Source: Antedon mediterranea (Eukaryota; Animalia; Echinodermata). From it: a stretch of DNA of 64,000 nt. Every line of letters starts with the position of its first letter. The stretch's first letter is position 1. Shown here one piece after another: positions 1 through 64,000 of this stretch. Position numbers and translations under genes: made by a program. The stretch covers positions 28,662,871-28,726,870 of the forward strand of contig NC_092676.1 in the NCBI RefSeq assembly GCF_964355755.1, in the 5' to 3' direction. The notes under the pieces are model-generated. The model saw only the letters and a program-made list of their open reading frames with translations. It had not been told where the DNA came from and searched no databases.

Positions 1-3000
1 TACAAGAGTATTCAAGTAGGATCAGTATTAACCCCTGTTGGCTCACTGGTATTATCAGCCTCTTACAGAACAAACCTAACACTCACTACTCAAAGGTAAT
101 TAAGAGAAGGTTTTCCTTGTTGTTGTTGCTGAATGTATTGTACTGTAGATAGAATATGGGTTACCTATCAAAATCCATGTATCTTTAACTTGAAAGCTAT
201 AGTGTTGACTGTATGCTGTACCATTTGACTATTTTACAAGACTTGTATGATAATTAATTCACAAAGAATCTCAAATCAACAGACCTTCAGATGGGATGTA
301 AAGCTGTTGGACCCCTGTACATAGTGCACGTTAAAGAACTTGGTACACTATTTGAAAAGATAAGGGGATCGTCTCCTGATGTGCTTATCTCGTTGGTGCT
401 GCAATACTTGCTGCTGCTTTTTCCGTGGAGGGTCTAATCCAAATTTCTTCAGTTTCCAGTTAAGCTTGAGGACCAGAAAAATACCTCTACCTGTTACCTT
501 TTACTTAACTTATCTTTTCTTAGATCATTGCAAAGAAGTAATTCAAATCCAATGAAAGTATCTGATGATCATTATGGAAACCCTAAGAGTACTACGGAAT
601 GTAGGCCTTGCACATCTGCCAAAAACAGGTATTTTAAATGTCATCAGGGATGTTGGAAAAGTCCTAATTTATGGAGTTTTCAATTTGCGACATATTGTGC
701 CGTATCCGGATATTCACCCCCTGGAAATTTACCCCCCGGACAACTACCCCCCGAACAACCACCACCTGGACCACTACCCCCTTAAGACAACTACCCCTTT
801 AGAACAACTACCCCCCGGACAAATACCCCCCGGACAACTACCCCCTTAGGACAACAACCCCCTTAAGACAACTACCCCCTGGACAACTACCCCCGGACAA
901 TTACCCCCAAGGAACAATTACCCCCCAGACAATTACCCCCCGGACAATTACCACCCAGAAAACTATCCCTTTAGAACACCCTAACCACCCAGACCATTCA
1001 ACAACCTGACTCTGCAACAGTGTATAATAGGAAATAATAACTATATTTTAATTCGTTACTTTGACGAATTACTATTCATTATTGTAAACAAAAGTAAAAG
1101 ATTGAACATAAATATAGCCTGGTATAAACTGAAGATTGTCACACATGATCATAGGATAGTCGAACGTATTATATAGTACTCCCTGTATTTACTGTAAAGA
1201 CTGGGTTCGCTAATAATAATAATAATTTTTGCGTCAGGACAATGCTTCGATAACCACTGGTCTTAAAAGAATTAATTTTTATCTCAAATTTGTCATATAT
1301 GTATTTTTGTACACTTGAAGAATAATATCACGTTTGATATTTGACCTCAATGTTCACTCACCGAATAAACGTCGATCTTTAAATAAATTCCCCTCAAATA
1401 AACGGTGACCATGTCACTCCCATAAAACATCATATGGAATAATCGTCGTCTATTTCCATTAGATTATACCCCCTCCCATTGAATAAACAACTTTCTTCCA
1501 ATAAATGTCCACCTAAAAACCACCTAAACAATAAACAGCCCAGGCCGTTTTTTCAATAAATACGGTACTTTAAATCTAGCACATCTAGGGTCTAGCGTGC
1601 TGTTAAACAGAATAATCGATTAAAAACGGGTGTTTCGAAACTAGAGACCCGAGACCAGAGACCCGAGACCCAATACGAAAAGGGAGACCTAAATATACGA
1701 AAAGGGAGACCCACGTACGAAAAGGGAGACCCCACTATACGAAAAGAGAGACCACACTTAACGAAAAGGGAGACCCTAATATACGAAAAGGGAGACCCAA
1801 ATATAGGTCTCCCTTTTCGTATTGGTCTCGTGTCAGGTCTCTGGTCTCGGGTCTCTAGTTTCGAAACACCCGTTAAAAACAGATGATTTCATTTTTACAG
1901 AAACCGGTCCTATATATTTGTCTACTTTTGGATGGGGGGGGGGGGGGTAGTTGACCGGGGGGTAGTTGACCGGGGGGGGGGTAGTTGACCGGGGGATAGT
2001 TATCCTAAGGGGGTAGTTGTCCTAAGGGGGTGGTTGTCCGGGGGTAGTTGTCCGGGGGGGTTGTTATCCTAAGGGGGTAGTTGTCCTAAGGGGGTAGTTG
2101 TCCTAAAGGGGTAGTTGTCCTAAAGGGGTAGTTGTCCGGGGGGGTAGTTGTCCTAAGGGGGTAGTTGTCCGGGTGGTAAACATCCGGGGGATAACTGTCT
2201 AGGGGGTAGGTGTCCTAGAACCATATTGTGCACATACAGGGTCATTGGGATGTCCTTCTTTGGACATTTGGATTGTACAAGCTCAGACGATGACACAATA
2301 GGTCACTTCAACTCAAAAGCTCACTATCAATTCTACTCTTTCTTTCAAGAAAGTACTATCTCTGTAATAAAACACTTATACACTATATTCATGTTAATAT
2401 TCATGTGTTTCTTAGAAAATGCTGCATATAAAAAAAGGCAATAATAATGCCATTCAAAATTATTAACTTTAGGCAAACGGAAGTATTTGTACCAGCACAG
2501 GATTCATATTCAGAGTATATCACAGACTTTTCTACCTCACCTCCTGACAAATTGAACTATGACCTCTATGACATGTCTTCAAGACCTATAACCAATCCCC
2601 TTACAATAGCTGACCTACCAGGAACTGAAGATGCTGTAATTGAAGGCCAAAGGTCAGTGTATTATTATATGTTTTATAACTTGCTTGAAGAATCTTATTT
2701 TATTTATTTTTAGACCATTGACCTTTGAATCAGCCGCAGTCACAAAAAGTAATTTGAACTTTAAAAAAACAATAGGCAATTAAACAAACATCTTATAGCA
2801 AACCGTATAAGGAATTATACAGTAAATCTACATTTAATAAGTAATACAATATATTAAAAATATATATATTATAGTACTCTCATAGTAGTATGCCATTTAA
2901 AATTGTTCTTTTAGTAGTTTGAGTGGAGACCACAAACTTGGAGCATTTGCAAGCTTGAACCAGTCACTTGAGATTTCAAACAGCCAAGCTGATATACCAT

Positions 3001-4205
3001 TTGTATCACTTTTATCTGATGTCCATGTAGTAGAATCACCTAAACACCAACATGTTGTTACTGATACAAAACAGGTGAGATATCAAAAAATGGATAGTTG
3101 TAAATATAATTTTATTATTCTTTTATCTGCTATCTAATCAGTTGTTTTTATTTTATAAAGACTCCCAATGCATTATCATGACTGTGTTTTTTTTTAAATT
3201 TGAATTTTAGGAAGATTTAGTGACTGTCCCTTCAACACCTTCTATGCTGCAGAAGTCCTCAGAAAGTGTTGAAGATTTTGTGATGGTGGATCTAGTAAGT
3301 AATACAGATTATTTTAAGTTTATTTTAGTTTGTTAGAAACAGCTATTATTTGAATTGTCATCAGCTGTTGCAAACCCCAGCATGAGTCAGATGTCTGAAA
3401 TTTTAAAATTCCCACCCCAATTCCCCAGCAGAGATTGTCATATTAATAATTATATTTAAAGCATCTTTGCCTTGTCTGTTGTTAACTTCTCGCTATGGCC
3501 TTGGTATGTCATTTGTATATCATAATGTCAATATAACAACAAATAAAAACTTGAAAACATGAAAATTCTGGGGATGAGCAAATTAGATTGTTGTAATTCA
3601 ATGAGCCAGCTACTCTTTGTATTAAATATACTACATTAACAAAATTAATAAAATGTTAATAAATTTCAACTTAAAGTTATCTACTTACAAAAAAATCAAA
3701 TTTAAATAAAGGTGTATTAAAGTAAAACAAAATGGTTACTTTTTTTCAGAAACCAGCATTTGCTCGTTCTGATCCAACAAATGATTTTAGTAGTTTTTAT
3801 CGGGATTTGCAATCTGCTCCAGATTTAGAGATGTTTCAAAATCCCAGAAGCCTCTCAGAAACACTGGTAAGCTTATTTTATTTATTTTTAAGGTGATCAG
3901 GTCAAAAAAAATGTTTTTAAAGTTTAAAGATTTATTGTCCTAAACAATTTTTTTTTCCCAATTTTTATTTTAATATGCCATTTTAATTTCACATGTTTTT
4001 GGGGGACTACACATCTTTAAGCTTACAGTACTTGTTTATTTTCATAAACAAAAATGTAAAAGATATTTCAAATTGAATAATCATCAAATACATATATATA
4101 TTGCAGGGGGAAGTACCTAAACAATTAGCAAAATATGAAGCCAGTGCGGGTGAAATAAATGAGTTTGTGGAAAGACTATTGCAAACAAAAGAAGAAAATG
4201 AATAA
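1..4205 (+). CDS. ATG13: Autophagy-related protein 13, 3' portion (gene starts upstream of window); coding exons <1-95, 524-628, 2473-2652, 2915-3074, 3211-3294, 3750-3866, 4107-4205
   Basis: GT-AG introns with consistent phases. First exon reads YKSIQVGSVLTPVGSLVLSASYRTNL, matching the end of the ATG13 HORMA domain. Later exons give the LIR motif EDFVMVDL|KPAF, then FSSFYRDLQSAP, and the C-terminal helix QLAKYEASAGEINEFVERL, all characteristic of metazoan ATG13. Confidence 0.93.
284..505 (+). mobile_element. Degenerate SINE fragment (Deu/Nin-domain-like core)
   Basis: CTTCAGATGGGATGTAAAGC...GTGCACGTTAAAGAAC...AAGGGGA resembles the core of the SINE at 20116-20436 and a fragment near 57425-57480. 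It ends in a TACCT-type tail. Confidence 0.55.
701..2222. mobile_element. Non-autonomous foldback/Mutator-like DNA transposon in an ATG13 intron
   Basis: Left arm of tandem GGACAACTACCCCC units (~705-975) and right arm of the reverse-complement GGGGGTAGTTGTCC units (~1940-2222). Flanked by direct repeat ATATTGTGC (692-700 and 2223-2231). Confidence 0.85.
1628..1871. mobile_element. MITE nested inside the foldback element
   Basis: TIR GGGTGTTTCGAAACTAGAGACCCGAGACCAGAGACC and its exact reverse complement. Internal TACGAAAAGGGAGACC tandem units. Flanked by (A/G)TTAAAAAC direct repeats. Confidence 0.88.
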
Positions 4206-4932
4206 AAGTTAAGTTGTCAATAAGATATGATTTTTAGTGAAACTTTTATTGAATCTTGTCATGCCGAACTGCTTAAAAAAACTTATGTACTACCTGCTGC
4301 ATAGAGAATGTAAGATATAAGAATGAAATACTAATATAATGGTGAAGTCAAGTCAGACTGCAGAAAATATCTATTTTACCAGCTGCTCAGCAATTATAAT
4401 AACCATCAAAACAGACTGCCGTAATTTCTTGTTTTACAACCAGCTGCATGATAGCACCATATTACAGTAATTAGAAATTTTAAACCCAGAGTTAATTTTA
4501 AGTTGAAAGTATTAAAATATATTTATTAAAGAGTTCAAAGCTTTTATTGAATTATTTATTTGTGTTTGATTTTTATTTATTGATTATTGATTGCTACTAA
4601 GTTGCTATTTGATGATGCAAATATCTGTTTATATGTAGGTTCTGTTTTTTTCTGTTTTTAAATGTTAATTATTATTATGTGATCATAAAATAATAGTATA
4701 AAACATTGTGTTTGGTTTTGTTAATGTCTGAAATTTTGATACTGTACACAGAAAGTCTATGAAGAAGAGCAATAATAGAGGGCGGATTGTTGTCTTGATC
4801 GCGTTGGCGTTTAAATGACTTCTAACCAATCATCTGCCAGTATCGAAGGTGACGTCTGTCTTTTGAGTGTCCCCCGCCCATGATACCATTTACCAGAATA
4901 AATCAAATCGGCAAAATAATGGACACGATGTA

Positions 4933-5087
4933 AAGCTTTGTCTACACTATCAAACTAGTTTGACAAAAAAGTGCCCAATTGGTAGTAATATTACCAAATA
5001 TGGTAGTGATATGACGTCATCGCATCTATATAATTATGGGCACATCACATTTTGTTTTCACATAAAGTTTGATAGTGTAGACAGAGT
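4933..5087. mobile_element. MITE family A (Harbinger/Tourist-like); further copies ~5370-5504, 7933-8073, 16125-16222, 17571-17680, 22226-22282, 53451-53515, 56531-56667
   Basis: Termini AGCTCTGTCTACACTATCAAAC...GTTTGATAGTGTAGACAGAGCT, internal CCAAATATGGTAGTGATATG repeats, and mostly TAA/TTA flanks. Confidence 0.85.
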
Positions 5088-6484
5088 CCTCTTCACCACT
5101 TCTACACGAACTTTGATTATTAATTGTCAACAACCAAAACAATTAATCATATATTTTATCTCGTATATCGTGCAATAAAAACAAATAACGCGAAAACAAA
5201 AATAACAGAATAGTTCGTATTTACACATCATCTCCGTAAATACATTTAACATTTCAACATAAAACACTTGAAATCGTTGTGAACACTAATGTAAACAAGT
5301 GTGACGCCATTTAGATGCTTACAGTTATTACAGAATAAACATTGCGTACTTAAGATAAAATGTCAAATTAGTTCGACAAAATAGTGTGATGTGCCCAAAT
5401 ATGGTATTGATATGTTCAAATATGGTAGTGATATGACATCATCATGTCCATATATGGGCACATCACATTTTTTGACACAAAGTTTGATAGTGTAGACAGA
5501 GCTTAACGTATATTCGTGTCTAATAAGAGTTCTATAAAGCAAAATACTGGTTCATCCTGTCTGTTAGAAAGGACCATTAGCCTCCTAATGAATTTTAAAT
5601 GTATAAATGATTTTGCGTCATAATGACAACATAATGACATTCAAGGAAGTTGCTGAGTTAAATTAGCGATGTTTGCTTTATATTCAATACAGCCAGAACA
5701 GACAGTATATTAAATAGTAAATGTTCTTTTGGATGATCCAAAGTCGAATAAAATTCGTACGGAACAGACAGATTACATTTAAAATGTCATGTATCACTGA
5801 TAAAGTTATCTTTGACGAAAAGTGGCTTGTTTGTGTAGCCTAATTCACAATGTTGTTATCAATTTAGTTCCGCGATTCAATCATTAGTTTATTTATTCAT
5901 TCATTCCTCAGTGGTGTTCATGCAGTACATAATTTGAATATTGATAAGTTATGTGTACAACCATCCTCCATGGTACACGTGACGTGAGCATGAATCACGA
6001 TTATACGCAAGGACGCAATGTAAGGACTTCCAATCACAAGCGACGGATCATCCGAATGTCGTTTGTGATTGGTCAAATTATTTGCGTTGCGCGTACGACT
6101 TGTGTTGCTCGTACGACTTGCATTGCGCGTACGTCTTGTGTTGTGACATCGAACCAAACTTAAGTACGCGCTGGCGCCCGTATTCCTTTATGTTATGCAA
6201 CTGATGACGCGCCGTCTTGACTCTCACGTAACCACCTGCCGTATATCATTTAAAATAATCTATGATGTAATGGCTTTTAAAAGGCCATGTATTTATAAGT
6301 AAACAGACGTGTATTGTTATAGTAATGGAACACGTTCCTAACAGAAAGCAAACAAATGATATAGTACATGTTTATCTTTGTTATCAAGTTCATTCTAGCT
6401 TTCATTGTGGTGAGGTTGTTTACTGGTTGGTGATAGAACATTGTAACTCACTATAAATTATACTTAATACGAAATATATACAAA

Positions 6485-9400
6485 ATGGATTTGTATTTAG
6501 TATTCTTTGCAAGTGTTTCTTTTGTGGGGTGTTTAAGTCAATCGGTTGAGAACCCAACGTCTGTGTTGATCCTCGGGGCAGGAGCAACCGGCTTACAGGC
6601 CGCTCAGACTCTCATTGACAATGGAGTTGAAAACTTTTTAATCCTGGAAGGTGCAGACTATATCGGTGGCCGGGTGCATGATGTGGAGTTCGCTGGTGTT
6701 CAAGTAGAACAGGGCGCCAATTGGGCTCAACCGAGTAAAGGCAAAATTGAAGATTTGGTGAAAGAGCTTCAAATGGAAACTCATTTGACCAACTGGTACT
6801 CGTTCGTAGCTTACAATAGCACTGGACATAATATAACGGATGAAGCAACCCAAGTTTTTAATGTGGTAAGTCTCGTTACTAGGCCTAAATTGTGGCAGAT
6901 GTCAGTATTTCAATGGTCTTCTTATTAGAGGCGCATCAATTGCCAATGTTGCATAGACTATACAGAAAGGCAATCTAACAACTCACCTTGCCAAGTTAGG
7001 AATTCGTAACAATCTTCTGATGGTTATGGGTGGCTCTGCGTACTGTATATTATATTTGTGACGTGGAACTGATCGTGTCGTAGCCACAGGTAAACCCTTT
7101 GATCTCCAGAGCTCAGCATCATGTTGTTAGATTGCCTTATACAGTTTAAGTATTGATATAGGTCCTGCTGATTCTTGTACCAACTAAGAAAATCATGATT
7201 TTTTTTCTAATAAAGTTAGGCCTAATTTTCTAGATGGAAGAAAAGCTGAGGAAAGCATTTGACATTGCTGAAGATCTTTGGGATCTTGGAGACACCGATA
7301 TGTCAATTCGATCTGGATTGAGAACGGTTGGTTGGTTGCCAAAGACGCCCCTTGAACATACAATCGAATGGTCATACACAGACTACGAATTAGCAGATAT
7401 TCCAGAGGTAATTTACTAATGATCTAGTCTGTTACTTAAGCTGGAGGAATATGGAGTGAAAAGGTTGTTAGTTAGTTATTAATCTGCATTAAGTTATTAA
7501 ACATAACCACAAGTTCAAAGTATCATGGATTTTTATCTTTTTGGAATATATTTTCAAATTTCTTTAAGACAATGAGCTCGACAATGAGTCATTATGGATG
7601 TTTGGCTCCACCAGATACACCTTTCTACGTACCTACCTTTGATTGTCAATGGTGCATTCTATTTTGTATTCAGAATTTCAGTTCCATACAAATACTTTTC
7701 AAAAGCCTATTCGTTCTATCTCAACAGGCCCAATGGAAATCTATTGTGCGACATTCTATCTTCTCTTTTGAACATTGTAAATACTATTTGCTTTAAATAG
7801 TTAATACCCCTATTGGCATTTTTGAAACATAATACTACAGTATGTCAACCGGGATTTAATATCAAAAGCATTATTTATGTTTGACTCTTGCTTGGAAAGG
7901 CTTTCTGCGTTCTACGAGGTGACGGATTTCAACCAGTTTGACAGAAAAGTGTGATGTGCCCAAATATGGTAGTGATATGCTTGAGTATGGTAGTGATATG
8001 ACATCATCATGTCCATAAATGGGCACATCACATTTTGTTGTCACATAAAGTTTTGATAGTGTAGACAGAGCTTAACTGTTGCTTGTGATTGGTAAAAATT
8101 ACGTTGCATTACGCATACGTCCCTTCATTGCGTCCCCCCATGGATGGGTTTTTGGTAGACAGCAAAATACGTCAAATTGAGCGTGCTAATGCTTTGGCAA
8201 AAACCACCCTCACTGTTTTATGTCCTAGTGAAAACCACGCTCTAAAACCTGTTTGTGGCATTAATCTATGTTTTTATTTAGCTTTCATCTTTGAAATTTC
8301 ACTCCACTGAAGTTGACGAATTTATTAAACGTGCAGCTGGTAGTACCGATGAAGACAAACCTGTATTTGTTAAAGATCCACGTGGATACAAATACATTTT
8401 CAATGCTACTCTGGACTTCTTAGCAGACAAAACTAACAGGTAAATGTATGGTTATTTATCAATATATAAATTAGAAACATTTTCAATTATTTAGAAATCG
8501 TTTATTTTTTTCAATTGTTTTTAATTGCCTAGCAACAAGATTCTTCTGAACAAAGTTGTAACAACAGTCGACCAAACGTCACCAGATCACGTGATTGTTA
8601 CTTGTAGTGATGGGACACAATACCAAGCGACCAATGTCATTGTGACTTTTAGCTTAGCCGTGTTACAAAACCAAGTTGTCACTTTCAAACCCGACTTGCC
8701 AGGCTGGAAGATGAGGACGCTGAACCGTATCGAAATGGCGTCGTACAGCAAGATTTACGTGCAATTTCCGAAGAACTTCTGGGGTGACCGTGAGATTATC
8801 ATGAGAACTAGCGACCAGCGCGGAAAGTATCCATTTTTCATAAACTTGGAAGCAGAAGGTTAGTAATAACAATGCAATCCAATAACAGGATACTGAGCTC
8901 CGGAGATCAAAGGTTTTTTTTGTGGTTGCGACACGATCAGTTAAACGCTAAGTTTAACATCATCCACCGCTCGCCGCGGAGAACATGTACATAGTACAGT
9001 AGTGTTGGTATTTGTCGCAGCCAGACATAAGATCAAAGGACTGTTACGAGTTTCTCTCTTGGCAAGGCGAGCTCAGTGTCCTATTGTTAGATTACCTTGG
9101 TAATAATAGGTATTTTTTTAACATAAACTATTTTGTTTTACTAATTTTGTTTTTCTTCACATATTTTATCAATTATTATCTTTCCCTAGGTTTGTATCCC
9201 GAAGGAACAAATGCATTACTTGTAGAAGCGACTGGAGATGAGTCTAAACGAATCGAAGCTCAACCTGACGAAGTGACGAAAGCTGAAATCGAAGAAATGT
9301 TCAGGGGAATTTTTGGTGAGGAGAATGTTCCAAACATAACGAACATGTTCATTTCGGGTTGGACGCGGAACCCATTGACGCTAGGAGCATATTCTTTATG

Positions 9401-9689
9401 GACGCCAAACCTAGAAGAAGAGTGTGCTATTAAAATGCAGTCACGTGTTGATAGATTGTTTTTTGGTGGGGAACACACGAGCGAAAATAGTGGTTTTGTA
9501 ATTGGCGCGATGGAAAGTGGCGAGAGGGAAGCTTTGAAAGTTGTCGAATGCCAAGCGGGTAAAGATTGTCCCCAGTGGGAGGCAGAGCAATCGTGTTACT
9601 GTGGAACTAATGCGGTAGCTAAAAGTTCTGCTAATATTTTTGTAATTTCATTATTGGTCTTGTTTGTGTCTTGTATTAAAACTAACTGA
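6485..9689 (+). CDS. FAD-dependent polyamine oxidase-like enzyme (~512 aa) with signal peptide and hydrophobic C-terminal tail; exons 6485-6865, 7234-7407, 8282-8439, 8533-8858, 9190-9689
   Basis: GAGATG FAD motif, LEGADYIGGRV, VEQGANW, DYELAD, VKDPRGY, VIVTFSLAVLQ, MASYSKIYVQFP, WTRNPLTLGAYS and LFFGGEHT...GAMESG. All splice phases are consistent. Confidence 0.9.
6967..7138. mobile_element. MITE family D; related copies ~8875-9098 and ~55520-55723 (the latter inverted relative to 8875-9098)
   Basis: TIR AAGGCAATCTAACAAC / GTTGTTAGATTGCCTT. The 8875-9098 and 55520-55723 segments are reverse-complement similar. Confidence 0.7.
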
Positions 9690-10154
9690 AGCAAATTAAA
9701 TGTACATGGACGCGCATTGCTCATCTCTTATTATTTCTAACATGGATTAAAAAAAGCGTTAATTCTAATAAACCAATGTTTTGAACTATTAATTAATTTA
9801 ACACCGTGGTTAGACTTTATCAATTGCGTTAATTCTACCGGAATCCTATGCACGGCGTTAATCGAACAAATTTAACTGGTCTAAAAATATTTTAGTCGTC
9901 CGGTGTCTTCTTCCAACCTGAATCGTACTAATTACCATATAGATTAACACTGTGTTGATTAGTATGTCAATAATTAGTTTATTTAATAACGGTATCATCA
10001 ATAAAAAATTATATACTCTTTTGATGATTCATGAAACATACGTCATAGTTGAATCCAATCCTAAATGATTAAGACAGTAGCCTAATACACAAAACATTGT
10101 CTCGAAACAGACTCCCACGTCAGTAGAGTGACACAACGGGAAAACAAAAAGTTT

Positions 10155-10255
10155 ACGCGCAAGCCATCGGTTGTTAAACGCGCGAGCCATCGGTTGTTGA
10201 ACGCGCGAGCCATCGGTTGTTGAACGCGCGAGCCATCGGTTTTTGAACGCGCGTT
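10155..10255. repeat. 23-bp tandem repeat, ~4 copies
   Basis: Unit ACGCGCGAGCCATCGGTTGTTGA, seen directly. Confidence 0.9.
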
Positions 10256-11091
10256 CAAAATGATGCATCTATCCGTGGTGTCACTCATTAAATTAACTGG
10301 CCTTATTCTGAACATGTTTTTCTATGATAAGAAATTGCAAAAGTTATGTTGACTATTCTCAATCTGGGTTCGATCAGCTAGAAAACGGCTGCGGTACCAG
10401 TAGTAATTTTGAATAGCGTGCGTTTGGCACGTCATGTTCGTTCGTTGAAGATGTTACTCTCCCTAAAATGAAATGAGATATAATTTAAGGCATGTAAACA
10501 GACCTATCGTTTCTGTATTAGAACAATGTATATCCCGTATCCACTCTTTTATTTTGCACTCCGTAGTGTCTGATAAATTATGGTTTAATCATTTACTTTA
10601 TGAATTGTCTTTTTTCTTCTCTGTAGTATAGCACTTATTATAGGAAGGTATTTTCAAAATCTTTTAAAATCAAGCATTGCAATACTATATATTCCTTTTA
10701 ATCTTTCATTACATAATTTGATCACGTGAAATTGAACATGTTTGATAGATATTATCTCAAGCACCTTTCTTGAAACAGCTGTAAACATTGAGATATCGTA
10801 TACCGTACACGTTTCATGCATCGTTGTAAATATGTTTCTAAATATTTGCGAAAACAGTAATGATTAAGTCTGACAATTCTAAAAGTTGTGTCACATTTAG
10901 TTTTAGATTTGTTTTCAATAACAATTTTAACAATTGCTTTTGAATCTACATTTTGATCGCATACAAAAGCGTAATCGAAAATCTTAGTTATAACTAAATA
11001 TGTTGTCTATAATCAAACGTTATAAATACCAGCAGATTATTATTATTATTTAGAATAAATTTAAATCATAATTTTAAGCTAAGTAAGCTTA

Positions 11092-11246
11092 AAGCTTGGT
11101 TCACACGCAACGCAAGGACGTAAGCGCAACGCAAGCGAGTTCGACCAATCACAAGCGAAAATTCGGATAATCCATCGCTTGTGATTGGTTAAATTTCTTA
11201 CATCGCGCTTACGTCGTGGCGTTACGTTCTAGTGGGAACTAAGCTT
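11092..11246. mobile_element. MITE family B; related copies ~5975-6162, ~30995-31169, 33044-33217 and the nest at 33294-33834
   Basis: Termini AGC(T/G)TGGTTCCCACTAG...CTAGTGGGAACCA(A/C)GCT (somewhat decayed in this copy), internal ACGCAACGCAA repeats and inverted ACCAATCACAAGCGA motif, with TAA/TTA flanks. Confidence 0.85.
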
Positions 11247-11321
11247 TAGTATTTAAGAAAAATGAGGCATTGAATCAAATACAATAGATACTAAACTAAC
11301 CGTTTTATTCTATCTATTGTT

Positions 11322-12528
11322 TTAACCAAAAAGAAAGTGACACCAGTCAAGTGTTTGTTCCGTCGAGTTGACGTCACCAAGCAGGTCTTGACACGGGTTC
11401 TTACTTTCACTTTTATCGTCTTTAAATCGTTTACCTATTGCAAACAAAAATAGTTGTTAGTTTTATATGATACATAATTGATGATGATGATGATGGCGAT
11501 GATTACGCTGTTAAAAATACAAATATTGGATAAGATTTAATGATGATACCGACAGATTGATTATGCGGGATGGTTATGTGTTTCATTTGAAGTCCGTCTA
11601 GGCCTACTCAACTTCAAATTTTTAATTTGATTATGAGACCAGTGATGATGCTATTATGAACATTAGAGTAATAGTGGTAGGCATGCTGATTATGATAAGA
11701 CAAAAAATGATAAAACGGATATGATAGAATGGATATTGATTATGATACCAAAGATGTTGATGATGAAAGTGTGGTTGAATTTTAGATTATGCTACTGATA
11801 AGACATAAAACAAATAATGAGACAGAGTGATGAATTGATGAAGATGATACTGATACCAGTGATGATGCTAATTTATGAAATGATCAGAGTAATACTGATA
11901 ATGATAAGACAAGGGATGATACAACGGGTATGATGGAACGGATATTTGTTATTGAGTAAATTATGGTACTAATAAAACAAAGATACATGAAACAGATAAT
12001 GATACAGAATGATGATGAAACTGATGAAGATGGCATGGATAAAAAACAATATATCAATGTCTTACCGTACGGCCCGGTCCACCATCCACCACGTGACTGT
12101 TCGCTAGATGCTCCTCTCTTCATATCAATATTACCAATAGATCGTTGAATCTTCCCTAATAAATATCCTTGATTTCTCAATCTATCAAAATATTGCAGAA
12201 ATTCACCCGAGGGCTGATTACGTATTCGAACCAGCAGCTGACAGAATGTTCCGCAATCTGTTAACCGTAAGATGGCAGGCAAATTGACGTCTTTTGCAGA
12301 ACTTCTTCCGTCAAATGCAGCGTTAAAGTAGTTATCTGCTGTGGAAGGTAAGGCTTCTAATGGCAAAGAGTTTGGACGGAGTTGTCCTGTTAAAACGGGA
12401 TGGTTATCATTTGAAGTTCGCCTAGGCTTACTCAACTTCCAGTTTTCTGCATTTTGCGACAGCAAAGACTTTGGTTGCACCACCGCTATCAGTAAAGGAA
12501 TGACCATTAACACTGTAATCATCTCCAT
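11322..12528 (-). CDS. Putative neuropeptide precursor (~191 aa); coding exons 12528-12066 and 11434-11322
   Basis: Hydrophobic signal peptide MEMITVLMVIPLLIAVVQP. Donor G|GTAAG at 12066/12065 and acceptor TTTGCAATAG|GT at 11435/11434. Splicing yields ...DMKR-GASSEQSRGGWWTGPY-GKR-FKDDKSESKNPCQDLLGDVNSTEQTLDWCHFLFG*. Confidence 0.8.
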
Positions 12529-13900
12529 ACCTAGGTTGTTATCCAAACGTGTGTATCAATTTAAGTTACCTGACAGTATTTATACATTTTTGTCTAATTT
12601 GAATGCAAATTATGCTTTCACACTTGTGGGCGTCCTGAAACTTGCAGTGCTAATTATAGGCTAGTGAATATTTGATGGGGATATTATAAGTTACACCGTG
12701 TTATTACTAAGTATTAATATTCAATTTCTGCTAACAAAAATAAAGTACACATATCACTTCTCGATTACAAATATCTATCATATATTAGTTTCTCCTTCTA
12801 GAAAGTGGAATAATTATGACGTCGCAATGTTGTTGATTTGAAGAATACATTTAGGCAGATGAAAATGGTGTTTTCTCTTTAGTGGCCATGACGTTTACAT
12901 AAAATTATGTAAAACAAAACTTTAAAATATTTGCATACAAAGTAAAACAATAAATGAAAGACAATGAAATGAAAAGTTAATCTGTGTAATATTCTTGCAC
13001 TTCTCACTTCATTTGGACAATTCTTGTTAATTTACAAAGTATTGATAAACCATAAACTTATTTTCAATATTAAAATCTTATTATTTAACAAGTCATGGAG
13101 ATAAAATTGTCCGTTACTTCTGCCTGACGACTTGATAGAAATTCAGGAATGAGATTTAGTCCATGCCTGGTCGCAGAGGTGGCACTCGAGAGGGTGGAGT
13201 AGGTATAAAGAAAGTCACGTTATGGAAATTGAAACATTTTGTAAAATTAAAAGCTCGCATGGTACACATTCCGCTCAGTTTGTACCCACGTGCGTAATAT
13301 CTGTCCCTATTTTGTTGTTTTAGTGACAATTTTCTATTCGTCATTTAGGCTTGACAGAAATTAATACCGATATAATTACCCAGAATCAAAAACGGAATCT
13401 CCAGAGGTGAGGCAGTATTGAAATGCAGTATAAACGCCTACGCAACAAGCAAAATATGTCATAAAATATTGTAATTTACACGTTACACGAAAGAAAATCA
13501 TTAGATTTATATTAAAAAACGAAAATAAAAACCATTAGATAAGTAGTACTAATGTACCGGTACACAATATTCACACGTCCAAATGTCTTAATTGAAATGA
13601 TACGTATACTATTTATGATGACGTCACTGATAACATCTTCGAATGTCAAATGTTGGTTCAATTACGGTACGTCAATTCGATTCAGATTGTTTTTAGTTTA
13701 AACTGAAAACGAACTCGTTTTGAAAATGATGAAGAGAGAAAGAAAGTTAACGCGCGAGTAGTTATCATTATCGCTCGTACTATTATCGTAGTTATCAGTT
13801 TAAACGCCCGCGTAACATGCATTATCGTTATCATTTTATACGCGCGCGTACCATTATCGTAGTTATCAGTTTAAACGCGCGCGTAATATTATTCAACCAT

Positions 13901-14717
13901 GGGCCTGTTTCTGCTGCAACTGCTCAAAATACGGTATAAAAATACGGTATAAAATACGGTATTTTTTATACCGTATTTTTTAGTACCCCGTTTCTGCTAA
14001 CAATACTTCTTGGGTGGTCGTGTTAAATTTCATCTTTTTTACCCAAATTGCCATTCATTTATTTGGTCGATAATTAAAAGTCGCAATAAAGGAAGTTTTA
14101 CGTCTCACTTTCAACAGCCTAGCCCTAGTGATAGAGATGTTGTGAGAGCACAGAAAACATCGTAATGTGGAAAATTAATTCGTTCCCTCCCCGAGTTATT
14201 GTATTTTGCAATGTTGTACTGCTTTCGCAGGCTCTTCAGCTTTGAGTTTACTTGCTTTGGAGACAAGTCTATTCCATACTCCTGCTTTATTTTTTTAGAA
14301 ATGTCTTTATAAATGTGGTTGTCCCTTTTATTAGTTGGCCAGACATTTTAGCTTCCCCACACACATTTATTTAGTAAAACTGTGACGTCTTCGCTCCACA
14401 TTTTCGCCGAATATATCTATACACGTGTGAAAAAGCAGCTGACAGCGACAGAAAATAAAAACACGAATGTTGACCTTTTGTCATGTAAAAAAAAAATACG
14501 GTATTTTTTATTGGCAGCAGAAACGGGTACAAAAAATACGGTATAAATTTGTAAATACCGTATTTTATCCACAAATTTTGTGGGGAAAATACGGTATACA
14601 AAATACGGTATATTTTTTATGAGCGCAGTTTCTGCTGCCAAAAATATACCGTATATATACGGTATTCAAAAAATACCGTATAATATACGGTATTTAGTTG
14701 GCAGCAGAAACAGGGCC
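13901..14717. mobile_element. Non-autonomous PIF/Harbinger-like DNA transposon
   Basis: TIR GGGCCTGTTTCTGCTGC / GCAGCAGAAACAGGGCC, 3-bp flanking duplication CAT, and many subterminal AAAATACGGTAT repeats in both orientations. Confidence 0.82.
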
Positions 14718-15529
14718 CATAACATTTAATATTTTCCTGGGTTATTATAGTTTGAATTAATTTTTAATCTTATACAGTAATTATTCACGTTCAAACACAG
14801 TTTAAATCTCTTATATTAATTTATTTAATTACCATAAATCTCATACACCATAATAACTTAACAATAGTACAATTTTAGGATACTTTTCATTGGTTCAACT
14901 CTGTTATTAAAATATTTTAAGGTTTAAAATAATTAATTCTCTAACCACAAATTTTGCAATCAATTTAATTATCCATAGGAGATAATTATTTTAACACAAT
15001 TTCCATTTTATACACTATCTAATATGTTACAATAATTCAAATTTATAGGCCTGTTTAATTTTTGTTTGTGGGATGGGGCGTTGAGGTTACACGTATTTGT
15101 TACATTTCCAGTACTAAATAGTAATTGTATATCCATAGAAAAATAGGTTAAGATATTTATTTTATTTTATTCAATCGAAACCAACAGCGATAATTACCGC
15201 CACTAACAGGTTTGATACAAACAAAGCCAGGACTGTTTAAAGCACCTTGATTGGTCCGAACATTGACTTCTTACGTCCAGTGCCCACCTTGACCAGGTGA
15301 CATAAGCCAATACGTCTGAGGCAGATACTAGATGCAGGGGCTGCCATAAGATTCAGCAGTGCTGGTTTCAAATGCCTAACTGGACCCCAGCTCCATATAC
15401 AGCACCCGATATTCTTAAATGGTTTCACATCCAAACTCTAACCAGGCACAACGTTGCTAACTTCGGTGATCTGACGAGAACCGGTGTTTCAACGTAGTAA
15501 AGCCGTATTTATTTTATATGGTAATAATT

Positions 15530-18486
15530 TTAAACTATTCCACCCTCATTTTGTGGTGTTTTTGTGGGATCTAGTCCGCATTGCTTCATTTTCACTGCAA
15601 TCGAAAATAAGTAGTCATAGCATTCACACCTACAGGAAAACAATAAAATTATATAATTGTATAAATATATATTTTTAAAATTAAAAAAATATACATTTAA
15701 AATTGGCGAACACTGAACTTGCATTAATAAAATATATTAATTTAATAATAATAACTTTATTCATAATCTCAGATCAAATTAAAAGTATACATAAATAATT
15801 ATATTATGAATATTAAATAGAATTTGGTAATAATTAAAACTCAATACAAATTACTTTTAGAATTAAGAAATTTAAATTTAAAAAAAAATCCAATATTCAC
15901 TTTATATATCAAAATTGACAGGCAAATATCATATTTTTATTAAATATCTTATTATTAATCTAACATTTTATTATTAATTTAAAATTGATATTTACATTGA
16001 TTTTGCTTTCTGCCAAGATTCACCCCACACGTATACGCCATGTCGCCTTACAAGAACCGCACAGGATTCTGGGTATTCATCCATGGCTCTTGCCATACGA
16101 TCCTGATTGGAAATAAATACATAAAGTGATGTCATATCACTACCATATTTGGGTATATCACTGCCATATTTGGACACATCACACTTCTTTTTTCAAACTA
16201 GTTTGATAGTGTAAACAGAGCTTTACATATCATCAAGACCCAAGTGGTCTAATGGTACGGCATCTGCCTACTAAATAGAAAAGATGAAGTTCGAATCACA
16301 GTTAGACATTATTTATTACTTCTGCTAAAGGAGGCTATATGACCACCTTGTTTGTGTTTTATTGATAGATTGTTTAAATCCATCACAATCTATATTTAAA
16401 TGTTACATCACCTTTAAGTCCCGTTCTTCTGGTGTGTTTTCAATAATCGGTACAATTAATTCTTCATCATATCTGAAATATTAAAAAACACTATATGTTT
16501 AAAATGCAATCGTCTAAAAACCCATTTCTTCTGGTGTGTTTTCAATAATTTGTACAATTAATTCTTCATTATATCTGAAATATTTTAAAACATTATAAAT
16601 ATGTTCAAAATGTAATCGTCTACAAACCCACTTCTTAAAGTGTGATTTCAATAATTCAATAATTTGTACAATTAATTCTTCATCATATGGGAAATATTGA
16701 AAAAACACTATAAATATGTTCAAAATGTAATCGTCTAAAAACCCATTTCTCTCATTCTGGAGTAAACATAACTCTATGAATGTATATATCAAATTTCTTA
16801 TCAATATGTAGCACATTTACTGTTGTAGGATAATATAAATTAAACCATGCCTACATATAACATTATATTTAACAAGAATGGGGTTAATAGTTATATATGT
16901 TATCTAATTACTGTAGGTAGGAATGTACGTTAGACATTTCAGAGTTATTAATTTATCAAATCGAAAATTAAGGTTTTTCCTTTGCACATTAAGTTTTGCT
17001 GAGGCTCTACCAAGTTACCATAGCAACATAAAAATCAAATATAAACAAATATATTAAATAGTAAAATTATTTTGAATAACAACTTTAGGAAAGACTTTGT
17101 TCATCTTCTGTAAAATTAGTTTGTCAAAAAACTTTACCTATAATTTCCCCCGCTTGTGCATTTCTTAATGCCTTTGATCATTTCCTGGTGCGTGATACGG
17201 AACTCGTTTCCGAGATACATCAGTGTTGCCATGACAGCCGCTTGAGAATGGGTGTGAATTACGGCACCAGCTCCTAAAGCACGATAGAAATCAATTATGC
17301 AAGAAGTTCTGCCATAGTTTTCAAATTTGCTTTTTTAAAATAATTTCTTCTTTTTTAAAAATAAATAATTCATAGGGTTTATGTAGCAGTTCTGTGGTAA
17401 ATTATTGTGGGGGATATAGTCAGTGTATCAAGTGTATTAAAGTGTTAATAGAGATGACAGTGAGGCATGAAGTTTGAATCTGAAACTGTCCACTTGGCCA
17501 TTTTTATCTTTACTAGTCTCCCTAGATACAGACTATGTGGTATCAGGTGTGATATATAATAATGTAATATACTATCAAAGTTTATGTGACAAAAAAATGT
17601 GATGTGCCCATATATGGACATGATGATTTCATATATCACTACCATATTTGGGTACATCACACTAGTTTGACAGTGTAGCTTAACACAAAATATATGCATT
17701 ACCTCTCATAGTGTAAGCATTCATAAACAAAGGAGTACACTGGCTTTTTTTTAATTTCTTCTCAGGAGGAGGGGTAGATATATCCACATTCTTAATATCT
17801 TGCACAAAAATGTCTTCTGCCTATGACAAAAAAATAAATTGTTGTAGTCAAGATAACCATAACTCAACCGGCTGGATTATTGTGAGCATGCCCAGAAAAT
17901 AGTTACGCTTCGTTGCTTTTGGAGTGCTCACCTGAATGCGTTCCTTTTGGACCCCTGATGGTGCGATGTAGATTTTGGATCTGTAAGAAAATTAAATGTA
18001 TTTCAAATTTGAATCCTACTGAAAGTCTATGTGGTTTTTATTCTGACTGTACTGGCAATTAACAGTTAAAAATCGACCTATCAAATTAGGACCTACATTA
18101 CTATTCTTTAGAAGGAAAATACACACTTCTTTTCACTATATACATCATATGATATAATTTGTAATTTTACAAACCCAGACTTGATAGTAAGCCCTCCACC
18201 AGTTCCTGTGACCCAGCCCAGGTTATAGAACAACCTACATAATTCTGGAATCAATTTTCTGGGATCCTGGAAAAAAAAATCAAAACATTCATTCAGCAGT
18301 TTGTCAACATCAGTTTGGCCTCATCAGACCATAGGTATACCTGCTCACACAGTGGTCTAGAATAATACTAAAATATGCATGTCTATATTGACTATGATAT
18401 GATTCATTGTACAACCACTATTCTACATTATTGATACTTTCCCCTACCTTTTCATTTTGAAAACTAATATTATCTGAATTATTCAT
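15530..18486 (-). CDS. APIP: Methylthioribulose-1-phosphate dehydratase (MtnB/APIP, ~233 aa); exons 18486-18448, 18266-18175, 17980-17932, 17820-17703, 17273-17138, 16472-16412, 16102-15996, 15629-15530
   Basis: [60 protein letters not shown] (Zn ligands), [33 protein letters not shown] and MCECYDYLF. Phases are consistent. Confidence 0.97.
16425..16750 (-). repeat. Tandem triplication of the APIP intron5/exon6 boundary
   Basis: Three ~100-115-bp units containing TACAATTAATTCTTCAT...AAATATT...AAAATG(C/T)AATCGTCTA. Confidence 0.85.
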
Positions 18487-18774
18487 TTTTATAATAAATA
18501 ATTATTTGCTTTTTATTGAAGCTGTTTCACCAACCTCTCTACTTCAACAACTAATAAATGGCAATGTGTCATTCGTCTGCTGTCGTTTTATCACATTTAT
18601 GATTACGTTAAATGTTACAAAATGTATATCATAGTAAACGAAATATTTATTTTCTAATATAAAATAATTTTAAAACTCAAATACATATTTTTAAGTTATA
18701 ATTTTTATGAAACAATACTATTTAGAAATATTATTTCTAATAGTAAGCAAAGTTTTAAATATGCAATAACAAAC
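18487..18774. promoter_or_regulatory. Compact bidirectional promoter region APIP/PDHX
   Basis: Divergent ATGs only 288 bp apart. A YY1-like AACATGGCGGC overlaps the PDHX start. Confidence 0.75.
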
Positions 18775-21700
18775 ATGGCGGCTATTCTGCGGGTAGGAAG
18801 CCGAGCTTTGAGCCGGGGAACAAAATGTGTAATTTACCCGGCATTTTCAAGTTTATTAAATTCAGATGCAATACTAACACGATATTTTAGTGTATCTGGT
18901 ACCATTCAAGGTATTTATATAGAAGCGTTTGTCATACGTTATTAAGCTAGGCCTCCGCAATAAGTCATCATCATGCATAATATGGGCTGATTCCACCACC
19001 TCCTGCCCACCTTGACCGCTGATACTGATAGCCCACCACATGTTGGGCCTGGCTTAGAAATATGTTAATATATTATTATTTGACAATGACAGTCTTACTA
19101 AAAATAAATAAATAAACTACCATAAAAATGCCTTAAATTTATTTTAAAATAAAAAACATTTATTTAAGTCTAACTAATAAGAAACACTTATTTTCTTCTT
19201 GACATATAAAATATGTGAAATTATTAATACTATTATAATAGGGCCTACAGTAGTATATTATTCTTTTTTCAGGAGTTACGCCAATGGAATTGCTCATGCC
19301 GGCCCTTTCCCCAACAATGGAAGTTGGAACAATTAAAAAATGGTTGAAAGAAGAAGGTTTGTATTGTTTATTGAATGAAAATTATATGTATGAGCTCAGA
19401 TCCAGGGTTTACTCAGATCTAGAGTTCACTCAGATCCAGGGTTCACTCAAATCCAGGATTCACTCAAATCCAGGATTCACTCAGATCCAAGGTTCACTTA
19501 AATCCAGGGTTCACTGAGATCACGGGGTTAACTCAGATCCAGGGTTCACTCAGATCCAGGGGTCAAGGGTCTTTCACACCTGTTCTGGCACGGTTCCGGT
19601 CCGGCGAATCGAACATCAATGTTTCGTTTTCACGCGGCTATGCGCCAATCGATATGCGCGTAGCCGCGTGAAAACGAAACATTGACGTTCGATTGGATTT
19701 TCCGGCGCCGGACTTGAACCGTGCTGGAACAGGTGTGAAAGACCCTTCACTCAGATCCAGGGTTCACTCAGTCTTGGTGGCAAGTACAGTGTCATACAAT
19801 AAACATTTAGTAAATAATAACAAATTTTACCAATGTTGTAGTTTGTACTGTAATGATGCTTTTGTTATATTTTTTTTGCAGGTGAAGCCGTGGCAGTCGG
19901 TGATGCGTTATGTGAAGTGGAAACGGACAAAGCAACAGTTTTTATGGATGCAGATGAAGATGGGGTAATGGCTAAAATATTGGTAAGAAGATTTGATTTT
20001 CATCATTTAAAATCATCGTCATTGTTATCATCATCATCATCATCAATTGTTATCATCATTATCATCATTCATTGTCATTATCATCATCATCATTCATTGT
20101 TATCATCATTATCATGAGTGAGTGAGTGGCCGAGCGGTTAAGACAGTGAAACCGTAATTACGTAGCCATAACATCGGCAGGGGTTCGAGGCTCACTCACT
20201 CCATGGTTCTGGTGGTAGAACGAGTCTTCTCGGATAAGGACTATAAACCGTAGGTCCAGTGTACACATCTAGCTCGTGTGCACTTTAAAGAACCTAGTAC
20301 ATCTTTCGAGACGAGTAGGGGGTTACCCCGGTGTATTAGTACATCACAGCCACTGATCACCAACTGGGCCCTCTGGGAGACCAGTCTTTGACTGAAGAGG
20401 TTACCCAGTATAAATATAAATTTCAATTCAATTCAATCATCATCATTGTCATCATCATCACCATCATCATTGTCATCATCACCATCGTCATCATCACCAT
20501 CATCATCATCATCAATTGTATCATCATTATCATCATCCATTGTCATCATCATCATCCATTGTCATCATCGTCGTCGTCGTCGTCGTCATCATCATCATTA
20601 TTATTGTCATCACCATCATCATCATCATTGTTATCATCATCCTCATCATCATCATTGTTATCATCATCATCATCATTGTTATCATCATCATCATCATCAT
20701 TGTTATCATCATCATCATTGTCATCATCATCATTATTGTCATCACCATCATCATTGTTATCATCATCCTCATCATTGTTATCATCATCATCATTGTTATC
20801 ATCATCATCATTGTTACCATAAACATTGACATATTATCTGCATCCTCATCATCATTCTCCTTTAATAGCGGTTCTAAAAATAGTCTGTAACTGTAAGATT
20901 ACTTCTTACCAAACTTTAAATGTTATTTTATCTCGTAGGTAGCTGAAGGCACCTCAGATATTAAAATAAATACACTAATAGCATTAATGGTTGCTGAAGG
21001 GGAGGACTTCAAAGATGTTGACATACCAGTGTCAACAACTCAACAAGACGTTTCACCAAGTCAAGAGGTGACACCATCACCCCAGAGTCCTACAAGAGTA
21101 GATACAGGAGGACACGGTAGTATGTAAGTCTTCTTTTTCAACAACTTTACCAGCCTACTACTCTTTTTATAATATATATTCTATTATAATTAATTTTCAT
21201 TACCATCATAATCAATTTGTTTTATTACCGTATAATAAAATTTTAAAAATGTCAAACAAAAAACATCATCTTTTACCCAACTGACTGCAATATATTAATC
21301 ATAACTGATGATTATATATTGCAAAAACAAAATGAAAAATAAAATTATAATTATGTGTACTGGAGATTTGATTGAATATATAATCTCCTCAGAGGTTTAT
21401 TATAATATATACATTTGAAATTGAATATTTTGTTTTTATTATTTCTAGACAAAGTTTATCTCCAGCTGTCAGGTATCTGGTAGATACGCATAACCTGGAT
21501 TCTGGGAAGATTCAAGCAACTGGTCGAAATAACAGAATACTTAAAGGGTATGCATTGTGGTTTTGTAGTCAGAGTGCTCACCTTCTAATTCTAGTATCAT
21601 GGGTTCAAATCCAATGTGGTATTACCTTCATAATTTGTTGGTAGGATTAAAGGGGAAAAATATTGTATGTAAGCCATATTGCATGTTTTTAAATAGTTAG

Positions 21701-24700
21701 AGTGCTCACCTTCTAATCCTAGTATCATGGGTTTAAATCCAATGTGGTGTCAATTCCACTTAATCAATAGGCTCATCATTTTGATGTTAGAAGAATTGAT
21801 AAAAGGGATGTCAAAATATGGTATATAGGCCATATTGAAAGTTAATGGTTATAAGACCAAGTTCATGGCCTTGGTTCAAATCCTATTTAATATCATAATT
21901 GGAACTTAATTATTCATAAAGTGGAGGCCTTTGTAGAACCTTCTGACTGTTAATTATTTCTTTTATTTAAATAATTATTTAGGTAATCTTGCCTTATTGC
22001 TTTACTGTGTTCTGGTCGCATTTTTGTATGTTATGCAAAATAATTGATACAATATAACTATAAATTCTGGTTTGTAGGGATGTTTTAAAATACATGTCAA
22101 CTAAACCTAAAAAGGACAGTGTACCAGCTAAATCAACGACAGCTACAACTCAAACAATTTCACCTCCACAAATGTCTGGTGTCAAAGGTCATAAGGTAGT
22201 TTGTATTCTTCCACTTACAACACCACTCTGCAAGTATTAGACATCACACCTTTTTTTTGTCAAACTAGGTAGACAGAGCTTAATACACACTAAATTAAAG
22301 TGTTTCACTTAAGTGATTTTAATGACCACATTACCTAGTTAATTAATGTAATACTATACACACCTGAAGCAATTAGTTGATTACTTAATGATTAGTAATA
22401 ACAGTTATTAAGAAATAATGATAAATTACGTTACTTATCAATTAAAATTTGTTTATAAGCATTTGAATGTTTACACCATGAAGAATAATGTTTGCAGTAT
22501 CTTTGCATAATTTCTTGAACATAATCTATCAACTGTTTGGACAAAGGACGTTGACCGATTAACTTCATGAGACGGATGACCACTTTTATTGAACTCTGAT
22601 GCACAATCTGTAGTAGAACTAATGTTGTGTAAATGTCCTTAAAATTGTTTTTTCAATTTCTTTTAGACTCCAGCTTATGAGGATTTAGAATTAAGTAATA
22701 TGCGGAAGGTTATTGCCAGACGTCTGACAGAATCTAAGGTTACATTTATTATAGTGTTAGCCCCCCCCCCCTCCCCCCCCCCTTCTTCCTTTCCAAATTA
22801 AGAAATAAGATAGCAGGGAAATTGTTAATACATTTAACATACAATGATGCATACAAGGTCAGAGGTCACCATTCCTTTTTTTTTACTCATCTATATTTTT
22901 TCTAAATTAAGCAATGAGATACAAGGGAAATGTTTAGTACATTTAACGTATACAGAATCATATCAAGCTGATGCATACAAGGTCAGAGGTCACTTCTCCT
23001 TCAGATGTTCATTACCTTTACTTTTTCGAAGGATGAACTTGGTTATTTTTAGTGACATTTTGTATGCAGTTTGCCTGTTTGTTTTGATCCAACTTAGTCA
23101 ATATCTAAAATAATGGAAATGTCTGAATTTTGATTCTAAATTTACAACAGTAATTATCCATTTCATCATTATATTAATTATATATATATATTAATTATAA
23201 TATAATTTGTAAAAATTGCTAGTGTTGCCCGAAAGATCGGCTTGGCAACTTTTTCTGGCTGTTTTCCTTTATCATTTTGATTTAGCTTCTTGCTTATTTT
23301 ATTTTGTATCACCATTGAGATCCAGCCACTGATACCCACAGCATTGTCATTATTTTCAGTAATTTGTCTTTGGATTTAATTATAATATAATATATAAATA
23401 ATTCCGATCACCTGGATAGAGTGCTTGATAAACAGAGGTAGAGGTAAATTATTAATTATATATATATATATACATCACAGACACAGAATAAATTCTAAAC
23501 CGCCCGGTGATATACTGAAATTTAATTAATTAATTTGAAATGATAAAGATGAGTAAATCTGTGAGAATGAGAAAAGGTCACCCCAACATATATTATTTAT
23601 TTCAAATATTTCTATATTTCAGAGTACTGTACCACATGCATATGCTACAATAGAATGTACAATAGACGCAATATTAAAACTAAGGAAATCATTTGCAAGG
23701 GACAAATCCAAGCTATCTGTCAATGACTGTGTTATTAAGGCGGCTGCAATGGCTCTTAAAGTAAGTTTAGGTTTGAATCCTACATTGTACCTGTGGCTCA
23801 CACCATATGTCAATGACTTTGTTATTAAAGCGGCTGCAATGGCTCTTAAAGTGAGTTTAGGTTTGAATCCTACATTGTACCTGTGGCTCACACCATATGT
23901 CAATGACTTTGTTATTAAGGTGGCTGCAATGGCTCTTAAAGTGAGTTTAGGTTTGAATCCTACATTGTGCCTGTGGCTCACACCATATGTCAATGACTTT
24001 GTTATTAAGGCGGCTGCAATGGCTCTTAAAGTGAGTTTAGGTTTGAATCCTACATTGTACCTGTGGCTCACACCATATGTCAATGACTTTGTTATTAAGG
24101 CGGCTGCAATGGCTCTTAAAGTGAGTTTAGGTTTGAATCCTACATTGTGCCTGTGGCTCACACCATATGTCAATGACTTTGTTATTAAGGCGGCTGCAAT
24201 GGCTCTTAAAGTGAGTTTAGGTTTGAATCCTACATTGTACCTGTGGCTCACACCATATTAGCCAAGATCTTTAAACTTTTAAATTCTGTTTATTTTTTGA
24301 TAAAAGTATAAACATCTTCAACTTATTGATAGGCTAATTGTTTGTTTGTTTGTTTGTTTGTTTGCTAATTAACTTGTTTGTTCGAAAGTAGAGTATTTAT
24401 TACTTATTTATATATTACTTAAGACTTTTTTAAAACCAAATAGTTTAAATATTGTTAGGCGCTCTGTTCTTAGTAGAGGGCGCCATATAAAAGCCTAAAT
24501 AGAATAGAATATTTAAAACTATTTTTATCGAAATAAAAAACACTTCTGTGATTTCTTTTCCCCACTAAAAGGAGCACCCAAAAGTAAATTCACAATGGAA
24601 AGATGAGGGTGTTGTACAGATGGCCAATGTTGACATATCAGTTGCTGTGGCAACAGAACAAGGACTGATTACACCGATTGTGACAGATGCTTCGAATAAA

Positions 24701-25463
24701 GGATTAAAGCAGATATCAGAAAATGTTAGGGTAAGCATGTCTTAAGAATTATTCAGAGCAACCCAGGCTCTAGCCCAGGCTATGGATCAATACACTGGCC
24801 CAGGCTCTCTGGTGAGGCTATGGCTCAGCAGGACACTGGCATAGGCTCTTGCCCAGGCTCTAACCCAGGACACTTGCCCAGGGCTCTGTCCCTCTTTCAA
24901 CAGAGGTCACTGTTCCAAGCAGTGGGACCCAGCACACTGGCCCAAGCATTTTAAATATAAAGTTCCCTACTTTTTTCCAGGATTTAGCTTCTAGAGCCCG
25001 TGAAGGGAAGTTACAACTTCATGAATTCCAAGGTGGATCATTCAGGTAATGTTGAGCCCCTTCTTCACCCCCTTAATAAAGACATCAAATTTGAATATTG
25101 ACTCCCTTGAGTATAATGTAACTTATGACATATTGTTTGAGAATTACGCCATTCAGCCTCCATCCTCTTGCTCAGTTTCCTTTAGTTACAGATCAATAAT
25201 TATTTTCTGTTTTCTTATTCAGTATATCAAACCTAGGAATGTTTGGCATTGGAGAGTTTAGTGCTGTCATCAACCCACCACAAGCATGTATCCTAGCCGT
25301 CGGAACATCAAAGCTACGATTGTCATCCTTGAACCAAGCACAAACAGTAATGACACTGACCTTATCCAGCGACGCTAGAGTTGTCGACGATGCCTTAGCA
25401 GCTGTCTTCTTGCAATCCCTCAAGTCTAACTTAGAAAATCCAATGAGATTAGGATTGTTATGA
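18775..25463 (+). CDS. PDHX: Pyruvate dehydrogenase complex component X / E3-binding protein (~465 aa); exons 18775-18910, 19273-19356, 19882-19982, 20939-21123, 21449-21547, 22078-22195, 22667-22738, 23623-23760, 24572-24730, 24981-25045, 25223-25463
   Basis: Mitochondrial-type presequence, a single lipoyl domain (MPALSPTM...EVETDKA), E3-binding domain (LSPAVR...[14 protein letters not shown]) and E2-like core. The catalytic DHR is replaced by SDAR, which indicates E3BP rather than DLAT. It is adjacent to APIP as in human. Confidence 0.95.
19395..19771. repeat. 17-bp minisatellite interrupted by a MITE
   Basis: Unit CTCAGATCCAGGGTTCA, ~11 copies, resuming after 19746. Confidence 0.9.
19566..19746. 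mobile_element. MITE family C, near-perfect 181-bp palindrome
   Basis: AGGGTCTTTCACACCTGTTC...GAACAGGTGTGAAAGACCCT with TCA duplication. Near-identical copy at 30558-30738. Confidence 0.9.
20000..20855. repeat. Degenerate (CAT)n microsatellite field split by a SINE
   Basis: CAT/CATTGTTAT runs at ~20000-20115 and ~20437-20855. Confidence 0.95.
20116..20436 (+). mobile_element. Apparently full-length tRNA-derived SINE with Deu/Nin-like core
   Basis: A-box GTGGCCGAGCGGTTAAG, B-box GGTTCGAGGC, core GGATAAGGACTATAAACCGTAGGTCC...GTGCACTTTAAAGAACC...GAGTAGGGGG, and a (TTCAA)n tail. Confidence 0.82.
23718..24258 (+). repeat. 6 x 90-bp tandem array spanning the PDHX exon 8 / intron 8 junction
   Basis: Exact 90-bp period. 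Each unit is ~43 nt of exon end, a GT(A/G)AGT donor and ~47 nt of intron. Units differ by only a few substitutions. Confidence 0.97.
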
Positions 25464-28400
25464 TTTTGGCATCCTTTGTTTTTATGTCGCGCTCCAATTT
25501 TGCAATGCTTATGTAACCAATACCCAGCAAGGCATATTTTTTATTTGCCATAGCCCCTCCTTTGTGTGGAATTTGTTGATACAGTATTCAATCTTCCAGT
25601 ACTACAGTAAGCAGACCATGATGCAATTGCTGCTCATGTGCACTGTGAAACATTGTGATAATTTATTGTTTGAAGGTTTGCATGGCGAAATCAAATGTTG
25701 ATATTCAGTTTGCCGTACACCATGTATATTAGAAATGTTGAGTTTCTCTCTCAACAGTTCTTTTCAGAACTAATATATGTGGTGTACCGCAAACTGTATA
25801 TCATCATTGTGATAACTAACAATCGTTTCGGAGAATAGATTCATCATTTGTTTAAATTTTATTTAAGGTACCATACCAAAATTGTTCTACTTCAGTTACT
25901 TATACACTTTGGAATTTTGTTATATTCAATCTTCCATCTATATATACAGTAAACAGAGCATGCTTATTGCTGGCTCATGCGCACTGTGAAACATTGTGAA
26001 CATTATTAATCATTGCCAACATTTTTCTACTGCAGTAACTACACTTTGTTCTCTCTTTAACATGTTTATGCAATTATTAGTTAGCAAGCTTTTTAGGTAA
26101 TCATACATTCATAAAATGTAACTGCAGGAGAATAATACTCAGTAGAAAATATAATAAAACAAAGAAATATAAATGAACACTGCTGTATTCAATGAAGTAA
26201 ATATGGCATGTATGGGCGGCCATTGGGGTCATAATAGCTTCCCATATTCATATGGAACGTTGTCGAGCATGGTAGACTAGCTTGACACTATTAAACAGCT
26301 GACACTTAGCGATTTCTTTGTTCAGCAGATTTTACTAAGATTATATTTACGATATAAGTGGATTACTTCAACTTTTTGTGTTGCAGTGAAAATAGCTATG
26401 TCTAATTTTATGTAAAATAAAAATAATTATATCAAATTAATTTATTTGTAACAAATGTTTTTACTTTTTTAAACTGTTGTTACAGATCTTTTTTTGTTAG
26501 GTAGGGGGATGGGCATCTTCCTCACGGTTGCCTTATTACCTTAGCCTTGTGACTGACTCGCATGTCACTGATTGTAAGTTGTCATTTTGTAACTTTACGA
26601 TGACGTGACTGGTCAATTGCAATCGATACAATAAATAAAAACAAGCGATTTGCATAAACTAAATGATAATTATGTTATATTGTTTATAAAATATAATTAT
26701 TTCTCGTTGTGATATGGTATAAAGAAAATGTCAATTCGCACGTTTTCTTGACAAATTTGTAAAATTTAAAACCAAATCGTTCGCCGATGTTCGCATCTGC
26801 TGAAGAACTGGGGATTCAGAGATATCATTATGGTTCAGTGATTTTCATTGATCTATACTGTATTAGCAAAATGGTACAATTACAATTTACGTATTTTTGT
26901 TGCTGGTATAGGGTACAATACAGTATTCTAATTTTGTCGTTAAACCGTCCGTAAAATCCTAAATAACGTAGCCTACATAATTACAGGGGTCGAGTAGGCT
27001 TCCTTGTCCTCCAAAAAACATAAATGAAGATAAATAAAAGATTTTGAATAGGTACATTTTGTAGTTTTCTGAAAAAGTTAATCACTTCCGTAGAAAAAAA
27101 AAATCAACGTTTATTTATAACAAGACAAATGCATTTAATCAAACCTACCAGCCAATTTGACTATTATTTTCGGTTAAACAATTTTGTTTGTATGAATACT
27201 GAAATGCTTTATTTATTATAATAAAATAACAATAGATTCTTCTTAAAGATTGTTGGCAGATAGTACGATAAAAAACAGATAAAATGATAAACAAAAATTA
27301 ATGTAATACTACACATGATTATTGTACAAAATTTAAGTTTTAAAATGCGGAATTTGGAAGTTAAAATACGAAAAACGTTTAAAGAGTTTAAAAAAATGAT
27401 AAAAAGTTGTTTAAAAAGTTTTATTTACAAAAGTCTTTACATTACAGTATTCTATCGATGGTGACGTGAATTAATAATATGGATGGCATTTTGTAACACA
27501 AGCATATTTGTTCTGTTCGTATAACTATTATGTGACATTGAAATGACATATTCAACAAAAACATAAAACAAAATATTTTTTAGGGGGACAATATATCTTT
27601 TATTACTAGTATATTAGTGAAAAATATGCGAAACTGATAAAATAAATGCTTATGAATCAGATGGCACACTATCTTGATAAACCAATCAGAATTGCGGAAT
27701 TCACACTGTGGCTCACTTAACGCTTCATTGAGTAAAATCAGCATGATCGAATCGTCCGATCGCTGAAAACGGCATATTATGGACTACAAATTAAGAATAA
27801 ATTATGATAAATTACAAATTGAAACTATCTCTGATGATATCATTTGGAATAATAATTAATTGTAATTAATAAGATTCGCTATATTGCCATACATTTAAAA
27901 ATTATTAATGTTTTATTTCATTTTATGTTAAACAAATTGAAATGTAGATTATTTTTAGCCCCACAAAGACGTACAAATTATTTACGGTTTCGCGACAGTT
28001 CATGAGAAAAAAAACAGTAGGTCAATTGCCGGCTAGCTAGAAACTCTCTTGTCTTTATCTGTATAACAAGACAGTAGTATACTCAAAGAAGTAAGTGTTT
28101 CATCTTTTTTAAACGTTATCAACAAATAAATAACGAATACACTTATTTAAATGCTGATGTAGTCTGCTGAATGTGTATTATGTGTGTGTGATTGATGGTA
28201 GAATGATGGTAGGCCTCCACACAGTAGAGTACCAGTAGTAGTACTAGAATAGAAGTAGCTGAACTGCATCTACTAGCCTGCATGTGCATCATCATTCGTA
28301 ACCGGGTGACAAAATTGGATAGCATAGGAGGCTCAAGATTATTTTTCTTTGTAAGATAGGCCTACTGCAATAAATATTGTTGTAAAGGAATAAAAATATG

Positions 28401-29107
28401 TTTCTAAATAATTTGCTTTTACTTTAGGCTTTATGAATATGATGCAGGAATCGGTCATCCATAAAATGAGATTGATTTTTTAATTTCTCCATTTATTTAT
28501 AAATCTGATTGAATTGAATATCAATAATAAAACGGTGCTGTACACAGATATTATTAATTAATAATAGTATAACATTATTGCATATTTTATGAATTTATGG
28601 GGTTCGTAAACAATGCAACTGAACGTATGTTTTATTGATCTATTTATTGATCTATTATTACCGGTATTAATTGTTTGATCTGGTGCACTAAGTATTTTTA
28701 TAGTACAATATACTGGAAATCGGCAGCCTATAAAACCATTTAGAATAAATTTCACCAATTTTATTTGATGAAGATTTATATATACTGTATATATAAAATG
28801 TATAAATAATCATGTTAGAAAAACAGTATCGCTTTTTGATGATGAACAACTCTAAAATGTATATAGGAAATGTTTTTATTTTTTTTAATTTTTTTATTTA
28901 TTTATTTTTTTTTTTTTGTATCTATTATGTTGTGTTTATTGTTTTATGTTTTTTATGTAAAAGGGTCCTGCGAAAACAGAAGTGTAAACTTCTCTATGCA
29001 GGATCCTTGCCATCATTTATGCTATGAAACTGTATTTATAAACGATGAGTAAATAAATGTGAATATTGATACAGTAATATACACAAACACAACAGGCAAA
29101 GAACATT

Positions 29108-29272
29108 AATTCTAAACCCGGCCCGGTGATATACTGAAATTTAATTAATTAATTTGAAACGATAAAGATGAGGAAATCTGTGAGAATGAGAAAAAGTCGT
29201 CCCAACCGAGACTCGAACTCGGACCGCCTGCTTGATATGCAGATGTCCTAACCATTAGACCACTGGGGCTTT
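29108..29272 (-). mobile_element. tRNA-derived SINE, second family; partial copy ~23485-23590 and degenerate head ~16237-16307
   Basis: Minus strand reads AGCCCCAGTGGTCTAATGGTTAGGACATCTGC...GAGTTCGAGTCTCGGTTGGGAC (A and B boxes), followed by a body shared with 23490-23585. Confidence 0.75.
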
Positions 29273-30132
29273 CATGGTATTGTTCGAACTCGTATAGCCT
29301 ACATTATTTTACCAGTGTTAATTTTCTCTACCGAACTGAAGGTTTTCTTGTGTCTATGATGAGTATGAATACAATGTATAATGGACTGTAATATAGATAA
29401 ATAGGTCTTTTAAATAGGTAATAAGTAGAAATGGTCTATTGTGAAATGCTATTAGTAGTACATGGACATATTAACTTGTATTCGCATTTAAACCACATAT
29501 TCATTCATTCAATCGTTTATTTCGGAATCTCTGGTCCATAGAAAGGAAAATTACATTAATTATTCATCTCAGAATGGCATTCCACCTGGAGAGCATCTTT
29601 GTCTTATAGGCCTATAGTACGTTGCCTATAATCGTTGAGACTAAAACATTTTCACTTGAATTGAATCTACATTACAAACATTATGTAATTCTATTGTCTT
29701 TCTTTAATCTCTCGGTAATACTAAATGCCTCGTGAAGCCATAGGCTACTGGATAGTTCTTTCTTATGTTATGTTAGTTGATGAGTGAAAGTGATTGAATA
29801 TGTCTTGCAGTTAGTTAGTACTGTAGTAATACTGTAATATCACTGTTACCAGTACACTGTCAACGATTGTGATCTGTCAACTCGTCCAGGCCATGCCAAT
29901 GTGTTATCTATTCTTCTTATTAAAAGCACATAATGATATTGTCGTCCTGATAATGTTATCTTTTGTTAAAGGTTACGACAACAATCTGAGTATTATTTGA
30001 AACGGTATGCAAACATAAGAGATATGTTATTATAAATTGCATATCGGATATATTAATGATCGGATATTATGAAATCTTTTATGTGCTGGTCACGTATATG
30101 TCGATCTCATTGTACTTTCGATTATGTCTATA

Positions 30133-30340
30133 AGGCCAACACAGACAGCGTCGTACGGTACGACGAGTCCTCTCGTCGTGAGAAATTATACATGTTTAAT
30201 GTATTGTTCTCCCGACGGCTTAAAAACTACGCCCGAAGCTATCCCGCGACGATTCGTCTCGTCGGGATTCAACTCAGACAGCACCGACGAGTCAAAACTT
30301 TTCGTCGGGTATCGTCGTACAATGCTGTCTGAGTTGGACT
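30133..30340. mobile_element. Harbinger-like MITE
   Basis: Imperfect TIR AGGCCAACACAGACAGCGTCGTACG / CGTACAATGCTGTCTGAGTTGGACT with TAA/TTA flanks. Confidence 0.6.
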
Positions 30341-30557
30341 TTACGTGCTGCGTGTCGAATTGGTTGTTACAAATCATATGATATGATACCCTATCCCGAA
30401 TTACTTTTCCAAAGCCTTAAGTTGTTTTAAATCAGGTTTACCGGAAAAGTACTTTATTCAATAATACAATACCGGTACAACAGTCCTTGAATTAAAACTC
30501 ATACGTAAGCCGAATTCAGTGAGGGGCACATGCGAACAATAGACTAGGTACAATTAA

Positions 30558-30738
30558 AGGGTCTTTCACACCTGTTCCGGCACGGTTCCGGTCCGGCGAA
30601 TCAAACATTAATGTTTCGTTTTCACGCGGCTATGCGCCAATCGATATGCGCGTAGCCGCGTAAAAACGAAACATTGACGTTCGATTGGATTTTCCGGCGC
30701 CGGATTGGAACCGTGCCGGAACAGGTGTGAAAGACCCT
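30558..30738. mobile_element. MITE family C, second copy
   Basis: Near-identical to 19566-19746 and palindromic. Confidence 0.9.
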
Positions 30739-31233
30739 TAGGCTTAAGTGTACTATCGCTGAGCATGCAATTCAAGATTTGATAAATCCATGCCCTGAGA
30801 TTGCATGATGACCCCATTAATGACCCCATTGTCAATTTAAGGAATCGAGGAAGCTTTCTTTTGAATGTTTTGTCTTGTGCACATGCAAGCATTGTCAAAA
30901 TACATGCGAATGTCTCTAGTGCACATGCAACGCATTGTCAAAATACATGCGAACTAGATTCGGTTGATTTTCTATAGTCAAACTCGAAAGAGACACACGC
31001 AAGTAATTTGACCAATCACAAGCAATGATTATCTGAACTGTCTGCTTGTGATTAATCGACTCGCTTGTGATTGATCGACTCGCTTGCGTTGCTCTTACGT
31101 CATTGCGTTGCGCTTACGTCAATTGCGTTGCGCTTACGTCATTGCGTTGCGTCCTAGTGGGAACCATGCTCAAGAATGCCATTTTAATATCATGATATTT
31201 AAAATTCATTTGTTGTCTTTACTTTCTTTAGAA

Positions 31234-32124
31234 ATGGTGAATGTATCTCAGGACAGGATGCATTTGTACGAGTTCGAACGGACGTTTGATCTGCCGTATT
31301 ACGTCAACTTTTTCGGGACATACTGGCCGTTTGGAATACTGATCAGTATCATATATTTAATAACAATATTCTCTATTCAGAAGTGGATGAAAGATAGACC
31401 AGCGTTTAGTCTCCGTCCACCGCTCTTCGCCTGGAACGTAATGCTGGCTCTTTTCAGTATAGGTGGCGCACTAAGATGTTCGCCATTTCTTCTGTATGCC
31501 GTCTGGTACGACAGTTTCCATGACAGCGCGTGCAATTCAGAGTACTACGCCAACAATGGGTTTTGGGGAGCCGCTTTTGCCTTTTCGAAAGTAGTAGAAC
31601 TCGGCGATACATTGTTCGTCGTTCTTCGTAAACAAAAACTTATATTCTTGCATTGGTATCATCATATTTCTGTGATGATATGCACCTTTATCGTTTTCGG
31701 GAACCAGAGCTCGGTTGGGTTTTGGTTCTGTGGTATGAATTACGCAGTTCATGCTATTATGTACCCGTACTACGCGTTACGCGCAGCTGGTGTACGCACT
31801 CCAAGAATTGTACCAATGTGCATCACTACTATACAACTGGTACAGATGTTTCTAGGAATGTTCGTCGTAGGCTATGTGATTGTTATGCGAATGACCGGAC
31901 AGAAATGCGACACGACGGATGGCCGACTTATATACTCGTCTCTAATGTACCTTAGCTACACAGTTCTCTTCGCACAGTTCTTCTACAACGCATACGTAAA
32001 ACGAAAGGATGGCAAGGCTAAGAAGGTCGATGGTCCTCATGAAAAGACACACGTCATATCTAACGGAGTAAACGGCACCCATACAAACGGACTTAAACGC
32101 CGTCCGGTGTCAAACGGAGAGTAG
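31234..32124 (+). CDS. Fatty-acid elongase, ELOVL3/6-like (296 aa), single coding exon
   Basis: WNVMLALFSIGG, FAFSKVVELGDTLFVVLRKQKLIFLHWYHH (His box), MNYAVHAIMYPYYAL, ITTIQLVQM and MYLSYTVLFAQFFY. A splice acceptor (TTTCTTTAG, 31231) lies just before the ATG. The ORF-track extension from 31084 is MITE/intron sequence. Confidence 0.93.
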   Translation: MVNVSQDRMHLYEFERTFDLPYYVNFFGTYWPFGILISIIYLITIFSIQKWMKDRPAFSLRPPLFAWNVMLALFSIGGALRCSPFLLYAVWYDSFHDSACNSEYYANNGFWGAAFAFSKVVELGDTLFVVLRKQKLIFLHWYHHISVMICTFIVFGNQSSVGFWFCGMNYAVHAIMYPYYALRAAGVRTPRIVPMCITTIQLVQMFLGMFVVGYVIVMRMTGQKCDTTDGRLIYSSLMYLSYTVLFAQFFYNAYVKRKDGKAKKVDGPHEKTHVISNGVNGTHTNGLKRRPVSNGE

Positions 32125-32912
32125 TGTACAACAACCATTGTGGTATTCCCCGTCAAGTGACGTCATCACCACGCTTCATTATGCGCGCTTTTTTCCCGTC
32201 TTAGTAGACGTCATCATTACGTGCAAGTTGCCGTTAGTTAATGTCATTACGCTTCTTACATACGCGAGTTTCCGTCAGTTGACGTCATCACCACGTGCAA
32301 GTTCCCGATAGTTGACGTCATTACGCTTACATACGCGAGTTTCAGTCAGTTAACGTCATCGCCACGCCCGCATTATACACGCGCGTTTAAACCTGTAGAC
32401 CTCTACTCTAGTAGTTACATTTGTATTCAGTTGCAAGATAAGAAAGATTAGAATGTTTTACTCCATAAAAATGCTGAAAAACTCCGCTTTTCGCTTCATC
32501 AATTTGTTAATATTATGTCATTATACAATATACTTCATGTGCAAACGTCTATATAAGGTGGTGAGGAAGAAATATAGAGAGAATGCATGTGGAGTGGATA
32601 CCCTGCTGTTATACACAGAAGGAGCGACTTTAGTTTATTTGTGACATGGTGCTATATGTTGCACAAACAGTAAAATATCAGATGCGTGTCCTAAATGTTT
32701 AATTTACTGATATATTATATTGAGTGTATTAATATGACTCGTATGTTATAACATGTACTGATATGTAAAGGTAGTAGGCCCCCTATATTGTAAGTACTGT
32801 ATTTCCATCATAATACAACTTGCATTGCAATGGTAAACTATATTACCATGCATAGTCCTCTTTTTTCGAATAAAACAAATCTTAAAACTCACTCTGACAG
32901 TTCTTCACCTAA

Positions 32913-33834
32913 AGGCCAGTTTACACAGACGAGCGGTAACGGTAAGTCGTAAACAAAAATATAATTATGACCATTTACACAAAACTTGATAGGACGGGTG
33001 GTTGAGGATAGGACACATTCTACGTGGGAAAGCTACGCGCTAAAGCGTGGTTCCCACTAGCGACGCAACGCAAGGACGCAACGCAAGTGAATTGACCAAT
33101 CACAAGCGATGGCTTATTCGCTTGTGATTGCTATCTGTCTATAAATTCGCTTGTCATTGGTTAAAACGCTTGCGTTGCGTTTACGTCCTTGCGTTACGTT
33201 CTAGTGGGAACCAAGCTTTACCGTTAACGCTAGATCGTGTAAATTGGCTTTTACTTTGTAGTATATTAGTGAGATGTCCCCTGCTTTTCTCTAAGCTTGG
33301 TTCCCACGAAACGTAGGGACGTAACGCAACATAAATGATTTGACCAATCAAAAGAAATGGATTATTCGAACAGTCGCTTGTCATTGGTCAACTCGCTTAA
33401 GCTTGGTTCTCACTAGCGACGCAACGTAACGCAATCTACGCAACGTAAGAAAATGCCCTTCCAATCATTGTATTTGTCCTCGCCTGCGTGAAACCAAACC
33501 TGCGATTTTTGCAGCACTGTTGCGTCGTCGGTTCCCACTTGTGATTAAAGCGTGGTTCCCACTAGCGACGCAACACAAGGACGTAACGCAACGCAAGTGA
33601 ATTGACCAATCACAAGCGATGGCTTATTCGCTTGTTATTGCTGTCTCTAACTTCGCTTGTCATTGGTTAAAACGCTTGCGTTGCGTTTACGTCCTTGCGT
33701 TACGTTCTAGTGGGAACCACGCTTACGCAATACAGCACTTTGCGTCAATACGTCGTTGCGTTACGTTGCTAGTGGGAACCACGCTTTGTGTTACTTCTAC
33801 GTCCTTGCGTTGCGTCTTTAGTGGGAACCAAGCT
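32913..33834. mobile_element. Cluster of nested MITEs
   Basis: Family B copy 33044-33217 lies inside another TIR element 32913-33250 (relative at ~63390-63560). Three family-B-terminus elements are nested: 33549-33723 in 33400-33785 in 33294-33834. Confidence 0.85.
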
Positions 33835-34840
33835 TTACCACTGCCTAGTTGGATGTATTACCGCCGATATTACTTCAAGAAATGATCAGTCCGTACTTAG
33901 ATTTGGAAAGATTTACAAATTTGTTAACTGTTATATAATATTATTATAAAGTGGTATCAGATACTAATTATATAATGAATTGATGTTGAGTAGTGTTTAC
34001 TGTTAGTTGTTTAGTATGCTCCTATGCGGCAAATAATCCTGAAAATATTACGGCTGAAAAATGTGGAAATACGTACCGACGCTTTTATGATATCCACTCT
34101 CCTTTGTCGTCCCTGGAATAGTCCGTGTTGTTACCAATTTTCTTATATATTTCAAACAATGCAATTGAATTTAGCCTAATAATGCAGTTTAAATGTAATG
34201 AACAATATGTGTTAAACGTAACGCACAATTGATATGTTTTGTTTACATTTTTTGAAAATATATATCTGAAGTGTTGTGAATGGTGTACAAGAGTTAAGTT
34301 TACTTTTTTAACTGGAATGGCAAAAAGTCAAATCTCATTATTTATAGGTGGTTCTTGGTACTGTATCTGTAACTTGTCTAGTACTGTATAAGACAAATTA
34401 TCTAATACATATGTTACGTATTGTAGGCCGTACCATAATACAGGCGCCACAGGTGACACTGTATTACGGAATTTGCCATAATACTACAGATAATATTCCA
34501 TATTTTGAGATACAGTACAAAGAATCTGGTCTTATTTAGGGGTTTTTAGGTAACTGTAGATTTTTAGCACATTTTAAATTTTACTACGTTTTATTTTACT
34601 TTATATTGTATATTGTTAAAACAAGTCATCTTATGTCATGACGACATTAATCACTATGAACAATAGCGTCATCGTTTTCGTCATCATCAAATCATATTGT
34701 CACACACTATCATAAATTATCATTATCGTATCAACAAATTATATTATAATAATAATTAACGTTAATTAGTTAGAATTATTATTTTCAGTTTATCATTAAC
34801 CCAGTATTAATAGTATAATTATTATTTCTGAATATTTCTA

Positions 34841-35001
34841 AAGCTCTGTCTACTCTATCAAACTAGTTTGACAAAAAAGTGTGATGCCCAAATATGGTAG
34901 ACCTAGTGATGCTCAAATATGGTAGTGATATGACATCATCATGTCCATATATGGGCACATCAGTCTTTGTCGCATAAAGTTTGATAGTGTAGACAGAGCT
35001 T
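34841..35001. mobile_element. MITE family A, full-length copy
   Basis: Both TIRs are present. Confidence 0.9.
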
Positions 35002-36419
35002 TAAAAGAACAAATTGTATTATAACATGATATATATTCTTCGTCGCACCTGAAACTTTAAACCATGTTTGCCGAGTCTATAGAGTAGGTAATTATAAGTT
35101 ATCTTGTGGTGTTTCTGTTCACAAATATATTGTGGAAATAAATGTTTAATACGTTTCTACTTTATTATTTATTATCAAGGGATGTGAAAATATGATATAC
35201 ATATACAACCCCCTCCCCCCCCCCCCCTCCCCCACATATCAAGGTCCTGCAATAATTATTCATTGTGTTATCCCCTCCCACAAAATTTAAAAAGAGGGCG
35301 CTAAGAGGTCATAATATACACAGCTGACACACAGCAGCTCAGACCGCAGCCCTATAAACTTCGTTGAGTCCCGAGGGTGTCCATACCCCTTCTATCTCAG
35401 AAGAGTCTTCATCGATATTTTGAATTCATGTTGACAACATTATTATACTGTCATCATAATAGAATGGATCACCTGAATTATATTTGAATTATAATTATGT
35501 TTTATATACATTTTATTTGAAGTAGAATTGAAATATAGATATTGAAAAATAAAACAAACGAAACTCCAAATATAAAGAAAACATCTTTTAATGTCTCTTT
35601 ATTTTGAAGTTATCCTTGTTATCTTTATCGGAAATTATTCAGTGGATTGTTGTAGTGAATAGTTGTACTGTAGTTTAAAATTGTATTTTATTATTCCTTC
35701 ACAAAACATCAGTGTATTGTCTGTCAACTTATTTAAATAGCAGGACGCCCCCACGTTTATCTCGTTTCACTGTTAATTCACAGTTCACTGAGCACATACT
35801 TAAATGACGTTGTCTCTTAGTTTTCTCATCAATAAGCGTAGTCATTTCTCAATTTTAATCTTAAAGGGAAATGAAAATATGCACAAAGCAAAAAAAAAGA
35901 CTTTCAAGTAGTTTTGATTAATATGTGTTGATAATTTATGTAGATTAAGTTAACTTTCTGTGGATGTTTTATAGAAACGACGTTTGGCCAAAGGTCATAC
36001 GAACCACTTCGCGATGTCACTGTTTACGTCACTTTTCTCTGTGTGAAAAAGAAGACACTTTATATAAGTTATTTCTTTCTGTTTTGTAAACATAATTTTC
36101 ATGCAAAAGTTCTCCCCGAATGAAACGAATACTCCAAAATAATATTTAACAACCGTAATAACTTAGTGATATGATTTGGTCATAATTTTAAAACCTGTTG
36201 CTGTAGCAAAATGTACGTCAATATTTGATCACGTGACCACTGACTCATTTATCAGTCATGTATCGGCAATAAATACTGATTCCGCCTATCTAACATGGCC
36301 ACCATTTGTTTTGACGTAAAGTTTGGCGTACTAAAGTGATAATAATTGCAATAAATTTGACAATGTTAGCAACGAATTATCAATGATCAAAATTTCATAT
36401 GTTCCACGGATAATTAATG

Positions 36420-63681
<27,262 letters not shown>

Positions 63682-64000
63682 GTAAGTAACACATTCAACT
63701 GATCACTGCTTTCAAATACACTAGGTGTGTTCATATTAGCTATCATGATCCATCATCATGATAAACTGTTCACAAGGACATCAGATCATGATCTATTTAT
63801 GCTGATGAGATAATAAGTTGCATGAAATGTATTGGCAGCCCAACTTAAGAAAGTGTGATATGGTCCGATTAGGATGTGTGTAATGATTGGAAAACTAAAC
63901 CCAAGTGCTGATTGGTTGAATTCAAATAAACTAATCTAGCATGTGAACTATATGTTAAACATGGTGCTTTATCATGCTCCAATAGATCACATTAGGGTGA

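Follow-up and report, generated by a model that had tools for sequence, protein, structure and literature searches.

A spliced and conserved precursor of a predicted amidated peptide in the feather star Antedon mediterranea

Does the minus strand of a stretch of the Antedon mediterranea genome encode the precursor of a secreted, amidated signalling peptide and, if so, to which neuropeptide family does that peptide belong? We addressed this question for the window, which is the whole stretch of 64,000 nucleotides that was analysed (assembly GCF_964355755.1, contig NC_092676.1, positions 28,662,871 to 28,726,870). An earlier note, made from the letters alone, had proposed a single-copy amidated peptide precursor outside the known families. 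This proposal is borne out by a spliced transcript in one sequencing run (X1) and by a relative in Anneissia japonica, in which conservation is centred on the peptide. We conclude that the gene is a real, spliced and conserved precursor of ordinary prohormone design (Table 1). Its spliced mRNA probably yields a 191-aa predicted secreted prohormone, from which GASSEQSRGGWWTGPY-amide would be released, likely as a neuropeptide or hormone acting on a GPCR.

Table 1 Features of the precursor gene and its neighbours, in window positions
Feature	Position	Strand	Remarks
Two-exon gene	exon 1 12528-12066, intron 12065-11435, exon 2 11434-11322	-	product 191 aa
Likely 5' untranslated region	12529..12681	-	continuous with exon 1 in an unbroken X1 contig; its start is beyond what contigs can reveal
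Coding exon 1 (463 nt)	12066..12528	-	signal peptide, pro-region, KR, peptide, base 1 of the Gly codon; X1 contig 12062-12681
Predicted signal peptide, about residues 1-19	12472..12528	-	by hydropathy alone
Pro-region, about 115 aa	12121..12471	-	holds WKLS 12441-12430, RR 12423-12418, Cys92/Cys96 12255-12241
N-terminal dibasic site	12115..12120	-	KR (KK in Anneissia)
Predicted mature peptide GASSEQSRGGWWTGPY, 16 aa	12067..12114	-	amide predicted; calculated [M+H]+ 1724.78
Phase-1 GT-AG intron, 631 nt	11435..12065	-	interrupts the amide-donor Gly codon; X1 joint; RefSeq protein
Coding exon 2	11322..11434	-	rest of the Gly codon, KR 11432-11427, 34-aa tail, stop; X1 contig 11300-11435
C-terminal tail, 34 aa	within 11322..11434	-	Cys169, Cys186, conserved WCxFLF
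Candidate poly(A) signal AATAAA	11304..11309	-	13 nt past the stop codon
Flavin amine oxidase (PF01593)	6437-9689	+	
Presumably PDHX-like gene	about 18.9-25.5 kb	+	read from ORFs
ELO-family elongase (PF01151)	31075-32124	+	
NDT80-domain, MYRF-like gene (PF05224)	about 43-64 kb	+	

The reading frame opens with an ATG at 12528 and closes with a stop codon at 11324-11322. The donor that follows 12066 reads GTAAGA, the acceptor ahead of 11434 reads CAATAG, and exon 2 opens with GT AAA CGA. Among the 81 AG dinucleotides between 12026 and 10001, the acceptor at 11434 is the sole one that gives Gly plus a dibasic pair. The coordinates proposed earlier for the peptide (12114-12067), for the phase-1 intron cutting the Gly codon and for the start of exon 2 are thus correct, and joining 12066 to 11434 reads G-K-R, as had been predicted for the spliced message. 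The accompanying statement that the peptide is visible only after splicing went slightly too far: KR-peptide-G-K can be read in the unspliced frame, and splicing is needed only for the complete G-K-R and the tail. The spliced product is identical to the RefSeq proteins XP_071955119.1 and XP_071955120.1 (both "uncharacterized protein [Antedon mediterranea]", 191 aa). This record probably derives from the same assembly and is therefore not independent support, and its gene model may rest on the same RNA data as X1. That two RefSeq accessions share one protein hints at alternative untranslated regions.

Five sequencing runs (X1-X5) cover the stretch. None of them is recorded as RNA, and X1, for which contigs only from one run of one study are at hand, was taken as RNA by guess; X2-X4 are DNA-like and come from one sample. 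A contig of X1 joins 11430 to 12062, skipping 631 positions with CT..AC ends (cut shifted by +4, 25 letters on the short side), and so contains the junction 12066^11434 that had been put forward as a check on the gene. The joint is thus present in the one RNA-like run and missing in all three DNA-like runs (X2-X4), whose contigs run through the intron. Another single X1 contig links 8531-8856 to 9188-10206, which are exons of the adjacent amine oxidase gene; this speaks for X1 being RNA. The spliced contig has a depth of 28.5 and a companion intron-containing contig one of 4.7, although depth per contig says little about level. The region 13046-13447 is uncovered in X1, which carries no evidential weight. 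Among the joints listed for the contigs of X1-X5, no exon joint upstream of the gene was seen. Of the seven coding differences between the runs compared, five leave the amino acid unchanged (p 0.008-0.024, according to how transitions are weighted), and none of the seven falls inside the peptide, which at such a count is not significant.

The predicted protein has the layout of a prohormone. Mean hydropathy over 11 residues peaks at 3.19 within residues 6-17 and stays at or below 1.36 beyond residue 25. The Anneissia protein behaves similarly, and in both the hydropathy profile shows a single hydrophobic stretch, at the N-terminus, with none of membrane length further on. The earlier description of a signal peptide followed by KR holds in that a predicted signal peptide and KR are both there, although about 115 residues lie between them, with a Cys pair (residues 92 and 96) and an RR site, and the peptide begins only at residue 139 of 191. 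Likewise, the 34-aa tail carries two Cys as described, but their spacing is C-x16-C rather than C-x15-C.

The relative was found with phmmer. Among 1.84 billion representatives (E up to 0.001) there were three matches, namely the protein itself, P0002 and P0003. P0002, a kiwi repeat protein, was discarded, as its E value of 2e-23 is repeat-inflated (17 stretches on residues 7-55). P0003 is XP_033123846.1 from Anneissia japonica (LOC117122402, 212 aa; E 4e-8, 35% identity across residues 2-190). It reads KK-ASTSSEQARDGWWTGPF-GKR. Its N-terminus is signal-like, a dibasic pair comes after WKLS, and there is one Cys pair in the pro-region and another, with WCxFLF, in the tail. In both species a dibasic site thus precedes the peptide and G-KR follows it, and the common motif is SSEQxRxGWWTGP[YF]-GKR.

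Conservation had been expected to focus on WWTGPY-GKR, and in P0003 it is indeed centred on WWTGP[YF]-GKR. By region, 6/19 residues are identical in the signal peptide, 30/117 in the pro-region, 11/16 in the peptide, 3/3 in GKR and 12/34 in the tail. Peptide plus GKR accordingly has 14 of 19 identical residues compared to 49 of 172 elsewhere (Fisher p 1.6e-4, an alignment-dependent value for a region picked before the homolog was found). The best ungapped 19-mer gives 15/19 on the peptide versus 7/19 outside residues 126-165. The comparison rests on two sequences, both from feather stars.

The same alignment bears on whether the active product might instead be a disulfide-linked part, formed by the pro-region and tail Cys pairs or by the tail alone, with the amidated peptide as a spacer or secondary product. 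Four Cys are present in both species and WCxFLF is kept in the tail, as such a product would suggest. The Cys spacings differ between the species, however (x3 versus x5 in the pro-region, x16 versus x13 in the tail), and identity peaks in the peptide, not around the Cys, so that we regard this explanation as highly improbable. In a precursor of GASSEQSRGGWWTGPY-amide, the four Cys (two in the pro-region and two in the tail) would likely help folding or sorting. As a separate observation, the segment past the signal peptide (12418-12471, minus strand) reads N-x(2-3)-WKLS followed by RR or RK in both species; it could be a second, non-amidated product.

Cleavage by a convertase, trimming by a carboxypeptidase and amidation by PAM, in this order, are established prohormone biology. 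Applied to this precursor, the signal peptide would take the chain into the secretory pathway, a convertase would cleave at KR and at G-KR, a carboxypeptidase would trim the basic pair, and PAM would amidate the Tyr with Gly as the donor. The released GASSEQSRGGWWTGPY-amide would then bind its GPCR via the aromatic C-terminal GWWTGP[YF]-amide end. The N-terminal site counts against this reading in Anneissia, where it is KK, a weaker convertase site, compared to KR in Antedon. The earlier note had also considered trimming at the monobasic Arg to GGWWTGPYamide. For monobasic Arg cleavage, a basic residue at P4, P6 or P8 is expected. The Arg of the peptide has none at these positions, and the SSEQ upstream of it is identical in both species, which makes such trimming doubtful. 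We therefore favour the full 16-17-mer over the Arg-trimmed 8-mer. The calculated [M+H]+ of the full and trimmed forms is 1724.78 and 922.42 for A. mediterranea and 1881.85 and 964.43 for A. japonica.

Searches for further relatives returned the two feather star proteins. The exon-1 search retained 1 of 23 candidates, the 191-aa A. mediterranea protein, and the search with the C-terminal region retained 1 of 2. A two-sequence profile recovered just the Antedon and Anneissia proteins among 1396 candidates. No relatives outside crinoids were found in the exon-1, C-terminal, profile, phmmer and metagenome searches. Word-based and single-sequence searches are weak for precursor families defined by short motifs, so that the lack of a family may reflect divergence too great to be recognised. 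In the metagenome scan, one of 322 pattern matches (L001) had 12 identical residues at 3097-3132 of a contig of fungal type, a label read from its gene content. It lies in non-coding DNA and was ruled out: a stop stands 11 codons upstream of it, KR and GPY-GKR are both missing, and its Ser codons belong to different families; with a rough chance probability of about 0.01, it is an unusually good chance match.

Pfam contains no family matched by the precursor, and the best hits of the PDB sequence search had E values of 0.92 and 1.1. AlphaFold on the two-sequence alignment was uninformative (pLDDT 33.9), and in the Atlas structure search every TM score was under 0.3. Among the matches listed for P0003 in the ESM Atlas feature space, 8 of 10 neighbours are neuropeptide precursors, but they belong to eight different families at 0.86-0.88, all under 0.9, and so provide a lead for the class only and favour no family.

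The gene could also encode a processed and amidated product that is non-neuronal, such as a defensive secretion, a secretion of the epidermis or gonad, or a cue akin to a pheromone, in which case its pro-region would be evolving fast. No tissue is recorded for X1, and the 35% identity between the two feather stars looks by eye to be below that of most precursor pairs in the crinoid catalogue, although PCNP3 and others are divergent as well. Typical antimicrobial peptides are cationic. This peptide is not, as it contains one Glu and one Arg and is net negative in Anneissia. A single copy that is conserved across two families suits the ligand of a receptor, and the Atlas neighbours, as a lead only, are neuropeptide precursors. 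A non-neuronal product therefore seems quite unlikely to us.

Has the peptide been described before? The precursor is apparently undescribed and so far limited to feather stars. In the crinoid catalogue of Aleotti et al. 2022 (PMC9793003), it is not in supplementary file 2, and its motif was not found in the seven files available. In the supplements at hand, the motif had no matches in ophiuroids, for which GKR as a control was positive, and none, in searches run without a control, in sea cucumbers and xenacoelomorphs (PMC6188537, PMC6586643). The blank in the hemichordate supplement (PMC10508912) carries no weight, since these files contain no GKR at all. A full-text search of the open literature on the motif, the accessions and the amide names returned unrelated papers only or none. 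Family features were drawn also from PMC4200219 and PMC5996578 (Wx3Yamide), PMC5627052 (brittle stars) and PMC6593056 (spexin).

Within the crinoid catalogue, the closest parallels in design are PCNP2-20, which likewise combine a signal peptide with a dibasic-bounded, often amidated peptide and belong to no family. As far as the catalogue is available, none of them carries the GASSEQSRGGWWTGPY sequence or its motif (PMC9793003). Crinoid KPP2 also resembles the precursor in having a single amidated peptide, situated in its C-terminal half between KR and G-KR, and a two-Cys tail. In contrast to the Antedon peptide, however, KP2 has a Gly-Met-X-amide end and an H-X-F core. Moreover, KPP2 is described with a single coding exon in starfish (PMC9400282), whereas the Antedon gene has two, and A. 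mediterranea already has its own KPP2 besides this gene.

The earlier note had pointed to a loose resemblance to molluscan Wx3Yamides and to echinoderm bombesin-type peptides, and both comparisons fail on motif and architecture. A W-x3-Y-amide end is present in Antedon. The Wx3Yamide definition comes from three scallop peptides only, which lie on one precursor and end in W-x-I-A-Y-amide, whereas the Antedon peptide is single-copy with W-T-G-P and its Anneissia counterpart ends in Phe. Echinoderm bombesin-type peptides share Gly-Pro near an amidated Tyr end and a phase-1 intron at the peptide, and chordate members carry a Trp upstream of the Gly, as does the Antedon peptide (PMC12002301). Apart from a phase-1 intron that falls within the peptide, bombesin-type genes contain further introns in phase 0 (Huang et al. 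2025, PMC12002301). In echinoderms they have three coding introns, whereas the Antedon gene has one, located in the amide-donor Gly codon. The bombesin-type peptide described in that source also adjoins the signal peptide, whereas the Antedon peptide starts far downstream. PRXN and RIFGPXX-amide are missing, and the end is GPX and not GPXX, with GP one residue nearer to the amide (PMC12002301). The available part of PMC12002301 reports no crinoid members of this family. We observed that AmedPCNP5 in supplementary file 2 of PMC9793003 carries its amidated peptide directly behind the signal peptide, with a P-K-S-N close to PRXN; as a lead only, it may fit better as the bombesin-type precursor that is so far missing from crinoids.

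In a 14-residue frame whose last residue bears the amide, the Antedon and Anneissia peptides resemble galanin and spexin by Gly12 and an aromatic residue at position 9. G-K/R-R after the peptide and a peptide end near an exon border are likewise shared. On the other hand, one of the four conserved positions (2, 9, 10 and 12) is identical, with no Trp2, Tyr9 or Leu10, the pro-region is long, and there are two coding exons compared to 5-6 exons. The amidated end has W-[ST]-x-P-[FY] in common with phoenixin (from SMIM20), according to the consensus in PMC9004410. SMIM20, however, is small, conserved along its length and has QPGGMKV before the Trp, whereas the Antedon precursor lacks this motif and matches no Pfam family. 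In GnRH and corazonin precursors, the single amidated peptide directly follows the signal peptide (PMC4772807), whereas the segment at this place in Antedon and Anneissia ends at RR or RK without Gly. TRH-type precursors contain many short pyroglutamyl copies, 12 in starfish (PMC4772807), compared to the single copy here. Luqin is set apart by its RW-amide end, and crinoid luqins are already known.

Judged by sequence, every family tested thus fails at least one defining feature, and likeness between short aromatic amidated ends arises easily. It is nevertheless conceivable that the gene belongs to a known bilaterian family from which it has diverged strongly and whose echinoderm or crinoid ligand is still missing, most plausibly the galanin/spexin/allatostatin-A type or a bombesin-related peptide for one of the bombesin-receptor relatives that have no match as yet. 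As of 2017, no ligand was known for the galanin-type receptors of the sea urchin genome (PMC5860471), the catalogue as available contains no GnRH, corazonin, TRH, tachykinin or somatostatin types from crinoids (PMC9793003), and echinoderm peptides are often assigned only after receptor tests (PMC9400282). The Gly12 and aromatic 9 of the galanin/spexin frame point in the same direction. Against this stand the mismatches at the remaining galanin/spexin positions, the lack of signal-peptide adjacency, PRXN and GPXX for bombesin, the exon and intron numbers, the missing Pfam match and the Atlas neighbours that favour no family. Taken together, we consider membership of a known family unlikely. The two feather star precursors are best treated, at the level of their sequences, as a crinoid peptide family without current assignment.

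The surroundings of the gene contain several repeats. Within the intron, 11566-11622 is a 57-nt copy, 81% identical, of the exon-1 stretch 12396-12446 around WKLS-RR, which is probably a relic of local duplication. A separate 120-nt duplication pairs 11628-11743 with 11845-11952. Just downstream of the gene lies a high-copy palindromic element (11105-11248), likely a MITE, with further copies at 6014-6108, 31001-31170, 33040-33220 and 33546-33787. A tandem repeat of about 93 nt in about seven copies (23557-24261) takes in part of a coding exon of the presumed PDHX-like gene. Additionally, a 341-nt X1 contig at 14845-15185 (depth 22.4), located 2.2 kb upstream of the gene and otherwise unmatched within the window, could represent either an untranslated exon or a dispersed repeat.

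All other living echinoderms together form the sister group of the crinoids, whose neuropeptide catalogue is described as incomplete (PMC9793003). At the same time, several echinoderm neuropeptide receptors are without a known ligand (PMC12002301, PMC5860471). The gene offers one concrete, conserved and synthesizable candidate with calculated masses for receptor pairing and mass spectrometry. Given its ordinary design and the some 19 other unassigned crinoid precursors already listed, it would be surprising only if an ancient orphan receptor turned out to be its partner. One speculative reading, to which we give a small but appreciable chance, is that it represents the first member seen of an ancient family kept in crinoids, the missing ligand of an orphan echinoderm GPCR (of the galanin/allatostatin-A type or one of the bombesin-receptor relatives ArBNR2-11), with relatives elsewhere too diverged for sequence search. 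If true, this pairing with an orphan GPCR would close a gap that still stands in the account of how deuterostome neuropeptides evolved.
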